Source: a virus (Duplodnaviria; Caudoviricetes). Taken from it: DNA of 64,000 nt. The notes beneath the pieces are model-generated. The model saw only the letters and a list, made by a program, of their open reading frames with translations. It was not told the origin of the DNA and searched no databases. The position numbers and the translations under genes are program-made. Of this stretch, positions 1 to 64,000 are shown one piece after another (positions within the stretch are counted from its first letter, which is position 1; the number at the start of each line of letters is the position of its first letter). The stretch spans positions 96,001-160,000 of IMG/VR virus record IMGVR_UViG_3300014590_000001; one strand, given 5' to 3'.

Positions 1-288
1 AAACACGTCATCGCTGTACCAACGATCCTTATCTTCTTTCTGCCAGTATTCATCCGCGAAACGAATCAGGCGATCATCCAGACGCGTGTGACCGAAATTG
101 TACGCCATAAGTTTCTTTGCAATTGTTGCCAGCAAAGAACTTTTACCGCTACCGTTTTCACCAACGAGCACATTGATTTTATCATGGACGAATTCAAACT
201 CTCGATTTGCGAGAATCTCTGAACGTTTATTTTGCCGCTCGTCAACAAAGTGGTGAAGTGAATCACCAACAACAATTTTATTCAGCAT
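1..288 (-). CDS. ABC/AAA-type P-loop ATPase, N-terminal part (runs off the window)
   Basis: Not in the ORF track. Manual translation from ATG 288: MLNKIVVG...KINVLVGENGSGKSSLL, Walker A GENGSGKS; open to base 1. Confidence 0.8.
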   Translation of the reverse strand, partial: MLNKIVVGDSLHHFVDERQNKRSEILANREFEFVHDKINVLVGENGSGKSSLLATIAKKLMAYNFGHTRLDDRLIRFADEYWQKEDKDRWYSDDVF

Positions 289-297
289 CGCTTTTCC

Positions 298-1158
298 TTA
301 CAGGCAAGGATCGCCGCAGTTAGTGCAACCGCCGCCCCAATTGTTTCGGTCTTCATTGTCGCAGCACTTCTCTTCACCCTCTACTTCAATTTGTGAAGAG
401 TTATCACCGCAGCTAACGCAATCGCCCCAAACGGTTCGGTCTTCATTTTCGCAGCACTTCTTTTCACCTTCTACTTCAATCTGCGCAGAGGTATCGCCGC
501 ACATAATACACTTGCCCTTGTAGTCAAGACTCATGCTTTCGCAGCATTTATCTTCTTCCACGTTACCGCAGTTCTCACACTTGCTGTCAAACGTCACACA
601 CGGATCGGCGCAGCATTCATTACCTGTACGCAAATCCACTTTCACATAATGGCGCTTGTAGTTCACCGGAATTTCATCAACCGTTTCTGCGATGTTTTTC
701 GCAACTACTTCGTTGCCAAACTGACGCGCCAGTTCTTTGTGTTCCGGATCGATAAACTGAATCTTCACGCCCGTCTTGCCGTAGTTAGGAGCAAATCCAG
801 TAACGTAAATTGGAAACGCCTGTTTGTCGTGCGTGAGGAAATAGAATTCACGCTGATACTTTACAATCTTTACGCAGCCATTAACATCGCGTCCGTGGAG
901 AATACCGTTACGATTTGAAACAATGCGACGAGCGCGGCGATACTGGTGACGTTCGTACCAACGTTTTTGATCTTGTTCCGCAACAAACTCTGCGTGTGCT
1001 GGCTGCAAGTGTGGGTTGAATTTACGAGCGTGACGCGCCAGATCTTTAAATTCAGGTTCACGGGAAATTTCGAATGCCCCAATGCCAGCCAGATTTAAAA
1101 GACGCACATAAATATCTTTATCAAGCACAACAACTTTATCGTTCAGATTCTTCTTCAT
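298..1158 (-). CDS. Hypothetical protein with four C-terminal Cys-rich CC-x10/11-CxxCG repeats
   Basis: Start re-assigned to MKKNLND (AAGGA upstream); repeats visible in translation. Confidence 0.8.
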   Translation of the reverse strand: MKKNLNDKVVVLDKDIYVRLLNLAGIGAFEISREPEFKDLARHARKFNPHLQPAHAEFVAEQDQKRWYERHQYRRARRIVSNRNGILHGRDVNGCVKIVKYQREFYFLTHDKQAFPIYVTGFAPNYGKTGVKIQFIDPEHKELARQFGNEVVAKNIAETVDEIPVNYKRHYVKVDLRTGNECCADPCVTFDSKCENCGNVEEDKCCESMSLDYKGKCIMCGDTSAQIEVEGEKKCCENEDRTVWGDCVSCGDNSSQIEVEGEEKCCDNEDRNNWGGGCTNCGDPCL

Positions 1159-1264
1159 CTTCGTATCCTTCGTTATCGTCAATTTCTTTGCAGTGCTCGC
1201 AGTTGCGCATATAAACAGGCTTGCCGCATTCAGAGCAATAGGTATTAGAACAGGAGCCGCACAT
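1136..1264 (-). CDS. 42-aa Cys-rich mini-protein
   Basis: Manual translation MCGSCSNTYCSECGKPVYMRNCEHCKEIDDNEGYEDEEESER; three CxxC; ATG just after the upstream stop. Confidence 0.65.
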   Translation of the reverse strand: MCGSCSNTYCSECGKPVYMRNCEHCKEIDDNEGYEDEEESER

Positions 1265-1265
1265 A

Positions 1266-1502
1266 TCAATCCTTTTGAATTAAATATCGAGACAGGCGAT
1301 CACCGGATGAACATTTATATAAATATTTTTTGTAGGGTTCGCTTTCCATAATAACAGCGCCAATGATGATTGTATCGCGGTCTACAAGATACTCACCCGT
1401 CGTCTTGCAGTTGTATTGAACCAACTGTTCCTGAGAATAATTCATATCGCTCGGTTGGTCACAACCTGCCAACAGTAACACAAGAAACAGAAACTTTTTC
1501 AT
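1266..1502 (-). CDS. Small lipoprotein
   Basis: Signal peptide with lipobox LLLAG-C. Confidence 0.8.
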   Translation of the reverse strand: MKKFLFLVLLLAGCDQPSDMNYSQEQLVQYNCKTTGEYLVDRDTIIIGAVIMESEPYKKYLYKCSSGDRLSRYLIQKD

Positions 1503-1672
1503 CGACGTTTCACCACAATATAATAAGCCAACATCAGGAAAGCGAACACGCAGGTATTCGCCGCCGTAGCTTTAAAAACGTTGTCGGAAACTTCAAGCAC
1601 TAATGCACCGATTCCGAAAGCGATCCAGTATGCTGGAATACAGAATACCAGAAACAGTAGAAATTTTACCAT
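1499..1672 (-). CDS. 57-aa two-helix membrane protein
   Basis: Manual translation MVKFLLFLVFCIPAYWIAFGIGALVL...FAFLMLAYYIVVKRR; ATGA overlap with the next gene. Confidence 0.7.
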   Translation of the reverse strand: MVKFLLFLVFCIPAYWIAFGIGALVLEVSDNVFKATAANTCVFAFLMLAYYIVVKRR

Positions 1673-2250
1673 TTGAATTTGCTCAACAAACGAGTACCAG
1701 AAATTTCATACACGGCATTCGGCAAATCTTTGTGGGACACACCAATATAACTTTGAGTACGCTCTTTCACCCACTGATCGAACGGCATATATTTTTCTAC
1801 GCGTGTGCAACTGCCGTCACCGGATTTATGGAACCAGAATTCCCAATATCCGTTTTCGTCTTCGGAGTAAAGCAGGAAGTCATCATAGTGGTGCATCTGT
1901 ACTTTATCAAAATGAGTGCGCGATACTAACAGCAGTTCTTCAATATATTTTACTGCGCCGCGATAGTGATCGTCAGTGTCACAACCTTCCGATTCCAACA
2001 GCGCTCTTGCTTCCGGAGTAACAAAGCGACTTTCCAGAAGTAGATCGTTTACTTCGAAACAGTCAGTCACGTCCTGCAAAATACTCAGGCCATAGTAAGG
2101 CAAAAGAAATGCGCGTGAATTTTCCGCTTCTGCGACTTCGATAAATTCTTGCAGTGTGCCGACGTGAACACTTTCAACGCACGAGTTCATCGGGATGCCG
2201 CCGAAAGTTTGAAACGCTTCTTTGAAACTTGAAATTTCGTTGAGTTCCAT
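1666..2250 (-). CDS. Hypothetical protein
   Basis: ORF with GGAGG RBS. Confidence 0.75.
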   Translation of the reverse strand: MELNEISSFKEAFQTFGGIPMNSCVESVHVGTLQEFIEVAEAENSRAFLLPYYGLSILQDVTDCFEVNDLLLESRFVTPEARALLESEGCDTDDHYRGAVKYIEELLLVSRTHFDKVQMHHYDDFLLYSEDENGYWEFWFHKSGDGSCTRVEKYMPFDQWVKERTQSYIGVSHKDLPNAVYEISGTRLLSKFKW

Positions 2251-2261
2251 TTTTCCTCCAG

Positions 2262-2299
2262 AAAGTAAAATAGGCCACCGACGGATGCCAGTAGCCTAT
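2262..2299 (-). terminator. Intrinsic terminator
   Basis: TAGGCTACTGG...GTCGGTGGCCTA followed by TTTTACTTT on the minus strand. Confidence 0.65.
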
Positions 2300-2303
2300 C
2301 TAT

Positions 2304-2313
2304 TATTTACAGT
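2304..2313 (-). promoter_or_regulatory. CTGTAAATA motif (candidate late/phage-sigma promoter), overlapping a stop codon
   Basis: ACTGTAAATA; same 10-mer at 7742, 9946, 16327, 34894, 34939 and 40871. Confidence 0.55.
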
Positions 2314-2780
2314 TTTTTGTAGCGGCTTCTCAGAGTCTCTCTGTAGCTGGATATACTCTGGCTTGCCTCACGATCCCTGTCATCCCTGCGCAGAGGCTGG
2401 ACGTGTACCCGCACGTAACGCAGAGCATCAACCATTTGCGGAAATTCACTCAGCCAAGTTTCGGCAGTTTGAAGTTCCTGAAAATAGCGATACTCTCTGT
2501 CCAAACGTTCCTTATCTTCTTTGTTCAGACAGGCGCGAGCAATATGCCCGATTCCACGTCGAAACTTTCGAAGTACAAAACGAATGAAACGAAAAGCCAC
2601 GTTTGGCGGGAACGGTTCGAGCGCATTGTGAACCTGACTGTAAACATGCTTGTCGCAATATTTACAGCGCCACTCACTACGCGCAAAGTTTGCTTCATCA
2701 CCATGAATAGTTCGGAACAAAGTGTAGTCATGTTCCTCGCACATCAAAGTTTTGAAAACATGCTTGATGAACTTGATCAT
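2307..2780 (-). CDS. Hypothetical protein with Zn-binding-like CxxH/CxxC motifs
   Basis: CEEH...WRCKYCDKH. Confidence 0.7.
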   Translation of the reverse strand: MIKFIKHVFKTLMCEEHDYTLFRTIHGDEANFARSEWRCKYCDKHVYSQVHNALEPFPPNVAFRFIRFVLRKFRRGIGHIARACLNKEDKERLDREYRYFQELQTAETWLSEFPQMVDALRYVRVHVQPLRRDDRDREASQSISSYRETLRSRYKKL

Positions 2781-3184
2781 TCAATCACCATCAAACCCTG
2801 ATTGATACTGACTGTAGGAACAGCAGCGCTCGTTACAATCGCACCGTAAGAGTTATCAGAGCGAACGTAAATGATCGTGCCTGGGAAGATCGCCATATCA
2901 TGCCCGTCGATATTTGCATTCAACACCAGATAATCGAATCCGTGAATGATCGAGAATGGAAGACCGTTAGGAAACATTTTAGGCAACACATGTTTCTCTA
3001 AACGCTCTTTCAGATCGTTGTAGCGATGATCCGGTTCGCCATCAGCAGGAGCATCGGCAACATCCAGCGCAGCGATACTGAAGAATTGATCCGACTCTGG
3101 CCCGTTGGCGAGCATTTCGTTGAAGTTGAATTTAACTGCGCCAACAACGTAGCTATTATTTTTTCCGGTTCCGAAACCTGTCAT
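2777..3184 (-). CDS. Hypothetical protein
   Basis: ORF tightly packed with its neighbours. Confidence 0.7.
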   Translation of the reverse strand: MTGFGTGKNNSYVVGAVKFNFNEMLANGPESDQFFSIAALDVADAPADGEPDHRYNDLKERLEKHVLPKMFPNGLPFSIIHGFDYLVLNANIDGHDMAIFPGTIIYVRSDNSYGAIVTSAAVPTVSINQGLMVIE

Positions 3185-3187
3185 GAT

Positions 3188-3556
3188 TTATCCCAAAATA
3201 GAAATGCGATAATCGCGCCCAAACAAATCGCCCTGCGAAGGAGTCCACGGGAACACTTTGTTTTGCGTTGTTTTGATAACAGCAAATGGCGCGAAAGTTC
3301 CATCGGCAGCCGCGTTGTTATCAGCCATGCGGAAATACGGATTTTGCGGATCGGCATCTTTAGAATCGTTTGGATGCGGAGCATATGGAACCAATACGCG
3401 AACATATTGATCGGCACCGTTCCAACCTTCACGATCCAGAATCAAAGTTTGGCCAGGCTGCAATCCTTCAACATTAGATTGAAGAAGAGTTGACCATGCT
3501 TTTCCGAAATCCATTCCTTCTAAGATTACTTTTTTGTTCATTTGTTTCTCCATCAA
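3188..3556 (-). CDS. DUF2829 / Tad2-like (Thoeris anti-defence) family protein
   Basis: MDFGKA...REGWNG...PWTPSQGDLFGRDY matches the family pattern MxFGxA...RxGWNG...WxPSQxDxxAxDW. Confidence 0.75.
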   Translation of the reverse strand: MMEKQMNKKVILEGMDFGKAWSTLLQSNVEGLQPGQTLILDREGWNGADQYVRVLVPYAPHPNDSKDADPQNPYFRMADNNAAADGTFAPFAVIKTTQNKVFPWTPSQGDLFGRDYRISILG

Positions 3557-4203
3557 TTATTGGATTTTTCTTTTCCATAAAAAGCATCCCAACCGCCGAC
3601 AGGTTCAATGAAAACCCCGTCCACACGATCAATGGAATGGCGTAACCAACGCTCGTTGATTTCGTTGTAGCCTTTGGTGTCGCGATATTCATCTACCGTG
3701 ATATTAATATCGTACATGATCTTTCCTGCGACATACGCAACGCCCCAAATAAGAACAGGGATTGCAGCAGGATTATACTCACCAATAACATCCTGTAGAT
3801 CAAACGTAACCGTGTCACCGATTTGATGTGCCGCGTGTGGCAACTCTGGCATACTTTCTTTCATCGGATTACTTACCAATGAATTTTCATGCGCCTTGAG
3901 AATCTTTTCGCTTACGCCAATCATCGGACGCAAACTATGGAAACAATACTCAGGGTTTTCTTTTGTGCCAAAGTTAACTGCAATTGCCACCGTGTAGTTG
4001 ATGCCGTCCGGAGTAAAATCAATTCCTTCAATACGTCCGAGCGGAAGATCACCAAACACGTCAAGCGTTAACTGCGCATGTTCACCGATTGCAAACGCAC
4101 TCGAATAATTTACATGCTCTTTGCGCAAGCCTAGTTCTGCAATTGCTTCAGGCGTTGCGTTGTTAACTGCATTATTTACGGCGTTTAGGGTTTTGCTTTT
4201 CAT
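3553..4203 (-). CDS. Hypothetical protein with two tandem beta-rich (SH3/Tudor-like) repeats
   Basis: FAIGEHA...INYTVAI and HQIGDTV...IMYDINI. Confidence 0.7.
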   Translation of the reverse strand: MKSKTLNAVNNAVNNATPEAIAELGLRKEHVNYSSAFAIGEHAQLTLDVFGDLPLGRIEGIDFTPDGINYTVAIAVNFGTKENPEYCFHSLRPMIGVSEKILKAHENSLVSNPMKESMPELPHAAHQIGDTVTFDLQDVIGEYNPAAIPVLIWGVAYVAGKIMYDINITVDEYRDTKGYNEINERWLRHSIDRVDGVFIEPVGGWDAFYGKEKSNN

Positions 4204-4263
4204 GGTACATTCCTCAGTTGGAATTAGGCTAACGAACTTATGAACGTTAGCACTATTGGTAAA

Positions 4264-4524
4264 TTAAATTGGGTTTTGCATAACCCATAGTTTGCAGCGA
4301 GAAACAATTTCCGCTGCAACGTTACGATCCACGTCAGCATCCATCAGAGCATTTTCAATATCTGAAATTGTCTGAAAATCCCAACGAAGATTTTTACGTG
4401 CGGTGCTAATGAACTCAGGCCAATTGATTGGAGTTTGGTTTTGCACAATGACGCGATCAACAACTACGTCGAGAGGCAGACCATGAGTGGCCTTTAATTC
4501 GAAAGCTGTTTTGCCAGAAAACAT
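4264..4524 (-). CDS. Small protein resembling the alanyl-tRNA synthetase helical subdomain
   Basis: FSGKTAFELKATHGLPLDVV resembles the AlaRS motif GxxAFxLYDTYGFPxDL. Confidence 0.65.
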   Translation of the reverse strand: MFSGKTAFELKATHGLPLDVVVDRVIVQNQTPINWPEFISTARKNLRWDFQTISDIENALMDADVDRNVAAEIVSRCKLWVMQNPI

Positions 4525-4533
4525 TTTGTCTCC

Positions 4534-5250
4534 TTAGCGTTTGTTTCGACTTTGATTCATCAAATCATCGTCGATCATTTTAACGCGCTTACCAAACTCA
4601 CGAATGATATAACGCGGCAGATAGGTGTAAATCAAACTGTTCAGACCGCGAGTAGATCCCAGCATCGCGTAATAAGAACAGTCGCCGTTAATCCTACGCA
4701 GTTCTTCGTAAAGATTTCCGGAAGCTGGAATGAACGGCGCTGGCCCGACAGGAAGGAAAACTAATCTTTCCTCCCACATAAATTTATCGAGGCTACACAT
4801 CCACGAATACGCTTCAGCTTGCAACGCACAACGATAAATTTCGCAGTGCATATTCAGCGTGTATCCGGAATGGCTGTTACGGAAATCAGGTTTCGGGAAT
4901 TCCGTTGGCAACTGGTACGACAGATTGTGAGGCAGACCGATATGAACACCGTCTTTACCTAAACTCTGTTCGACATGCTCAACGAAGTTTTTGATCCACC
5001 GAATGCGTTGCTTCAGTTCAGGGTAATCATGTTTCGCGCCGACAAGGAACATATCATCGTTAGCCAGTTCGAGAATCGCATGTTTCGCATCAGCAAAATT
5101 GCGATACACTTCGATCTCGTCTTCGATATTCGTATCGTAAGGCATACGAATCAAATCTTTCATGCGCGACATGCGTTGCAAATTTTGGAGATACCACAAC
5201 ACGTAATGCAACTGATTCAGTTCGAAATTATGAGCGTGGCCTCTACGCAT
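4534..5250 (-). CDS. Hypothetical protein
   Basis: 238-aa ORF in operon. Confidence 0.7.
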   Translation of the reverse strand: MRRGHAHNFELNQLHYVLWYLQNLQRMSRMKDLIRMPYDTNIEDEIEVYRNFADAKHAILELANDDMFLVGAKHDYPELKQRIRWIKNFVEHVEQSLGKDGVHIGLPHNLSYQLPTEFPKPDFRNSHSGYTLNMHCEIYRCALQAEAYSWMCSLDKFMWEERLVFLPVGPAPFIPASGNLYEELRRINGDCSYYAMLGSTRGLNSLIYTYLPRYIIREFGKRVKMIDDDLMNQSRNKR

Positions 5251-5869
5251 TATTCACTCCGTATGCTTCGCGCAAATGATTCATTGCGTCAGTTTGAATT
5301 TGGAAGTAATGATCTTTTGCACGTTGCGTAAAATCAAACGACAGCGTTTCAGGCATATCTGAACAAAGAGAGTTTCGTTTAATACCCTCCATTTCCAGAC
5401 AGCCGATTTTGTGCAGCAACATTAAAGGCGCGTCTTGGAAAACACGCTCGTAGGCAGCACCGTTCTCATAGATAACGAGAAGGCTTGAGCTGTTATTCAT
5501 ACGGCGAGCGTCATCGTCCGTCATTTTCCATCCGGCAGCAATGCGGATTTCTTCTGGATTATCTTTCAACAATTCCGGAAGAAAGTTTCTATTCAGATCG
5601 CGAATGAGATCGCGCATAGAATATGAATTGCGGAGCAGACCCCATTTGTCGTCGATATCGACAGGCATATTTATGCCAGTAGCCCACGCAATAAAACCAC
5701 GCTGAATCAGTTCCATAAACTGATACTTAATCTGACTGTTCAGTTTAGCGAAGGTAACACCAAACTTATCTGCGCTAAACGTCATTCCTCTCTCAACAGC
5801 CTGATCGCTTAGTTTTGCAATAAGAACGGTTATGTCATATGAGACTTGCTGTGCAATCGAAATTGTCAT
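5243..5869 (-). CDS. Hypothetical protein
   Basis: 208-aa ORF with ATGA overlap. Confidence 0.7.
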   Translation of the reverse strand: MTISIAQQVSYDITVLIAKLSDQAVERGMTFSADKFGVTFAKLNSQIKYQFMELIQRGFIAWATGINMPVDIDDKWGLLRNSYSMRDLIRDLNRNFLPELLKDNPEEIRIAAGWKMTDDDARRMNNSSSLLVIYENGAAYERVFQDAPLMLLHKIGCLEMEGIKRNSLCSDMPETLSFDFTQRAKDHYFQIQTDAMNHLREAYGVNNA

Positions 5870-6225
5870 TTCATTATACCGATTGAGCGATTGGCTTCCA
5901 GCAATTCTAGCGCCACGATTGTGTGGGCTTGCTGCGAACCGAAACGCAGAGTAAGAAGTTTAATGCGCGTCTGTACAAACAGATTCTGGATACGCAAAAA
6001 TTCTTCCAGAATTGCTTCGTCAGAATTTCCATGAGGCGCACACGCCAACTGACCACGAGCAGAATGCTCAATGCCGTGTCGTTGTTGTTCGCGACAAAGT
6101 GCGCCATATTCTGCATCGAAACGATTTGCCATAGCGTACATAGCATCGACCAGTTTCACACTTTTGGAACCCAACAGATCGGCATTGTTTTGCGGGAAAC
6201 GAACTTCAGCCATTTTGTTTTCCAT
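5866..6225 (-). CDS. Hypothetical protein
   Basis: ORF in operon. Confidence 0.65.
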   Translation of the reverse strand: MENKMAEVRFPQNNADLLGSKSVKLVDAMYAMANRFDAEYGALCREQQRHGIEHSARGQLACAPHGNSDEAILEEFLRIQNLFVQTRIKLLTLRFGSQQAHTIVALELLEANRSIGIMK

Positions 6226-6940
6226 AACGTGCGTTCAGTTCTTTGACGATACGAACTACCGGACTGTAGAAACTGTCACGCATTTCCTGTCCGAAAGTAA
6301 TACCGCCGTCCTGTTTGTGTTTGAACGAAACCGTATTGTTTAGAATCGACCAGTAGAAAGCATCACGCCAGTACGGTGCAGACATTTGAGTACCGTCTTT
6401 AAAGATGGTAAGCAGTTCAGCATGAGGTGGATCGTTTGGCATGTTGTGGTTGAAGATACAACGCGCAATAGCACACTTGAGGATTCGTTCATCTTCGTTT
6501 TGTGCAAAGAACTCGTCCAGTTGTGCGTTAATGGATTCAAACGCGCTTGCACTATTCAGCTTGCGCATTTCATCGTTGTCTACGATAGGCTGAATGTAAT
6601 CGTATTGATTTTCCAGCACACGAATAGAAAACTCCGCGTCGAAGTGAACAGCCATCATCGCCATACTTGCCAGCGCTTCGTACCCGTAGTCAGACGTGCG
6701 ATCCATAAAGCGGCGCGGATAGGTGATCTGCATTTTGCTTTCGACCAGCGCCATCGGGAAGCCGCGAGTTTCAGTTTCTTTGCGCAGGATAGTGAACAGG
6801 TTTTCAATTTTCTGGACAGCAGAATGTACCAACAACTCAACCGGAGTTTTGATATCAACCGAAAAAGTTTGGGCTTCTTCGAGTGCTTCCATATCATTTG
6901 CAATACGGCAGTTGGTCATACCGCGATTTAATTGTTCCAT
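6206..6940 (-). CDS. Hypothetical protein
   Basis: 244-aa ORF. Confidence 0.7.
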   Translation of the reverse strand: MEQLNRGMTNCRIANDMEALEEAQTFSVDIKTPVELLVHSAVQKIENLFTILRKETETRGFPMALVESKMQITYPRRFMDRTSDYGYEALASMAMMAVHFDAEFSIRVLENQYDYIQPIVDNDEMRKLNSASAFESINAQLDEFFAQNEDERILKCAIARCIFNHNMPNDPPHAELLTIFKDGTQMSAPYWRDAFYWSILNNTVSFKHKQDGGITFGQEMRDSFYSPVVRIVKELNARYGKQNG

Positions 6941-6942
6941 TT

Positions 6943-7110
6943 TTATTTTGCCTTACGATAGTAGTAAACAGCGATCAGCGCAATGAGCGCCGCACTTACA
7001 GCAGGATAGCTTACGATAACTTTGAAGGTTAACGATACAACACCAGCGATAACGCCGATGAATACTGCGAGAAGAATACAAAAGAAAGTTGTGATACCTA
7101 CGTGGTTCAT
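6943..7110 (-). CDS. 55-aa two-helix membrane protein
   Basis: Manual translation MNHVGITTFFCILLAVFIGVIAGVVSLTFKVIVSYPAVSAALIALIAVYYYRKAK exactly fills the gap. Confidence 0.7.
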   Translation of the reverse strand: MNHVGITTFFCILLAVFIGVIAGVVSLTFKVIVSYPAVSAALIALIAVYYYRKAK

Positions 7111-7386
7111 TTAATTCACGCCTGATTGAATTGCTGCGTTAACGATATCCGCGAATTCTTCTGCGTCTTCGCGATCACCGACGATATAAACTTCGGTTCC
7201 CAAACCTTTAATGGTCGGGTACATATCCGAGACATAATGCTTCACGATCAGATGTTTTGTATCTGGCGTGTTTTCGTCAATCGTCTGCTTTATTTTCTTT
7301 TTAAGTGCAGCGAGATTTTCCGCATTATTGTTTTGTTCCAGCTTCTCAACTAAAGCCAGAATGTCATTCAGCTTCTTATTCGGCAT
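7111..7386 (-). CDS. Hypothetical protein
   Basis: Start re-assigned to MPNKKL. Confidence 0.65.
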   Translation of the reverse strand: MPNKKLNDILALVEKLEQNNNAENLAALKKKIKQTIDENTPDTKHLIVKHYVSDMYPTIKGLGTEVYIVGDREDAEEFADIVNAAIQSGVN

Positions 7387-7702
7387 CGACAACTTCTCCC
7401 ATTGCCAGAGTACCATTCAGACGGTCAATGCAGATCGCGACGTGGTTACGTTTCTCAATGAACGCACCAAACTGAATGAAGAAATCAAAAGTTGGATCTT
7501 TAACGGTTTCCAGAATCTCTACCGGAATATCACCGTTGTTCAGATACACGTCAACCGTGAGTGGATGATCAAGGTTCAGCATTTCGATCAACATTTCTTC
7601 ATTCAGCAGCGAGATAACACGTTCCATAACTTTGACGCTTGCTGCCTGTGAGAAATCGTAGACAACTGGTTTTGCCGTGCGTAAGTCATTAACTGTAATC
7701 AT
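7376..7702 (-). CDS. Hypothetical protein
   Basis: GGAG RBS before ATG 7702. Confidence 0.65.
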   Translation of the reverse strand: MITVNDLRTAKPVVYDFSQAASVKVMERVISLLNEEMLIEMLNLDHPLTVDVYLNNGDIPVEILETVKDPTFDFFIQFGAFIEKRNHVAICIDRLNGTLAMGEVVDAE

Positions 7703-7712
7703 AAGTTTCTCC

Positions 7713-7742
7713 AAAAGAAAAGGGATGCACTACACATCCCTT
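7713..7742 (-). terminator. Intrinsic terminator
   Basis: AAGGGATG...CATCCCTT followed by TTCTTTT. Confidence 0.7.
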
Positions 7743-7753
7743 ATTTACAGTTA

Positions 7754-8767
7754 TTAGAATTCTGAATAGTCGATCCAATCTGCGCAGTCGGCAACAGCAA
7801 ACACATCAATGTCGTCGATGGTAAGCATCATCATATCGTGTTCGTGTTTGAAGACAGGCACAAACGAATCAGTACCGTAAAGATACAACGCCAGATCGCG
7901 AGACAGATTAACATAACCGCCGTTGCCGTCTGCGCGAACGTTCACAATATCCAGCCCGTCATGGTGAGTAGACGGCGCAACGAATGCCGCAACCAAATCA
8001 AAGTTTGGAAGTTGCGAACGATGCGGTGCCAGAATTTCATTGAACTTTGTTGCGAGCATTTGCAGAGTGATATTGCCACTGATTTCAGGCAACACGATTT
8101 CCAGACCGCTCTGAGTCGTGTGAATGTTCAGTTCCAGTTTGTGACCAGCAGCTTCCGCAGCGAGATACGCAGATACCAAAGAGTTTGGACGATAAAACTC
8201 ACTGAGATTTACGCCAGCGCATTCAACCTGAATTCCGGTACGAGTGAATACGTGATTCACGTTTGGAATCATGTTGAACTTTTCTTTCAGTTCGTTATAG
8301 ATCGGAGTGATGATTGATTGCGCCTGTTCGCGCAACTCGTAAAACTTATCACGCGCTTCGAGGTTCCATTTGCGATCACTAACCAGCACAACTGTATCAG
8401 GAGTTGTGAAGACTTCAATATCGTCATGCAGATCCAGCATGTTGCGAAGAATTTGATCAGGAAAAGGCAGGACGAGAGCAACCGAATATGCTTTCTGTGC
8501 GTCAGATCCTCCTACAACTAACGTGATACGGCGATCCTGTTTTTCCAGCAGCACATCTAAAACTTCTTTGCATACTGCCGTCATTGGATCGGTTTCCGGA
8601 TTCGCTTCTTTCCACTGGCGAGAGGAATAGATTTCAGGCAGATAAATTTCAGGTTCGTGAATACGATTCACCTGTTCATCAGTCGGCTGATCTTCTCTGC
8701 GCTTCTGTTCGTGCCAGTTTGCCATCTTCTTTTTCAATTCGTTTGGAATATTCATTTTACCGTCCAC
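7754..8767 (-). CDS. Hypothetical protein
   Basis: 337-aa ORF. Confidence 0.75.
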   Translation of the reverse strand: MDGKMNIPNELKKKMANWHEQKRREDQPTDEQVNRIHEPEIYLPEIYSSRQWKEANPETDPMTAVCKEVLDVLLEKQDRRITLVVGGSDAQKAYSVALVLPFPDQILRNMLDLHDDIEVFTTPDTVVLVSDRKWNLEARDKFYELREQAQSIITPIYNELKEKFNMIPNVNHVFTRTGIQVECAGVNLSEFYRPNSLVSAYLAAEAAGHKLELNIHTTQSGLEIVLPEISGNITLQMLATKFNEILAPHRSQLPNFDLVAAFVAPSTHHDGLDIVNVRADGNGGYVNLSRDLALYLYGTDSFVPVFKHEHDMMMLTIDDIDVFAVADCADWIDYSEF

Positions 8768-9213
8768 TTGAATGCTGAAGTTTTCTTATCTACTTCACCT
8801 AAGAAGGAATCCCAATGCGGCTTTTCCTGAACTTCAAATAACGCCGCTGTATTGTAATTGATTTCGTGCTCTGCCAGCCCCAAATAATAATCACGCAACC
8901 AGATAAATGCCAACATCAGAGATTTCCAGACTTCACTTTCCGTCGGATAAATTCTGGTGCGCATTTCTTTGCCACCGTGGAAATCCATTAGAACGCGAAC
9001 AGCATTGACGTGTTTTTTATTTTCATCAATCACTTCAGTTTCGCGAGCGTAGATACTAAACATTTGGCGAATATCTACGGCAAGAGATTGCACACTGTTC
9101 GAAGTTGAAATAACTCGAATATGACCGTTGTAACTGTGCCATCCGTACTTGCGCAGAAACTCTTCAACGACATGCGGATCGGTGCTGCCGTTCAGTTCGA
9201 TTTTATTTTCCAT
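8752..9213 (-). CDS. Hypothetical protein
   Basis: Start re-assigned to MENKIEL. Confidence 0.65.
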   Translation of the reverse strand: MENKIELNGSTDPHVVEEFLRKYGWHSYNGHIRVISTSNSVQSLAVDIRQMFSIYARETEVIDENKKHVNAVRVLMDFHGGKEMRTRIYPTESEVWKSLMLAFIWLRDYYLGLAEHEINYNTAALFEVQEKPHWDSFLGEVDKKTSAFKWTVK

Positions 9214-9901
9214 ATGCTTCATCCAAATGAGAACGAGAGATAAGAAGGTGTCCGAACTTGCGCAGTTGTTCCTGCATATCGAGATATTCGAACATGGCAA
9301 AAACTTTATAGGCCGGATTGGTCAGCGGAATATTTTTGCTATACAGAATGCCCCAATATTCACGAACATAGTTATCCACTACATCCACGTAGAACGGAAG
9401 AATTTTCTGATCATCCTCGCGTACAGGCATATCAGAAAACGTTACGTCAGGGCAACCGGAAATTTCTGCGCGACGTTTCATGCGATGCAGTATCATAGGA
9501 ATAAAATGATTCTTCATCCAGAAGCCGAGCATATCAGAAGAAGTTTCACCACGCGCAAAGCTACCGCAATTTTGCTGCGCTTTATATAACTTGTTCATGC
9601 CAAAAATTTCTGCGAATGATTTCTGGCGCATTTTGCCAATCGAGTTAATAAACTCAGGATCGGAAGGTTCGACAAAACTAAACAGCACATCGCCCGGACA
9701 AACAACAACGCTTTCTTTTGCGTCAATGAATCCGTGGCTGTGATACTTCTCGTTGCATTGTGGGCAAACATCCGTACCTTTATATTTCGGGTGACGGAAG
9801 TAGCGAACAACAGTACCTTCTCTTTCAGGGGATTCGTTCGGAAAGTCGCCATTGGCAAACCATTGAACATAGGTAGTGAGTCGTAACTCGCGTTGAGACA
9901 T
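9203..9901 (-). CDS. Phage protein with N-terminal Zn-binding domain
   Basis: EGTVVRYFRHP...CPQC...HSHGFID...VVCPGD. Confidence 0.7.
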   Translation of the reverse strand: MSQRELRLTTYVQWFANGDFPNESPEREGTVVRYFRHPKYKGTDVCPQCNEKYHSHGFIDAKESVVVCPGDVLFSFVEPSDPEFINSIGKMRQKSFAEIFGMNKLYKAQQNCGSFARGETSSDMLGFWMKNHFIPMILHRMKRRAEISGCPDVTFSDMPVREDDQKILPFYVDVVDNYVREYWGILYSKNIPLTNPAYKVFAMFEYLDMQEQLRKFGHLLISRSHLDEAYGK

Positions 9902-9948
9902 ATTGAAACTCCTGTAGTTTTGAAGGGGAAATTACCTTCCCCTTATAT

Positions 9949-10344
9949 TTACAGTTTTCCAATATTAATAGAAGTGTCTTTGACGTGGGGCAGTTTCACA
10001 ATACCGAGATTGGTCTTTTGCAAAACTGTTTGCGGCAGGAGAATTCTTTTTGGAAACTTCTGAAGTACCTTTCGCCAATACGGTTTCGAGATACATTCAA
10101 ACTTCAGAAACTCTATTCCTTGCTGTTCCTGGTATTCAAACAAAACTTCCAATAGTCCGTATGAAAGTTTGTGGCCGCGCATTCGTTCAGGCACATAAAT
10201 ATATTCGAGTACCGGAATACGATCCACTGTTATCTTGATATAAGGAATATCCTCTTTCTCAATAACAGCGGATTCTTGCGCAGGGAATCCCTTCAAAGTT
10301 AGAAAGGTTCCGGAGTAATCTTCCGAAATATTTCCTTTAAGCAT
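9949..10344 (-). CDS. GNAT-family acetyltransferase-like protein
   Basis: LEYIYVPERMRGHKLSYGLL resembles GNAT motif A (VxxxxRGxG). Confidence 0.6.
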   Translation of the reverse strand: MLKGNISEDYSGTFLTLKGFPAQESAVIEKEDIPYIKITVDRIPVLEYIYVPERMRGHKLSYGLLEVLFEYQEQQGIEFLKFECISKPYWRKVLQKFPKRILLPQTVLQKTNLGIVKLPHVKDTSINIGKL

Positions 10345-10666
10345 TGTACAGATACCTTTCTTGCCAAGACGATTTGATGTGTGCTTTATTTACTGTACGA
10401 CGCTCAAGACGAACAATAATCTTTCGCCCTAAGATGCCTACAGATTCAATTTTAATATCACCGTTCGCGTCAAAGACACGCAGCTCTAAAGACGGACGAA
10501 ACATCTGCTTCATTTCCACGGCGCTAAACTCAATCGTGATTTCGTTCTGGCCAGGAATGATTGGTTCGTCGCGCAAATAGTTTCTGTAATCGTAGAAACC
10601 TTTATCCGGAGGCGACATGTTTGCGCCAAAATATCTGAATGGTTGGAACATAGCTACCTCTCGCAA
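10337..10666 (-). CDS. Hypothetical protein
   Basis: ORF in operon; true start possibly 10651. Confidence 0.6.
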   Translation of the reverse strand: MREVAMFQPFRYFGANMSPPDKGFYDYRNYLRDEPIIPGQNEITIEFSAVEMKQMFRPSLELRVFDANGDIKIESVGILGRKIIVRLERRTVNKAHIKSSWQERYLYNA

Positions 10667-10701
10667 ATAATCATCCCTAATAAATTAGCGAGAGGCAAAG
10701 T

Positions 10702-11358
10702 TTATGCTACGCGGCGAATCATTTCGTTCAGTGCTGCCACAACTTCTTCAGCAGGAACATTCGCTTTCAGCATTTCCGACAGTTCGCTTACTTGCGATAC
10801 GCACAACGATTTGCTGGCGTGTTCGAAACCGTCAGCGTTGATCAGCAGACGCAAACACATAGCGCCTGTCTGTACCGCCTCTTCACTGATTTTAACTTTC
10901 AAGTCTTCACGGTCTTCCGGATCTTGCTGATAGTCCAGCGCCGCCTGAAGAGTTTCACCAGCTTCTTCACCGAGAATACCCGCAGCATACACCGCGTCTT
11001 TATTCCAGTTAGGATGTTTCGCTTCGGCTTTAACCAATTCGTTATAGAAGCCGTGCATGTGTTTGGCACAATCCAGATCGTGTTGCGGAGTATCGCCAAG
11101 ATTGAACCAACGTCCGGTGCTGATATAGCGAACAAGTTCGAACGGATCGAAAATCTGGAGTTTCTGACAACGGATTTTTGCGGTAATGCCGTCAGTGTGT
11201 TCGATATAAAAAGGCGAGTGTGTTGCGACAGTGAAAAGATCCATTGCCACAAGAGAACCGACAGCCGGATAAAAGTTTTCAGACAGTTCAATCAGGCCAG
11301 TGCCTACGGATTGTTTGTCCTGCTTCAGATCGATCAGTTTAAACGGATATGCGAACAT
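10702..11358 (-). CDS. MazG-like all-alpha NTP pyrophosphohydrolase domain protein
   Basis: ILGEEAGETLQA...ISEEAVQTGAMCLR (EExxE...ExxQ/D pattern). Confidence 0.65.
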   Translation of the reverse strand: MFAYPFKLIDLKQDKQSVGTGLIELSENFYPAVGSLVAMDLFTVATHSPFYIEHTDGITAKIRCQKLQIFDPFELVRYISTGRWFNLGDTPQHDLDCAKHMHGFYNELVKAEAKHPNWNKDAVYAAGILGEEAGETLQAALDYQQDPEDREDLKVKISEEAVQTGAMCLRLLINADGFEHASKSLCVSQVSELSEMLKANVPAEEVVAALNEMIRRVA

Positions 11359-11367
11359 TGTTTTGCC

Positions 11368-12099
11368 TTATACTGGAATGGAGTTAACGAGCGTAAGATA
11401 TTCCGCATTAATATCGCGATAGATAGCGTAATAGCCGTCGCGAGTAGGACACGCAATATCGTAGGAGAAATGCTGCGACACATTGATAGCATAAATGTAG
11501 CCGTAGAAAGCAGGTTCATCGCCGTTATCAATTTTGATTGCATCACCGATTTGGAAATTGTTGTACTCAAATTCCATAGCGCCACTAATCATCAGGCTAG
11601 TGATCATAATGCTATGTTGAGTCGGACGCATATCAGTGATTTGTTCACCGAAGAAAGTTTTAGGCCAGCGAATTTCTTTCGGGCATGGCGCAAGTTCTTC
11701 AGCTTCAGAATTTTGCTCAACAACAGTCAGTCGAGTTGTCGGCTGTTTGACTTCTTCCGGATCAACAATCTCCTCTTCGTCGTAAACGTTATCCGGATGG
11801 CGCAGACTTGAGCTAGGGATCATTTTCATTACGGACATTACGCCGCTGTTACCAACAGGGATAGCGATATCGTAACTCACGAATGAACTAAAGCGCACAC
11901 CGATAACAGTTGCGTCAACGAAATGGGAAATATCTTTGTCACTCTGACAGATACCTAAAACAACAGGCTGACCAATTTTGTGTTTGTAGAGTGAGTTGTG
12001 ATCAGCTTGTTTCGCGTCTTCGCAGAATTGAATACGCACGTCGCGAATATTGTCGCGGTGGATTGCTGCAAAGTCAAACCAGTTACGCATGATAGGCAT
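11368..12099 (-). CDS. Hypothetical protein with two tandem beta-rich repeats (probable paralogue of 3553..4203)
   Basis: HKIGQPV...VSYDIAIP and FQIGDAI...FSYDIACP. Confidence 0.7.
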   Translation of the reverse strand: MPIMRNWFDFAAIHRDNIRDVRIQFCEDAKQADHNSLYKHKIGQPVVLGICQSDKDISHFVDATVIGVRFSSFVSYDIAIPVGNSGVMSVMKMIPSSSLRHPDNVYDEEEIVDPEEVKQPTTRLTVVEQNSEAEELAPCPKEIRWPKTFFGEQITDMRPTQHSIMITSLMISGAMEFEYNNFQIGDAIKIDNGDEPAFYGYIYAINVSQHFSYDIACPTRDGYYAIYRDINAEYLTLVNSIPV

Positions 12100-12113
12100 A
12101 GAATGTTCCTACG

Positions 12114-12136
12114 AAAAAGGCGACCGAAGCCGCCTT
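12114..12136 (-). terminator. Intrinsic terminator
   Basis: GGCGGC-TTCG-GTCGCC-TTTTT (UUCG loop). Confidence 0.85.
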
Positions 12137-12142
12137 AATAGT

Positions 12143-13237
12143 TTATTTAGTGACGCGGCCTTTAACAGCAGGAAGAGGATTGTAATCTTCCATAGTGAAA
12201 TATTCAGCCGTGATATTTTCCAGAAGTTCTTCCGGAGTCATTGAAAAGATCTTGTCGTCGATACGCAGAATTGGATACTGCATCGGCTCGCCAGTTTTAC
12301 GAACTTTTTCTACCAGCGTCAGGAATTGATCGTATTGTTTGTTCAGCGCTTCCCAATGATGATCGTAAACGTGCGTGTTCGTTGTGTCGAAAGTAATGCT
12401 GCCAATATTCAGGCCGCAATATTTCGCGAACAGATGGAACATCGCAGTGTATCCCGCGACGTTGAACGGGAATCCGAGCAGCGTATCTGATGAACGCAGG
12501 AATACACTCAGGTGCAAACTTTCTTCGAACGATTCACCGTGCGCGTAACGCATGATCGTTTGCTCGTACATAGTGGACGGCAGAACGTTGAATTCGAAAC
12601 CAGTGTGACACGGAGGCAGACCTTGCATGTTCACGTATGCCGGATTGAAAGCCTGAACACGAATGCGACGAGAGCGCGAACGATCTTTAATATCGTGCAG
12701 CGCATTCAGAAGTTGATCAACGTGACCTTCAACCAACATGCGACCGTCTGCCAGTTCAGTAGCTTTACCGCCGCGCTCAACCATGCGCATCATTTCTAAC
12801 GTGTTGCGAGTTTGTTCGGCAACGGTTTTGCAATCTTCGGTACGCGGGAAGATTTTAATGTCAGGCCAACGTCGCCACATAGCGCCGTAAATCGGGCCAC
12901 ACTCGCCATCTTCGTCTGCCCATTCATCCCAAATCTTACTGTTAAGAGAATTGATATTTGTTTCGCCGCGCATGAACCAACAGGTTTCATCTACAGCAGC
13001 AACCCAATTCTTTTTAGCAGACAGTGGCAGAGGAAACGCCGCAGCAGTATTCGCCAGTTGCATTACGCAGCCGGGAACAGTTTGCCAGCGATCTTCTGTA
13101 CGTTTCGGATCTTGTACCGGACGACCTTCTTCGCGAATCAAATCAACACGACCCATATACAAGCAATCGTAATTGTCCAGCGCGTAGGCGTTGAAGTCTT
13201 GCTCACGGCGCAGATCCAGTTGTGGATATTTACTCAT
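12143..13237 (-). CDS. thyA: Thymidylate synthase
   Basis: GPIYG, RSRR, catalytic LPPCH, RSSDxxLGxPFN (dUMP-specifying Asn), HVY. Confidence 0.95.
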   Translation of the reverse strand: MSKYPQLDLRREQDFNAYALDNYDCLYMGRVDLIREEGRPVQDPKRTEDRWQTVPGCVMQLANTAAAFPLPLSAKKNWVAAVDETCWFMRGETNINSLNSKIWDEWADEDGECGPIYGAMWRRWPDIKIFPRTEDCKTVAEQTRNTLEMMRMVERGGKATELADGRMLVEGHVDQLLNALHDIKDRSRSRRIRVQAFNPAYVNMQGLPPCHTGFEFNVLPSTMYEQTIMRYAHGESFEESLHLSVFLRSSDTLLGFPFNVAGYTAMFHLFAKYCGLNIGSITFDTTNTHVYDHHWEALNKQYDQFLTLVEKVRKTGEPMQYPILRIDDKIFSMTPEELLENITAEYFTMEDYNPLPAVKGRVTK

Positions 13238-14108
13238 TGGTTCCCTTATCTTCTTCGATGGTAACACGGCTCAGAGCGCACTTCTCAAACTTGTATTGTT
13301 CACCGATATAAATACCGTCAGTGGTTCCAAATACAAGCGTGGTTAAAATTCCGAAGCAGTCGAAAACAACTTCGTCGCCCTGAATAGAATTTACAGTTAA
13401 TGTATCGCCAGAGAAAATCTTCTTATCCATAAGTGCCTGAAGATTTCGCGCACTCAAAATAAGATAGTCAACAGGCGCTCGATCAAAGTTTCGTTGCAGC
13501 AAGAAATTGGTGCGGAAATGGTGCAGCGTGATTGTATGCAGATTGCCTTTCTCGTCGTGATAGTTCACATACGGGCACGGCTGATCTTTATTGGTTACGC
13601 TATCAACTACAGCAAACGAAATTTCTTGTTCGTATTCCATGTGACCTACCGCATTAAATTTTCCAGTAGGTACAGAGAATTCGTGATACCACTTCGAACC
13701 GACAGCAGGGAAATCAATTTTGTTTGCGGCGTAAGCAGCCAACGCGACCAAACGATCCAAAGGAGTTTCAGACGCATTAGATTCATTGTCACGCATTTTG
13801 AACTTGCGAATAAACTCATGCGCCGGACGTGAGTAAATTGCGTATCCGTTAGCCGTCATATAGGTGACAGTAAGAGGCCACTCAATTCCATGAGCGTAAG
13901 AGTTTGACACAACCTGAATGGTATAAAACTTTTCGTTCTTGTAGTGTTGCCAGATAGTGCCTGGAATTAAACGTCCTTCGCGGAACATTTCGCGAGCGAT
14001 TCGTTCGTACTTGCGATTGAGATATTTTTCGCGCAGCAAATAGACCAGCAACAGCGCCATGCAGACTTTGATGAAATAGAAAATAGCTTCGCCAACAGTT
14101 ACAATCAT
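13230..14108 (-). CDS. Membrane-anchored DUF1653-like domain protein
   Basis: N-terminal TM helix; GTIWQHYK...VTY...YSRPAHEFIRKF plus a second degenerate copy. Confidence 0.6.
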   Translation of the reverse strand: MIVTVGEAIFYFIKVCMALLLVYLLREKYLNRKYERIAREMFREGRLIPGTIWQHYKNEKFYTIQVVSNSYAHGIEWPLTVTYMTANGYAIYSRPAHEFIRKFKMRDNESNASETPLDRLVALAAYAANKIDFPAVGSKWYHEFSVPTGKFNAVGHMEYEQEISFAVVDSVTNKDQPCPYVNYHDEKGNLHTITLHHFRTNFLLQRNFDRAPVDYLILSARNLQALMDKKIFSGDTLTVNSIQGDEVVFDCFGILTTLVFGTTDGIYIGEQYKFEKCALSRVTIEEDKGTNE

Positions 14109-14110
14109 TT

Positions 14111-14560
14111 TTATTCTTCCGGATCAGTAGTCGCGTTTTGAATCGCGTTTTTAATTATTTCGTGAAGATCTTTCAGCGCCGTGTTATTTCCTTTTACGGA
14201 AAGTTGGTGGCGGAAATGCTCACGAACCACATACAAAGTTTCCAGCATTAATTTGCTCCCAGCCATCAGGCGAGCGTTTGCAATATCGGCATCCTTTTCT
14301 TTTGAATGATCGTCACACTCAGAAGAACTTTTGCCGACCAAGAAACGCTTCCCACCTTCGACAGTATAAATCGAATTGCCTTTATGCTGCCAATGGCCAG
14401 GAGAAATATCAAGTGACTCAATTGGAACGAGTTTACGCAGCTTAGGAACTTTGAACGCAACCATTTCCGTGTACTTGAATTTTTCGTTGTTGCAATCGCA
14501 GGATGAAACCATACCGTGATAGATGTGTTCGCAGTTCTTGCATTGATAAAGACGTTCCAT
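14111..14560 (-). CDS. Hypothetical protein with N-terminal Cys cluster
   Basis: YQCKNC...CDC; SPGHW...ANARLMA pattern common in phage proteins. Confidence 0.7.
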   Translation of the reverse strand: MERLYQCKNCEHIYHGMVSSCDCNNEKFKYTEMVAFKVPKLRKLVPIESLDISPGHWQHKGNSIYTVEGGKRFLVGKSSSECDDHSKEKDADIANARLMAGSKLMLETLYVVREHFRHQLSVKGNNTALKDLHEIIKNAIQNATTDPEE

Positions 14561-14569
14561 ACCATTTCC

Positions 14570-15346
14570 TTAACAGATAGTTTGAGTCATTCGTTTTTCG
14601 GACGCGTTGATATAATCCACAACTTCTTTTTCCGGAATATGAATCAACGTAAAACCTTCAGCTTCCAGCAGATGATCAGTAATGCGATAACTGCGAGAGA
14701 AAACAATAGTGCGAATATCGCTGTTCAGGCGCAGGAAGTTCAGACAATCAGGACACGGTGAATCCGTGATATACATTGTGTCGAATCGAACATCTTCGCA
14801 CACGCACATATTTTTGATCGCGTTTACTTCAGCGTGAACAACATCCGGAGAAGACAGAGTGCAAAGATTATCTTCACACGTATTCTCGTAACCGACTGGA
14901 GTACCATTAACGCCGCTACTTAAAATAACAGGCGGTTGATTTGGAGTGCGACGAACGATCAATGCAGCACATGCGCGACGGCGAGATTTTGAAACGTTAG
15001 CCAGCATAAACGCCGCAGATAAAAACGGATAGTGTTGGATACGATCCGCAATTGGAATAGTTCCAAAGTGTCCGTTCAGTTCCAGATGAATCACACACTC
15101 GGCAAAAGTATCGTGAGCGAAAACAGGAATACCTTCAAGCTCAGGATTCAACAGGCGACCGCCACCATCAAGGCGCATAACTACAGGCATGATCATACTG
15201 CCGTTATGCTTTACCTGTTCCAAAGTATCAAACACAACGCTGTCTTGATCGTGCTGATTAGTCCAGAAATGCAGAGTGCGGATCAGACTTTTGTTTTTGA
15301 TCGTTGCCGGACGAATAACCAAAAACGCTTTAACTTTCGATTCCAT
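14570..15346 (-). CDS. dCMP deaminase with N-terminal extension
   Basis: SGVNGTP, HAEVNAI and SPCPDC zinc-deaminase motifs; start MESKVK. Confidence 0.9.
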   Translation of the reverse strand: MESKVKAFLVIRPATIKNKSLIRTLHFWTNQHDQDSVVFDTLEQVKHNGSMIMPVVMRLDGGGRLLNPELEGIPVFAHDTFAECVIHLELNGHFGTIPIADRIQHYPFLSAAFMLANVSKSRRRACAALIVRRTPNQPPVILSSGVNGTPVGYENTCEDNLCTLSSPDVVHAEVNAIKNMCVCEDVRFDTMYITDSPCPDCLNFLRLNSDIRTIVFSRSYRITDHLLEAEGFTLIHIPEKEVVDYINASEKRMTQTIC

Positions 15347-15665
15347 TTTCTTTCCTGTAATGAACAATGAGTGCTCGCATAACAGCGGTTGTGTGATCGG
15401 TTCCGAAACCTTCGCAACCAGATAAAGTTTTTGCACGATACGATGCAGTATGCAGACGCTCAACACTGATTTCATGAACGAGCATCAGACGCATAATGTT
15501 ATGCCCTTCGTAAACGTTCGGCATCATCGACATGAATTGAACAGTGCCGTCAGCATCGATCCATTCTTCAGTCTCTTCACCAGCGCACCAACCTTCGCGC
15601 ATAGTCCACCCACGAGCAATCAGGTATTGAGTCTGAAGTTCTTGCCGCTCGTCGCAGGTACTCAC
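15330..15665 (-). CDS. NinX/DUF2591-like phage protein
   Basis: C-terminal GTDHTTAVMRALI pattern; tentative. Confidence 0.5.
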   Translation of the reverse strand: MSTCDERQELQTQYLIARGWTMREGWCAGEETEEWIDADGTVQFMSMMPNVYEGHNIMRLMLVHEISVERLHTASYRAKTLSGCEGFGTDHTTAVMRALIVHYRKENGIES

Positions 15666-16267
15666 CAGAAAAGAATTCGTGCAGTTGCGAAACTGAAATT
15701 CTCGCCCGGAGCCATAATGATTGGCGCACGTAATGACGGAGGCAAATCTTGTTTCAGTAATTGCGCACGAACTTTCGGAGTCACGTAATACTGATCCGCG
15801 ATGTTCACCAGAACGCCAAAGTGATTGCCGTAACGCCTTTGCGTGTTGTCGATATCTGAAACATTCCAGTACGGAGAGAACAGTTTGTTACCACCGTTTT
15901 CTTCAACTTCCAGCAGCGTGAGGCGCAGACGTTCTTCGAAACGCGAATGACCTTCAATCCATTTGCTGTAGAAGTATTCGAACGTTTGCTGAATCTCACT
16001 AAGGATCGTTTCGTAGTCACGCCCACGATTAAAGAAACTATCTGCGCGGTACGGTTTGCAGAAGTGCAGGTTGTACATCATCAGCAGATCAATATCGCTG
16101 GGGCCAATCGAACCAGTATAGAAAACTTTCTCGAAGAAGTTTTGCTTATCCAGACGCGCACCGATATAACGCATACGCAGATAGGCCAGAAAGTTTGTTT
16201 CCATTCCAGCATCAAAATGGAAGTGATCGAAATCGTCAACAGTGAGAACAGGCAGTTTCTTTTCCAT
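15662..16267 (-). CDS. Hypothetical protein
   Basis: 201-aa ORF. Confidence 0.7.
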   Translation of the reverse strand: MEKKLPVLTVDDFDHFHFDAGMETNFLAYLRMRYIGARLDKQNFFEKVFYTGSIGPSDIDLLMMYNLHFCKPYRADSFFNRGRDYETILSEIQQTFEYFYSKWIEGHSRFEERLRLTLLEVEENGGNKLFSPYWNVSDIDNTQRRYGNHFGVLVNIADQYYVTPKVRAQLLKQDLPPSLRAPIIMAPGENFSFATARILFW

Positions 16268-16289
16268 AAAGTTTTTCCTACAGACGTGA

Positions 16290-16311
16290 GAAAGGCGAGT
16301 TTCCTCGCCTT
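16290..16311 (-). terminator. Hairpin terminator
   Basis: AAGGCGAG-GAAA-CTCGCCTT-T. Confidence 0.6.
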
Positions 16312-16329
16312 GTATGAGTTACTTTATAT

Positions 16330-16590
16330 TTACAGTTTTTTGATTTGTACCATACGTACAATCAGACCCTGCAATTTAGCTTGTTTGGCACACGCTTCCG
16401 AAACATCTTTCCAGCCGTCTTTACCGTCCATCAGTGCGACCTGATAGCGAGTTTCGAAACTTTCAGGATTTTCAGTAGTAACCCAAACTTTTTTATCCAG
16501 AAACGCTTGAGGAAGTTCGTCCGGAATTCCAACCCAAACACCCGCGCCCATGAGAGTGGTTACGAATGGCCCAGCCACATTTTGAGTCAT
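16330..16590 (-). CDS. Hypothetical protein
   Basis: Start re-assigned to MTQNVAG (GAGG RBS). Confidence 0.65.
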   Translation of the reverse strand: MTQNVAGPFVTTLMGAGVWVGIPDELPQAFLDKKVWVTTENPESFETRYQVALMDGKDGWKDVSEACAKQAKLQGLIVRMVQIKKL

Positions 16591-16600
16591 GAAACTTTCC

Positions 16601-16795
16601 TCAGATAATACAGCCGCCACCTTCGCAGTTGTTGGAAGGTTCGAACGCCTCACCGCCGCCGTCACGTTTCGCTTCAATCGCAGCTTCATCGATCTCTAAC
16701 GAATCGAAAAAGTTTTGCTCGTCGAATGGATCGGATGGATTATTGTTTTTAGGGAAAGCGCTTCCCTGCGCAAGAATATCGTCAACCTTACTCAT
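16601..16795 (-). CDS. Small acidic protein ending in an NrdA-like CxxxxC tail
   Basis: ...EPSNNCEGGGCII-stop; AAGGA RBS. Confidence 0.7.
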   Translation of the reverse strand: MSKVDDILAQGSAFPKNNNPSDPFDEQNFFDSLEIDEAAIEAKRDGGGEAFEPSNNCEGGGCII

Positions 16796-17516
16796 TGTCA
16801 TTCCTTACAGCACGTAAATGATTTGCCGCAGTATTTGTACGCGACGGTTTGCCTAACAAATAAATCGAACCTGCGCCCGTCATAACAACTACACCGCCAT
16901 CTTCAGCAAGTGCAGCAGGATAGCGATAGATGATCGGTGCGTCATTGAAACGCGTAATCATACTACCTACCATCGTACCGTTTTCTTCGCGAAGATATTT
17001 TTCGGTATATTCGAACGCAGTTTGCAGAAGCGGATGAAGATTTGGCATCCCAGGAAATGCGAGACAACGAGATTGCAGTTCTTCGTCGTACTCTTCTTTC
17101 ACCAAAACTTCTGCGCAGTACATGGCGATATTAGTATCAACCAAACGGCGAGCGCATTGAATCAAAACAATTTCTTCGTGAAGATTCACACCAAACTCAA
17201 ACGCCTCAACAATCTGTTCTTTCGTGAGAATGTCTTTGTATCGGTGAAAAACTTCTGTCAGAAGATCCATGCTCAGTCCGGCGATAACAATATTCACCAG
17301 ATGATTTGAAGAAGGAATGCCTACGTGATACGTGCGCCAAACATCATTGAGCAGATCGAGATCTTCGTCTTTGAGCAGCAGAGCATTGCGAACAGCCTTA
17401 CCCTGAATGTCCAGAAACATCGGACTAGCGCCAGTGCGAACTTGTTCACCTTCCCATTTCGCATACGCTTCGAATCTTCCCAAACTTTTGGCAGAGATAG
17501 CACTGAAGTTTTCCAT
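16788..17516 (-). CDS. Hypothetical protein
   Basis: About 242-aa ORF. Confidence 0.7.
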   Translation of the reverse strand: MENFSAISAKSLGRFEAYAKWEGEQVRTGASPMFLDIQGKAVRNALLLKDEDLDLLNDVWRTYHVGIPSSNHLVNIVIAGLSMDLLTEVFHRYKDILTKEQIVEAFEFGVNLHEEIVLIQCARRLVDTNIAMYCAEVLVKEEYDEELQSRCLAFPGMPNLHPLLQTAFEYTEKYLREENGTMVGSMITRFNDAPIIYRYPAALAEDGGVVVMTGAGSIYLLGKPSRTNTAANHLRAVRNDNE

Positions 17517-17523
17517 AATCACC

Positions 17524-17667
17524 TTACTTGATAAAAACGTTTACTGCGAGATTGGTCAGCAGAAGCGCATTGACCGCCAAACTTACATAAACAATTCCAC
17601 GCAACGTAATGCTACGCTGAACAGTTTCAATGAAGTCTTTGTCGCAATGCTTGATGAAACTAATCAT
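17524..17667 (-). CDS. 47-aa protein with C-terminal membrane helix
   Basis: Manual translation MISFIKHCDKDFIETVQRSITLRGIVYVSLAVNALLLTNLAVNVFIK; GGAG RBS. Confidence 0.6.
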   Translation of the reverse strand: MISFIKHCDKDFIETVQRSITLRGIVYVSLAVNALLLTNLAVNVFIK

Positions 17668-17678
17668 GCTTTACTCCA

Positions 17679-18527
17679 CTAATAGTTAGTCACGATGATT
17701 TCTTTCGTACCGTGAGAATCGCGATGGGAATTAGCCAAACAGTAATGCTTGTCTATCTTATGAACCTTTACATCTTTTTTGTTTTTCTTCAGCCAGCTAA
17801 TCAGCAACTGGTTTTTGAAGTGGCGATGTTCGGTTACGTTGCTCAACATCCAACGCACATTGCGCTTAGTAAGGCCAGCCAGATTATTCAGCAAACGCTG
17901 TTCATCTTCTTCGCCGTACTTCGCATAAGTGTTAGCGCCGGAAGCCAGATAAGGTGGATCGAAATAGAAGAACGTTTTCTTATCCAGTTGTTTTCGATTG
18001 TGGAGTTCGTGAATCACTTCGGTATAACTTCCGCAGTGGAATTGCACGTTGTCCATCAGTTCGAAAAACTTCGTGAGTTCAGCTTCAACTTCATCGAAAC
18101 GATTCAGTAATCCACGATCACCAAACGGGGTATTGAAATGACCGTCAAGATTAAAGCGAAGAAGATTGCTATAAGCATGACGCTGAAGAATATAAAACAG
18201 AAGCGGATCATTTTTCGCATTCGCATACTTTTTAAAATCCTCAAACTGTTTTGCATTGCTGTTAGTCAGCGCCCATTTCGTTACCGTGCTTTTAATACGG
18301 CGCATCAGTTTCTTCGGATCGTTTTGTGCAAGGTGCTTAACGATTTCGAATACCTGTTCGTGACGCTCGATATACAGGCGCGATTTGAACGGCATGTTTG
18401 CAACCACAACAGCACTGCCGCCAAACGCGTCAATCATTCGTGTGCAGCCAGTAGGAAGCAAACTTTGAATAACAGGAAGTAACTCTCGTTTGTTTCCTTG
18501 AAACTTAATTGGACTCGCGTGAATCAT
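17679..18527 (-). CDS. dam: DNA adenine methyltransferase (T4 Dam-like)
   Basis: DAFGGS (motif I), YFDPPY (motif IV), SNLLRFNxxGxFNTPFG recognition hairpin, WMLSN, EIIVTNY. Confidence 0.9.
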   Translation of the reverse strand: MIHASPIKFQGNKRELLPVIQSLLPTGCTRMIDAFGGSAVVVANMPFKSRLYIERHEQVFEIVKHLAQNDPKKLMRRIKSTVTKWALTNSNAKQFEDFKKYANAKNDPLLFYILQRHAYSNLLRFNLDGHFNTPFGDRGLLNRFDEVEAELTKFFELMDNVQFHCGSYTEVIHELHNRKQLDKKTFFYFDPPYLASGANTYAKYGEEDEQRLLNNLAGLTKRNVRWMLSNVTEHRHFKNQLLISWLKKNKKDVKVHKIDKHYCLANSHRDSHGTKEIIVTNY

Positions 18528-18535
18528 ACGTTTTC

Positions 18536-18841
18536 CTAACTGAAATAAATACGACAGCCGCAGTTCGGGCACTCAGGTTCCTTTACGCGTAACCGTTTTG
18601 TTTTTGTAAGCGGCGCAGAATAAATATCGTAAGCAGACAGGCAGCGATAACACAAAACAATCTTTGGAACCACTGTCTGAATTTTAATGAACTTCACAGG
18701 AAGAGGAACAATGACATGCAGGTTAAGAATATTGTTTTCAATATCCTCTACCGTGTTGTTGGTTTCATCGCAAATAACTTTCGGTTTTCCACCGTAAGCA
18801 GTCTCTACATTTGCAAGAAATTCTTTTTGTTGTGGATTCAT
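18536..18841 (-). CDS. Zinc-ribbon protein
   Basis: CYRC...CPNCG; start MNPQQ. Confidence 0.65.
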   Translation of the reverse strand: MNPQQKEFLANVETAYGGKPKVICDETNNTVEDIENNILNLHVIVPLPVKFIKIQTVVPKIVLCYRCLSAYDIYSAPLTKTKRLRVKEPECPNCGCRIYFS

Positions 18842-18845
18842 TCTG

Positions 18846-19356
18846 TCACCTGAATTTATTGACCAACTCACGCAATTCGTCTTGAGACAATTCATCAAGA
18901 TCCTTTGACGTGCATCCGTATCGAAAAGTATTTGCGAATTCTTCACCAGCTTTATCGTCATCGCCTACGCAAACAAAACGCAGATTGAGAGCGGTTAATT
19001 GTTGTCGAAGTTGTTCGCTAACATCGCTACCGAGAACAGACCACGCATTAGCGCCAACACTATGCAACGCACATGCTTTGAAAACTGATTCAGTTAAGAA
19101 TACGGTCGTCCCGTTTAGGTATAATTTCCGTTCCCCACACCAACTGTTTGCCACCAAACACGCGAGTGAAATAGCGGCACTCTTTCGGGTTACGATCTTT
19201 CTTTGGTGCGTCCGGAGTGTATACCTGAACGCCTCGCATAGCGCGGTCAAAACTAAATAGAGGAACAGTCATCTGGTTCGGTGAAAGCCACGCGAAATGC
19301 TTCTCTGGATTCCAGTGCCTGTTTGTTAGATGCTGCAACAGCGTTGTTTCTTTCAT
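18846..19356 (-). pseudogene. Toprim-domain primase split by a +1 frameshift near 19114-19116
   Basis: N-half (19090..19356) and C-half with VFLTESVFKA and VGDDDKAG lie in different frames; removing one A from CCT-AAA-C gives a continuous 169-aa protein. Confidence 0.75.
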
Positions 19357-19573
19357 AAAACTTTCCTTCTGAATATTCAGAGAATTGCTTTACGAACAAT
19401 GATTCCGAAAGTACCCAAGTTTTAAACGCAGGGTAATCTTTCGTTGCCTCCAGATTCTCGTAAACGATCATCGACAGAGAACAATCTTGTCCGTGTGAAG
19501 CAATCTCTTTAACACGAAACGGAATTCCACTAGGGGAACAATAAACAAAATTCTCTATAATGTCGCTAATCAT
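19253..19573 (-). CDS. DUF1653-like small protein
   Basis: FRVKEIASHGQDC..MIVYENL...WV...FVKQF; AGAGG RBS at MISDII. Confidence 0.6.
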   Translation of the reverse strand: MISDIIENFVYCSPSGIPFRVKEIASHGQDCSLSMIVYENLEATKDYPAFKTWVLSESLFVKQFSEYSEGKFYERNNAVAASNKQALESREAFRVAFTEPDDCSSI

Positions 19574-19625
19574 ATTTCCTCTATAAAAAGGGCAGATAAG
19601 TATCCACCCTTTTAAAATAGTATTA

Positions 19626-20267
19626 TCAAACTTCAGCCGCGTCGATACCGTTGAAGCGAGGACGATACTCACCTTTAGGAGTTCGATTACGCTTTGGTTT
19701 CTTTTCGGCTTCACGATCCTCTTCGGACGGTGCGCGGAATACAGGCTTGTCGTTAAAGACCAGACAGATTGAGGCAGCGTTATCTGCAAGCAGAATGCGC
19801 AGTCCTTCAATGTCGCCATTGCTTACGTGTTCACGAATTTCTTTTCGTAAAGCACACACGCCAGATTGCGCGTTGTTCATAAGATCGCGTACAGAGAAGT
19901 AGCTTGTGTTTGAGCGGATGATAGAATACTCACCACGATCCAAAACAGCTATGCGTTTCATTTGCAGAAGTTTCAGCGCCCACTCTACGCCGTGCGTATG
20001 AATAGCACATGCGATATAGAACGGTGAAATGTGAGTAAGGAAACCGATCTCAATTGCGTTAAGAGAGCGGAAACCGAATCGCCCAACTTGAGTCCAGCAG
20101 AATTCAAAAAATTGCTTTGTGAAGGAATCCAATTCTTCTTTCGAGTGAGAGAGAATTCTTGTCTTACCATGAGACAGAACTTCCGCAATGAGTTCGTCAG
20201 TAGGACGACGCACATCAGAAAGATCCATACCAAAAATAAGAGATTCGATTTGGTTTTTATTGAACAT
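19626..20267 (-). CDS. Hypothetical protein
   Basis: 213-aa ORF. Confidence 0.7.
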   Translation of the reverse strand: MFNKNQIESLIFGMDLSDVRRPTDELIAEVLSHGKTRILSHSKEELDSFTKQFFEFCWTQVGRFGFRSLNAIEIGFLTHISPFYIACAIHTHGVEWALKLLQMKRIAVLDRGEYSIIRSNTSYFSVRDLMNNAQSGVCALRKEIREHVSNGDIEGLRILLADNAASICLVFNDKPVFRAPSEEDREAEKKPKRNRTPKGEYRPRFNGIDAAEV

Positions 20268-20271
20268 AGGT

Positions 20272-20574
20272 TTATTCCATCACCGCGAGGTATGAACCGC
20301 GATGGAAAGAGACTGATTTCATTCCGAGCGTAACGCGCCGTATAGAGGCGGCACACTCAGGAGCCAGATTACGGAAAGAACAAAAGTATTCAACGCGATA
20401 AGTTCCTTCAGACGTTTGAGCAATTAAGCAGACGTTCTTTTGCAACTCTTCGATTGCTATTGTGTCGGCAAGTTCGACAGTAATATAACCGTCGTTCGTA
20501 TCCCACACAATGTTTTCAATTGCATCATCGAGAACAGTTTCACCTATCGCGATTAGTTCGATAGTTCTAATCAT
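20272..20574 (-). CDS. Hypothetical protein
   Basis: ATGA overlap with the upstream gene. Confidence 0.65.
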   Translation of the reverse strand: MIRTIELIAIGETVLDDAIENIVWDTNDGYITVELADTIAIEELQKNVCLIAQTSEGTYRVEYFCSFRNLAPECAASIRRVTLGMKSVSFHRGSYLAVME

Positions 20575-21155
20575 TGGGTGCCTCGCACGAAATTCGTGTC
20601 GTAGTCCGGAGGCAAGTAAGCCAGAATATTAATGCGATGTTTTTCACACACGGCATCCAAAACATTCTGTACACACTGCCACTCAACACCGCCGAGGCCG
20701 CCATAGAAACGTTGCACCGCAATCTGTCTATCCGGATCAATCTTCATGCGACGAAGAGTTTTGATCAGATGATCGAAAGAAGCACTAAGGAATTTTTCAC
20801 TGAAACGATTTACAGGTTCCGAACTTTGGTTGTCTCCAGATCGACCTAAACCGTAACCAGACGAAATATACATGTTAGCAATAAGTAACTGTCCATGCGA
20901 GCGTTTCCAAATTTTCGAAACGGACGAGGTGCCAAGTAATTCCGGATCTGGTTTTACTTTATTCATTTCTTCGGCAAGTGACGGGAACAAGGCTTTCAGT
21001 CGTCGTTGAATGGGGCTGTTATATGAAGCGCGAGCGTTGCATTCAATTGCGAGAACTTTAAACTTCCCACCGAGGAAATCTTGAATAAGCGGTTTATCAT
21101 GAATCTGAATTACACGAAAGTCTTTCGGTGTGTAGCCAATTGCAGATAAATCCAT
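20571..21155 (-). CDS. Divergent macrodomain (Poa1p/DarG-like) protein
   Basis: IECN...LKALFP...LGT...IANMY...IAVQRFYGGLGGVEW follows the macrodomain layout. Confidence 0.65.
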   Translation of the reverse strand: MDLSAIGYTPKDFRVIQIHDKPLIQDFLGGKFKVLAIECNARASYNSPIQRRLKALFPSLAEEMNKVKPDPELLGTSSVSKIWKRSHGQLLIANMYISSGYGLGRSGDNQSSEPVNRFSEKFLSASFDHLIKTLRRMKIDPDRQIAVQRFYGGLGGVEWQCVQNVLDAVCEKHRINILAYLPPDYDTNFVRGTQ

Positions 21156-21170
21156 AGTAAGTTTCCAAAA

Positions 21171-22208
21171 CTAGATATCAAAAATTCGTTTGAACTTGAG
21201 GCGTTTCTTTATGTCTTTGATTGCTTTCATATCCGGTTCCTTTGGAGTAAAGGCCGAAAGTGTTTTAGGCAACGTCGGAACATTCAGATCAATCGTGACA
21301 AGTTCTTTCTGCAAGTCCATATCCATAATCGGATATTGACCGACCAACGCTTTCTTCCATCGAGCATTGGATTTAATTTTCGGCGCAGCGGCAATTAGCT
21401 TTTCAAGACTGCCATACTCATTCAGCAGTTTTAACGCCGTGCCATCACTTACCCCAGGCAGCCCAGGAACGTTGTCGGCAGTATCGCCGCACATCGCAAG
21501 GAAATCAGGAATAAGATGAACAGGCACACCGAAATGTTCATGCACGTTTTTATGCGTGTATCGTTTTTCCGGTGCGTTTGCTTGCGCAGCCATAATAACG
21601 CGAATCAATTTGTTCACGACGAGTTGCAGAATATCTTTATCACGCGTGTAGATATCGACAAAATTCTTTACGCCGAAACGATACGCGAGAGTTCCGATAA
21701 TATCATCAGCCTCGTAAGGAGATTTACGTCGCGCCCATAGACCATACGCCTCTAAGATTTCCTGCGCCAAATCCATTTGAATTGGCAGGTCAGCAGTCTT
21801 AGTGCGGTCACGGTTCCCTTTATATGCACTGCTTTTCTGAAAGACACTTTTAATTACGTCCGGCGTTTGTTCGGCATTCCAGTTTTGGATTGCGCGATAG
21901 CGCCACGTACTGTTAGAGCGACCGTCAAAACAAAAAGCAGCGTAAGCACCTTTTGGATCTTTCTTTATTTGCGTCAGCATAGCTTCAATCATATTCATGA
22001 AGATATAAACTGCGCCCGTAGGAGTTCCGTCCGGTGCGGTTAATTTCCGTGGCTGATTCTGCGAAACAAAATAGGCGCGGCATAACCAATTGCTTGCATC
22101 GAAAACATGCAGCGTTGGTTTGTTCCTGAATTCAACAACAGGAGCAGCTACCGATCCTTTTTGTTTGGGAGCGCTATCTTCAGAAACGGAGTTGAACGAT
22201 CTACTCAC
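21171..22208 (-). CDS. 5'-3' exonuclease / flap endonuclease (PolI N-terminal-like)
   Basis: VFDASN..RAYF, FDG, YKGNR, YEADDIIGT, TRDKD, GDTADNVPGLPGV. Confidence 0.95.
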   Translation of the reverse strand: MSRSFNSVSEDSAPKQKGSVAAPVVEFRNKPTLHVFDASNWLCRAYFVSQNQPRKLTAPDGTPTGAVYIFMNMIEAMLTQIKKDPKGAYAAFCFDGRSNSTWRYRAIQNWNAEQTPDVIKSVFQKSSAYKGNRDRTKTADLPIQMDLAQEILEAYGLWARRKSPYEADDIIGTLAYRFGVKNFVDIYTRDKDILQLVVNKLIRVIMAAQANAPEKRYTHKNVHEHFGVPVHLIPDFLAMCGDTADNVPGLPGVSDGTALKLLNEYGSLEKLIAAAPKIKSNARWKKALVGQYPIMDMDLQKELVTIDLNVPTLPKTLSAFTPKEPDMKAIKDIKKRLKFKRIFDI

Positions 22209-22666
22209 TGTTCCTCCATAACAACTAAAGATTCTTCGAACCTGTCTCCGCGTTCTTTTAGTGCTTTATGAAAGTTCAGGCCGCCTACGTACAAATCAAT
22301 TACAGAGCCGTGAGACTGCGACAATTCATGAAGACAAGACACGCCACGATAAAACAATGGCGACAAAGGTTCGAATGGTGCCTTGCGAACGAATAAATGG
22401 AATATGCGCCCACTAGCGATAAGATCGTTTGGTAATTCGATTGAGAAATTTATACAGCGAAATTTCTTTCGGAAAAGCATAGGGAAGTATTTTGCGAGAG
22501 GCGTCTTTTCGCTTGAAACAGTTACTATTTGGCAAGCGTCCGGAGCTACATTGAGAAGCAGTTTCAGCATTCCCTTTTTATCGAGATCTACTAAAGCTGA
22601 GTCGAAAGGTGGTAGTCTTTCCGGCACACTGTAACAGAGTCGATGCCTTTCACTATTGGAATTCAT
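22205..22666 (-). CDS. Hypothetical protein
   Basis: GGAGG RBS. Confidence 0.65.
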   Translation of the reverse strand: MNSNSERHRLCYSVPERLPPFDSALVDLDKKGMLKLLLNVAPDACQIVTVSSEKTPLAKYFPMLFRKKFRCINFSIELPNDLIASGRIFHLFVRKAPFEPLSPLFYRGVSCLHELSQSHGSVIDLYVGGLNFHKALKERGDRFEESLVVMEEQ

Positions 22667-22712
22667 TTAGAATTTCCTCCGAAAGAATTGGGGCAGTTAC
22701 GCCCCAACCTTT

Positions 22713-23087
22713 TTATTCGAAATCGTCTTCGCTTAATTCTTCGTCGTCTTCATCCTCGTCATCAAAATCGCCTAACGATGCCTGAACAACTGCCAGATCA
22801 CCGACGACAATAACACTGGTAACGATGAAACATTCAGCCAGAGGGAAGTTATTATCTTCCAGCAGAGTGATAGCATCAGCGTAAACCAGATCAACTTCTT
22901 CTTCGTTCTTCGCGTCTTTAACGGTCAGACCGGAAGCAGAATCAGATTCGAATTTTTCATTCAGAATTTGTTCCGCTTGTGTAGCACCTTCAACCAGCGA
23001 TGGAACATCGTCATCCGAAGGGATAACAACGAAAACAAAACCGGAAGTTTTGGCAGCCACAACACGATGCGGGAATAAATCACTCAC
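22713..23087 (-). CDS. Small acidic protein
   Basis: D/E-rich tail; AGGAG RBS, GTG start. Confidence 0.7.
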   Translation of the reverse strand: MSDLFPHRVVAAKTSGFVFVVIPSDDDVPSLVEGATQAEQILNEKFESDSASGLTVKDAKNEEEVDLVYADAITLLEDNNFPLAECFIVTSVIVVGDLAVVQASLGDFDDEDEDDEELSEDDFE

Positions 23088-23400
23088 TTGCTTTCTCCTT
23101 ATAGAAATATTTAGGTGCAGCGCAAATGTTTTCTACGTCTACACCTTCACTATTTACACTATTTCGAATCTGTACCATCAGACCAAATGCCCACGCCATA
23201 ACATCAATAGGCGAAGTCAGATCGTCAATGATTTCCAGATGCGAGTCTGTATCGTCGATTGTCCCGAATACCAAACAACATGCAAGCGTTGTACGTTCGG
23301 CATTAACGGAGACTGCCAGCCCATAGTTCGTAAAGACCGGATGTTGATAACAGACTCGCGTTTCAGTTCCGAGGATTTTACCTTCGAAAGTGAACTTCAT
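23080..23400 (-). CDS. Hypothetical protein
   Basis: TAATG coupling to the portal stop. Confidence 0.65.
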   Translation of the reverse strand: MKFTFEGKILGTETRVCYQHPVFTNYGLAVSVNAERTTLACCLVFGTIDDTDSHLEIIDDLTSPIDVMAWAFGLMVQIRNSVNSEGVDVENICAAPKYFYKEKASE

Positions 23401-25325
23401 TAGAACAAGCCCCCACGCTTTAACGCTCGCATTTCATAAGCAGTTGGTTGTCGCGAAACTGCGCCTGTATCAAGAGGCATAGTTTTATTCTGTTCGTAGT
23501 TTTGAACAGCTTTATAAATCGCGTCATTCGCTTTATGATTTGCTCGTGCCTGACGGAAAACATGTTTCTTCTTACCAGTTTTTCCAATCTCGTAAATTTC
23601 AGATTGTTCTCCGAAATCACGTCCTTTCAATCCTGGCCGACGAGCGCCGCCGAGTACAGCAGATTGAGATCCCAAAAGATTTGGAATACCAAGTGCCTGT
23701 TCAAGACCGCGACCAGTAGACAGACTTTTTGACACGGAAGAGAAACTATCCCCACCGCCGCCAGCGTCGTCTGCAATCTGGTACTGCTTGTCGATTTCTT
23801 GCTGACGCTTTTTGTATGCCAGCAGCTTGTGACGCAACGCGAGATCTTCATCCTGATCCATCAACAACTGATCAAAGTTGAATCCACCTGCCGCAGCAAT
23901 ACTACGCAGCGGAACAGGTACACCGAGTTCAGTCATTGCGCGTAAGTTTTCCATCATTGAGCTATCAATATCAGGACGCAATTGTTTCGACCAATGCACG
24001 TTAGGAATAAACAGTTTGCTACCGTCATTCAATCGGTACATGATTTCATTCAGACTGCCATCCATCAGGCCAGATTTTTTCATGATCTTGCCGTTCTTAC
24101 CAACAGCGTAACCGTTCATCAAACTAATGAGCGGGAAAACTTTCTCGTAGAAAATCTTACGAGTTGCAAAGTCACGGAATGCGCGGAGAGATTCGATGAA
24201 TACCGTTAGGCCAGTTGCCGCACTATCATAGTTCGCTTCACCGGAAAGTAATGCTTCAGAAATTCCGAGCAAGCGCATTTTGAACGATGCAGTCTGATCC
24301 CAAATATCGGTAATCTTCCAGAAGTCACCGCCCTGACGGAATTCACTAATGTTCACGCCTAAACGCGTTGTGATGATAGAACCGATTGGGTCACTATCCG
24401 CATTCAGAAGTAAGTCAGTGATGAAGTCCATTTCTTCTTGTGACGGTTCCCACTGATCGCCATCGCCTAACTGCGCGTGAAGGATACCACGCTGACGGCG
24501 ACCGGATTCAATGAGTGTGCCACGATAAAGGTTTTTCTCGATTAACCAGATAGGCAGCATACGACGAAACGCACTCACACCTTCACCATAAGTAAAAGTT
24601 TTGCGCGGAATATAAATCGTGCCAACCGGATCGAGTTCAACCAAACTTTCGTTCAGCATTTTATCAACGAAACCCGCACCTAATTCTTTGCGGATTGCAT
24701 CAACACGTTTGCTGTCTTTGGAGAATGCGCGTTTCACATCTTGCGGAACACGTAACTCAAAGATTGGGTCTTGTGACATTAACGGGAACGGAGTCGCTTC
24801 GATGTTATCGTAGCGGTGAGTCATCATATCAATGAACTTTTTTCGTTCCTTGTTGTAAAGCATACTGCCGCAGAACGCACCAGTTACCAACAGATCGGTT
24901 GTGATGTTTGGCATACTGGCAGACAGTGAAAGGCGCTCGTTCACCTCGTAATAAGGATCAAGCACACTATCTTTCGCGCCGCTAAAACTCACATCGGAGA
25001 ATGGCAGCGTACTGAATAAATCAACGTAACTGCCGCCGATTGGATCGAAGAAATAAATATCGCGGTACACGTTAAAGAGTTGGCGATCATCAGCTTCATA
25101 ATCCATACCCTCCAACATTGGTGACAAGTCGATATCAAGTGGAACGCCGCCCACCTGAATATTCCCGCCGCTTGTGCCGCCACCGGAAGAAACAGACTGA
25201 ACCGATTTTTTGGCTTGTGCTGTTTCTTTCGCATCAGATCCTAAAGGGCGTTTAGCTTTTGCAGCGGGTGCGGAACCTTTATTGATTTTCGGTTCACGCA
25301 CTTCGCGACCAAGTTTAATAGCCAT
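23400..25325 (-). CDS. Putative portal protein
   Basis: 641 aa, two genes downstream of terminase; YRDIYFFDPIGGSYVD resembles a portal N-terminal helix motif. Confidence 0.7.
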   Translation of the reverse strand: MAIKLGREVREPKINKGSAPAAKAKRPLGSDAKETAQAKKSVQSVSSGGGTSGGNIQVGGVPLDIDLSPMLEGMDYEADDRQLFNVYRDIYFFDPIGGSYVDLFSTLPFSDVSFSGAKDSVLDPYYEVNERLSLSASMPNITTDLLVTGAFCGSMLYNKERKKFIDMMTHRYDNIEATPFPLMSQDPIFELRVPQDVKRAFSKDSKRVDAIRKELGAGFVDKMLNESLVELDPVGTIYIPRKTFTYGEGVSAFRRMLPIWLIEKNLYRGTLIESGRRQRGILHAQLGDGDQWEPSQEEMDFITDLLLNADSDPIGSIITTRLGVNISEFRQGGDFWKITDIWDQTASFKMRLLGISEALLSGEANYDSAATGLTVFIESLRAFRDFATRKIFYEKVFPLISLMNGYAVGKNGKIMKKSGLMDGSLNEIMYRLNDGSKLFIPNVHWSKQLRPDIDSSMMENLRAMTELGVPVPLRSIAAAGGFNFDQLLMDQDEDLALRHKLLAYKKRQQEIDKQYQIADDAGGGGDSFSSVSKSLSTGRGLEQALGIPNLLGSQSAVLGGARRPGLKGRDFGEQSEIYEIGKTGKKKHVFRQARANHKANDAIYKAVQNYEQNKTMPLDTGAVSRQPTAYEMRALKRGGLF

Positions 25326-25337
25326 TAGAATTCCCCG

Positions 25338-25559
25338 TTATTCAGGCAGCGCCATGCTTACCCTGCAATTTGTGCAGAAGCGCACTGGTTCACCTGAAAG
25401 AAGTTTTGATTCAACCGTAGCTGAAGAACATTTCGGACACACCATAGGATCGGTAATGTTGAAAGCCGAAACAGACTTCACCTCTTCTTTATTTACAGAT
25501 GAAGTGGACGAAACTTTGGTATCTTCTAAAACGGGATTGAAAAATCTTTTCGTGGTCAT
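25338..25559 (-). CDS. Small zinc-ribbon protein
   Basis: CPKC...FCTNC; AGGAG RBS at MTTKRF. Confidence 0.7.
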   Translation of the reverse strand: MTTKRFFNPVLEDTKVSSTSSVNKEEVKSVSAFNITDPMVCPKCSSATVESKLLSGEPVRFCTNCRVSMALPE

Positions 25560-25623
25560 TACTTCTCTCCTTTGGAATAGGACGAGTGGGAACAATGTTC
25601 CCACCGTATACATCCAAATTACT

Positions 25624-28437
25624 TTATTTTTGTCCTATTCTACGCGTCCTCACTGAACCAATCGACAAGCCTGAACCGATAGAAGACGAAGCACTGCCTG
25701 TATTCTTACGGCCTTTGGTCATACCCAAACGAGAAGGATCGCGGTTAACGTGAACTGCCTCGCGGATAGTCAATTCTTCCTCATAGTTGCCACACTCGAA
25801 ACCGTAAACCATCAGCGCCATTGCTCGCCAACTATCATCCGTTGCGCCCATGTTTTTAATAACACTGCGTCCGGTATCCTGTACGGTTTGAATCTGCATA
25901 ATAAGGTGTTCAGTCGGTTTGTTTTCGAAGCAATACGGATATTGTTCGCCGTCATAAAGAAGCGTGTCACCGATTTTTTCTGCATGTTGCATTCGCGGTA
26001 AACTAATGCGTGGAATTTCTGACTCCAACATTGTTTTAACTGTCCAAAGATCGCTGTACTTCAGACTGTATTTATCCGCAGCTTCAATGCCACCTTTTAA
26101 TTTGGCATCTTGCAGAAGTTTGATTGAGTTCCATTGGTCAGCCAGCAAAACTTTTACGTTTCGTTTGTGACACAACGGAATAAGAAGTTCATCAAATATC
26201 AGTGTGTAGTTCAGAGGAATCCCAGGCAACGGAATAATCTCTGCAATACAATCCACGCTAATAATTCCCGCAGCATTTCGGGAACCAACAACCATCGCGA
26301 AACTGTTATTACTGAAACCAGCATCGAGCGCCATAATACTAGGCTGAGTTGTTGTAGCGGCTTTCAACAATGTACCGTAACGTTGTTTGGAACCGTCTTT
26401 GTGTCGCACAATCTTGTGAGAGTATACGCACATGTTTCGGCCTTTCTCTCGAATCGCTTTGGAAACGAAAACAGGCTGAGTGATAAACGGATTCGCAGAC
26501 AACGGGGCTTCTGCCCCATAGTCACGCGCAGCGCCAACAGGATCGCGTCGGAATGCTTCTTCCAAGAACGCACTGTTACGCGGCATCGTTGGGTTCATCT
26601 TCCACGTAGGCGCATGAATGCCGAGAAGTTTTGAACTGCCGACACTACTTCGCATTAGCTCGTTGATTTTGTCACGCGCATGAACAGGACTACTAACGTT
26701 AAACATGTATCCAGTAAATGCGCGATCATAACCCGCAGCAATAAGTTTATTTTCTGCCGCACGAACAGTAGCAAGAGATCGATCAAGTGCGCCGTAAACC
26801 ATACCAGCACTTACTTTAACTTTCTTACTGTCTGCATCGTTATCAAAGTATGCGATTTCATCGAGTGCGCCGAAGATACGTGTACGACCACGCAAGATAC
26901 GACCGTCTGGGCCAGCAGGATAAACAATCAAGTTACGGTGTCCGTATAACACAAACGTGTCACGAATCTTCATTACTTCGATACCGTATTTTCTTTCTTG
27001 TCGCCTGATAACTTCGTGATATTTTTGGAACCACGGACTATCAGATATCATGTTGAAGTACGGTGTCCACAAAGTATCTTTCGCTTGTGATTGCGTCAGC
27101 GCTACGAAAGTTCCGTGAAGAATTGTCGTGTTACTGATTCCAAGAATACCAGTGGGAGACTGCGACTTTAAGATGATATGTGTGAGATACGTGGAACACA
27201 TTGCAACAACGATTGACTTACCGCTGTTATGGTTGAGCAAGCCACCTGCAACGAATTGCGGCATCCCTTCCATAACCAAGTCATACGTTATTTGATCTTC
27301 CGTGTCTTCAATGCTTTCAATTTTTATAAACAGAGACTTTGAGACAACTGGAATATCAAGGTCAAATATAACAGAATACTCATTGCCAACATTTCTGACA
27401 ACAGGCAGATAGCCAGCGTTAAGAAGGATAGACCAAGCCATTTGAGCCATCGACTCGCTGGCGGTATACACATATTTATTTTCATTAGATATCGAGTTAC
27501 GTCGTAAGTATTCCAGCGCAGCATCGCGTGTAGCAAGGCCAGCTTCTTCAATCGTCATAGGCAACGTGACTTTCTTGCCCCAAACATTCGTACCTACGCA
27601 AAGTTGGACGTGATCATCCGTGGTCAGTTTTTTAACGCGCTTGAATCCAGTTTCCGTTCGCAGAGGATGATCGGGAGTTGCATCAATGTGCATTCCGTTT
27701 TGCAGCGTTACGCGTTTTGTTGTTCCGTTCGTACTAACGTAAAGCTGTTTGATCTTCTCTAACTTATTTCCTGTACTCGCTTTCATATTGCTGAGGCGAG
27801 GAACATGGAACCCAGGAGTATCGTGACCAATAAACATATGACTAATAGGCAACAGGCCGCGCTCTGTAATAACAGGAGTGCTTGCGCCTACACAACGTTG
27901 TCCTGCGTTTACTGCAAGTTCGTTGTAGAAGTTCATTTCTTTATTGTGCATCAATTCGCTACGACGCGCTTCGCACTTTGGACAGGCACCATGCTCAAGA
28001 AGAACAAGGTGCTTTTTAATTCCTGCCAAACCTTCTTGCGGTTCGTGCGCTTCAGTTGGCAACCAATCCAGATCGCTACAGCGAGGACAGATTTCACCAA
28101 ACAAACGCAAGCCAATTAATGCCTGTTCAAGATACGGCGATTGCTTCAGGAAGTTGGGGGAAGTAACCCACTCCAAAAAGTTTTTCGCTTGTGGACACGC
28201 GCTATCATCGAATTTTAAATCTCGTGGCACTAGCGATTTATCTTTCAACGCCGTGTCTACGAGATCAACGATATTTACTTCACCTTCATTGAGAAAAGAA
28301 ACATCCGCTGTTTTCTTATCTTCGACGAAAGTTAAATCCTCGCCATCTTCATCTTCGTTATCGTTCAACAAAGTTTCGAAAGCTAAAATGCGCTTCGGTT
28401 TTAATTGAAGCGCAGGTGGTTTAGGTTTCTTTGCCAT
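25624..28437 (-). CDS. terL: Terminase large subunit (intein-containing)
   Basis: Walker A GQR/SGKS (split), LRGRT, Walker B GALDE, nuclease motifs ALDAG and DDSW; N-terminal CxxC pairs. Confidence 0.9.
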   Translation of the reverse strand: MAKKPKPPALQLKPKRILAFETLLNDNEDEDGEDLTFVEDKKTADVSFLNEGEVNIVDLVDTALKDKSLVPRDLKFDDSACPQAKNFLEWVTSPNFLKQSPYLEQALIGLRLFGEICPRCSDLDWLPTEAHEPQEGLAGIKKHLVLLEHGACPKCEARRSELMHNKEMNFYNELAVNAGQRCVGASTPVITERGLLPISHMFIGHDTPGFHVPRLSNMKASTGNKLEKIKQLYVSTNGTTKRVTLQNGMHIDATPDHPLRTETGFKRVKKLTTDDHVQLCVGTNVWGKKVTLPMTIEEAGLATRDAALEYLRRNSISNENKYVYTASESMAQMAWSILLNAGYLPVVRNVGNEYSVIFDLDIPVVSKSLFIKIESIEDTEDQITYDLVMEGMPQFVAGGLLNHNSGKSIVVAMCSTYLTHIILKSQSPTGILGISNTTILHGTFVALTQSQAKDTLWTPYFNMISDSPWFQKYHEVIRRQERKYGIEVMKIRDTFVLYGHRNLIVYPAGPDGRILRGRTRIFGALDEIAYFDNDADSKKVKVSAGMVYGALDRSLATVRAAENKLIAAGYDRAFTGYMFNVSSPVHARDKINELMRSSVGSSKLLGIHAPTWKMNPTMPRNSAFLEEAFRRDPVGAARDYGAEAPLSANPFITQPVFVSKAIREKGRNMCVYSHKIVRHKDGSKQRYGTLLKAATTTQPSIMALDAGFSNNSFAMVVGSRNAAGIISVDCIAEIIPLPGIPLNYTLIFDELLIPLCHKRNVKVLLADQWNSIKLLQDAKLKGGIEAADKYSLKYSDLWTVKTMLESEIPRISLPRMQHAEKIGDTLLYDGEQYPYCFENKPTEHLIMQIQTVQDTGRSVIKNMGATDDSWRAMALMVYGFECGNYEEELTIREAVHVNRDPSRLGMTKGRKNTGSASSSIGSGLSIGSVRTRRIGQK
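27226..27894 (-). mobile_element. Intein (223 aa) with eroded homing-endonuclease remnant
   Basis: Starts C-VGASTPV (Cys182), block B TPDHPL, block F YDLVM, ends HN followed by Ser+1. Confidence 0.92.
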
Positions 28438-29170
28438 TACGTTGTGAGAGTCCTCTCGCGGTTCCTAACAACGGCATCTGACCATTCGCGATAATTCCGT
28501 CATGTCCATTCATCAGACGACGTAGCAGATTACTTTTCTGCGCACCGGAGCGTTCAGATCGAACACCGTCGAACGATTTGATCAACCAATCTTTCAATAC
28601 ATCCGCACGGACGTTATCAGGAATGTTGTCGCACGTTTTCATAGTCTCGCTGATCATATCAGCAAGGGTGACACTTCCGATATAACCGAGAAGTTCATCG
28701 TCGATTTCAATATCGGTTTTAAGAATGTCACGCACAACTGCTTCGGACTCACCTGCGGCAATATCATAACCGAGAAGCAACGGAATAGAACGGCGCAAGA
28801 ATAAACTGCGGAACGTGTCTGCCTTTTCTTCTACGTTGTCGATGATATCGGTTACTTGATCGTCTGAAACTTCGATGACGTTTTCCGAACTAATGCCATC
28901 TTTGTTGGAGCGATTTCTGATTCGGTGGAGTTCAGGTCGGATAAGCAAACGGTTTTCCGTTTTCTGGATTGCGTCGGCTGTTTCATCGAGATCGATTTCG
29001 TCGTCTGTTCCATAATCAACATCCAAATTGTGAATCTTGTGAATCCCACGTTCTTTTCTGACAGGCGATATTGTGTTGCTCATATCGCCCAACATCCAAC
29101 TTTCTTCCACTTGCTTGATGGAGTTATCGCAAGGGAATGACCAGCGAGGAACCATTTCTTCTGATTCCAT
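28421..29170 (-). CDS. Hypothetical protein (positional candidate for terminase small subunit)
   Basis: Overlaps the terL start; own start codon uncertain. Confidence 0.55.
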   Translation of the reverse strand: MESEEMVPRWSFPCDNSIKQVEESWMLGDMSNTISPVRKERGIHKIHNLDVDYGTDDEIDLDETADAIQKTENRLLIRPELHRIRNRSNKDGISSENVIEVSDDQVTDIIDNVEEKADTFRSLFLRRSIPLLLGYDIAAGESEAVVRDILKTDIEIDDELLGYIGSVTLADMISETMKTCDNIPDNVRADVLKDWLIKSFDGVRSERSGAQKSNLLRRLMNGHDGIIANGQMPLLGTARGLSQRNGKET

Positions 29171-29192
29171 TATGCCGTAAGGAGATTCATAT

Positions 29193-30668
29193 TTACTCAA
29201 GAACTTTCTTCCGCTTTTTCTTCTTCGACGTGCCTTTGTCTTCGTCACCTTCGAAAGCAGAATTAACAATCATACTTGCGCGACGATTAGGTTTCAGATC
29301 TGCGAGTTCCATCGGCTCACGTTTCTTCTTCCCAAATTTACCGCCACCTTTTCTGAATTGTTCTTTGTTATCTTCCGGAGACAACTCGCGAACTTCGCCG
29401 TCGCCGTCCAGTACCTGCATCTGTTTGAAGTTTTCTTTGAGCGGCATTTCAAACAGTTCACCGTCACGCGCTTTCGTTACCTGAATCGGCAGCACACCAG
29501 TTTCACGTACTTCCGGATCTGAGTAGTTCCAGATCCAAACAACGTCGGCGTGTTCCTGCATTGCGCGTGAATAACGAATCTTACCTGTCTCGCTATCAAG
29601 CTGAACCAGAATGATAATCAGTTTGCCGCTTTGTTGTGTCTGTACTTTCGCACGACGCACAACACTGCCTAAGTTCTTCCACTGATCACCATCATCAACA
29701 CCTTCCAACAGACCTACGTAATCCAACACGGTTACTTCTGCGTTGTATGCCGTCGCCATATACAGCACATCGTCAATCGACATGCCGCGATCCGGAGAAA
29801 CAAAACTGTTACGGCCTTTATTTTTACGCATTTGTTTGTCGTAAAGTTTTGCGGCCTTAAAGACTTGTTTCTTTTCTTTGGTTGAAAGTTTGTTCTGCTT
29901 AATCTTCCAGAATTCAACGCCGGAGATCATCGCAAGCATACGGTTCATTTCCTGTTCCTCTGTCATTTCAAGAGTTATCTTGAGACAGTGGATACCGTTT
30001 GCCCGTGACATTCGATCTGCGAGGTTCATACTGAAAACAGATTTACCGCCTGACGTAGACGCGCCGAGAATTACAACGCCCGTTGTTGGTAAACCTGCGT
30101 TCTTATCGTCATACGCTTTGTATCCTGTCTTATACAGAATTTCAGCAGGTGAGTTAAGAACTTTCTTCGCGAGTTTTAACGCGTTCGATTTCTTTCCACC
30201 GAAAGAGTGAACACGTTCGTTTGACGATCCACCTTTCGCCTGATTCAGTTTGTCGGCAAGCGTGAGCAGATAAGTATCTTCATCAAACTCTTCTTCGTCA
30301 CCTTCCAAATCTTTTGCGATACTGCGCCCAACCTGCATGATCGTTCTACGCTTACGATAACGCATTAACGGTTCGAGAATACGCTCAAAACCTTTCATGC
30401 TTTTCGCTGGCGCTTCTTCACTGCTTCGAAGTTCGTCGCGATAGTCGGCGTTCAGGTTCGGATCTTCCAGCAGGTCTTCCCAATCAAGCACCATCGCGCG
30501 GGATTCAAGCAAACGCGATATTCGTTTGTACGCTTTCTTTGTTACTTCGGAGCTGAACATATCCGGAGACAAACGACCGAGCATACTTACGCGATGGGCT
30601 TTTTTAATATCCGGACTAGTGACTGTCCGGAGCGCTTTAATCTCTAATGCCAGTGAGAAAAGTTCCAT
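29193..30668 (-). CDS. dnaB: Replicative DNA helicase, DnaB/SF4 family
   Basis: GASTSGGKS, TLEM, VLDYVGL, LVQL, HAD, KARDG. Confidence 0.92.
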   Translation of the reverse strand: MELFSLALEIKALRTVTSPDIKKAHRVSMLGRLSPDMFSSEVTKKAYKRISRLLESRAMVLDWEDLLEDPNLNADYRDELRSSEEAPAKSMKGFERILEPLMRYRKRRTIMQVGRSIAKDLEGDEEEFDEDTYLLTLADKLNQAKGGSSNERVHSFGGKKSNALKLAKKVLNSPAEILYKTGYKAYDDKNAGLPTTGVVILGASTSGGKSVFSMNLADRMSRANGIHCLKITLEMTEEQEMNRMLAMISGVEFWKIKQNKLSTKEKKQVFKAAKLYDKQMRKNKGRNSFVSPDRGMSIDDVLYMATAYNAEVTVLDYVGLLEGVDDGDQWKNLGSVVRRAKVQTQQSGKLIIILVQLDSETGKIRYSRAMQEHADVVWIWNYSDPEVRETGVLPIQVTKARDGELFEMPLKENFKQMQVLDGDGEVRELSPEDNKEQFRKGGGKFGKKKREPMELADLKPNRRASMIVNSAFEGDEDKGTSKKKKRKKVLE

Positions 30669-30676
30669 ATCAATTC

Positions 30677-31060
30677 CTACATCATTCGAATTACATGCGG
30701 ATATTTTTCTTCTACTTCAGCCAACCATTCCGCAATATTGTTTTCGCGAGCAGGACGCACTAAGCGATTTTTCTTTTCACGATCCATGAACATATCAACG
30801 GCACGAAATGCGAACGGGCTTTTGAGCACCGCAACAGCCGCCTGAATATCGTCACGATTATATGCGTACTTAATATTGATATCGTGAACGAGGCGACTGA
30901 GTTGCATCACGTTTGATTTTTGAATTGTTTGGTAAACCACATAACAGAGCGCACGTTTATATTCCGGATCTAACGTGCGAGGGAACAAAGAGAAAGCAGA
31001 TTTTTCAAGTTCGGAATCAATGCAGCTATACATTTGTACCTCATGCAATCTGTAACGCAC
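30677..31060 (-). CDS. Hypothetical protein
   Basis: 127-aa ORF in operon. Confidence 0.7.
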   Translation of the reverse strand: MRYRLHEVQMYSCIDSELEKSAFSLFPRTLDPEYKRALCYVVYQTIQKSNVMQLSRLVHDINIKYAYNRDDIQAAVAVLKSPFAFRAVDMFMDREKKNRLVRPARENNIAEWLAEVEEKYPHVIRMM

Positions 31061-32174
31061 TGCGCAGAGAGTTAAGGCCAGCTTCTACTGCCTCCACGGA
31101 AACGTCCAGCCACTTCGCCAGCACCTTGCGCACAGTTGCGATTGGTTTTGCGACAAGCCATTCTGTTCCGTTACTCAAGCGTTTGCCAAGTAAATTGTTT
31201 TGCGACAGATATTCTGAGAATCCATGATCTTCGCGTCCGAGAACAACACTGTAAAGTTTACCGCGCTTCTTGTCGCCGTTCTTATCCAACAGGCGATCAA
31301 TAGCAATTCGAGTTTCCAGTTGTTCAACAGGAGTTGTTGATGGTTCTGCGAGATCTTCGTAAGTACGTTCGTTATCAGAATCGCCCAAACCGATATTCTG
31401 GTTGAGTTGGTTGTCTGACATAACGATCAGTTCGAATCCATCCCCTGACTTCTGCATACGCTTGCGCTTGTCAGCAGAGTAGAAGTGGTTCATGTTATTA
31501 ATTATATTTTCCAGCGAGCGGCGCAGATAATTCAATTGATGTTGGAAACTGTACGCGTTCGGCAGACTTGAGTAATAACTCACGATCAGTTTGCACGTTA
31601 CATCACACACCAGATCCTGAGCAGGAATGTTGTGCGACTTCATAACCCAACGTAATTGTTTCTTCACGCGCCCTGCAATGTTCTTATTCAACACCGCAGT
31701 CAGTTCGTTAATCTGAGCCATGCGCGTTGCAAGTTCGTGGTGATTGACTTGCTTTGCACACAACGTTTTGTGTTTTGCTTTCGCAGTCTTCAGCAGCATT
31801 TTACGGCAGCGAATATCTGCAAGCATCAGCTTCCAAATCTGAATTGCATCAGAGCGGAGCACACCGAATTTTTTATACGAGAGGACGACACCCTTGAGAT
31901 CATCTTTCTTCGCGAGGCAAATCGAAAGAGCGTAAAAACGAATGTTCGTGACAAAACGACAAATCGAACCAACGTCCAGACGGAAATCAGCAGCAGAAAA
32001 ATCAAACTCTTTGAAGTCAACATACTTCTGTAAGATCGAATGGTAGTCTGCAATAGATTTAAATCCACACGCGAGGTAGCGCACAGTTGCGGCATACACT
32101 ACGCGGAAAGCAGCGGAATTCCGTTTGAGTAGAAGTTTGGTTTCAATATATTTTGACAAAGAATTGCGTTTCAC
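31041..32174 (-). CDS. Putative phage RNA polymerase sigma-factor-like protein
   Basis: Region-2-like AQDLVCDVTCKL...NYLRRSLENIINN and region-4-like HTH LAKWLDVSVEAVEAGLNSLRSAL; GGAG RBS with GTG start at 32174. Confidence 0.55.
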   Translation of the reverse strand: MKRNSLSKYIETKLLLKRNSAAFRVVYAATVRYLACGFKSIADYHSILQKYVDFKEFDFSAADFRLDVGSICRFVTNIRFYALSICLAKKDDLKGVVLSYKKFGVLRSDAIQIWKLMLADIRCRKMLLKTAKAKHKTLCAKQVNHHELATRMAQINELTAVLNKNIAGRVKKQLRWVMKSHNIPAQDLVCDVTCKLIVSYYSSLPNAYSFQHQLNYLRRSLENIINNMNHFYSADKRKRMQKSGDGFELIVMSDNQLNQNIGLGDSDNERTYEDLAEPSTTPVEQLETRIAIDRLLDKNGDKKRGKLYSVVLGREDHGFSEYLSQNNLLGKRLSNGTEWLVAKPIATVRKVLAKWLDVSVEAVEAGLNSLRSALQIA

Positions 32175-32250
32175 TAAAAACTCCGAATTGTTGTACACAG
32201 TAGTTTGAAATAAAATCAAATAGAACAAAACTGAAAAATGTCTTTCTTGA

Positions 32251-33147
32251 TTACATGTCGCCCATTTCAATCGGCCCACGCATCTTAGGTTTCTTCTTCA
32301 CTTTAGCTTTCGGTTTTACTTTCTTACTTTTGTGAGCAGGTTTCTGGTATTGGTCTTCGCCAAGTTCCAGAGCGCCGTCTTCATCTTCGGAGAATGCCCC
32401 TAACAATCCTCCGTTGTCGATCATACTCACAAGGTCTACTAACGTGTTCGAGCGGCGTTTCTTCTTACCACCTTTGCCCTTCACGATATCATCCATGTTC
32501 GGTACAGTGAATCCATCCAGAAGAGTTGGAACTTTAAACTTCACATCTTCTTCAGGCAGGTAACGCTTGCTTGTCGGAATCTCGCGTTCCGGATCGTTGA
32601 TACGTCCTTCGGCTTTCATCTTTTTCGACAGCGATTTGAATTCTGATTTCGAATACAGCGACGGGCCAGCCAATCCAGTGTTCGGATAAGTCAGCACGAT
32701 GTTTCCGGTTTCAGAAATCAAACGAACTTCTTTGTCATCCATATCCAGAATACGCGCAGCCATAAAGTTGTTCATGTAGTTACGCGATTCTCGACCACGA
32801 TAACGAACGAACACAGGTTGCCCCATCTTCACGCCTTGCTTACGGGTACGGCTTTCTGACAACAACATGCCAGCAATAATGCGCAGATCTTTTTCTTCCA
32901 TTCCGCCAAACAACTGGAACAGCGCAACCAAACCATCACCGCCTGTTTCCATCAATTCTTTCAAATCGTAAGTGTTCGTGCGGAAGTGCTTACACATTTT
33001 ACTATCTTCGAGTTTACCTAAACTTTCACAGGGCTTAGTCGAAGCTGGAATTAAAACGTCACGAGTGAGGCCGCGGCAATCACCACAAGTTACGGTTGTT
33101 TTTACCAGTTCTTTCAGATCCACGGTGCGAAGATTTTTCTTGCTCAT
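32251..33147 (-). CDS. Hypothetical protein with N-terminal Cys cluster and Lys-rich tail
   Basis: CGDC...C...C; KSKKVKPKAKVKKKPK. Confidence 0.75.
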   Translation of the reverse strand: MSKKNLRTVDLKELVKTTVTCGDCRGLTRDVLIPASTKPCESLGKLEDSKMCKHFRTNTYDLKELMETGGDGLVALFQLFGGMEEKDLRIIAGMLLSESRTRKQGVKMGQPVFVRYRGRESRNYMNNFMAARILDMDDKEVRLISETGNIVLTYPNTGLAGPSLYSKSEFKSLSKKMKAEGRINDPEREIPTSKRYLPEEDVKFKVPTLLDGFTVPNMDDIVKGKGGKKKRRSNTLVDLVSMIDNGGLLGAFSEDEDGALELGEDQYQKPAHKSKKVKPKAKVKKKPKMRGPIEMGDM

Positions 33148-33622
33148 TATTTTTCAAGCCTTTTCTGATCAGAGTATATTCAATACAAAAGCGAAGAACT
33201 TGCGACATAGAAGTTATGCCCGGCGAGTCACGCTTTAGCAATTCAAGGGCGTATCTTGTTTCTGCATCTACTGTAATGCTAGGAAGCAATATTGTTTTTT
33301 GTGATGGATCTATTTGAGGAACTAACATTGCGTTAACTAAAATACCTAGCCACACTTCTGCATTACGTTCCGCGTTCGGGTCATCCCAAAATTCACCTAC
33401 GGGTTGTTTTCTCTTTCCGTTTAATCTGCTAACGGTCGCACTAGCTTTCGCATGTAGCGCCGTATGGCAATTTCCATCTAACGGAATCTGGAGACTGTCC
33501 TTGCCTCCGAGCGACTGAGGAATCGTATGGTGCCAGTGTATCGCTTTCGTGAACAAACCACAAATGCAACACCGGATTAATCCGTTACGTTCTTCAGCAA
33601 ACAATTTATTTTCAGCGGCCAT
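33080..33622 (-). CDS. HNH endonuclease with C-terminal ribbon-helix-helix-like segment
   Basis: CCICG...HWHHTIPQSLGG...GNCHTALH; SITVDAETRYALELLK...SMSQVLRFCI. Confidence 0.75.
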   Translation of the reverse strand: MAAENKLFAEERNGLIRCCICGLFTKAIHWHHTIPQSLGGKDSLQIPLDGNCHTALHAKASATVSRLNGKRKQPVGEFWDDPNAERNAEVWLGILVNAMLVPQIDPSQKTILLPSITVDAETRYALELLKRDSPGITSMSQVLRFCIEYTLIRKGLKNNEQEKSSHRGSERTGKNNRNLW

Positions 33623-34835
33623 TTGACCACGGAAGGAACCACGTTTCCAATTTGGTATCCCCGTTCGTAAGTTTTAAAAGCATTTTGATTGTGGGCTTAG
33701 GCATCAGCCACAACGCGTACACATCGCTATCTGCCATAACGCCTGTCATGGGTTTCGTTGTGAACAATCCGTAGTCTGAACTTGCTTTCGCGTTGAGGCT
33801 TTCCAGAATCGGAGCCGCATAGTTCAGGATACTGATTTCCGTTGTGTTCTGGATTTGCCGTTGCACACGCGCCGTTGAATTGTGACTCTTAACGCGCTCG
33901 TTAAGTTCATCAATTTTTGCACTCAATTCAGAAATATTCTTTTCTGTTTTTGTAATGCGTTTCTCAATCGCTTTCTTGAGGTGTACGCTTGAAACTCCTT
34001 CCAGATTAATTTGCATTGCCCGTAGCTCACGGCGTTCAGAGTTCCGACGCTTTTGCAGATCGGTTCGCTCTTTGTTTACGCCGCCACTCTTAAAACGTTT
34101 CGCGGTGTCTTCAGAATTCTCCAGCGCATCGCTCATGCGGAAAAACATTACAAGCTGTTCTTCCAGTACCATTCCGAGATCGGATGAAGGTGCTGAATGA
34201 AGTCCAGCGTTGTGAACTTTAAATCCAAGCGCAGCGAGATTATCCGGATTCATCGCAAACGATCCGAACCGCGCCATGACAGGCAGAGCGACTAAATGCA
34301 GAGCGCCATTTAGTTTCTTTGGAACCTTGTGCGAGTGTGTTGCAAACATCTGGTCTAACAGTCGGGAAGTTTTTGACGAGGCCGCACGTTCACGCGCTTC
34401 ACGTCGAGAGATTGCACGGTCTTCCGGATCGCTGTTCTCGTCTTCAGGCAAATACGTCAACGCTTTGGTGGCGTCTTTGCGAATGCCTTTTAAGTTTTCC
34501 AGTACAGAGGAAATCTTACGGAGAAATACCGGACGCTGAATAGATTTGTCTTCCAGCATCGTAGCCAGCGATACGCAAGTTGTAAGTGCAGCAGTGAAAC
34601 CGCTCTTACATTCGAGCACATCAGGATAGGATTTATAGACGCTGCTACGCAATTCCTTAATCGTCTTCGCTGAGTCTGTATCGGCTTCGCGGAGCGCACC
34701 AACAACATCAGAGCGTTTGAGTAAGGAACCGTTTTTGATCAGTTGTAATGCTTCAATAACTTCATCAATACGGTTGCGCAGAGCAACAACAGGAGAGTTC
34801 ATTATAACCTCGTTTTCGAGAGTGAGAGCCATCAT
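33612..34835 (-). CDS. Hypothetical coiled-coil protein
   Basis: About 407-aa ORF with a heptad-rich segment; start uncertain. Confidence 0.7.
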   Translation of the reverse strand: MMALTLENEVIMNSPVVALRNRIDEVIEALQLIKNGSLLKRSDVVGALREADTDSAKTIKELRSSVYKSYPDVLECKSGFTAALTTCVSLATMLEDKSIQRPVFLRKISSVLENLKGIRKDATKALTYLPEDENSDPEDRAISRREARERAASSKTSRLLDQMFATHSHKVPKKLNGALHLVALPVMARFGSFAMNPDNLAALGFKVHNAGLHSAPSSDLGMVLEEQLVMFFRMSDALENSEDTAKRFKSGGVNKERTDLQKRRNSERRELRAMQINLEGVSSVHLKKAIEKRITKTEKNISELSAKIDELNERVKSHNSTARVQRQIQNTTEISILNYAAPILESLNAKASSDYGLFTTKPMTGVMADSDVYALWLMPKPTIKMLLKLTNGDTKLETWFLPWSNGR

Positions 34836-34863
34836 CGACTCTAAGTGCTTTCGCACAGAAAAG

Positions 34864-34948
34864 GAAATCTGTATACAGTTACCAATTACTATATATTTAC
34901 AGTATTAGGAATATTCCGAGTATACAGATTTCAATTAGTATTTACAGT
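34864..34948. promoter_or_regulatory. AT-rich element with 13-bp inverted repeat and two CTGTAAATA motifs
   Basis: GAAATCTGTATAC (34864-34876) / GTATACAGATTTC (34920-34932); TATTTACAGT at 34894 and 34939. Confidence 0.6.
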
Positions 34949-36612
34949 TTTCCGTAGCCAAGATTTGGCTTGTTGGCATCCGGATTTTTCAAATATTTCT
35001 GGACGCGATCCAGAGTATCTTTCGCCGCATATTTCCCAGGCGATTTCAACCCTTTCTGCCAGCCAGCAATATCTGCTTTCAGCGCTTTGATTTTCGTTAC
35101 CAGATCGGCACGTTCCAGCGTTGCCAGTTTACGCACCTGACGATCCAGAATAATCTTCGCATCTTCAACAGGCAACTTGATCGCTTTCGCCAGTGCTGCA
35201 TCCGGTTCCTTTGAAGCGAGAACTTTAGGCAGCGCTTTCAGAAGTTTGTCTTTGTTGTCTACCGCGTACAAATAAACTTCCTGCAAATGAAGTTCTTTCT
35301 GAGCACGTTCGATCAACCAATCCAACATTCTGATTTCGAGTTTCTTGCGATACGTTACCCACGCTTTGAAATACGAAAGATAGTCGAGATATTTAAAGCT
35401 GTTCGGTTTCCCATCGTGACGAACGGTTACGCCGAGAATGTACGAAACTGATTTGGTTGTCAGCTTCTGAACTTCCTGCGCAATCTCGTAGAAACGATCT
35501 TCGTCTACACCACGACCGACAACAACTTCAACAGCACAGCCATACGTGCCAGCGTCTTTGTTACGCTCGCCGCCGTTACTATGCGCCTGAGATACGCCCT
35601 GAATGACTGCGAACTTCTCAATCATTTTGGCAACACCATCTTCAGACGCGAAACCTAACGGCACGAAAGTTTGCACAACGATCAGTTTGCGTTTCCAATC
35701 GAGCAACATTTGCGGTTCGTAAGTTACCTTGCCGCGACCTGTACGCATCAGACCTAACATTTCAGCGTTGCTTGTAATGTTCTTACAACCAAACTCATGC
35801 TGAATAACTAACGTCTTCGCCAGTTTCTTGTGATCGTATTCCTCGCCGTTCAGCATATCGATCACAACTTTCGCTACGCTCGCAAAAGTAAACGTTGGGT
35901 TTCCGCACTTCACGCCATAAGCAGGAGCAGGAACCGTTCCGTTCAACAGCATATAAGGTAACAGCGCCGGAAGATACAGCGGCAGTTTGAGATCGTTTGA
36001 GAAGTTATTCACCATCGGCACAACTTGCAGATAGTTTTTATCGAGCAAGAATTGCTGAGTGAACTTACTCATTTTCGCTTCGGTGTAACGCATCGCAGCG
36101 TGACTATCCGTAGGCGTACCCCAATTGCCTTGACCGTCTACAGCAGGAGGAACCGTGTTCGCTACCGTTACCATCGCATCATAGCAAGCCTGATCGCCGT
36201 GCGGGTGATATTTACCGAGAGCGTCACCAACAACACGCGCTGATTTTTTGTGACCACCAGACGGACTCAAATTCAAATCCGACATTGCCCAAATGATCGA
36301 ACGGTGAACAGGCTTCAGACCATCACGGAAATCTGGAATCGCACGTTCTTCAACTACGTAACTACCGTAAATGAAAAGTGCGTTCTCCGTGTGTTCTGCC
36401 AAACCTTGATCGCGAACGTTTGCCATGTTCTGACCAGCAAGCGGATAACGGCTTTCAACCATTGCGCCTTTCGCTTTGATATCGACCTTTTTCTTTTTCG
36501 CGATCTTCACATCGGCAAGTTCAACACCAGCTTTTTTCTTTGCGACAGCTTTTGTTTTCGGTTTCACTTTTTCTTTCGTGACAACCTTTGCAACTTTCTT
36601 TGGCTTAATCAT
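34942..36612 (-). CDS. gyrA: Type IIA topoisomerase subunit A (GyrA/ParC-like, no C-terminal pinwheel domain)
   Basis: [37 protein letters not shown] (catalytic Tyr). Confidence 0.93.
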
Positions 36613-38675
36613 TCTGCGTCATCCGCTAATATTTCGTTCAGGCCGAGCAGACGGCGACGATAAACTGCGTCCTCTGCAACAACACCACGGAAGAAACGTT
36701 CTTGTTCAACATTCGCAAATGGGTTAATGCGAATCAGACGGCGAGTGTTTGGATCGAATGCAATCGCACGTAGCACATCAGGGTTAACTTCTCCCCATCC
36801 TTTCGCACGAACGATTTCGCTATTCTTCACAGCAGCCGGAGCAATAGCGCGACATTCTTCAAACGTCATACCGCCATAGTGTTTGCCTTTGTGCATCACG
36901 TTATACAGCGGCGCATCAACAACCCACACACGACCTTCCTTCATCAGATCCGGAAGCAGACGATAAATCACAGCGAGGAACAATGTCACGATATGACTAC
37001 CATCCGGATCGGCATCCATCAGGAACAACAGATTTCCGATACGCAATTTTTCCGTACTGAGAATTGGATTCTCCGCTTTTGGATCTAACGTTTTTAAATC
37101 TGCGCCGATACTAATCAGCAAACCCTGAACCTGTTTGTGTGTCAGCACTTTTGCCAGTGCAGCTTTCAAACCGTTGAGAGGTTTACCGCCAGCTTTCATG
37201 ATCTCTTGATAAGAAGGATCACGCGCATTCTTACCAGTACCACCTGCGGAGTCACCTTCCACCACAACCAGTTCGCGCTCATGCGGTTTACAGCGTGGCG
37301 CAGCTTCGAGGAATGACGGCAGAGAGTTACCAGCAACTTTCTTTTTCGTGTCTGCCATTGAACGAATAACAGCGCTCAATTCATCACGGCCTTTCATCAT
37401 CGCTTCTGCGCGTTTGATGATTTTCTTCGCGAGAGTTTTATTCTTGTTGAAGAATTCAGTCAGCGGTTTTTCTACAATCGCCTGAACTTCTTTTTCAACG
37501 CGGCTCGCAAGTTTATCTTTTACCTGCGACGTATATTGTGCGCCGTGCATACGCCAATCGAACAGACCAACAGCGCCCACCAGCAAATCGCTTGCCGTAA
37601 ACGTCTTGCCGCCTTTCTTCGGCTTCGGCATGTGCGGCTTCAGTGCGGCTTCGAGAGCGCTACGGAAACCAGTTACGTGCCAGCCATGATCCAGCGTAGG
37701 CGATGTGTTAACGAACGTGCGCAGCAAATCGGTATCAGGATAATCAGCCCAACTGATCGCCAGAGAAACGTAATCGGTTTTCAGTTCGAACGGCTTGCCG
37801 TCCAAAACTAATTCACGTTCTTCTGCAATACGTTTGATAACATCGCTCATTGTTTTCTTGTTCAGATAAACAGTGCGCTTGCCTTTCTTATCTTTGATAT
37901 GCGTGAAGCGAATCTCTAATCCTGGGTTCAGGTCAGACATTGCTTGCAGCCAATCGCGAGTACGCGCAACATTAAGTTTCGCGTGAACGTAATCCTTCGG
38001 AAGTTTTTTACCACGACGCGCATCGACACTCACAACAGTTTGGTCAAGCGTCCACGCAACAATCGTTCCGTATTTTTTGGCAGGATCTTGCAGCGTCTTC
38101 ATAACGTCTGCATCGACTTCCCAATTCTTAATCGGCGTAACGCATTCGCCTTTAGAATATTCCATGCCCTTCGTTTTCTTTTCGAAGTTAGACCACACAC
38201 GAATTCTTTCTGACACGGCGTTAACAGCAGTAACACCAACACCGTGAGTACCAGCAGAAGTTTTGTATGCGGAGTTATCAAACTTGCCACCAGCGTGAAC
38301 ACGCGTAAATGCGGAAGTCATGATCGCTTCGGAAGATCCATCGTAAATCTTTTTAACGGTTGTCGGAATACCGCCAGCGCCATCAGCGACGATATAAATA
38401 TCTTTGTCTTCGTTGAAAACAACTTCGATTAATTTATTTCGTCCTGCTACTGCTTCGTCGTATGCGTTGTCTGCAACTTCTTTAACAGCGCGATACGCCA
38501 TATCTTCGCCCGGCTCGCCAAGATACATGCCTGGGTTTTTACGCAGACCTTCCATTGCTGAAAGTGCGGTGAATCCGTCTTGAGCATTTTTCTTGCTCTT
38601 AACTTCTTTCGCTACAGCTTTCGCAACAGGTTTTACTTTTGCTACTGCTTTGAGTTTTGCGGCAGGTTTTGCCAT
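36609..38675 (-). CDS. gyrB: Type IIA topoisomerase subunit B (GyrB/ParE-like)
   Basis: [52 protein letters not shown]. Confidence 0.95.
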
Positions 38676-38733
38676 GATGCTTCTCCTAACGTGTTCCCTC
38701 ACACGTCAATTAGACCCCATATCCAGCCAGCAT

Positions 38734-38789
38734 ATTCTAATACAAAAGTATTAGATAAGCCATCGACATTTTGGACACAGATTTGCAGA
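38734..38789 (-). promoter_or_regulatory. Box-type promoter 1 (upstream of gyrB)
   Basis: TCTGCAAATCTGTGTCCAAAA-N6-TGGCTT-N17-TAGAAT. Confidence 0.8.
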
Positions 38790-38829
38790 GTTGGTCAAAT
38801 TTTAACCAGTGCAGCTTAGTTGACTATAA

Positions 38830-39171
38830 TCAGTCTTGAATCACCGTAGCGTCAATCAGAGTGCGGTAGCTGGCCTCGTCTACCTCGTTAACGTCGATAG
38901 GGAACGCAGCAGGATTATCAGAGTCACACCACGCCTGAATATCAGAAACGAATTCACCGTACTTGATCATTTCAACGCCATCCATTTCAGACAGCAGTTT
39001 GATTTCGTGAGCGTTGCGAGAATCAATTACGCTCGTGCGAATTGAACGAATGGTATGATCGAAAAAGCAGATTGCGAACTTAGTATTTGAAATTCTAATA
39101 GCGCGAAAAATTTCTTTGCTGAGTTGCGTTGCTTCTTCTTCGTGTTTCTTAAAACGTTCGTGAAGATTCAT
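38830..39171 (-). CDS. Hypothetical protein
   Basis: 113-aa ORF. Confidence 0.7.
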   Translation of the reverse strand: MNLHERFKKHEEEATQLSKEIFRAIRISNTKFAICFFDHTIRSIRTSVIDSRNAHEIKLLSEMDGVEMIKYGEFVSDIQAWCDSDNPAAFPIDVNEVDEASYRTLIDATVIQD

Positions 39172-39205
39172 TTAGGAACCTGAGTGAGAATTTGGACTAG
39201 AAACG

Positions 39206-39239
39206 AAAAACGGGCTAGAGATATTAATCCCTAACCCGT
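39206..39239 (-). terminator. Intrinsic terminator
   Basis: ACGGGTTAGGG...TCTAGCCCG-TTTTT. Confidence 0.75.
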
Positions 39240-39277
39240 AAAAGTTAATCAGCGTTTGGGAACTTCGAAACTAGTTC

Positions 39278-39808
39278 TTAGTTGTCCAGTTCGAATTCAA
39301 AGTCGCCTTTGCCTTTTTTCTTGGACTTTTTATCGCCCTTCACTTTCTTGTCAGCTTTCGCTGGCTTGTCAGCTTTTGCTTTCTTACCAGCTTTCGCAGG
39401 TTTTTCTTCAGCGGCTTTCTTGCCAGCTTTTTTGTCAGCCTTAGCTGGCTTTTCAGCTTTCTCTGCTTTGGCTTTCTTACCAGCCTTAGCAGGTTTTTCT
39501 TCAGCAGCTTTCGCTTTCTTACCAGCTTTCGCAGGTTTTTCTTCAGCAGCTTTTTTGCCTTTAGCCGGAGCAGCTTTGTCAGCCTTAGCAGCTTTTGCTT
39601 TCGGTTCAGCTTTTGCTTTAGCGGCTTTAGCCGGAGCAGCTTCGCCGTTGTTTTGCAGAGCTTCTACCTGAGCGGCCAGAGAAGCGCGACGTTCAGCCAG
39701 CTTAGACTGTTCACCGGAGATCTGTTCAGCAGTTTTGCCGAGATTCTTTTCAGATTTTTCAATCGCGCGGATTTCTTTGTTCAGAGCGGAGATAACTTTC
39801 TTAGACAT
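39278..39808 (-). CDS. Histone H1-like Lys/Ala/Pro-rich protein with N-terminal coiled coil
   Basis: Repeated KAAEEKPAKAGKKAKA units; GAGG RBS at MSKKVIS. Confidence 0.8.
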   Translation of the reverse strand: MSKKVISALNKEIRAIEKSEKNLGKTAEQISGEQSKLAERRASLAAQVEALQNNGEAAPAKAAKAKAEPKAKAAKADKAAPAKGKKAAEEKPAKAGKKAKAAEEKPAKAGKKAKAEKAEKPAKADKKAGKKAAEEKPAKAGKKAKADKPAKADKKVKGDKKSKKKGKGDFEFELDN

Positions 39809-39984
39809 AATAACCTCTATCAAAATAAATGTTCGTTGTGGAAAAACAGAAATCGTTTCTGCGTAGAAGTACATTAGCATGTTCAATGTACTTCTCGCAA
39901 TTTTTCTTCAAAGATTTTCGAAGAATTTTTTGGCCTGAGCTTAGTCCTAAAACCTATCAGGCCGCGCCACCGTCAGATGATTAC

Positions 39985-40812
39985 TTATTCGTCGTCTTCG
40001 TCTTCGTCTTCATCGTCGAAGTCTTCGTCTTCGTCATCTTCGTCTTCTTCGTCGTCACCAGCGAAGTGCGCTTCCAGAGCTTCGCGCAGTTCGTCTTCGT
40101 CTTTCTTTTTAGCCTGAGCTTTGGTGAACACGCCTTCTTCGATTGCTAAAGCGCGAAGTTCTTTTTCGTCGAGGTCGTCGAGATCTTGTTCATCTTCGTC
40201 CTCGTCGTCTTCATCTTCGTCTTCATCATCTTCATCGTCGCCGTCTTCGTCGTCTTCGTCGTCCGAGTCTTCATCATCCTCGTCTTCGTCGTCTTCGTCT
40301 TCGTCGTCACCATCTTCGTCGTCTTCGTCTTCGTCATCCTCTTCATCATCGGAATCGTCGTCAGAATCGTCGTCAGAATCGTCGTCGCCGTCTTCATCTT
40401 CGTCGTCTTCGTCTTCTTCATCTTCGTCATCAGAAGAGACACCCATCGCTTCGTTCAGCAGTTCGCGAAGTTCGTCTTCGTCCATGCTGCCAGCTTTTTT
40501 CTTGGTAGCAGCTTTAGACTTCACTGCGGCTTCACGCAGAGTTTCTTCGTCTGCGTCAGAAATATCGATCGCTTCTTCTTCTTCAATCGCTTCCACGATT
40601 TGAGCAGCGGTCACTTTCGCTTTTTTCTTACCAGCTTTAGCTTTCGGTTCAGCCTTAGCAGCTTTACCGCCTTTACCTTTAGCGGCAACAGTCAGACCAG
40701 CTTCAGCCAGCAGTTCGGCAACTTCGGAATCAGCAGATGCTTCAACCAGAATGCCAGCCATCTTAGCCAGAACTTCCATCGCTACGTTAGAGGTCTTTTT
40801 AGCTTTTGCCAT
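39985..40812 (-). CDS. Hyper-acidic protein with two 37-aa helical (HEH/Rho-N-like) repeats
   Basis: About 80-residue D/E tract flanked by DxxDxDEx(E/T)LR...DEDELRExL repeats. Confidence 0.85.
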   Translation of the reverse strand: MAKAKKTSNVAMEVLAKMAGILVEASADSEVAELLAEAGLTVAAKGKGGKAAKAEPKAKAGKKKAKVTAAQIVEAIEEEEAIDISDADEETLREAAVKSKAATKKKAGSMDEDELRELLNEAMGVSSDDEDEEDEDDEDEDGDDDSDDDSDDDSDDEEDDEDEDDEDGDDEDEDDEDEDDEDSDDEDDEDGDDEDDEDEDEDDEDEDEQDLDDLDEKELRALAIEEGVFTKAQAKKKDEDELREALEAHFAGDDEEDEDDEDEDFDDEDEDEDDE

Positions 40813-40870
40813 GATACTTTATTTCCTTTAGAAGAATGTTTAGTATTGAAACATCGTTATGTTCAATTAC

Positions 40871-41009
40871 TATTTACAGTATTTAAGAGAAAGTGTTTTC
40901 AAGCAACGCCACCGAAATTTATCAGCGGCGTTTCGACATTAACTGTTTACAGTTTTCTGTCTGACATAATCCGTTTACAGATTACGCCTCACGATATTAC
41001 TTTACAGAT
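40871..41009 (-). promoter_or_regulatory. Cluster of four CTGTAAA motifs around an 11-bp hairpin
   Basis: TTTACAG-containing sites at about 40871, 40944, 40972 and 41000; hairpin 40905-40932. Confidence 0.55.
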
Positions 41010-41026
41010 TTGCCTACGAAACTGGA

Positions 41027-41608
41027 TTAGAAGTTTTCGTCAGACTTTTTCTTTTTCTTGCCAGCTTTATCAGCTTTGCCGCCTTTGGAAGATTTCTCTT
41101 CCTTGCCGCCAGATTTTTTCTTTTCGGTCGCAACCGGAGTGCCGTACTTACGTGCAGCAACCGCCTCGTCAACAACCGCACGAACGTCGTAACCAGCAAC
41201 AGTGGTGTTAACGCGAGTGACTTCGCCAGTTTGAATATCGGTGCCGATAATCACGTCGTCTTTAACTTTTACAGTTTGACCACGGATGATCTGGACAGGC
41301 ATGTATGCGTCAACCAGCAGTTGACCCATTTCACCAGCTTCACCGATGAAGGTGATGATTTGCGATTTGGTGAAAGTGGTTACAACTTGTTTGGAAGAAC
41401 CAGCGCCTTTCTTGTGGCGAATCGTAACGCTACCATCGGAAGTAACGTCGATGATGAAACCTGAAACTTCGTGAGCGCCACGAGCAGAGATTTCAATATC
41501 GTGCGCCAGATCGCTTTGCTTGGATTTAACGCGAGCAATAGCGCCAGCTTTCTTTGCAATACGGTCGATACGTTTTGGAGCCAGTGCGGTGCTTTTAGAT
41601 TTGGACAT
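41027..41608 (-). CDS. Beta-rich hypothetical protein with basic termini
   Basis: GGAG RBS; KKKKKSDENF C-terminus. Confidence 0.8.
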   Translation of the reverse strand: MSKSKSTALAPKRIDRIAKKAGAIARVKSKQSDLAHDIEISARGAHEVSGFIIDVTSDGSVTIRHKKGAGSSKQVVTTFTKSQIITFIGEAGEMGQLLVDAYMPVQIIRGQTVKVKDDVIIGTDIQTGEVTRVNTTVAGYDVRAVVDEAVAARKYGTPVATEKKKSGGKEEKSSKGGKADKAGKKKKKSDENF

Positions 41609-41627
41609 TTCGAAACTCCAGTTTCAC

Positions 41628-42392
41628 TTACTTCATTTGTTCAAGGATAAATTCGACAACGGCATTTGCAGCGGCATCGAACAGTTCGGTATTAGACACT
41701 AAATCAATTAGTGACTTCGAATATTCTGTCACATTTTCATGGAACGTCTTCCATGAGACAGGAGATTCTTGCATATCGGAAATGACGTAGCGGATTGCCT
41801 CCCATTCCCAACAGTGCCTCAATTCTGACTGAACGTAAGCCCGAATGTTTTCACGTACTACCTGTTTTTCCTTTACAGATAATTCGATAAACATATTAGG
41901 CCAGCGCCCATCGAAACGATTTCGGAAAGTTTTATCAAATGCTTTCGCAGCATGAGACTGACGATTGGTGCTTAGTGTCGTGGCAGCGAGATAAACAACG
42001 ACAGTATGCAAACGAGATAGCGCTTTAATCAGCACATCCTCAACCAATCTTTCCGCAGGTGTTTCCGGAACATCCAGAATCTGTCTCTGAAGTTCAGCAA
42101 TCTGCCTATTAAGATTATCGACTTCAGAAGAATAAGTTTGAGAAATCGACTCAATCTTATGCAGAGCTTCGGCAGCATTCTTATTTGCTTGCTCTACCAC
42201 ATTACTATTTTTCAGTTGGAGGTCAGAAAAGTTTCTCTCCAAAACAGCCAACTGTATTTGCAACCTACCAACTTCCAACAAACGCTCATTATGCAGACGT
42301 TCGGTAATAGACAGTTGAGTTGTTTTTGTTTCGATTTCCTGTCTCGAAACGAACAATGCAGCATTAAGAGCATCGAGTTGTGAATCAGACAT
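41628..42392 (-). CDS. Coiled-coil hypothetical protein
   Basis: Start MSDSQLD, GAGG RBS. Confidence 0.7.
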   Translation of the reverse strand: MSDSQLDALNAALFVSRQEIETKTTQLSITERLHNERLLEVGRLQIQLAVLERNFSDLQLKNSNVVEQANKNAAEALHKIESISQTYSSEVDNLNRQIAELQRQILDVPETPAERLVEDVLIKALSRLHTVVVYLAATTLSTNRQSHAAKAFDKTFRNRFDGRWPNMFIELSVKEKQVVRENIRAYVQSELRHCWEWEAIRYVISDMQESPVSWKTFHENVTEYSKSLIDLVSNTELFDAAANAVVEFILEQMK

Positions 42393-42444
42393 TATCAATC
42401 CTCGTAAGTGGCGCAGGATATTCCCCACGCCACTTATTTACAGA

Positions 42445-45378
42445 TTACTCTTCGGATTCGTCTTCGTCTTCGTCAGCAACAATACCGCTAACATCAGACA
42501 GCAGAAGAGTCAGGTCGCCGCCGTTCGCAAACGCAGCGTCAGCAACGCCAGAGGACAGCAGAATCAGCGGCAGGTTAGTTGTGCCGAGAGACATTGCAGC
42601 TTCCATCAGATCGTCAGCTTCGTTTACACGCTGAACATCGTTCGTGGTGTAAGACGCAACTTCGATTTCGTCGCTTGCCATATCGCTAACAGATTTCACA
42701 ACGTTACGCAGCGCTTCGTCGGAAACCAGAGAACCAGCATTCAGCGTGAAACCAACGTAAACTTTCATATCGGTTTCGCCAATGTGGGAAACAACACGAT
42801 TGTATGCGCTAGTAACCAGAGCAGAAACTTTCTTCTTATCCAGACCCCAAATGCAAGGCAGTGCGATGTTCAGCACAACCGTATTCAGCACAGTGCTTTC
42901 AGTGTCCACTGTTACCGGACGAACAGAAACGTGTGCGTTGTACAGTGACGCCATCGGAACATGATCACCGATCAGTTCAGACAGATATTCTTCTGACAGA
43001 TCATCTTCGTCAATTTCGTCTTCGTCGTCGATGAAGTCACCAAGAACCAGACCGTGTTCGTAAGGATCTTGACCTGCTTCCAGACGGCCTTCATACAGCA
43101 GCGCGTCCAGTTGGCTACGCATAGTGTTGCCGAGTTTTTCGGAATAAGTTTCAACGTTGAAAGTTGAACGCTCAGACATGAACGGCAGCGCAGCAGAGCC
43201 GGACAGCAGATCGGTCGCTACAGTCAGAGGCAGATACATCGCACCTTCAACTTCGTCAGTCAGGTTGAACGGTACGCGGTAGTTAACACCGGATTGATCC
43301 GCGAGTTCTTCAGAAATATTTTCGAAGGTATCGCGATCAGTCAGGGTGAAGTTAACCAGCAGCGTTTGTTCTTGACGAACGCGCAGGAAAGTTCCGAGAT
43401 CGTTAGATGAACTTTCTTCAACGAAATTTTCGTCGTTTTGTTCTTCGGCTTCTTCCGCGTCGATATCATCGTTTTCCGCGTCGGCTTCTTCTTCCGCGTC
43501 GATATCCGCGTTTTCCGCGTCGGCTTCTTCGTCGTCTTCCAGATCTTCGGCTTCGTCTTCGTCATCAGCGACGTAGCCGTTTTCCAGACGATACTGTTCG
43601 AATTGTTTCAGCACGGCAACTTTGCCGTCGTTTTCGATTTCTTCACCAGCAGCTTCAAGCGCCGCTACACGTTGATCGTGAGACAGTTCGCCACCTTCAA
43701 ACTGGAACAGTTCGGTGTAGTCAACCGGATTAACTTCGTAACCAACGAATGACGGGAAGTGCGCCGCAACGGTTTCGTTTTCACCGAGTTCACGAACCAG
43801 TTGTTCGAATTCTTCAACGTCAGCGAATTCAGTTTCAGCCAGAGCATTCAGGATCAGTTCCAGAATGTCAGTTGCAGACTGCTTTTTGAAAGTAGTCAGG
43901 CCGAAACTTGCAGAGCGAGCGATAACGCGAACGGCATCGCGATTCAGTTCACCTTCGCCAACTTCAGCGGCAACCAGAGAAGCAAATTCAGAAACCGGAT
44001 CGAAGGTAGCGTCTTCGTCTTCGCCATCTTCGTCGTCCTGATCTTCATCGTCCTGATCTTCGTCGTCCTGATCTTCATCAGCGTCTTCAGAATCGTCTTC
44101 GTCTTCCGAATCTTCTTCAGAATCTTCTTCAGGAACGTCGTCGTTTACTTCTTCCGACTCAGCGTGGATGTAAGTCGCCAGCGCTTCGTTGCCGCCGAGT
44201 TTTTCGTTTGCTGCGATCAGGAACGCAAACAGTTCGTTGTATTCAAACGCACCAACCAGATCCAGCAGTTTGGTTGTCAGAGTTTCTTCGGTGTCAGAGG
44301 TAAACACTTTACCGCCAGCAACGAACACCAGTTTTTTCAGGCCAGCGCGATCCAGATTTGCATTCAGAAGAATACCAGCCAGAGTTTCGGCAGCGTCGAA
44401 TTCTTCTTCGTCGTCACCTTCTTCGGTTTCTTCTTCGCTTTCTTCCGCGTCGTCTTCAGTTTCCAGATCGTTTTCTTCTTCGCTTTCCGCAGCAGCTTCG
44501 CCAGCACCTTCGAGGAAGTCAGCACGTTCGCTTTGATACGCCAGTGCGATCTCTTCATCAGGCATTGCGCCGAGGTCATAGCCGATTGCGATCAGCGCTT
44601 CCGCTTTCTCTTCGATAGAAACAGAAGACTGATTTTCACGTTTGAAAACATCAAGAGCATTGCCCACTTTATTCCCCTTAATAGGATTGATCAGGAAGTT
44701 CACGCGAGATACTTCCGAGCGAACTACAAAACTTAATGCAGCACCTTCCAGCAGAACGACTTCAGCTTTGGTTTCGTTCCAGTTGATTACAGGCGCGTTG
44801 ATTTGGTCAACGTTAGCTTTCAGAGCAGGAACGAAATTCGCTTCGTTACGCTCGATTGCTTCCAGTTGGTCACGCAGAGAATTCACAACACCGTGTGAAC
44901 TACTTTCTGAAGTTACTGCGATTGCGTGTACGCCGAAACGAGAGGCATATGACGCTAACGTAGTATTATCATTTGCAGCTTTCTCTGCGACTTTAAACAA
45001 CGCTTCCGAAATAAGTTTCTGGAGGCGCTCTACGTTACCATTTACAGTATAACGCAGAATCATTGCCGCACTATCTTTCAGTTTCACGCGCTCGTCGATG
45101 GACGCGGCAGCGCCACCACGCGTACCAAGCACTTCCAGAACAGCGGCATCGTTGCCAGCGATAGCCAGAAGGTCAGTCAGACGGTTAAGCGCTTTGCCCT
45201 GCGCAACGGTTTGGGTAACGTTGCCGTTATTTTCGGCGCGGTAAATCTGATTACCATTTACAGTAGGGCACAGCAAAACAACAACAGTGCTTTTGGTTCC
45301 AGAAGAACCCTGATTCAGATTCTGCGCAGTCAGATTTGCATTGTGCGCGGCAGTTCCGAATTGTTGAGTTGAAGTCAT
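42445..45378 (-). CDS. Large acidic multi-domain protein (977 aa)
   Basis: Several D/E tracts, DEDQD and AENxDIDAEE repeats, short helical modules between them. Confidence 0.85.
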   Translation of the reverse strand: MTSTQQFGTAAHNANLTAQNLNQGSSGTKSTVVVLLCPTVNGNQIYRAENNGNVTQTVAQGKALNRLTDLLAIAGNDAAVLEVLGTRGGAAASIDERVKLKDSAAMILRYTVNGNVERLQKLISEALFKVAEKAANDNTTLASYASRFGVHAIAVTSESSSHGVVNSLRDQLEAIERNEANFVPALKANVDQINAPVINWNETKAEVVLLEGAALSFVVRSEVSRVNFLINPIKGNKVGNALDVFKRENQSSVSIEEKAEALIAIGYDLGAMPDEEIALAYQSERADFLEGAGEAAAESEEENDLETEDDAEESEEETEEGDDEEEFDAAETLAGILLNANLDRAGLKKLVFVAGGKVFTSDTEETLTTKLLDLVGAFEYNELFAFLIAANEKLGGNEALATYIHAESEEVNDDVPEEDSEEDSEDEDDSEDADEDQDDEDQDDEDQDDEDGEDEDATFDPVSEFASLVAAEVGEGELNRDAVRVIARSASFGLTTFKKQSATDILELILNALAETEFADVEEFEQLVRELGENETVAAHFPSFVGYEVNPVDYTELFQFEGGELSHDQRVAALEAAGEEIENDGKVAVLKQFEQYRLENGYVADDEDEAEDLEDDEEADAENADIDAEEEADAENDDIDAEEAEEQNDENFVEESSSNDLGTFLRVRQEQTLLVNFTLTDRDTFENISEELADQSGVNYRVPFNLTDEVEGAMYLPLTVATDLLSGSAALPFMSERSTFNVETYSEKLGNTMRSQLDALLYEGRLEAGQDPYEHGLVLGDFIDDEDEIDEDDLSEEYLSELIGDHVPMASLYNAHVSVRPVTVDTESTVLNTVVLNIALPCIWGLDKKKVSALVTSAYNRVVSHIGETDMKVYVGFTLNAGSLVSDEALRNVVKSVSDMASDEIEVASYTTNDVQRVNEADDLMEAAMSLGTTNLPLILLSSGVADAAFANGGDLTLLLSDVSGIVADEDEDESEE

Positions 45379-46649
45379 GATTTTTTCTCCATATCAATTT
45401 GCCAGCTACGACGATTCGATTTTTCAATAAACTGAATTCGACGAGACATTATGTTTGGACTTTCAACCAGTGCGGTTGTGAATCCCCAAGCGTTAAGCGA
45501 ACGAGCCAGAGCTTCAGGCTTCGTGCTAGTCATTGTGCGAAGTTTGCGACTCACACCTATCACAGCCAGATCCAGTGCAAAGAATTTTGCAGAACTTACA
45601 GGGCCGTTTTCGACCAACGCATCAACACATTCAGATTCTTGTTCACGAATCTGACGTTCGATTTTACGACGTTCCGCAAAATAACGTTTTGCAGTGCGTA
45701 GTGTGTTGCGCTCGCTATTGGTAAGCACTTCCTTCAGCGAAAGTTTCTCAACAGTCGATTTGTGTTGCGCTTGCAACTCAGGATCAACCTGTAAAGATTT
45801 TCTCAACTGAAGTAATTCTTTCGAACAGTATTGTTCGTACTGGTCAATAAGAATTTCGTACTCGTCAGAACCCAAATCCTGCATATGTTTAAGTTGCACT
45901 TCAGGATCTTTCTTAGGCCAGTACAGTGTTCCGAAAACTAACACGTATTGACCGTGAGTGCGCAGCGAGTATGCCGATAAACTTTTCGGCGTACCTACAA
46001 ACTCTTTCCGCATCACAGAGGTTGAAATCGGAATCGGGAATCCAGAATCTGAAAACACATAACCGTCTACCAGATTGAATTTCGATCCGTGATAATCAGC
46101 CAGCGAATAAACCATAACGGCGGCGCGACCTTCAGGCACTGCCATCGGTTTACCTTTTACCGCTTTACCTTTGGCGATGAATTTCTGCATCGTCAAAAGT
46201 TGTTCCGTGTACGGCGCACAGTACATGTACTCATGATCGTCCATCGAAAAAGCGTAGTTGGCAATGTACTGCTTAATCATTTTGCCGATATACTTAATCG
46301 CGACTTTCTGATCTTCTGCCTGTTCAAAGTGTTCGATGAACTCAGCAACTTGTTTATGCTTAGGAACACCTAAGCCCAAGTGAAACAGAATTGAAAGTTG
46401 TTCCAGAAGAATTCCGCGTTGACCGCGACGAAGATTGCGATACAGCCGCATCACCGTACTAGCACGAATGCGAGGATACAAAACATCTACGTGCTGTTCA
46501 CGCGCACCGTATTTCGTGCGAACGTGACGAACAGAACAAACGCTTTTGGAACTCTCCATATACTTCGGAGCAATCTCAACCAATTTCCAACCAGCAAGTT
46601 TTAATAGCTTTTGACGATCTTCAAACGTCAGTAGGTGCCCTAAAAACAT
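45375..46649 (-). CDS. Hypothetical protein
   Basis: 424-aa ORF with ATGA overlap. Confidence 0.75.
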   Translation of the reverse strand: MFLGHLLTFEDRQKLLKLAGWKLVEIAPKYMESSKSVCSVRHVRTKYGAREQHVDVLYPRIRASTVMRLYRNLRRGQRGILLEQLSILFHLGLGVPKHKQVAEFIEHFEQAEDQKVAIKYIGKMIKQYIANYAFSMDDHEYMYCAPYTEQLLTMQKFIAKGKAVKGKPMAVPEGRAAVMVYSLADYHGSKFNLVDGYVFSDSGFPIPISTSVMRKEFVGTPKSLSAYSLRTHGQYVLVFGTLYWPKKDPEVQLKHMQDLGSDEYEILIDQYEQYCSKELLQLRKSLQVDPELQAQHKSTVEKLSLKEVLTNSERNTLRTAKRYFAERRKIERQIREQESECVDALVENGPVSSAKFFALDLAVIGVSRKLRTMTSTKPEALARSLNAWGFTTALVESPNIMSRRIQFIEKSNRRSWQIDMEKKS

Positions 46650-47100
46650 ATTTATTCCTCAAATCGGCATCTGCAACTAAATCCTTATTACCATTTGCAG
46701 AAACCATTTCGAATAACGCATCAACAGTAGAGCGAGCTTCCACGCTCTGTAGATGTTCCCACGGCAGCACAACAACTGTCTCGCCGTTTAACTCAACCCC
46801 TTGCTGCGAAGGCAAAGGAAGCAAAGACAGAGGTTTCCCATTATCTTTACAGTATTTATTGAGCTTCTGCGTTATTTCTCGTAACAGCTTGTGATTCTTT
46901 TCTGAAACAACTTCCGGATCAACAACGCTCGTAATGTGCCAGTAGTTTGCAACATTGAAGAACGTTAGTTGAGTCACCATCGTTACGCTATCGCCAACAG
47001 ACGAAAGGTAGTAGGCAACAAGTTGTTCCATTTCCGCGCTTTCGTTTGGAGGAACATGTTTCGAGCGCGGAATACGTTTAACTGAAGATTTCTTTTTCAT
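46621..47100 (-). CDS. Hypothetical protein
   Basis: Start MKKKSS, ATGA overlap. Confidence 0.7.
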   Translation of the reverse strand: MKKKSSVKRIPRSKHVPPNESAEMEQLVAYYLSSVGDSVTMVTQLTFFNVANYWHITSVVDPEVVSEKNHKLLREITQKLNKYCKDNGKPLSLLPLPSQQGVELNGETVVVLPWEHLQSVEARSTVDALFEMVSANGNKDLVADADLRNKYVFRAPTDV

Positions 47101-47477
47101 GATTTGTCGTCCGGCATGGAATATGATTTCCAGATCTGGTTCACTAGTTCCAACCAATCGGCTTCAGAAATATCAGTTCCATAAAGTTCTTTATAGGCCG
47201 ACCAGAAACCGGGGCCGGGAATTTTGTCACCATACTTGCGCGAGATATAAAGCGCCGCTACTGGAGGGCGTCCAGCAGCAGCATCAATCTTCATTGTCTC
47301 ATACAGAACATTCCAGATTAAATCTGCTTGTTCCTGTTTTAAGCGCGTGAATTGCATCCCGTAAATCGCGGGAGAGAGATCGTTGAAAAACAAGTGGATG
47401 TTTTGTGTGGCAGCCAGAACTAATCTGCTATAGACCTGGCCGACAACCGCACGAACAAGAACATTTGTGTTTTCCAT
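47097..47477 (-). CDS. Small winged-helix-like protein (PPxxALx...PGxGF type)
   Basis: GRPPVAALYISRK...IPGPGFW. Confidence 0.6.
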   Translation of the reverse strand: MENTNVLVRAVVGQVYSRLVLAATQNIHLFFNDLSPAIYGMQFTRLKQEQADLIWNVLYETMKIDAAAGRPPVAALYISRKYGDKIPGPGFWSAYKELYGTDISEADWLELVNQIWKSYSMPDDKS

Positions 47478-48424
47478 TATTCACCGCCAGAAACTTTCTG
47501 CGCCTTACGGTTTTTGTGAACCAGTTCGAATTCACCGTTACCAAAGAAGCGATCAACAACAAGCGGAATAATCTCTTCCGGAATTGTCGGAGACAGCGCA
47601 GCGATAACCGCCTTGATCTGCGTTTTGTTCAGAACGATTTTGCCACTCTCCACAAATTTCTTCATGTGGCGCGGCATACTTTGTTCAGCAGCGAGCGAAT
47701 TATAATGCGCTTTGAGTGCATTAATCGCTTTGCGTACTTTCGGCACACCGTATTTTTCAACGATAGCGCTTGCAGTGTCCGGCAGATCTTTCACAGTGAC
47801 GTTCAGACTATTAGAAAGAATTTGGTTGAATTCTTTCCATGTGCGCGGATTGGTGATTGCGGCTTGCATCGCGCCAAACAATTGTTCGGCAGTTTCAAAC
47901 TGGCGATCAACCGGAGTTGATTTAGGCATTGTCACACGTTTCGGAACAGGTTTAATCTTTTTCTGTTCGTCAGTTTTCGGCTTGACGTTGCCATTTGCTT
48001 TCGCAGTTTTAACTTTCGTAGGTTTGGCTTTATCGCCGTTCACCTTCACAGGCTTATCAGATTTGATTTTGCCAGTTTTAACAGAGCGCGGTTTGATCAC
48101 TTTTGCCGGAGCGGTTGAGCGTTTCCATTCAGTGAAAGCCGGAGGCGTTTCAACCACTTCGCCTTTCTTAATCCGGCGCATCACATCGCGAGAATGAATG
48201 TGAATGTAACCATCCATTTTAACGATACGTTCAGGCGCAATATCTTTCAGAGCATCACGCGGCAATTCAACCAGAACTTTACCGCGACGAACCAGCGTAG
48301 CTGGATCAACAGTGCGAGAACTTCCATCAATGCTGTAACCTTTTGCGTTAACGCCGATAATACGAGAAGTTTTATCGTCAGCAGTGCGCAGAACAACGTT
48401 AACCAGATTTGCATTAGTAGTCAT
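47477..48424 (-). CDS. Basic protein, N-domain paralogous to 48497..50128
   Basis: Lys/Pro-rich linker; N-terminal 55 aa align with the neighbouring gene product. Confidence 0.8.
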   Translation of the reverse strand: MTTNANLVNVVLRTADDKTSRIIGVNAKGYSIDGSSRTVDPATLVRRGKVLVELPRDALKDIAPERIVKMDGYIHIHSRDVMRRIKKGEVVETPPAFTEWKRSTAPAKVIKPRSVKTGKIKSDKPVKVNGDKAKPTKVKTAKANGNVKPKTDEQKKIKPVPKRVTMPKSTPVDRQFETAEQLFGAMQAAITNPRTWKEFNQILSNSLNVTVKDLPDTASAIVEKYGVPKVRKAINALKAHYNSLAAEQSMPRHMKKFVESGKIVLNKTQIKAVIAALSPTIPEEIIPLVVDRFFGNGEFELVHKNRKAQKVSGGE

Positions 48425-48496
48425 GACAAAATACCTTTTATAAAATTGGGAGAGTTTGGAGCGCGGCGTAATTACCGCGCCAATCGAATTTATTTA

Positions 48497-50128
48497 TTAG
48501 CCTTTAGCCAGCAGAGCGCGGAGTTTTTTCTCGCTCATGTTTTCGGCGGCGCGAACTTTCGCAAGACCTTTCTGAACTACGATATCGCGCAGTTCGTCTT
48601 CGTCCAGATCTTCGTAATCGTCGTCTTCGCCTTCTTCAAAATCTTCGTCTTCTTCGTTGCTGTCTTCGCCGTCTTCGTCAGAAACAACTGGTGAGTATTC
48701 TGACAGGCCGGAAATATCTTCGTTGCTAAACGCTACAACTTCTTTACCGCCTTCTTCAATCACCAGCAGATCCGCGTCTTCATCCATGCCGACATAAATC
48801 AGAGTGTCTTCGCCGTCTGTCAGTTTCAGACCAGCAACCAGCGCAGATTCAGGAACGCCCCACAGTTCGGACAGCATGGACAGGTTTTCTTCTGTCACTT
48901 CTGAATCACGTCCGGCTAACTGCTTTTTAGTCAGCGAAACATATTCGTATTCTTCGCCGTCTTCGTCTTCACCGTCTTCAGAATCGTCATCGGAATCTTC
49001 GCCGTCTTCTGAATCGTCTTCATCCTCTTCGTCCTCTTCGGACTCTTCTTCTTCCTCTTCCTCTTCTTCCTCGTCTTCATCTTCATCTTCATCTTCAGCA
49101 ACCAATTCATAGTGGCTCAAAGATCCGGTGGAGATAGTGCGGAATTTTTCGGTTTCGGTGTTGAACAGTACAGCTTTGTTGTTATCGTCAACGCTTGCGC
49201 CGCAGAAAACAAACTGACCATCTTCACCTTCGCGAACCAGCAGAGTGCCAGCAGTCATATCGCTCGCATCAACGCCGAGGTGTTCAGAGATTGCAGCCGC
49301 CAGTTTTTTACCGACAGTTTTACCAACACGCGATTTGATTTTCTTCGCCAGTTCCGGAGAAATTTCATAACCGCCGTTGATTTCTTCAGGCTCAGGCTGC
49401 GCCAGTGCGTATTTGAAATTCATCGTTACGCGAATGTCGCCACCAGTGCGATCAAACTCAGTCGAGTAACCAACTTCGAATGCGTTTTGAATCGCCGCGT
49501 TGTTTTCGTCAAACTTCGCGAGAGAAGAATCTTTCGCGACTGCCATCAGACGTTCAGTAATAACTTTCGCCAACGGTTCGCCAACTTCAGACAGTGACAC
49601 GGTGCCTTTCGGTTTGATACCAAAGTCGCTCATTTCAACGCCAGCGTTTTTAGCGCCACGACGTTTAACAGTGCGACCAGTTGTTTCTTCTACATCAACA
49701 TCCGCAGCTTTGCGGCGAACTTTAGAAGGTTTCTCTTCAACGTCTTCAACGTCTTCAGCAGGTTTGCGACCGGAAGTTTTGCGGCCAGTAGTTTTAGCTG
49801 GCTTGTCTTCAGCAGGTTTGCGACCGGAAGTTTTCTTGCCAGTTGCTTTAGCAGGTTTTTCTAAGAAAGCGTCAGTGCCAACTTTTTTCTGCATCGCTTT
49901 GTCGGAAAATTCAACGTAGCCGTTTCCGGTGTCGTTCAGTTCACGCAGAGACACGTTAGGGATTTCGTAAAACATCGCGCCCTTTTTCGCAACCTGCTTG
50001 CTGTTCACACGAACAGAGCGGTCTGCAACTTTGTAGCCAGTAGCTACAGCAGCGGTGATTTTAGTTTTGGTGCCGTCCAGCAGAACAATTGATTTACCGA
50101 TCAGAGCTTTGTTAGTTGCGATTGCCAT
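48497..50128 (-). CDS. Bipolar protein: basic N-half, acidic C-half, internal duplication, terminal helical repeat
   Basis: KTSGRKPAED repeats, E/D tracts, C-terminal DYEDLDEDELR...LRALL. Confidence 0.85.
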   Translation of the reverse strand: MAIATNKALIGKSIVLLDGTKTKITAAVATGYKVADRSVRVNSKQVAKKGAMFYEIPNVSLRELNDTGNGYVEFSDKAMQKKVGTDAFLEKPAKATGKKTSGRKPAEDKPAKTTGRKTSGRKPAEDVEDVEEKPSKVRRKAADVDVEETTGRTVKRRGAKNAGVEMSDFGIKPKGTVSLSEVGEPLAKVITERLMAVAKDSSLAKFDENNAAIQNAFEVGYSTEFDRTGGDIRVTMNFKYALAQPEPEEINGGYEISPELAKKIKSRVGKTVGKKLAAAISEHLGVDASDMTAGTLLVREGEDGQFVFCGASVDDNNKAVLFNTETEKFRTISTGSLSHYELVAEDEDEDEDEEEEEEEEEESEEDEEDEDDSEDGEDSDDDSEDGEDEDGEEYEYVSLTKKQLAGRDSEVTEENLSMLSELWGVPESALVAGLKLTDGEDTLIYVGMDEDADLLVIEEGGKEVVAFSNEDISGLSEYSPVVSDEDGEDSNEEDEDFEEGEDDDYEDLDEDELRDIVVQKGLAKVRAAENMSEKKLRALLAKG

Positions 50129-50193
50129 GATTATTTCTCCTAAGAAATAGTAGTTGAGGCTTTTAAGTTCGGCACTGCGCCGAGTGAGATTAA

Positions 50194-50249
50194 ATAGTGC
50201 ATGAAACTCTCAGAAGTTTCAATCAACATTTTAGACACTATTTTGCAGA
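50194..50249 (-). promoter_or_regulatory. Box-type promoter 2
   Basis: TCTGCAAAATAGTGTCTAAAA-N6-TTGAAA-N17-CACTAT. Confidence 0.75.
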
Positions 50250-50272
50250 GTTCCCAAAGGTGGAGACTTTGC

Positions 50273-50355
50273 AAAAAAGTGTGGGCATCCATTCCCACAT
50301 AAAGGTTCCAAACAAACTACTTGATACTTGAGGGTTCAGAGCGTTGCCGCCCTGT
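50273..50355 (-). ncRNA. Candidate small RNA, about 83 nt
   Basis: Own box promoter; 5' GCAA-tetraloop hairpin; 3' TGTGGG/CCCACA hairpin with CTTTTTT; no enclosed ORF. Confidence 0.6.
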
Positions 50356-50361
50356 CCTTAT

Positions 50362-50417
50362 ATTCTAGCTGAACGGAGCGGCAAATGCTATCGGTATTTT
50401 GGACACTTATTTGCAGA
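50362..50417 (-). promoter_or_regulatory. Box-type promoter 3 (drives the candidate sRNA)
   Basis: TCTGCAAATAAGTGTCCAAAA-N6-TAGCAT-N17-TAGAAT. Confidence 0.8.
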
Positions 50418-50427
50418 CTTTGAAACT

Positions 50428-50976
50428 TCAGCCCTTGCGAGATTTCGCTTCAGGCATCTGCTTTTTAGGTGGAACCGTATATTTCGATTTCTTAGGTTCC
50501 TTGAATTTCTTCATGCCGTGGCGTGTGCCGTGGATTTTGTTAAAACGATACGTTGCATCCGCAATAAAGCAACGCTTCGAGAAACTGTCTTTTTTAGGCA
50601 GAACCGAATCATCGACAATGCCAAGCGCTTTTACTTCAGCGAGCAGATCTTTAAACTCAGGGAAGAAACCGCACTGGTTATTCATGATCTCGTCAGTTTT
50701 GAAAGGATCGATTTCAACATAACGAATCATGTGAAGCATTTCTTTATTCACACCAGTGACCGCCGAAACTTGTTTTTGAACAATGTCAGACGATTTGGAT
50801 AAATCAGCCAGCGCAGCAAATTCTTTTTCGGTCAGGCCGATTGTTTTCAGAATCGCTTTCTTGCTGTCCTTGTCGCTATGTTCGCTCAGGAATAATTCGA
50901 ATGCTTTTGACAAAGCAACAGAGAGCAGAGCGGCTTGTGATTGGGTTGAGGCTTCGGTGAACTTCATTGTAGTCAT
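50428..50976 (-). CDS. Hypothetical protein with basic C-tail
   Basis: 182-aa ORF directly downstream of promoter 4. Confidence 0.75.
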   Translation of the reverse strand: MTTMKFTEASTQSQAALLSVALSKAFELFLSEHSDKDSKKAILKTIGLTEKEFAALADLSKSSDIVQKQVSAVTGVNKEMLHMIRYVEIDPFKTDEIMNNQCGFFPEFKDLLAEVKALGIVDDSVLPKKDSFSKRCFIADATYRFNKIHGTRHGMKKFKEPKKSKYTVPPKKQMPEAKSRKG

Positions 50977-51014
50977 CCTTTGTAAGTCTAAGCGGTATTG
51001 CTTAGTGAGTCTTT

Positions 51015-51070
51015 ATAGTATGAAAGTTTCGTGTCCAAAACAACCTGTATTTTGGACACTGTTTTGCAGA
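51015..51070 (-). promoter_or_regulatory. Box-type promoter 4 with an inverted extra half-box
   Basis: TCTGCAAAACAGTGTCCAAAA-N6-TTGTTT-N17-TACTAT; second GTGTCCAAAA on the + strand at 51031-51040. Confidence 0.8.
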
Positions 51071-51076
51071 CTTGCT

Positions 51077-51442
51077 TTATACAAGGCCGTCCAGTTTTCT
51101 GTCTAACTCTGCCTGAATCTTTTTGTGTCGTTCACGCTCGCCCAGCATACGGAAGAAAACGAATGTTCCCCACAGCCAGAATGTGAGCGGCAGAGGCACA
51201 ACGATCAGAATCCAGAAAGGCAGCAAAAGCAGCCACGCGAAAAACTGCGCGATTGTCATGTGCCAGCTTAATTCGCAAATCTTTTCCCACAGCGATTTAA
51301 AGCATTTGCCGATTCCATCCGCGACCAACGCCCAACAATCCAAAAGACTAGGCTTGTACGATCCAGCGCGAACCACGCCGTAGGGATTGTGGAAAAACTG
51401 ATAAATGGTTGCGCTATTTTTTACTTCTTCAATTGTTGGCAT
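51077..51442 (-). CDS. Membrane protein
   Basis: Long hydrophobic stretch FFAWLLLLPFWILIVVPLPLTFWLWGTFVFF. Confidence 0.7.
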   Translation of the reverse strand: MPTIEEVKNSATIYQFFHNPYGVVRAGSYKPSLLDCWALVADGIGKCFKSLWEKICELSWHMTIAQFFAWLLLLPFWILIVVPLPLTFWLWGTFVFFRMLGERERHKKIQAELDRKLDGLV

Positions 51443-51819
51443 CAGAATCTCGCCTCCCCTAAAACAATTGAGCCGTCATCAATTTTCGCTTCTCGAATTT
51501 TATCTCCGCGATCCGGCAGACGAACGATGTAGGTTGCATGTTTCCATCCGCGATGTGAGTTAACAGGCTCAGTTGTGCGGTACATAATAAGAGGATGAAG
51601 ATCGTCAGAATGAAACGAATTGTAATCTGCAACGAATTTTAATTGTGCCTCTTCGCTAAAATTCGTTTCGCCCACAAAAGCCATCGCACGAATCAAATCA
51701 ATTCGAACAACGCCGCCAGCTTTGCTGGGTTTAGTTTTGAGTGCGAACGTCTGATATTTCTTACGACGATCTTGTGGATGCAGATTGTGATTTTCAACCA
51801 GCGAATCAATGTAGCCCAT
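51442..51819 (-). CDS. Hypothetical protein
   Basis: Start MGYIDS, GAGG RBS. Confidence 0.7.
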   Translation of the reverse strand: MGYIDSLVENHNLHPQDRRKKYQTFALKTKPSKAGGVVRIDLIRAMAFVGETNFSEEAQLKFVADYNSFHSDDLHPLIMYRTTEPVNSHRGWKHATYIVRLPDRGDKIREAKIDDGSIVLGEARF

Positions 51820-51820
51820 T

Positions 51821-52054
51821 TTATTTTCCTCTTCCGTAGCCGCCGATTGCCTCTTGCACAGCAATATGTTTAAGAATGCGATGATGTAGAGCTTCGCGTG
51901 AACTCCCCTCAAAATCGCTAGGGATAACATTTGCAGCAACCATTATTTCTTTGAGTTGTTGCGTGGATAAATGCGCGAACTCTTCAGCAACATTTTCCAT
52001 AGAAGGATTGTTGCGTAACTTGCTACTGATTTGCATTGCCATGTTGTTTCTCAC
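51821..52054 (-). CDS. Small hypothetical protein
   Basis: Fills the gap in the operon; LSTQQLKEIM...SREAL helical pattern. Confidence 0.65.
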   Translation of the reverse strand: MRNNMAMQISSKLRNNPSMENVAEEFAHLSTQQLKEIMVAANVIPSDFEGSSREALHHRILKHIAVQEAIGGYGRGK

Positions 52055-52416
52055 TCTTCGTCAGGTTCGTCTTCAGGTTCAGCGCCTACCATCATATCAA
52101 GTTCTTCTATGGATAAATCAAGAGAACTTTCAACGCGACGAGCAGAAAGACGTACCCAATTTCTCGTCTGACTGATAAGCAACAATGCGTACTGGCCGCA
52201 GTCAACAGGGAAGATTAAATATCCACGTTGCCGCAAATGGAATTCCAATTCTTGAAGAACACTCGGTTCGATATAGCTGTTTCTATATCCAAACAGTCCA
52301 GCTACAACGTTGCCCGTAATAATGATACGAGTTATCGTTTTGTTCTTTTCTTCTGCATATGATTTCATGTTAAGAACAAGCAGGGCAGCGACAGCTTCAG
52401 CAGTACGGAATTTCAT
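52051..52416 (-). CDS. Hypothetical protein
   Basis: GGAG RBS. Confidence 0.7.
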   Translation of the reverse strand: MKFRTAEAVAALLVLNMKSYAEEKNKTITRIIITGNVVAGLFGYRNSYIEPSVLQELEFHLRQRGYLIFPVDCGQYALLLISQTRNWVRLSARRVESSLDLSIEELDMMVGAEPEDEPDEE

Positions 52417-52436
52417 AAAATTTTCTCCAGAAAGTT

Positions 52437-52463
52437 AAAAAGGGCAGCACCGAAGTGCCACCC
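52437..52463 (-). terminator. Intrinsic terminator
   Basis: GGGTGGCAC-TTCG-GTGCTGCCC-TTTTT. Confidence 0.88.
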
Positions 52464-52471
52464 GAATTTAT

Positions 52472-53248
52472 TTACGCTTGCTCAGATTTGAAAGCATGTA
52501 CAGCAACCATCATCGAGTCGATGTTAGAAAATTCTGCATCGGAAACTTTGATTTTGTTTGCGATTGCGAAATCTTGAAGTTGCTCAAGATTCCAACCCTG
52601 CATTGCTTTCGCAGCCTTGCGAACGTTTTCTGGACGACCATCATATTCATGGTCAATGTCACGATCATCAACTACTGTTTGATCTTCGTCTTCGTCTTCG
52701 TCCTCACCCCCAAAACCATGTTCAATCAGTTTTTCCGTTGCAGGACTAATCTGGTAGTCATCACTACCTCTGGTGCGACCGATACGAGCACGGACAACTT
52801 TCGTTTTCGTATCAGGCAGACGAATGAACAGACAGTCAGGAGAATCCCAATCAACGAACACCCACGAACCGTAAACGTCAGCAATATCCAAACCGGATAA
52901 TGTGTCGTTGATCAGATCATGCAATCGCGATACGCGAGTGTTTTTCAAAGTGCGTGACATAATCAAATTGATTTCACGCATACTAACTTTGATGATGTTT
53001 TGATCGGAGCCTTCGAGATTATTCTCTTTGGCTATCCGCCATTTCTCTAAAACCGAAACAACAAAACTATTCAAACGGTCTGCATCTGTAATGCGCGCAG
53101 AAATCACTGCTTCAGAATTCTTTGCGCGAACAGAAGCGGGAGCGCCTTTTGCTTTAGCGAGTTTCTTTGCACCAGCTTTAGTTGCATCCGCGTTCTTTTT
53201 AGCACGACCAGCTTCGATTTGTTTTGCGATCACTTTAGGATTAGGCAT
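52472..53248 (-). CDS. Hypothetical protein, paralogue of 54358..55179
   Basis: Start MPNPK (AAGGA RBS); shared core domain. Confidence 0.8.
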   Translation of the reverse strand: MPNPKVIAKQIEAGRAKKNADATKAGAKKLAKAKGAPASVRAKNSEAVISARITDADRLNSFVVSVLEKWRIAKENNLEGSDQNIIKVSMREINLIMSRTLKNTRVSRLHDLINDTLSGLDIADVYGSWVFVDWDSPDCLFIRLPDTKTKVVRARIGRTRGSDDYQISPATEKLIEHGFGGEDEDEDEDQTVVDDRDIDHEYDGRPENVRKAAKAMQGWNLEQLQDFAIANKIKVSDAEFSNIDSMMVAVHAFKSEQA

Positions 53249-53340
53249 TTTGTAGTTCCTTTGGGATTTACGTTGAAAGCATGTAAGGTGAAAACCCCGT
53301 AAATCCTTACACGCTTGTTGAGGCAAGTGCCTCGGTCTTT

Positions 53341-53396
53341 ATTGTCTCAAAATAACGAGGCGATAGCCACCGATATTTTGGACACTGTTTTGCAGA
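53341..53396 (-). promoter_or_regulatory. Box-type promoter 5
   Basis: TCTGCAAAACAGTGTCCAAAA-N6-TGGCTA-N17-GACAAT (TGn extended -10). Confidence 0.75.
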
Positions 53397-53434
53397 CTTG
53401 CTAGGTCTTGTTATGCGTCTTCTGAAAGGCACAT

Positions 53435-53503
53435 AAAAAGACGGCTTGATTCATCACCTCCGTCCGTGGAGGCATTCGTTGGGGAAATCCAGAATCAAGC
53501 CGT
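53435..53503. ncRNA. Candidate three-way-junction structured element
   Basis: Perfect 12-bp closing stem ACGGCTTGATTC/GAATCAAGCCGT enclosing two hairpins. Confidence 0.45.
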
Positions 53504-53543
53504 GAGCAAGTTAGCTCTAATAGTTGCACAACCTTTCTAAAAC

Positions 53544-54335
53544 TTATTCCTCGTCTTCTTCTTCACCTTCTTCGACGAGATCTTCAATGATGTTATCGCC
53601 ATCGAATTCGTCAGTGAAAACTTCTTCTTCATCTTCGAAATCGAAATCTTCTTCGTCGTCTGCATCCAGTTCGAGAGACAATGAAGAGTCAACGCGATCT
53701 TTATTTTCCATGTAGGCGATTGCTTCACGCGCCATTGAAGTGAAACACATATCAGGATTCACTTTCAGTTCGTGCAGCATGAATTTGTCTTGCCACTCTG
53801 CGCGATTCTTTTCAACGATTTCGTCAACGTGATCTTCCAGTTCCTCCCCGCCGCGAATTGGCAGTTCGAGGAATTTCATTACGTGGCGCACTTCGCGAAT
53901 CGGAGACTCGCACAACATTTCATAGAGCGATTGACGTTCAATGCTGTCACGCGCTTCAATCAAAAACGCTTGCAGTTTTTCGCTGTTACGTACTGCAACG
54001 CGCTTGACCGCTTTCTTTGTAGGCACAAGTTTATCGTGCAAAGAAATCAGCGGAACTTCGGCGTATGCGTTTCCGATTTCGAGAATCGTACACATATCGA
54101 CAAAACTTTCTGCGTCCTGCATTGGATCGATTTTCACAACGCTGCGCATCACGACTTGCGAATCCAATTCGCTACCATCAGAGTAGATGATAGAAACAGG
54201 TAAGGCGCTTCCGTAGATCTTCGCAATTGCTTGCGACAGCAGAAGGCCAGGAACGTGCGGGGCAATTAACTTTCCGTTCAGCAGGAAAGAATAAGTGATA
54301 CCACAGAAACCGGTTTTACGTTGAATAGTTAACAT
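53544..54335 (-). CDS. Hypothetical protein with acidic C-tail
   Basis: 263-aa ORF. Confidence 0.8.
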   Translation of the reverse strand: MLTIQRKTGFCGITYSFLLNGKLIAPHVPGLLLSQAIAKIYGSALPVSIIYSDGSELDSQVVMRSVVKIDPMQDAESFVDMCTILEIGNAYAEVPLISLHDKLVPTKKAVKRVAVRNSEKLQAFLIEARDSIERQSLYEMLCESPIREVRHVMKFLELPIRGGEELEDHVDEIVEKNRAEWQDKFMLHELKVNPDMCFTSMAREAIAYMENKDRVDSSLSLELDADDEEDFDFEDEEEVFTDEFDGDNIIEDLVEEGEEEDEE

Positions 54336-54357
54336 AGCAAGATACCTACCTTTAAGT

Positions 54358-55179
54358 TTATTTTGATTGAGCGATCAGGAATTCTAACAGAGCAGCATCT
54401 GGATTGTTTCTAGCTTTAAGCGTTATGCCCATATTGTCAGCAGCATCGCGAACGCTTTCAAAATCCAGCAAATCCAAAAGTTCATTAACTGCTTGTTGCG
54501 TAGTTCCTTCTAGCTCGCCAATATTCAGAGTTGTTGCGAGTTCGTTCAACACTTCAAGATCTTGAGAGAGTAAAACGAACTTCAATTGTTGGTAAGTCCC
54601 CGAAGTTTGTCGCCGTTCTTCAGGAGTAAGGCTATCAACTTCAGCAATACGTTTGCGTGTATTGCGAAGTGAGTCAGGAGCTTTCTGTACATCAGCAGGA
54701 GAAAATTCTTCCTGCAACTTATTTTCAGTTTTAACAGGATTGGCTTTAGGTTTTGCCTCTTTAACTGGTTTCTCTTTCTTCGGCTTTTCTTCCGGTTCAG
54801 CGAAATCAGTTTCACCCAATTCAACCAACTTGCCTGTATAACCATTTTTAGAATAGACAATACCAACTACGCTTGTTGCAGAATGCGGCAATTCAATCAA
54901 AGTAAAATCAGGTGCATCATGTTTCACCAGCGCCCAATCTCCGTGAATAGCGCGGAAATTAAAATCGCCAATAACTTTTTCTACCAGTTGCGGAAGTTTA
55001 CGACGAGGCGTGTTTTCCAAAACTTTGTGAAGATCCGCAACAGAAAACTTAATGTAGTTGTCGTTAAACAACTCGCCCTTTTCGTACAGTCCACGGCGAA
55101 CAGCTTCGTTAGCTTCGAAGATACTTACCAGTGCCGCACGTACACCATCAAAATCACTCTGACTTGTTACAGCAGACAT
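54358..55179 (-). CDS. Hypothetical protein, paralogue of 52472..53248
   Basis: GAGG RBS; shared core domain. Confidence 0.8.
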   Translation of the reverse strand: MSAVTSQSDFDGVRAALVSIFEANEAVRRGLYEKGELFNDNYIKFSVADLHKVLENTPRRKLPQLVEKVIGDFNFRAIHGDWALVKHDAPDFTLIELPHSATSVVGIVYSKNGYTGKLVELGETDFAEPEEKPKKEKPVKEAKPKANPVKTENKLQEEFSPADVQKAPDSLRNTRKRIAEVDSLTPEERRQTSGTYQQLKFVLLSQDLEVLNELATTLNIGELEGTTQQAVNELLDLLDFESVRDAADNMGITLKARNNPDAALLEFLIAQSK

Positions 55180-55189
55180 TTCATTTACC

Positions 55190-55597
55190 TCAACTTAAAA
55201 TTTGTTGCAGCGACAGCACCGGAATTTCCGGAATGAAGATAAAGATTTTTTGCTCAGGAATATCGGATTTGAGTACCGCATGTTTTTTCATGTACTCAGT
55301 TCCATCCGCTACCATCCAACCGCCGAACCAGTTCGCGAATTCAGGCGAGGCTAACACGCGATTAATGCAGTTGGTTGTTTCCGCTTCATCCCATTGATGA
55401 TCCACCATCGCGCCATCACCGAAAACAATGCGAACATCGTTTGCATTAGCGTAGAAGTCGATCATCGGAACGTGAAACGCGATAGCGCCATTGCGTTGCA
55501 TATGTTGATCGACTTGCGAGAAAACTTCTTCGACTTTGCGAGCAGCCGCATATAACGCCAACTTGCCAGTAAACTTATCCAAGTCTAAAACTTTCAT
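55190..55597 (-). CDS. Hypothetical protein
   Basis: 135-aa ORF. Confidence 0.7.
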   Translation of the reverse strand: MKVLDLDKFTGKLALYAAARKVEEVFSQVDQHMQRNGAIAFHVPMIDFYANANDVRIVFGDGAMVDHQWDEAETTNCINRVLASPEFANWFGGWMVADGTEYMKKHAVLKSDIPEQKIFIFIPEIPVLSLQQILS

Positions 55598-55770
55598 TGT
55601 GCAGTTACCTTGTATCGAACGACGGTGCGGGTGGATGTTTCTACGTGCGCCTTTGTGAAGTGAATGCCGCGCATACGTGCAGCAAATTCAAAGTCACCTA
55701 AATCAATTCCAGTAGGAAAAACGATCTTGCCCTTACGCTGTAACTCTGCAAGTTTTTCCGAAATGCTCAT
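55594..55770 (-). CDS. 58-aa hypothetical protein
   Basis: Manual translation MSISEKLAELQRKGKIVFPTG...RYKVTAQ; ATGA overlaps at both ends. Confidence 0.7.
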   Translation of the reverse strand: MSISEKLAELQRKGKIVFPTGIDLGDFEFAARMRGIHFTKAHVETSTRTVVRYKVTAQ

Positions 55771-56372
55771 GCGTATGCCTTTTTAAACTTTGGTGTAGCG
55801 AAAGACCATAATGCTTTGCGTACATAATAAAGGAGAGAATGCTGAACACTGAAAACGTCTACAGTGAACGTTTCAGTTTTCATACCATAACGAACGTCAG
55901 CCCATACGATTGCGCTCACGATATCTTCGAGCATCCACTCAGTAGTGAACGATGGATGAATTGAACGCTCTAAGAAAATGCGACCTGCTTTTGAAATGCC
56001 GGACAGAATATTTTCGCCGTCGTGTGTTAAGCGAACTCCATCAGCGAAATCAAAACCGCCTGGGACAAAAAACGGAATCCATTTTCCGGTCAACGAAATC
56101 TTGAACGGTGAAATAATGGATTTCAAAAACGAGTGAGATTTTTTCAGATACTCACGAACGAAATGCAAACGCATATTTGCATTGTCGATATTTTCGTAAC
56201 CTTCAATTTCAACCGGAACTTTAATCATCGTCCACTTGTGTTTGTACAAGTCGAGATTGTGTTTGTAGCTGGACAGACGCAAATCGAATGAATGCCCGAT
56301 TGCACGATCCAGTACAGCGTCTTGCAGTTCAATCAGGTTGTTTAAGTCGGCTACGGTTTTGAGAGCGAACAT
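55767..56372 (-). CDS. Hypothetical protein
   Basis: AGGAG RBS; first gene after promoter 6. Confidence 0.75.
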   Translation of the reverse strand: MFALKTVADLNNLIELQDAVLDRAIGHSFDLRLSSYKHNLDLYKHKWTMIKVPVEIEGYENIDNANMRLHFVREYLKKSHSFLKSIISPFKISLTGKWIPFFVPGGFDFADGVRLTHDGENILSGISKAGRIFLERSIHPSFTTEWMLEDIVSAIVWADVRYGMKTETFTVDVFSVQHSLLYYVRKALWSFATPKFKKAYA

Positions 56373-56426
56373 ATAGAACTCCTTTGCAGTCTATATAAAA
56401 GTTTAGGTTAGGTACGGCTTACCCTT

Positions 56427-56482
56427 AGTTTACAGAATAAGCCGTTTTGTTGCCAGCGGTATTTTGGACACTTATTTGTCGA
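56427..56482 (-). promoter_or_regulatory. Box-type promoter 6 (upstream half degenerate, overlaps a stop codon)
   Basis: TCGACAAATAAGTGTCCAAAA-N6-TGGCAA-N17-TAAACT. Confidence 0.75.
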
Positions 56483-57092
56483 GATCTACGATAGTGACCC
56501 GCTTCATTCCTTCGGGCGCGATAACCTTGCCATCGTTTGTAGTCACTGAATATTGCTCGATATGAACGCCCTTATTAAGTTGCGTCTTCAGAGCTTCAAG
56601 GAACATCGCTTTACGCGCCTGAAGTTTCGCGAGCCGTTCTTCAGCACCATCCCATTTCGCTTTGCCGAGTTGGTGAATACCGCGCTCAATGTTTTCCATG
56701 TGACGCGTGAACAGATGATATTCAATGTAACGATCAGCAGCGATGATTTCATCCACTGTTTCGTTTTGATAATACGCATTCAGGAAATTCAACATGCCGT
56801 CAGCGCTATCATCCATTTGACCGTAAGAGGCATTCGGGAATTGATTACGTCCTTCCAATCCGTTCCAGTTGAAAAGGAATCCGTCATACTTCAGTTCTTT
56901 ATTTTCTGACGTATCCCAATGGCAAGGAACTTTTTCATGATGCACACAAGTTGCTTCAATAAAAGTTACATCCAGAATTTCTGCGTCGAGATCGGTTGTT
57001 GGAAACGCGTGTGCCTTTTCAATCGGATTGCCGTTGTTATATTTGTGCTGGAAAGCGAAGAAGACGTATTTTTTATTCAGTTCGAAGCGCAT
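56472..57092 (-). CDS. Hypothetical protein
   Basis: 206-aa ORF. Confidence 0.75.
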   Translation of the reverse strand: MRFELNKKYVFFAFQHKYNNGNPIEKAHAFPTTDLDAEILDVTFIEATCVHHEKVPCHWDTSENKELKYDGFLFNWNGLEGRNQFPNASYGQMDDSADGMLNFLNAYYQNETVDEIIAADRYIEYHLFTRHMENIERGIHQLGKAKWDGAEERLAKLQARKAMFLEALKTQLNKGVHIEQYSVTTNDGKVIAPEGMKRVTIVDLDK

Positions 57093-57115
57093 GATTATTT
57101 TCCGTATCAGAGAAT

Positions 57116-57517
57116 TTATTTAGACCATTTGAAATCGACGAGAGCATTGCGGATAATCTTGCTGCGCAATTCCGCTTGCGCTTTTCGGCAATACGCTTTC
57201 CAAAGTTTGTCTTTTACTTTGGAGTAATCCGACGGGCCATCGTTAGATGAAACCATGTTGTCTTTCGCCAAATAAACCAGATTGGCAAGCAGACGTTTAA
57301 TGGAGCGGTCTAATGTGGCTTTGATTTTCAAATTGCCTTTGTCGCTAACGCGAACAACCACACGCAACAACTTTTCTTTCTCAATAGGCAGCGAGAAGGT
57401 GTACGGCGTAGAATCTACTTTCACCATCACCCTAGTTTCAATGTCAGCCTGACTAAGATTCAACAGGCTAGTGAGAGTGCGTTGCAGAAGAACATCATAA
57501 ATTGATTTCTTACTCAT
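57116..57517 (-). CDS. Hypothetical protein
   Basis: 133-aa ORF. Confidence 0.7.
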   Translation of the reverse strand: MSKKSIYDVLLQRTLTSLLNLSQADIETRVMVKVDSTPYTFSLPIEKEKLLRVVVRVSDKGNLKIKATLDRSIKRLLANLVYLAKDNMVSSNDGPSDYSKVKDKLWKAYCRKAQAELRSKIIRNALVDFKWSK

Positions 57518-57523
57518 GATCGC

Positions 57524-57730
57524 TTATACCTTTGTTACTTTAGGATTGATGTTGAAATGCTTCTGAACATACAGAGCACCTTTACCTGCGGCGACGTTAA
57601 ATTCCATTGTCTGCCCTTCGTCTTCGAAAGGATGAATACCGAGCGGCAGTTCGGTTGTGACAATCACTTTATCACAACCATTGCCTGTCAAAACTTCAAC
57701 GCGTTTCACACGCAGATTGATTGTTTCCAT
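57524..57730 (-). CDS. Small hypothetical protein
   Basis: Start METINL, GGAGG RBS. Confidence 0.7.
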   Translation of the reverse strand: METINLRVKRVEVLTGNGCDKVIVTTELPLGIHPFEDEGQTMEFNVAAGKGALYVQKHFNINPKVTKV

Positions 57731-57731
57731 T

Positions 57732-58184
57732 TTACACCTCCACGCTTGCAATGCCGATGAAGAAATCTTCGTAAGGCAGAATTAAAAAGTTAACGACACT
57801 CAGAAGTTTTGTGTCGGGCAATCTGAACGACTGTACAAAACAATCTTCAGGATTCGTTTGCGTATAACGCACAAACAATTCGTTCAGCAGGAATTTGTAA
57901 TCGTCGTCAGCAGGTGAAAACTTCTCACCATCGTAACCGAGCATTTCCAGCAGCACGGAAGTTTGTACACGATGACCGCCTTTCGAAATCACATACACAA
58001 ATGAGATCGGAAGAATTGATTTATTGGTGCCGTGTGACTCGTTGTAGCGCTGAACCGCCTCACTCTCTACTTGCTTAAAGAATGGTTCAGTGCTTTGCCA
58101 AAGTCTATTCTGAAACAAAACCGGACGAGTGCGAAATTCTACACCACTCAATACAAGCAATCCACTTTTCGGATCGAAGTTCAT
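57732..58184 (-). CDS. Hypothetical protein
   Basis: 150-aa ORF. Confidence 0.7.
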   Translation of the reverse strand: MNFDPKSGLLVLSGVEFRTRPVLFQNRLWQSTEPFFKQVESEAVQRYNESHGTNKSILPISFVYVISKGGHRVQTSVLLEMLGYDGEKFSPADDDYKFLLNELFVRYTQTNPEDCFVQSFRLPDTKLLSVVNFLILPYEDFFIGIASVEV

Positions 58185-58708
58185 TTTATGTCCTTAGCCA
58201 TATCAGGCCAATGGGATTTATTTATGCGAGCGCGAATTGTGCGAAAGAAGTTTCCTTCAATGTAACCGCTAAACGGTTCGGCTCGTAACTCGTTTCTTAC
58301 GTGATACGATTCAATGGCAAGCATCACTTTCTCAGGATTCACCATGTCCTTCGCCGCCGCATAAATGATTTCACGAGAATTGATTTCCAGTTCAAACGTG
58401 ATTCTGCTATTGCGCACACCGATCACGAAAGGATCAATGCTTTGCGAAATAACCGGAACAACTAAAACCAATTCCCCTTTCCGATAACGAGCAGCGGAAG
58501 TAACAATCTTTTGTGCGTAAGGTTCCAGTGAGCGAAAGTACGCATTAAGAACATCAGCATCTTTAAAGTGTTTAGGAACCGGAAGACGAAACACGCGATA
58601 GTTTAGCTCGTAGTGGAGCAGCGAACCGCGCTGAATGTCGTTGTTCAGAATGTTGTTCTGAATTTCAGCAAGAGTCATTACGTCAGAGATAGCGGCGATT
58701 GGGAACAT
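58181..58708 (-). CDS. Hypothetical protein
   Basis: 175-aa ORF. Confidence 0.7.
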   Translation of the reverse strand: MFPIAAISDVMTLAEIQNNILNNDIQRGSLLHYELNYRVFRLPVPKHFKDADVLNAYFRSLEPYAQKIVTSAARYRKGELVLVVPVISQSIDPFVIGVRNSRITFELEINSREIIYAAAKDMVNPEKVMLAIESYHVRNELRAEPFSGYIEGNFFRTIRARINKSHWPDMAKDIK

Positions 58709-58719
58709 TAGTTTCTGTC

Positions 58720-59418
58720 CTAGTAGCGTTTAATTGAATTTATGTAATCCAACATTTCAAGTTTATGTTGAATCACGTAACGTTCGAACATTCTCTTTGC
58801 CTGTTCGGTACAGAATACCAGAGAGCGGAGAAAGTCGATTCGGTCATACACGAAATTGATAAGACGATGATCGTCAAATGCGTACTGCGGGAAAACTGAA
58901 ACGAGTTCACCGCGCAGACCTTCAACAATCGTTACAGCACGGCCAGGCATAACGCCCCACAAAATATCCGCATCACGTAAAACTTTTTCGTACACGGTTT
59001 GCGGCACACGGTCTTCAGTGTATGGGAATTGCGTAATCAGAATCAGCTTTTCAATTTCTTTTTCCAGACGTTTAAAATCGGGATTAGAATCGGATTGCCA
59101 AATCCAGTCATGCAGAGCAGAGATCGCGTTTTGAATATTAACATCATCGCTGAATTCCCCTAACGTGTGATCCATATCGTGAATCAACGCAGCAGCCAGC
59201 AAGGAGAAAATTTCGTCATGACTCTCTTTTGCAGATTCCGGAAGAAGATCCAAACACAACAACGCCACCCCATCCATGTGCATTGTTGTGTGGTAAAGCA
59301 TAGTTGTATTCTTCACTGAATTGTTTTGCGCGATCCACTCACGATATTGTGTTAGACCATACTGATTGCAAATTTCATTCAGACGAGAATCAAACTCAAC
59401 GCTAGTGAGCAGTGCCAT
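58720..59418 (-). CDS. HD-superfamily phosphohydrolase (PDE-like motif spacing)
   Basis: YHTTMH...AALIHDMDHTLG...LRDAD; start MALLTS. Confidence 0.8.
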   Translation of the reverse strand: MALLTSVEFDSRLNEICNQYGLTQYREWIAQNNSVKNTTMLYHTTMHMDGVALLCLDLLPESAKESHDEIFSLLAAALIHDMDHTLGEFSDDVNIQNAISALHDWIWQSDSNPDFKRLEKEIEKLILITQFPYTEDRVPQTVYEKVLRDADILWGVMPGRAVTIVEGLRGELVSVFPQYAFDDHRLINFVYDRIDFLRSLVFCTEQAKRMFERYVIQHKLEMLDYINSIKRY

Positions 59419-59429
59419 AATTTTTTTCC

Positions 59430-59951
59430 TTACGCAGCGGCAGGAAAAAAGGATCGCCATACTGTTAAGATAGACGTACCGTTTTTCCTGCGAGTACGAA
59501 CAATGAGAGGAATGCCGGTGTAGAAACCGTGTATCATTGCAACACGTATTTCTTCTAAAGAAATTCGCGGTGAGCGATCTTGATAACCGAAGTATAACTC
59601 GTCCGGCGAGCTAACATGCTCAGGCACACGCTCTACAAAAGTAGAAAGCATTGCAGCGAATTTTTCTTCTATCTCCACTCTACCATTTTCATGAGCGAAG
59701 ATTTCTTCGCGAGCAGTTTCAGTGTGTGCAACCGGAACGATCAACGGGATTGCTTTTTCTGGACGCTTATTAGCGTACTCTTCATACAGCGGAGTGACAA
59801 ACGGATAGTTGCGAGAAACGCATTCGCAAAATTCGTATATCATCGACTCTGGAGCGCTTGGAACAATAAGCGTGAGTAAAGCAAATTCCTGCGAAGGAGC
59901 GAAAGGCTTTAACAGTTCGGTCTGGAAATCAAGTAAAGCGTTTACGTTCAT
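59430..59951 (-). CDS. Hypothetical protein
   Basis: GAGG RBS. Confidence 0.7.
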   Translation of the reverse strand: MNVNALLDFQTELLKPFAPSQEFALLTLIVPSAPESMIYEFCECVSRNYPFVTPLYEEYANKRPEKAIPLIVPVAHTETAREEIFAHENGRVEIEEKFAAMLSTFVERVPEHVSSPDELYFGYQDRSPRISLEEIRVAMIHGFYTGIPLIVRTRRKNGTSILTVWRSFFPAAA

Positions 59952-59961
59952 AGTGTATACC

Positions 59962-60255
59962 TCAGTAATGTTTTAGGCCGCGTACAACTTCTCCCGCGAG
60001 ATTGATTAAGCGAACAATATGCAATGCGTCTTTTTCATAACGCGGTTTATATGCAACACTGTATTCGATGACTTCTTGAATTAATTTCAGTGCAACATTT
60101 TTGCGCCTGTTCATTAACTCCCGATAAGCAGCGCAACTTTTATCGGTGAGGACAGAGACAATATCATTTGGGCGCTTTGCGCGTTCAAGTTCGAGCTTGA
60201 AAGCAATGAAGTCGAGAGCCAGTTTACGAGCTTTCTCTTGAGTTCTAATGGTCAT
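59962..60255 (-). CDS. Hypothetical protein
   Basis: First gene after promoter 7. Confidence 0.7.
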   Translation of the reverse strand: MTIRTQEKARKLALDFIAFKLELERAKRPNDIVSVLTDKSCAAYRELMNRRKNVALKLIQEVIEYSVAYKPRYEKDALHIVRLINLAGEVVRGLKHY

Positions 60256-60299
60256 GGTCGATTACCTGTGCAAATGAGTGTATGTGTTTCCCTTCGCCT

Positions 60300-60355
60300 A
60301 GTTTACCTAAGCGAAACGGCAAATGCCATCACTATTTTGGACACCAATTTGCAGA
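60300..60355 (-). promoter_or_regulatory. Box-type promoter 7
   Basis: TCTGCAAATTGGTGTCCAAAA-N6-TGGCAT-N17-TAAACT. Confidence 0.8.
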
Positions 60356-60376
60356 GTTTAACAGTTCATGGAAGCC

Positions 60377-60411
60377 AAAAAGGGAACCTGAAGTGTCCGA
60401 CAGGTTCCCTT
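60377..60411 (-). terminator. Intrinsic terminator
   Basis: AAGGGAACCTG...CAGGTTCCCTT-TTT. Confidence 0.8.
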
Positions 60412-60416
60412 GAGTT

Positions 60417-60992
60417 TTAAACTACGCGATGGTACTGCTTCATAACTTTAGCGTAATACTGCGGAGATCTAACGCCGCGCTTATAAGCATACTTGCCCAC
60501 GTTGTAAGAATGCACGATGCACCTAACATTGTTTCGACAAGTCTTCTTTAAGTCGGCAAGAATTTCCGCTGCCTTATCCACATTCTTTCGATAGTTCATC
60601 ATATCGCTTTTGGTTGTCGCATGATATCGAGGAATAACCTGACACATACCAACAGCACCACGATTGACGACACGTTTTCGTAAATGAGATTCGGATACAC
60701 ATACCGAAACCAGAAGTTTTGCATCTATGCCGTGTTTTTTAGCGGCGCTATCAAACACGAAACCAAGATCATCAGGTTGTGGTAGATGTGCGTACAACTT
60801 CTGCAAACGCACCGTAGCTTTTTTCTGCGGTTTTGCTTGCGTGAGTTTTACTCCCGTATTGCTTTGCTGTGATGAAACTGAAGCGTTCGCTTTGAGCGAA
60901 AATGAGATTGCTACAGCAAGGATCAGTCCCATGCAAATTTTTGCAAGGGAACCTCTTTTGATCACCTCGATGGTTTGAAGGTTGGAATTCAT
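60417..60992 (-). CDS. Lytic transglycosylase (SLT family) with N-terminal signal/anchor
   Basis: Catalytic ES (VSESH), GAVGMCQV, SYNVG. Confidence 0.88.
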   Translation of the reverse strand: MNSNLQTIEVIKRGSLAKICMGLILAVAISFSLKANASVSSQQSNTGVKLTQAKPQKKATVRLQKLYAHLPQPDDLGFVFDSAAKKHGIDAKLLVSVCVSESHLRKRVVNRGAVGMCQVIPRYHATTKSDMMNYRKNVDKAAEILADLKKTCRNNVRCIVHSYNVGKYAYKRGVRSPQYYAKVMKQYHRVV

Positions 60993-61032
60993 TGTTTGGA
61001 AAATCTCCTAGAGTAATTGCTGCTAGGTCAAG

Positions 61033-61302
61033 TTAAAGTAACAGACCGTATAAGTTTTTATATTTTACTAAGCCCCTCCTATTTCGTATTAGGCAATCGT
61101 AGTTGAAAGGATCGATCCACAAAACTTGCCAGCCGTTTGTCTCATACATATAAAGACGACCGAGAAAGAATCTCTCACTGCGCATTTTGCGTAATGCTTT
61201 TTCACAATGATGTTTGAAATACTTTTCGTTTTCTTCAAACTCATACGTCGCCAGATATTTTAAAACGGCGCGTAAATTCTTTAACGGCGTTTCGCGTTTC
61301 AT
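61033..61302 (-). CDS. Hypothetical protein
   Basis: 89-aa ORF. Confidence 0.6.
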   Translation of the reverse strand: MKRETPLKNLRAVLKYLATYEFEENEKYFKHHCEKALRKMRSERFFLGRLYMYETNGWQVLWIDPFNYDCLIRNRRGLVKYKNLYGLLL

Positions 61303-61323
61303 GAATCAATCCATTATTGAAAA

Positions 61324-61845
61324 TTACTTGTTGGCTTTGTTCGTGCTGCCGAAACCACCTTCACCACGAACCGTTTCAGACAATTCTGAAACGATGTTTG
61401 GAAGCAGACGACCAGTACGCACAAACAGTAATTGTCCGAGCGCCTCGCCGCGTGGAATTTTCAAACTGCGTTTGCAGTCTTCCCACTCTTCAGGTTTAGT
61501 TTTATGAGGCTGCAATCCTCCTTCATGGAGCCAAGCAGCCGCCATCCATGTGCCGCGATAATCGGGGTCAATCAGGCCGAGAGTGTTCGCCAGCGCCAGC
61601 CCAAACTTCGAACCGTAGCCGGAGCGAGGCATCAGCACACACGCGAAGTCAGCAGGGAATTCAGCTTTGAAACCGAGATCGATCAGTTGAGTTTTCTCAG
61701 TGATGATCAAATCGGTCTGCGCGAAAACATCCAGCGCCGCACTAAGCGGTGTACCGTATGCAGGAGGAATAAAGTTTTTCAATTCCGGATTAGGCAGAAT
61801 GTCGAAAGTTGTTGCCATCGGAGCAGGAGTGAAAATTTGTTCCAT
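61324..61845 (-). CDS. dut: Trimeric dUTPase
   Basis: SAALDV, PRSG, GLIDPDYRG, GQL, RGEGGFGST. Confidence 0.95.
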   Translation of the reverse strand: MEQIFTPAPMATTFDILPNPELKNFIPPAYGTPLSAALDVFAQTDLIITEKTQLIDLGFKAEFPADFACVLMPRSGYGSKFGLALANTLGLIDPDYRGTWMAAAWLHEGGLQPHKTKPEEWEDCKRSLKIPRGEALGQLLFVRTGRLLPNIVSELSETVRGEGGFGSTNKANK

Positions 61846-61846
61846 T

Positions 61847-62191
61847 TTAAATTTTACCTTCAGTGATATTGATATTGATTGAAACGTTGAACGGGAACAT
61901 TACAGGTTCAGAATCCATAATGTTCTTTCCCAAATAAAGATGGATAACATGATCGCCATTACCGAGCGAAGTTGCGAACCACTTCATGACCTTTAAAACT
62001 TTCTCGTAGCTGTCCGTGATTCCTACGTCAGTGCCTTTACTTCCGCTGCCGAGTGACGCATAGAAAGTTTTGCCAGCTTTAAGCTGTTCCAGTTTATTCA
62101 AAGGAACTTTCTTGCGAGGTACTGGCTTTTTCTTTTTCGGGATTTGCTGCAACTGCGGATCTTTAAACGAATGCTTCTTCGTGATCTTCAT
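61847..62191 (-). CDS. Basic hypothetical protein
   Basis: Lys-rich N-terminus; GAGG RBS. Confidence 0.7.
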   Translation of the reverse strand: MKITKKHSFKDPQLQQIPKKKKPVPRKKVPLNKLEQLKAGKTFYASLGSGSKGTDVGITDSYEKVLKVMKWFATSLGNGDHVIHLYLGKNIMDSEPVMFPFNVSININITEGKI

Positions 62192-62200
62192 ACGCCGTCC

Positions 62201-62647
62201 TCAGTCAGCGTGAGAATACTGACACTCAGTTGCGGAAACGATTTTGCCGTCGTGCGTACCTTCCAGAATTTTGAACAGCGTGAGAGGGCCACGATCAAAC
62301 AAACAAATACCGCGCAGCTTTTTCGAAGTGTCGTAGTGGAAAATAATATCGACAAATTTTCCTTCGAAGCAGTGCTTGCTTGTCACGTTTTCCATGAATC
62401 CAAATTCCTGCGGATAGTGCTCACGACTAACAGTGTCGTAATAGTGACACACGTTATCAGGAAAATGATCAGCGTTCAGTTCCACGATTTCACGATTGGG
62501 AAACTCTGCGTCACTGCGAACAACAGTTCCTTTCAAAGTAACAATGTTACCTTCATGCAGTTTAACGTGGACTTCAGTTTCTTTTCCCAAACGATCTTCT
62601 TTTTGAGCAGGGAACAGATCATGATTAATTGTTGCGACAACACCCAT
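62201..62647 (-). CDS. Hypothetical protein with an internally duplicated beta-domain
   Basis: LGKETEVHV...LKGTVVR versus EGKFVDIIF...LRGICL...ATECQY. Confidence 0.7.
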   Translation of the reverse strand: MGVVATINHDLFPAQKEDRLGKETEVHVKLHEGNIVTLKGTVVRSDAEFPNREIVELNADHFPDNVCHYYDTVSREHYPQEFGFMENVTSKHCFEGKFVDIIFHYDTSKKLRGICLFDRGPLTLFKILEGTHDGKIVSATECQYSHAD

Positions 62648-62704
62648 TTCAAATCTCCTTAGAAACAAGAATGGCGCAGCAAATGCCACGCCTATATATT
62701 TGGT

Positions 62705-62998
62705 TTACAGATTGACGATACAAGTTTCATCGTCGATTGGAAATCCACGCTCGTCAGTTTTTCCAGAGCGGCGTGACAGATGAAAATACAGATCGTTTTC
62801 TTTCGGGCCTGTTTGAATCGACGTGCATTTGTCCGTAAACTGCGTAGTCACATGCGAGATAGAAATATCTTCCAGAATTAAACGCTGGCTCAATTCTGTC
62901 AGAGTTACAAGACCGTGCGCATACAGAGTTAAAGACTCAAGCGCAGATTTGTTCAGTTCCAGTTTACGCGGTGCAGTATCGGTCGGTTCGTATGACAT
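62705..62998 (-). CDS. Hypothetical protein
   Basis: 97-aa ORF. Confidence 0.65.
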   Translation of the reverse strand: MSYEPTDTAPRKLELNKSALESLTLYAHGLVTLTELSQRLILEDISISHVTTQFTDKCTSIQTGPKENDLYFHLSRRSGKTDERGFPIDDETCIVNL

Positions 62999-63010
62999 TT
63001 TCGTTTTGCC

Positions 63011-63307
63011 TTATAAAGATTTCAGAAGTTCAAAATCTGATTCATCCATCAGATCGCGGAAAGAAGGAACGTTCGTATTCGCAGAACGTCCAATGCGATG
63101 TAACCGGATAGCAGCGCCGACACCGTCATCAACAGCGACAGCAGGATCAACGCCACGCATAATCTTGCTTACGATTTCCTCACGCAGAGGAAACATTGCG
63201 GAAGATTCCATTCCTTCCGCGTGGAAGCGCATTAAAATTTCTGTCTGCATCGCGGCATGAGCTTTCACCATAGCGTCCAGCGCTTTCTTACGATTCATCT
63301 TTGCCAC
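63011..63307 (-). CDS. Hypothetical protein
   Basis: 98-aa ORF, GTG start. Confidence 0.65.
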   Translation of the reverse strand: MAKMNRKKALDAMVKAHAAMQTEILMRFHAEGMESSAMFPLREEIVSKIMRGVDPAVAVDDGVGAAIRLHRIGRSANTNVPSFRDLMDESDFELLKSL

Positions 63308-63310
63308 AAC

Positions 63311-63796
63311 TTAATTCCCCATAACCTGATTGTGCAGCGCAGTCAGAGTATCCAACAGCGCTTTTTGTGAGTTGTAATTGTTCATGAGATTGTTTTCGAA
63401 TGCGCCAATCTCAAACGCGTTTTCGTCAGTGCTTACGAAATCGTAACGCGTGGTTGTTCCGTTTGGCAGAACATACGTTACGGTAACGCCGTACTCTTCT
63501 TTCGTGATAGTAGTCTTCACGGCGTTTTCTGACAGAGAACAAATGAGAGGCCACATTGGGCGAGTCTCATATGTTGTTTCACTCACGCTAAAATCGAGAT
63601 CGGCAGTTTGCAGAAAATCATAACCAGCATAAGTTTTCTGACAACGTGCATCCACTGATTTAGTCAGCGCCAAATCTTTAGTGATGATTCGCGGCGTGAC
63701 TTCTGCGAGAGCGGCAGGGCTTGATGAAACACTAGCATTCGCTTGCTGTACCGATGCAAACAGAATTGCAGATAACACAATGCTAGATACCTTCAT
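63311..63796 (-). CDS. Secreted/periplasmic hypothetical protein
   Basis: Sec signal MKVSSIVLSAILFASVQQANA; AGGAG RBS. Confidence 0.75.
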   Translation of the reverse strand: MKVSSIVLSAILFASVQQANASVSSSPAALAEVTPRIITKDLALTKSVDARCQKTYAGYDFLQTADLDFSVSETTYETRPMWPLICSLSENAVKTTITKEEYGVTVTYVLPNGTTTRYDFVSTDENAFEIGAFENNLMNNYNSQKALLDTLTALHNQVMGN

Positions 63797-63799
63797 GAC

Positions 63800-64000
63800 T
63801 TACTCCTTTTTAGATTGAACAGTTGTGTAAACTACGCGCTCAGAAAATTCGTTGATAACGTTCCAATCCGTTTGATCACCGCTTTTCATTTTGAGCTGAT
63901 TGGCAACTTCGATTGCTTGTTCTACTTTTGGATATGATGCAATTTCGTTTGGTCTTCCGATTTCTGCCATGAACACGCCGGAGTAACCTTCTCCTTTGTA
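63800..64000 (-). CDS. C-terminal part of a hypothetical protein entering from the right edge
   Basis: Open frame YKGEGYSG...TVQSKKE-stop. Confidence 0.6.
   Translation of the reverse strand, partial: YKGEGYSGVFMAEIGRPNEIASYPKVEQAIEVANQLKMKSGDQTDWNVINEFSERVVYTTVQSKKE

What the first reader, a model, noticed from the sequence alone, without database searches (positions are those of the whole stretch)
50344..60315. The -10 elements of box promoters sit inside hairpins that pair best on the non-template strand
Seen on the minus strand: promoter 6 ACGGCTTATTCT-GTAAACTA-AGGGTAAGCCGT (12 bp, two G.T). Promoter 7 TTCGCTTAG-GTAAA-CTAGGCGAA (9 bp, one G.T). Promoter 3 TTGCCGCTC...GGGCGGCAA flanking TAGAAT. 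Promoter 5 GCCTCG...CGAGGC flanking GACAAT. The arm sequences differ between promoters but the geometry is shared: 5' arm in the spacer, 3' arm at or just before the transcript start. Promoters 1 and 2 instead carry palindromes in the spacer (TCTAATAC/GTATTAGA; TGAAACT/AGTTTCA). Known: N4 virion-RNAP promoters use supercoil-extruded hairpins. Inference: either structure-assisted promoter melting or supercoiling sensing, or processing hairpins in read-through RNA.
Basis: partly seen in the sequence, partly recalled or inferred. Interest (0 to 1): 0.75.

Follow-up and report, generated by a model that had tools for sequence, protein, structure and literature searches.

The report
Stem-loops embedded in phage early promoters
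The early promoters of this 257-kb jumbo phage really do carry hairpins that wrap around their -10 elements, but this is the promoter-plus-stem-loop design (PeSL) already described in T4-type phages, and it most likely acts on RNA that reads through from upstream rather than helping the promoter to melt.

Summary
Observation confirmed. The window is part of a complete 256,657-bp phage about 77% identical to Dickeya jumbo phages JA29/JA11 (Salmondvirus). Genome-wide there are 11 "box" promoters: a 24-bp box, 4 nt, a -35-like hexamer, 17 nt, then a -10-like hexamer. Nine of the 11 fold far better than shuffles (z<-2.2), against 3.7% of random genome windows. Six or seven stems have the 5' arm in the spacer, the -10 in the loop and the 3' arm at about +1.

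The coding strand folds better (9/11), mainly through G.T pairs, which points to RNA. In three related lineages only the P6 and P9 orthologues keep such a hairpin, but with clear compensatory changes; the others are lineage-specific or sit elsewhere in the promoter.

The same geometry is published for PeSLs (promoter-early stem-loops) of T4-type phages RB49/phi1, and I reproduced it on phi1. A gene-plus-promoter cassette flanked by two boxes is missing in the JA phages, as PeSL-mediated shuffling predicts. I found no phage RNA polymerase, so the N4 analogy fails.

Best reading: PeSL-like composite promoter/stem-loops that act on read-through RNA. This is a new member of a known kind. This scan has already noted PeSL-like arrays on other phage DNA.

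The parts
60333..60356 (-). P7 upstream 24-bp box (CTCTGCAAATTG GTGTCCAAAATA)
   Evidence: same box in JA29/JA33/JA13 and the IMG-A lineage
60293..60315 (-). P7 hairpin TTCGCTTAG-GTAAA-CTAGGCGAA. The 5' arm is in the spacer, the -10 TAAACT (60300-60305) lies in the loop and 3' arm, and the 3' arm ends at about -1.
   Evidence: (z about -3.9); not kept in JA29/JA33/IMG-A orthologues
56460..56483 (-). P6 box; the stop codon of the upstream gene lies inside it
56414..56445 (-). P6 hairpin, 12 bp (2 G.T), with an 8-nt loop holding the -10 TAAACT (56427-56432). No T-run follows it.
   Evidence: (z about -4.5), 57: kept in JA29, JA13 and IMG-A with both-side changes at 7 of 12 stem positions
53374..53397 (-). 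P5 box
53329..53361 (-). P5 hairpin GCCTCG...CGAGGC with an inner TTATT/AATAA, around the -10 GACAAT (53341-53346). Its 3' arm can pair instead with GCCTC downstream (5'-UTR hairpin 53320-53333).
   Evidence: more stable on the template strand; 5' arm not kept in JA29/JA33
51048..51071 (-). P4 box
51031..51059 (-). P4 hairpin: box half GTGTCCAAAATA pairs with TGTTTTGGACAC, which covers the -35 and spacer (12 bp, 1 G.T)
50395..50418 (-). P3 box
50344..50384 (-). P3 hairpin TTGCCGCTC...GGGCGGCAA around the -10 TAGAAT (50362-50367). Its 3' arm is also the 5' arm of a GCAA-capped 5'-terminal hairpin (50339-50352).
   Evidence: only partly kept in JA33/JA29 and absent in IMG-A, whereas the GCAA hairpin is kept with covariation
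50227..50250 (-). P2 box
50202..50221 (-). P2 hairpin TGAAACT-TCTGAG-AGTTTCA over the -35 and spacer
   Evidence: JA29/JA33/IMG-A carry a different palindrome (GCGAT...ATCGC) a few bases upstream
38767..38790 (-). P1 box
38736..38755 (-). P1 hairpin TCTAATAC-TTTT-GTATTAGA; the 3' arm overlaps the -10 TAGAAT (38734-38739)
   Evidence: weakened in the JA phages (GTGCTAGA)
50420..51038 (-). Cassette (gene 50428-50976 plus one promoter) bounded by the P4 and P3 boxes. It is absent from JA29 and JA33, and the junction lies inside the single box there.
60377..60409 (-). Canonical intrinsic terminator (stem plus T-run) upstream of P7. Similar ones lie at 53432-53504 (upstream of P5), 52437-52463 and 50273-50298 (upstream of P2).

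Best explanation
These are PeSL-like composite elements: host sigma-70-type early promoters with a stem-loop built into the core promoter.

Shown: each promoter has a conserved 24-bp A-tract box at about -38 to -61, a -35-like hexamer, a 17-nt spacer and a -10-like hexamer. The arms of the stem sit in the positions a promoter leaves free (the spacer and the stretch from the -10 to about +1), so the constrained -10 ends up in the loop.

Inferred: the hairpin works as RNA. A transcript that reads through from the upstream genes contains both arms and folds. A transcript started at the promoter itself begins inside or after the 3' arm and cannot fold. The element can therefore stop, attenuate or 3'-protect upstream RNA without touching its own message.

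P9 (outside the window) looks like a true intrinsic terminator, with a T-run kept in four lineages. P6 is under selection for pairing but has no T-run. Most of the other stems are lineage-specific.

Shown by one example: because the elements are repeated, they also serve as recombination points that add or remove gene cassettes.
For: - Promoter architecture is fixed in all 11 copies and in the relatives. I found no phage RNA polymerase or sigma-70-family protein in the complete genome.
- Hairpins are strongly enriched at the core promoter: 9/11 at z<-2.2 against a 3.7% background, and the flanks are weaker.
- The coding strand is favoured, and the stems contain G.T rather than A.C.
- The P6 and P9 hairpins are kept in JA29, JA13/JA33 and IMG-A with compensatory changes. 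In P6, 7 of 12 stem positions changed on both sides. In P9, 11 pairs are kept and one is a GC/CG flip.
- P6 and P9 are promoters where the upstream gene ends inside the box with no separate terminator.
[quoted passage not shown] My own folds of phi1 intergenic regions show the same 5'-arm-in-spacer, -10-in-loop geometry, also without T-runs.
- A gene-plus-promoter cassette bounded by two boxes is absent in JA29/JA33.
Against: - Only P9 has a T-run. P3, P5, P6 and P7 are not canonical terminators, and none of them was flagged.
- P5 and P7 (and P2, with a spacer palindrome) already have a good terminator just upstream yet still carry stems in this genome.
- In the relatives the enrichment is much weaker: 2/9, 2/9 and 2/7 at z<-2.2. 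Fisher combined p is 3e-3, 0.15 and 5e-3. Most individual stems may therefore be neutral or recent.
- P5 folds better on the template strand.
- No transcript ends were measured. The transcription starts are inferred from the -10 position.
- The inner T.G pairs could partly be forced by a T-rich spacer end and a G-rich discriminator.
Confidence: 0.6

Rival explanations
1. DNA-level device. Negative supercoiling extrudes the inverted repeat, exposing the -10 as single-stranded non-template DNA. Extrusion would then aid open-complex formation or make the promoters sense supercoiling.
For: The -10 sits in the loop of six or seven stems. P7 and P1 have short loops (5 and 4 nt) that could extrude. 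The PeSL authors report that phi1 stems form in single-stranded DNA and block sequencing reactions.
Against: Loops of 8-23 nt in P3, P5, P6 and P9. The template-strand arm would carry A.C mismatches, and the strand asymmetry fits RNA. Stem position varies between promoters. Most stems are not kept in orthologous promoters. I found no hairpin-reading polymerase. The open bubble (-11 to +2) cannot include the spacer arm.
Confidence: 0.1
2. Mostly a by-product. Only P6 and P9 are functional. The other stems would arise from shared promoter constraints (T-rich end of the spacer, G-rich discriminator), from gene conversion between paralogous promoters (for example TTGCCGC in both P3 and P7), or from overlap with the real 5'-UTR hairpins (P3, P5).
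For: The P3, P5 and P7 stems are not conserved in relatives, while the 5'-UTR hairpins of P3 and P5 are. Enrichment in relatives is modest. Spacer sequences are shared between P3 and P7 here and in JA29.
Against: Nine of 11 promoters at z<-2.2 is far above the shuffle and genome backgrounds. Relatives often carry a different stem elsewhere in the same promoter (P2, P4, P5), which suggests turnover of a selected feature.
Confidence: 0.2
3. The palindromes are operators for dimeric regulatory proteins that overlap the core promoter. One example would be a box-binding factor that also binds the inverted half-box in P4.
For: P4 carries a perfect inverted copy of the box half-site. Similar TCCAAAAT...ATTTTGGA repeats occur in P5 of JA29.
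Against: Arm sequences differ in every promoter. In P6 and P9 pairing is conserved rather than sequence. G.T pairs make the DNA repeats imperfect.
Confidence: 0.07

Closest known systems
PeSLs (promoter-early stem-loops) of T4-type phages RB49/phi1 (Arbiol et al. 2010, PMC2839356)
   Same: A sigma-70-type early promoter with an A/T-rich upstream region that often holds the upstream stop codon. The stem-loop lies between the -35 and -10 or overlaps the -10, and has G-T pairs. The elements sit among small genes of unknown function, and gene indels are bounded by them. My folds of phi1 show stems such as GGGTGTAT-ATCATA-ATACACCC and GGGGATAT-AGCATA-ATATCCCC, with the same arm positions as P7 and P6 and also no T-run.
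   Different: The host phage is a Salmondvirus-like jumbo phage, not a T4-type phage. The upstream part is a strictly conserved 24-bp box made of two 12-bp repeats rather than a plain A/T tract. The -35 is weaker (TkGnnn). The stems are not polyG/polyC and differ in every copy. The 5' leaders are longer. There are 11 elements rather than dozens.
nt-1/KVP40 and PST/T4 PeSLs (Comeau et al. 2014, PMC4122927)
   Same: Composite terminator/promoter motifs that sit next to indels in variable regions, with non-consensus -35 hexamers.
   Different: In those phages the stem-loop lies just upstream of the promoter. Here it is inside the promoter.
Phage N4 early promoters read by the virion RNA polymerase (from my own knowledge)
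   Different: N4 hairpins have 5-7 bp stems and 3-nt loops with conserved bases. They are read on the template strand by a dedicated virion polymerase. Here the promoters are sigma-70 type, the loops are large, the coding strand is favoured, and I found no such polymerase.
Intrinsic (Rho-independent) terminators
   Same: The P9 hairpin (outside the window) has an 11-14 bp stem followed by TTTT in all four lineages.
   Different: The loop is 10-12 nt and contains a -10 element. P3, P5, P6 and P7 lack the T-run.

Membership tests
PeSL (promoter-early stem-loop) elements | Sigma-70-like -35 and -10 hexamers 17 nt apart, predicted to be early promoters | tested here: met
   All 11 copies read box - 4 nt - T(k)Gnnn - 17 nt - nAnnnT. 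The same holds in the relatives. The -35 is weaker than in RB49/phi1. Activity was not measured.
PeSL (promoter-early stem-loop) elements | [quoted passage not shown] | tested here: met
   The box carries two A-tracts (GCAAA, CCAAAATA). The stop codons of the genes upstream of P6 and P9 lie inside it, and those upstream of P3, P4, P8 and P10 lie 5-12 nt before it. Unlike PeSLs, the G/C positions of the box are also invariant.
PeSL (promoter-early stem-loop) elements | Stable stem-loop within or overlapping the promoter, in variable positions, with G-T pairs | tested here: met
   Nine of 11 promoters at z<-2.2. Positions seen: box/-35 (P4), -35/spacer (P2), spacer/-10 (P1), and around the -10 (P3, P5-P9). 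The geometry was reproduced on phi1 itself.
PeSL (promoter-early stem-loop) elements | Stems rich in polyG followed by polyC (RB49/phi1 type) | tested here: not met
   The arms are mixed sequences that differ in each promoter. The 2014 paper shows that stem composition varies between phage groups.
PeSL (promoter-early stem-loop) elements | Located among small variable genes and bounding indels between related phages | tested here: met
   Relatives annotate the region as hypothetical proteins. The cassette 50420-51038, bounded by the P4 and P3 boxes, is absent in JA29/JA33. This is a single example.
PeSL (promoter-early stem-loop) elements | The stem-loop terminates or attenuates upstream transcription | not testable with these tools
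   Only contig-level RNA data were available. A T-run is present only after P9.
N4-type hairpin promoters | Read by a phage virion RNA polymerase | tested here: not met
   No PF00940, PF00623 or PF04542 match in the complete genome. The PF00940 control matched nothing anywhere, so that negative proves little. The longest open frame is 1,947 aa, and the three largest match a PHROG DNA helicase family, a tail protein family and a family of unknown function. Sensitivity for very divergent polymerases is limited.
N4-type hairpin promoters | Short stem (5-7 bp) and 3-nt loop with conserved bases, functional on the template strand | tested here: not met
   Loops are 4-23 nt, there is no shared loop or stem sequence apart from the -10, and the coding strand is more stable.
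Intrinsic terminators | G+C-rich stem, short loop, followed by a T-run | tested here: not met
   The scan of 49500-61000 does not call the -10-enclosing hairpins. P3, P5, P6 and P7 have no T-run. P9 outside the window does, but its loop is about 12 nt.

The most novel reading that the evidence does not exclude
The -10-in-the-loop design could be a coupled stop-and-restart unit. Read-through polymerase would be released by the hairpin exactly on top of the next promoter and re-initiate there (polymerase hand-over). Alternatively, the same repeat could extrude in supercoiled DNA and pre-melt the -10. Either way the hairpin would tune promoter strength as well as insulate the units. This would give PeSL-type stems a mechanistic role that has not been shown for any phage.
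Probability: 0.1. Interest if true: 0.65.

Novelty: new member of a known kind. Interest (0 to 1): 0.3.

Why it matters
The finding extends the PeSL design (an early promoter with a built-in stem-loop that also marks cassette boundaries) from T4-type phages to a Salmondvirus-like jumbo phage of plant-associated enterobacteria.

It also adds something I did not find in the two PeSL papers I read. Two of the stems (P6 and P9) keep their pairing through compensatory changes across four lineages, and they favour the RNA-like strand. That argues for a selected RNA-level function rather than mere sequence repetition.

The practical value is in annotating early transcription units and cassette boundaries in jumbo phages. 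It does not reveal a new mechanism.

Tried and rejected
- My first box pattern had the wrong spacing (N5 instead of N4). The hits were chance and were discarded. The corrected pattern was used.
- The metagenome scan returned mostly chance single hits and re-found only the IMG-A lineage. It gave no further independent lineages for covariation.
- The MAFFT alignment of the P6 orthologues is not structure-aware, so RNAalifold reported no covariation. I replaced it with per-sequence folds indexed from the -10.
- RNA-labelled public runs were available only as contigs. They show no starts or ends. One 140-nt adapter-flanked piece (56347-56486) spans P6 but is a single low-depth record. I draw nothing from it.
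- Rfam found nothing relevant in 49500-61000.
- Reading the box itself as the promoter was rejected: CTGCAA and CAAAAT are only about 9 nt apart. A sigma-54 reading of TGGCAT..TTGCC was also rejected, because the spacing is wrong.
- The idea that stems occur only where no upstream terminator exists holds for the conserved pair P6/P9. It does not hold for P5, P7 or P2 in this genome.
- The slot gene between P4 and P3 in IMG-A is not a foreign replacement. It is a weak homologue of ours, 33% identical over 81 aa.


Full report
**What the DNA is.** The window is bases 96,001-160,000 of a complete 256,657-bp virus record with 44% G+C. The region 50,000-60,600 is about 77% identical to Dickeya jumbo phages JA29, JA11/JA33 and JA13, genus Salmondvirus, where the genes are annotated as hypothetical proteins. 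All genes of the region lie on the minus strand.

**The promoters.** A 24-bp box occurs 11 times in the genome, always on the minus strand. It consists of two 12-bp repeats: (C/G)TCTGCAAAnnn and GTGTCCAAAATA. Seven copies are in the window (P1 38767-38790, P2 50227-50250, P3 50395-50418, P4 51048-51071, P5 53374-53397, P6 56460-56483, P7 60333-60356). Four lie further along the genome (P8-P11).

In every copy the box is followed by 4 nt, a -35-like hexamer (TGGCAT, TTGAAA, TGGCAA and similar), exactly 17 nt, and a -10-like hexamer with A at position 2 and T at position 6 (TAGAAT, TAAACT, TACTAT and similar). I found no match to the sigma-70 region 2, Rpb1 or single-subunit RNA polymerase Pfam models, although the control for the single-subunit model matched nothing anywhere, so that negative proves little. 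The three longest open frames match a PHROG helicase family, a tail protein family and a family of unknown function. Reading these as host sigma-70 early promoters with an UP-like or factor-binding box is therefore reasonable. It remains inferred, because no transcript starts were measured.

**Check of the observation.** Folding the 56 nt from the -35 to about +20 gives z<-2.2 against dinucleotide shuffles for 9 of 11 promoters; P10 and P11 are the exceptions. Among 400 random 56-nt windows of the same genome, 3.7% reach that value (mean z -0.11). Windows upstream of the box and downstream of +5 are much less structured, with mean z of -1.0 and -0.5 against -2.6 for the core. A simple gapless best-stem statistic gives a Fisher combined p of 7e-7.

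The stems that enclose the -10 are P3, P5, P6 and P7 in the window, plus P8, P9 and weakly P10 outside it. P9 is the strongest at 13-14 bp. P1, P2 and P4 carry stems over spacer/-10, -35/spacer and box/-35 respectively.

**Strand preference.** With RNA parameters the coding strand is more stable in 9/11 promoters here (p=0.04), 8/9 in JA29, 9/9 in JA33 and 4/7 in the IMG-A lineage. With DNA parameters the difference nearly disappears. I also searched for stems while treating G.T and A.C alike. The transition mismatches then split G.T versus A.C as 8:3, 4:2, 6:4 and 7:1. P5 is an exception and folds better on the template strand. The pattern is what RNA-level pairing predicts.

**Relatives.** After I corrected my search pattern, the same box promoters appeared in JA29, JA33 and JA13. 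They also appeared in a fourth lineage known only from IMG/VR and JGI metagenome contigs, which I call IMG-A (for example Ga0308168_1000050, 256 kb).

In these genomes only 2/9, 2/9 and 2/7 core promoters reach z<-2.2. In JA29 and IMG-A these are the orthologues of P6 and P9; in JA33 they are P3 and, at the borderline, P9. Best-stem combined p values are 3e-3, 0.15 and 5e-3.

- P9 keeps 11 pairs in all four lineages, with one GC/CG flip and a T-run after the stem.
- P6 keeps a 10-13 bp stem at the same place, but the arms differ: ACGGC/GCCGT here, ACGCC/GGCGT in JA29 and TACTGC/GCAGTA in IMG-A. Indexed from the -10, 7 of 12 stem positions changed on both sides while staying paired.
- The P3, P5 and P7 stems are not kept.
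- P2, P4 and P5 of the relatives often carry a different stem elsewhere in the promoter.
- P6 and P9 are promoters whose upstream gene ends inside the box with no separate terminator. P2, P5, P7 and P11 have a canonical terminator just upstream.

**What it resembles.** Arbiol et al. 2010 (PMC2839356) described PeSLs in T4-type phages RB49 and phi1. [quoted passage not shown] One tested stem reduced downstream lacZ about as much as rrnB T1. Recombination between PeSLs deletes or inserts small genes. Comeau et al. 2014 extended this to T4/PST and KVP40/nt-1.

I fetched phi1 (EF437941) and folded its intergenic regions. Several have the 5' arm in the spacer, the -10 in the loop and the 3' arm ending at about +1, without a T-run. 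This is the same geometry as P6 and P7.

The recombination aspect is also seen here. The stretch 50420-51038 (gene 50428-50976 plus one promoter) lies between the P4 and P3 boxes. It is missing from JA29 and JA33, where a single box marks the junction. The protein has no match anywhere in those two genomes and only a weak homologue in the same slot of IMG-A.

**Mechanism.** The following steps are shown:
- the promoter architecture;
- the enrichment of stems;
- the strand bias;
- covariation at P6 and P9;
- the cassette indel.

The following steps are inferred. The stems act in RNA that reads through from upstream. Such RNA contains both arms, whereas the promoter's own RNA starts within or after the 3' arm. 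The element therefore stops, attenuates or 3'-protects upstream transcripts without affecting its own. The shared geometry follows from the arms being confined to the unconstrained parts of a promoter.

Weak points:
- only P9 has a T-run;
- P5 and P7 have both a terminator and a stem;
- most stems are lineage-specific;
- part of the inner T.G pairing may be forced by a T-rich spacer end and a G-rich discriminator.

**Rivals.** A DNA-level role (cruciform extrusion, pre-melting, supercoil sensing) is not excluded. It fits poorly with the large loops, the strand bias, the variable position and the weak orthologous conservation. The N4 comparison fails its defining features. Operators for dimeric proteins do not fit, because pairing is conserved rather than sequence. 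A sizeable share of the stems may be by-products.

**Verdict.** The feature is a new member of a known kind, PeSL-like elements, in a phage group where I found no published description. This scan has already noted similar arrays on other phage genomes.

Noticed in passing
window 50273-50352 (minus strand): P3 has no gene downstream. It is followed by a GCAA-capped 5' hairpin, an unstructured stretch and a terminator (50273-50298) just before P2, which suggests an RNA of about 85 nt. JA29 and IMG-A keep both hairpins with different stem sequences (GGGCG/CGCTC here, AGGGCA/TGCCCT in JA29, GGGGCG/CGCCTC in IMG-A).
   Followed up: partly
window 50988-51005, 50169-50183, 53320-53333; L175 (P8): Most box promoters encode a hairpin at the very start of their transcript. 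P4, P8 and the JA29/JA33 P8 orthologues share the loop AATACC/AATAAC on different stems. This could be a protein-binding or 5'-end-protecting RNA motif.
   Followed up: no
window 53249-53335 (minus strand): The leader between P5 and its gene can form two interleaved helices (TGTAAGG/CCTTACA and GGATTTACG/CGTAAATCC), that is a pseudoknot, ending 3 nt before the ribosome site. The sequence is nearly identical in JA29.
   Followed up: no
window 51031-51059; L008 (JA29 P5): The box half-site recurs as an inverted copy over the -35 and spacer in P4 here (GTGTCCAAAA/TTTTGGACAC) and in P5 of JA29 (TCCAAAAT/ATTTTGGA). The box itself is a tandem 12-bp repeat, which suggests a sequence-specific binding protein rather than a plain UP element.
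   Followed up: partly
L040 and L044 (Erwinia phage pEa_SNUABM_30): This Alexandravirus carries a variant box (CTCTGCAAATAA CTGGTCAAAATA) in front of -35/-10-like hexamers, followed by GAGCG...CGCTC hairpins at the predicted start. The box promoter family therefore reaches beyond Salmondvirus.
   Followed up: no
window 51833-52416 versus L008 3167: A second indel relative to JA29 (about 580 bp, two small genes) is not bounded by box promoters. It ends next to the terminator at 52437-52463.
   Followed up: no

What the first reader, a model, noticed from the sequence alone, without database searches (positions are those of the whole stretch)
50273..50417. Stand-alone ~83-nt small RNA with its own box promoter and terminator
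Seen: box promoter 3 has no gene downstream. About 7 nt after TAGAAT the sequence reads ACAGGGCG-GCAA-CGCTCTG (GNRA-capped hairpin), then an unstructured AACCCTCAAGTATCAAGTAGTTTGTTTGGAACCTTT, then TGTGGG-N8-CCCACA-CTTTTTT. The next gene has its own separate promoter 2. Inference: a phage-encoded trans-acting sRNA. Its CCUC/CCUUU segments could pair with Shine-Dalgarno sequences, or it could be a decoy for a host RNA-binding or defence protein.
Basis: partly seen in the sequence, partly recalled or inferred. Interest (0 to 1): 0.78.

Follow-up and report, generated by a model that had tools for sequence, protein, structure and literature searches.

The report
Orphan promoter-terminator short RNA unit
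A jumbo phage carries a conserved promoter that fires straight into a terminator and should make an ~83-nt RNA; relatives use the same module as a read-through leader, so it is more likely a leaky-terminator control device than a classic base-pairing small RNA.

Summary
On the minus strand, box promoter 1 (50417-50396, 28-nt spacer, TAGAAT) is followed by a GCAA-capped hairpin, a 37-nt linker, an intrinsic terminator with six U (to 50273), then a second box promoter for the 543-aa gene. The box occurs 11 times in the 256.7-kb phage genome. Every copy sits 28 nt before a -10-like hexamer, and only this copy lacks a gene.

The unit is conserved in Dickeya JA11/JA13/JA29 phages, with one compensatory pair change in each hairpin. 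The same layout recurs in Erwinia phages Y3, Yoloswag, SNUABM_7 and SNUABM_30.

Three results argue against a classic seed-pairing sRNA:
- The linker is less conserved (43%) than four-fold codon sites (53-65%), and CCUC is absent in the JA phages.
- In six homologous modules the terminator lies in the only leader of the next gene.
- A covarying RNA hairpin beyond the terminator uses its U-tract as one arm, so read-through RNA is under selection.

Best reading: a dual-output module. Most transcripts end as a short RNA, and a leaky or regulated fraction reads on, as at lambda PR'-tR' (StxS). A free-RNA function is not excluded. The scan noted this stretch twice on this genome and never on other DNA.

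The parts
50396..50417 (-). Box of promoter P1 (TCTGCAAATAAGTGTCCAAAAT), at about -62 to -41
   Evidence: One of 11 genome-wide copies, all on the same strand and all 28 nt before a -10-like hexamer. It is 87-91% identical to the JA phages.
50362..50395 (-). P1 core: 28-nt spacer with weak -35-like TAGCAT (50390-50385) and -10 TAGAAT (50367-50362)
   Evidence: Fixed geometry shared by all box promoters. The JA phages have TACACT at the same place.
50337..50355 (-). Predicted +1 (A50355) and 5' hairpin H1, a 7-bp stem with GCAA loop
   Evidence: Folds at -12.7 kcal/mol, z -2.8. The closing pair changes G-C to A-U in the JA phages, and the loop is invariant. The TSS is inferred from the spacing to the -10 and was not measured.
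50300..50336 (-). Unstructured linker
   Evidence: 43% identity to the JA phages with a 9-nt indel, below the four-fold-site identity of 53-65%. Only UGGAAnCUUU just before the terminator is kept.
50273..50299 (-). Intrinsic terminator T1: 6-bp stem, 8-nt loop, C plus U6
   Evidence: Found by the terminator scan. Hairpin energy is -8.3 kcal/mol. There is one compensatory G-C to A-U change against the JA phages, and the U-tract is 100% conserved. Homologous T1 in 8 Erwinia/Dickeya phage modules has 10 of 12 pairs with double changes.
50241..50276 (-). Post-terminator hairpin H3: the U-tract plus GCAAAGUCUCC pairs with GGGAACUCUGCAAAA (13 of 15 pairs), overlapping box 2
   Evidence: The stems are invariant and the loop varies in the JA phages. 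The counterpart in 12 relatives' modules covaries: 91.7% paired, score 0.331 against 0.190, 0 of 500 shuffles as high, and many G.U pairs.
50169..50249 (-). Promoter P2 (box 50249-50228, -10 CACTAT 50199-50194) and its 5' hairpin (50183-50169)
   Evidence: Same geometry as P1. From the -10 of P2 through the 5' UTR to the ATG it is 86-93% identical to the JA phages.
48497..50128 (-). Downstream 543-aa gene (phrog_33433, unknown function; basic repeats plus long D/E tracts)
   Evidence: Homologues occur in 58 phage records.
50428..50976 (-). Upstream 182-aa ORFan with its own box promoter (51070-51049). T1 is the first terminator after it, so the short-RNA region is also its 3' UTR.
   Evidence: It has no homologue in 50,697 phage records and is absent at this site in the JA phages.

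Best explanation
This is a real, selected transcription module with two outputs.

P1 is a host sigma-70-type promoter with a weak -35 and a phage-specific 22-bp upstream box. It starts RNA near A50355. The RNA forms a stable GCAA-capped 5' hairpin, and most polymerases stop at T1, releasing an RNA of about 83 nt. The same terminator ends the upstream 182-aa transcript and shields P2.

A leaky or factor-regulated fraction reads through T1. The U-tract is then locked into hairpin H3, and transcription continues into the 543-aa gene alongside P2-initiated RNA.

The module therefore works like the lambda PR'-tR' unit, a promoter-proximal terminator whose short RNA is the default product.

Shown: the anatomy, the conservation, the covariation of H1, T1 and H3, and the leader use in relatives. 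Inferred: promoter activity, the TSS, termination efficiency, read-through in this phage, and any regulator.
For: - P1 has exactly the geometry of the 10 gene-serving box promoters.
- The box, H1, T1 and the U-tract are conserved at 75-100% against the JA phages, compared with 53-65% at four-fold sites. Each hairpin has one compensatory change.
- The layout P1, short unit, T1, P2 recurs in Y3/SNUABM_52, Yoloswag, SNUABM_7 and SNUABM_30.
- Six homologous modules (AD1, SNUABM_22, _35, _7 first copy, _5, Yoloswag first copy) have no second box promoter before the next gene. No other sigma-70-like site was found between T1 and the gene in AD1; in SNUABM_7 the only such match overlaps T1 itself. 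Read-through is required in these modules.
- H3 lies beyond the U-tract and covaries with sense-strand G.U pairs.
- In this window, a 9-bp terminator with U5 sits 26 nt before the next start codon with no promoter between them.
- The linker evolves no slower than neutral sites.
Against: - There are no RNA data, so neither the short RNA nor read-through has been observed.
- P2 follows immediately with the same box. P1 read-through therefore seems dispensable for the 543-aa gene, yet the order P1 then T1 is kept in five or more lineages. That fits a function of the RNA itself, or of a factor loaded at P1/H1.
- No alternative antiterminator structure is predicted.
- No antiterminator gene was identified.
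- H3 in the window and the JA phages is invariant and overlaps box 2, so it cannot be tested here and might reflect DNA-level constraint.
Confidence: 0.45

Rival explanations
1. Stand-alone small RNA whose product is the function. This would be an abundant ~83-nt RNA with a protective 5' hairpin and a terminator 3' end. It would act in trans by base pairing (Hfq-type) or by binding or sequestering a host or phage protein through its hairpins.
For: - P1 then T1 is retained directly upstream of an independent P2 in the window phage, the JA phages, Y3, Yoloswag, SNUABM_7 and SNUABM_30.
- The length from TSS to U-tract stays near 74-86 nt in 10 of 14 scored units despite sequence turnover.
- There are compensatory changes in both hairpins, and the GCAA loop is invariant.
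- A U-rich run precedes T1 in nearly all units, and 4-6 U follow it. By established knowledge this resembles the Hfq-binding 3' module.
- There is precedent: the PR'-tR' by-product StxS is a working Hfq sRNA (PMC7547250), and lambda encodes the sRNA LPR1/PreS (doi 10.1101/2024.10.31.621285).
Against: - The only single-stranded segment is not conserved, at 43%.
- No phage target stands out above shuffles, and there is no cognate pairing with the neighbouring UTR.
- There is no Rfam match.
- Host targets could not be searched because the host is unknown.
- A U-rich run before a terminator also occurs at another terminator that follows a gene (window 39239-39210), so it is not specific to this unit.
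Confidence: 0.3
2. Scar of gene loss. In this reading a box-promoter cassette lost its ORF by recombination, leaving the promoter, the 5' UTR hairpin, neutral filler and the old operon terminator, with no function of its own.
For: - SNUABM_30/phB78 acquired the P1-T1-P2 layout by deleting the leader remainder and the genes present in AD1, SNUABM_22 and others.
- Cassettes come and go here: the 182-aa ORFan with its box promoter is an insertion relative to the JA phages.
- The linker evolves at or above the neutral rate.
Against: - A useless promoter should decay. Instead the box is 87-91% identical, the -10 is kept functional-looking, and H1 and T1 keep pairing through compensatory changes.
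- The same layout is present in genera where the flanking protein is only ~33-39% identical.
Confidence: 0.12
3. Origin-type primer promoter. In this reading the short transcript primes or opens DNA for replication, as at the T4 oriF/oriG or T7 phi1.1 promoters.
For: It is an orphan promoter in the DNA-metabolism region (topoisomerase II has the same promoter class), and it is followed by an AT-rich inverted repeat (H3).
Against: - Cumulative GC skew turns at about 88 kb and about 200 kb of the genome, not at 146 kb.
- A strong terminator after ~80 nt argues against a persistent R-loop.
- H3 shows RNA-type G.U covariation.
Confidence: 0.03

Closest known systems
Lambdoid PR'-tR' unit (lambda 6S RNA; StxS of Stx phages, PMC7547250)
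   Same: A constitutive phage promoter is followed within ~80-200 nt by an intrinsic terminator. A short RNA is the default product, and read-through feeds downstream genes. The by-product RNA can gain an sRNA role, as StxS did.
   Different: Here a second promoter of the same class follows at once, so downstream expression does not depend on read-through in this phage. No Q-like antiterminator, Q-binding element or sigma-dependent pause was identified. The phage is a lytic-type jumbo myovirus relative, not a lambdoid.
Enterobacterial 3'-UTR-embedded sRNAs with their own promoter (MicL/DapZ type; from established knowledge)
   Same: The promoter sits just past or inside the end of the upstream gene. 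The sRNA shares the mRNA's Rho-independent terminator, and a U-rich run precedes the terminator.
   Different: Those sRNAs have a conserved seed and known targets. Here the single-stranded region is not conserved, and no target was found.
Transcription attenuators / leader terminators (riboswitch, T-box, trp-type)
   Same: There is a terminator in a 5' leader (true of the AD1-type copies), with short terminated RNA as the off-state.
   Different: No conserved alternative (antiterminator) pairing is predicted, and no ligand-, tRNA- or peptide-sensing element is evident.
Lambda nut/boxB-N antitermination sites (from established knowledge)
   Same: A promoter-proximal hairpin with a GNRA-type loop lies upstream of a terminator.
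   Different: There is no boxA, the loop is not conserved between genera, no N-like gene is known, and 5' hairpins occur on at least 6 of 11 box-promoter transcripts.

Membership tests
Box-promoter class of this phage | 22-bp box, exactly 28 nt, then a -10-like hexamer, on the coding strand of the 134-182 kb gene block | tested here: met
   Two mismatches to the consensus box, a 28-nt spacer, and TAGAAT.
Box-promoter class of this phage | A gene starts 70-120 nt downstream | tested here: not met
   It is the only one of 11 copies without a gene. The next start codon (50128) has its own box promoter.
Intrinsic (Rho-independent) terminator | GC-rich stem-loop directly followed by a U-tract | tested here: met
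   6-bp stem (4 GC), 8-nt loop, C plus U6. Pairing is kept by a double change in the JA phages.
Intrinsic (Rho-independent) terminator | Stops RNA polymerase in vitro or in vivo | not testable with these tools
Hfq-type base-pairing sRNA | Own promoter and Rho-independent terminator with a poly-U tail and an upstream U-rich site | tested here: met
   P1 and T1 with U6. CCUUUAU lies before the stem, and a U-rich run is present before T1 in nearly all related units.
Hfq-type base-pairing sRNA | Conserved single-stranded seed | tested here: not met
   Linker identity is 43%, against 53-65% at four-fold sites.
Hfq-type base-pairing sRNA | Complementary target | tested here: inconclusive
   No phage translation-initiation region scores above shuffles, and there is no cognate UTR signal. 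The host transcriptome was not available.
Lambdoid PR'-tR' antitermination unit | Promoter-proximal intrinsic terminator giving a short default RNA | tested here: met
   About 83 nt from the predicted +1 to the U-tract.
Lambdoid PR'-tR' antitermination unit | Downstream genes depend on read-through (no promoter of their own) | tested here: not met
   P2 follows in this phage. The feature is met in six homologous modules of relatives.
Lambdoid PR'-tR' antitermination unit | Q-type antiterminator and its binding element | not tested
   The neighbouring proteins scanned (eight in all) have no Pfam or PHROG hit to an antiterminator family. There was no genome-wide search.
Riboswitch-like attenuator | Mutually exclusive terminator and antiterminator folds | tested here: not met
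   Without the 3' arm of T1, the 5' arm is captured only weakly in the window and not at all in JA29 or AD1.
Any Rfam family | Covariance-model match | tested here: not met
   No hit at gathering score in the window. Only chance-level hits were found at E up to 10.

The most novel reading that the evidence does not exclude
The unit may be one copy of an undescribed RNA module family of Y3/Alexandra/Salmond-type jumbo phages: box promoter, 5' hairpin, ~80-nt RNA, terminator, and a hairpin that swallows the U-tract. It would work in one of two ways. Either it is a new factor-dependent antitermination or processing switch for host RNA polymerase, or it is an abundant early RNA conserved in shape only that binds a host protein (Hfq or a defence sensor).
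Probability: 0.25. Interest if true: 0.75.

Novelty: new variant of a known kind. Interest (0 to 1): 0.52.

Why it matters
Transcription control in jumbo phages that rely on host RNA polymerase is almost unmapped. This locus gives a compact, conserved test case: a promoter that fires into a terminator, next to a twin promoter. It comes with natural variants in relatives, where the same module is either free-standing or the sole leader of a gene.

The test case could show whether these phages use terminator read-through or antitermination for timing, as lambda and T4 do. It could also show whether such by-product RNAs become regulators, as StxS did. The post-terminator hairpin that pairs the U-tract with a downstream A-tract is a recurring, covarying element with no described role.

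Tried and rejected
- Rfam at gathering and at E up to 10: nothing real. tRNA/tmRNA: none.
- Small ORF: frames in the unit run through the terminator and are not conserved. ORF-like frames in the SNUABM_30 and SNUABM_7 copies are not shared by AD1, SNUABM_5 or the window (inspection).
- Phage targets: the linker was tested against 345 translation-initiation regions. The best score was -22.7 kcal/mol, against a mean best of -27.4 for shuffles. The only strong hit is the locus's own antisense strand.
- Cognate pairing of each phage's short RNA with its own P2 5' UTR: no diagonal signal in a 7x7 matrix.
- Replication origin: GC-skew turns lie elsewhere.
- Antiterminator alternative fold: none conserved.
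- Phasing of the two boxes: spacings of 159-247 bp in different phages show no common helical phase.
- A covariance model across genera was not built, because MAFFT aligned only T1 reliably. Such a model would mainly find terminators.
- Identity of the 543-aa protein: no Pfam, PDB or Atlas lead.
- IMG/VR gave only one extra locus, which lacks the unit.

Full report
**Context.** The window is positions 96,001-160,000 of a single 256,657-bp contig. Its closest database relatives are the Dickeya solani jumbo phages JA11, JA13, JA29 and JA33 (Salmondvirus), which match the 351-nt query spanning the intergenic region at about 76% nucleotide identity. More distant relatives are Erwinia phages Y3, Yoloswag, Alexandra and the SNUABM series, Dickeya AD1 and Yersinia fHe-Yen9-02, at 25-40% protein identity for the downstream gene. 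All genes around the finding are on the minus strand.

**Observation.** The 299-nt gap between the 182-aa ORF (50428-50976) and the 543-aa ORF (48497-50128) reads as follows on the minus strand:
- box 1 at 50417-50396
- a 28-nt spacer
- TAGAAT at 50367-50362
- a 7-bp hairpin with a GCAA loop at 50354-50337
- a 37-nt linker
- a 6-bp, 8-nt-loop hairpin at 50299-50280
- C plus T6, ending at 50273
- box 2 at 50249-50228, then a 28-nt spacer, CACTAT, a 5' hairpin, a strong Shine-Dalgarno sequence and the ATG

The box has 6 matches in the window against 0 expected. It has 11 matches in the genome, all on one strand between 134.7 and 182.3 kb. Each is exactly 28 nt before a -10-like hexamer with a weak TTG/TGG-type -35 at the right place. 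Ten are followed by a start codon within 70-120 nt, including the start of the topoisomerase II large subunit. Only box 1 is not. Rfam and ARAGORN find nothing.

**Conservation in close relatives.** JA29, JA11 and JA13 have the same gap layout.
- Per-segment identity to the window is 87-91% for box 1, 78% for H1, 75% for the T1 stem-loop, 100% for the U-tract, 92-96% for box 2, and 86-93% from the -10 of P2 through its 5' UTR to the ATG.
- The linker is only 43% identical and has a 9-nt indel.
- Four-fold degenerate sites in the flanking genes are 65% (115/178) and 53% (17/32) identical.
- H1 and T1 each carry one G-C to A-U double change that keeps pairing, and the GCAA loop is invariant. With four sequences this is modest support: 29 of 500 shuffles do as well.
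- The change in the 5' arm of H1 is compensated in the downstream arm, not in the promoter-spacer repeat that could also pair with it. This favours H1 as the selected fold (inspection).

**The unit is one copy of a wider module.** Upstream of the 543-aa homologue, five other phages also show box promoter, short unit, strong terminator, second box promoter, then the gene. They are Y3 and SNUABM_52 (Sasquatchvirus), Yoloswag, SNUABM_7 (Snuvirus) and SNUABM_30 (Alexandravirus).
- The distance from the predicted start to the U-tract is 74-86 nt in 10 of 14 scored units.
- T1 hairpins range from -8.3 kcal/mol (this phage, the weakest) to -17.1 kcal/mol.
- T1 aligns across eight modules, with 10 of 12 pairs showing double compensatory changes.
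- Sequence similarity to the window unit is limited to the start (GACAGGGCG against GACAGCGAG) and to the AGGGCG/CGCTCT stem shared with SNUABM_30.

**Leader use in relatives.** A BLAST search with the SNUABM_30 unit found homologous copies 1.3-1.8 kb further upstream in AD1, SNUABM_22, _35, _7 and _5. In these phages, and in a further Yoloswag copy seen in the same locus, the same promoter, hairpin and terminator are followed by about 110 nt of structured leader. Next comes the orthologue of the window's 284-aa gene (52472-53326), with no second box promoter. No other sigma-70-like site lies between T1 and the gene in AD1; in SNUABM_7 the only such match overlaps the T1 hairpin itself. That gene can therefore only be transcribed by reading through T1. 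SNUABM_30 and phB78 reached the P1-T1-P2 layout by deleting that leader remainder and its genes.

**A structure beyond the terminator.** In 12 copies from relatives, the U-tract of the terminator is the 5' arm of a 15-17-bp hairpin (H3) closed by a downstream A-tract.
- On the alignment, 91.7% of cells pair, against 84.0% in shuffles (0 of 500 as high).
- The covariation score is 0.331 against 0.190 (0 of 500 as high).
- Registers slid by one to three columns give 34-67% pairing.
- Three positions are mostly G.U, which would be A.C mismatches on the other strand.

H3 can exist only in RNA that has passed T1, so read-through RNA is under selection in this phage family. The window and the JA phages have an equivalent (50276-50262 with 50255-50241, 13 of 15 pairs). 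It is invariant with a variable loop and overlaps box 2, so it cannot be tested here. Read-through is also built into this phage elsewhere. A 9-bp UUCG-capped terminator with U5 (52463-52442) sits 26 nt before the next start codon with no promoter between them.

**Tests of the trans-acting reading.** The linker's best duplex with 345 phage translation-initiation regions is weaker than those of shuffled linkers. There is no cognate pairing between each phage's short RNA and its own P2 5' UTR. The CCUC motif is absent in the JA phages. A conserved U-rich run before T1 plus the U tail resembles an Hfq-binding 3' module, but a similar run precedes another terminator that follows a gene. Host targets could not be examined.

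**Other readings.**
- GC skew gives no origin signal here.
- No alternative antiterminator fold is predicted.
- A pure deletion scar is unlikely, given conservation of P1, H1 and T1 above the neutral level and across genera. However, cassette turnover is real at this site: the 182-aa ORFan with its own box promoter has no homologue in 50,697 phage records and is absent in the JA phages.

**Conclusion.** The unit is genuine and selected. The parts under selection are the promoter, the 5' hairpin, the terminator and the post-terminator hairpin, not the single-stranded sequence. Together with the leader use in relatives, this favours a dual-output promoter-proximal terminator module (confidence about 0.45). 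Most transcripts end as an ~83-nt RNA, and a leaky or regulated fraction continues, as at lambdoid PR'-tR'.

The retention of P1 before T1 next to an independent P2 remains unexplained by simple attenuation. It keeps open a function of the RNA itself or of a factor loaded at P1/H1 (about 0.3). StxS shows that both roles can coexist. The scan's notes list this same stretch twice on this genome and no look-alike on other genomes.

Noticed in passing
L005:2326-2372, L009:61-104, L010:1250-1298, L014:1293-1342 and others (alignment A2); window 50241-50276: A composite of a terminator plus a post-terminator hairpin. The terminator's U-tract pairs with a downstream A-tract around a covarying inner stem rich in G.U pairs. 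It recurs at several terminators in Erwinia/Dickeya jumbo phages. It may be an RNase III site or a 3'-end structure.
   Followed up: partly
window 52416-52472 (minus strand): A strong terminator (9-bp stem, UUCG loop, U5) lies only 26 nt before the ATG of the next gene, with no promoter between them. Operon-internal terminators imply programmed read-through or antitermination in this phage.
   Followed up: partly
window 53249-53340 (minus strand); L006:900-985, L010:1300-1385, L008:1170-1255: The leader of the 284-aa gene is conserved at nucleotide level across genera, with covarying long-range pairs next to the Shine-Dalgarno sequence (GGATTTACG/CGTAAATCC here, GCGGTTT/AAACCGC in Erwinia phages). 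The listed TTG start at 53326 is probably wrong; the real ATG is near 53248.
   Followed up: partly
window 50428-51070 (minus strand): The 182-aa ORF has no homologue in any of 50,697 phage records and no Pfam or PHROG hit. It is an insertion relative to the JA phages and carries its own box promoter, whose spacer holds an inverted copy of the half-box.
   Followed up: partly
window 50368-50395 with 50344-50355, and other box promoters (genome 152461, 156334, 169424, 149375): Inverted repeats of promoter-specific sequence flank the -10 hexamer of several box promoters. At P1, the arm TTGCCGCTCCGT pairs with ACAGGGCGGCAA in 11 of 12 positions, competing with H1 in transcripts that arrive from upstream.
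   Followed up: no
window 48425-48500 and 52464-52475 (minus strand): The motif AAATAAATTCG follows the stop codons of both the 543-aa and 284-aa genes, just before a GC-rich hairpin. The hairpin after the 543-aa gene has no U-tract.
   Followed up: no
window 48497-50128 (P0001): The 543-aa product is mostly low-complexity: basic KPAK/TSGRK repeats followed by long D/E tracts. It has no structural or family match. Its 5' UTR hairpin loop (CAAUAGU-like) and Shine-Dalgarno region are conserved across genera.
   Followed up: partly
L010:1223-1251: In SNUABM_7, the arms of terminator T1 (TTGACT...TACAGT, 17 nt apart) mimic a sigma-70 -35/-10 pair. A TTGAC start to the T1 stem is shared by several Erwinia phage copies.
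   Followed up: no
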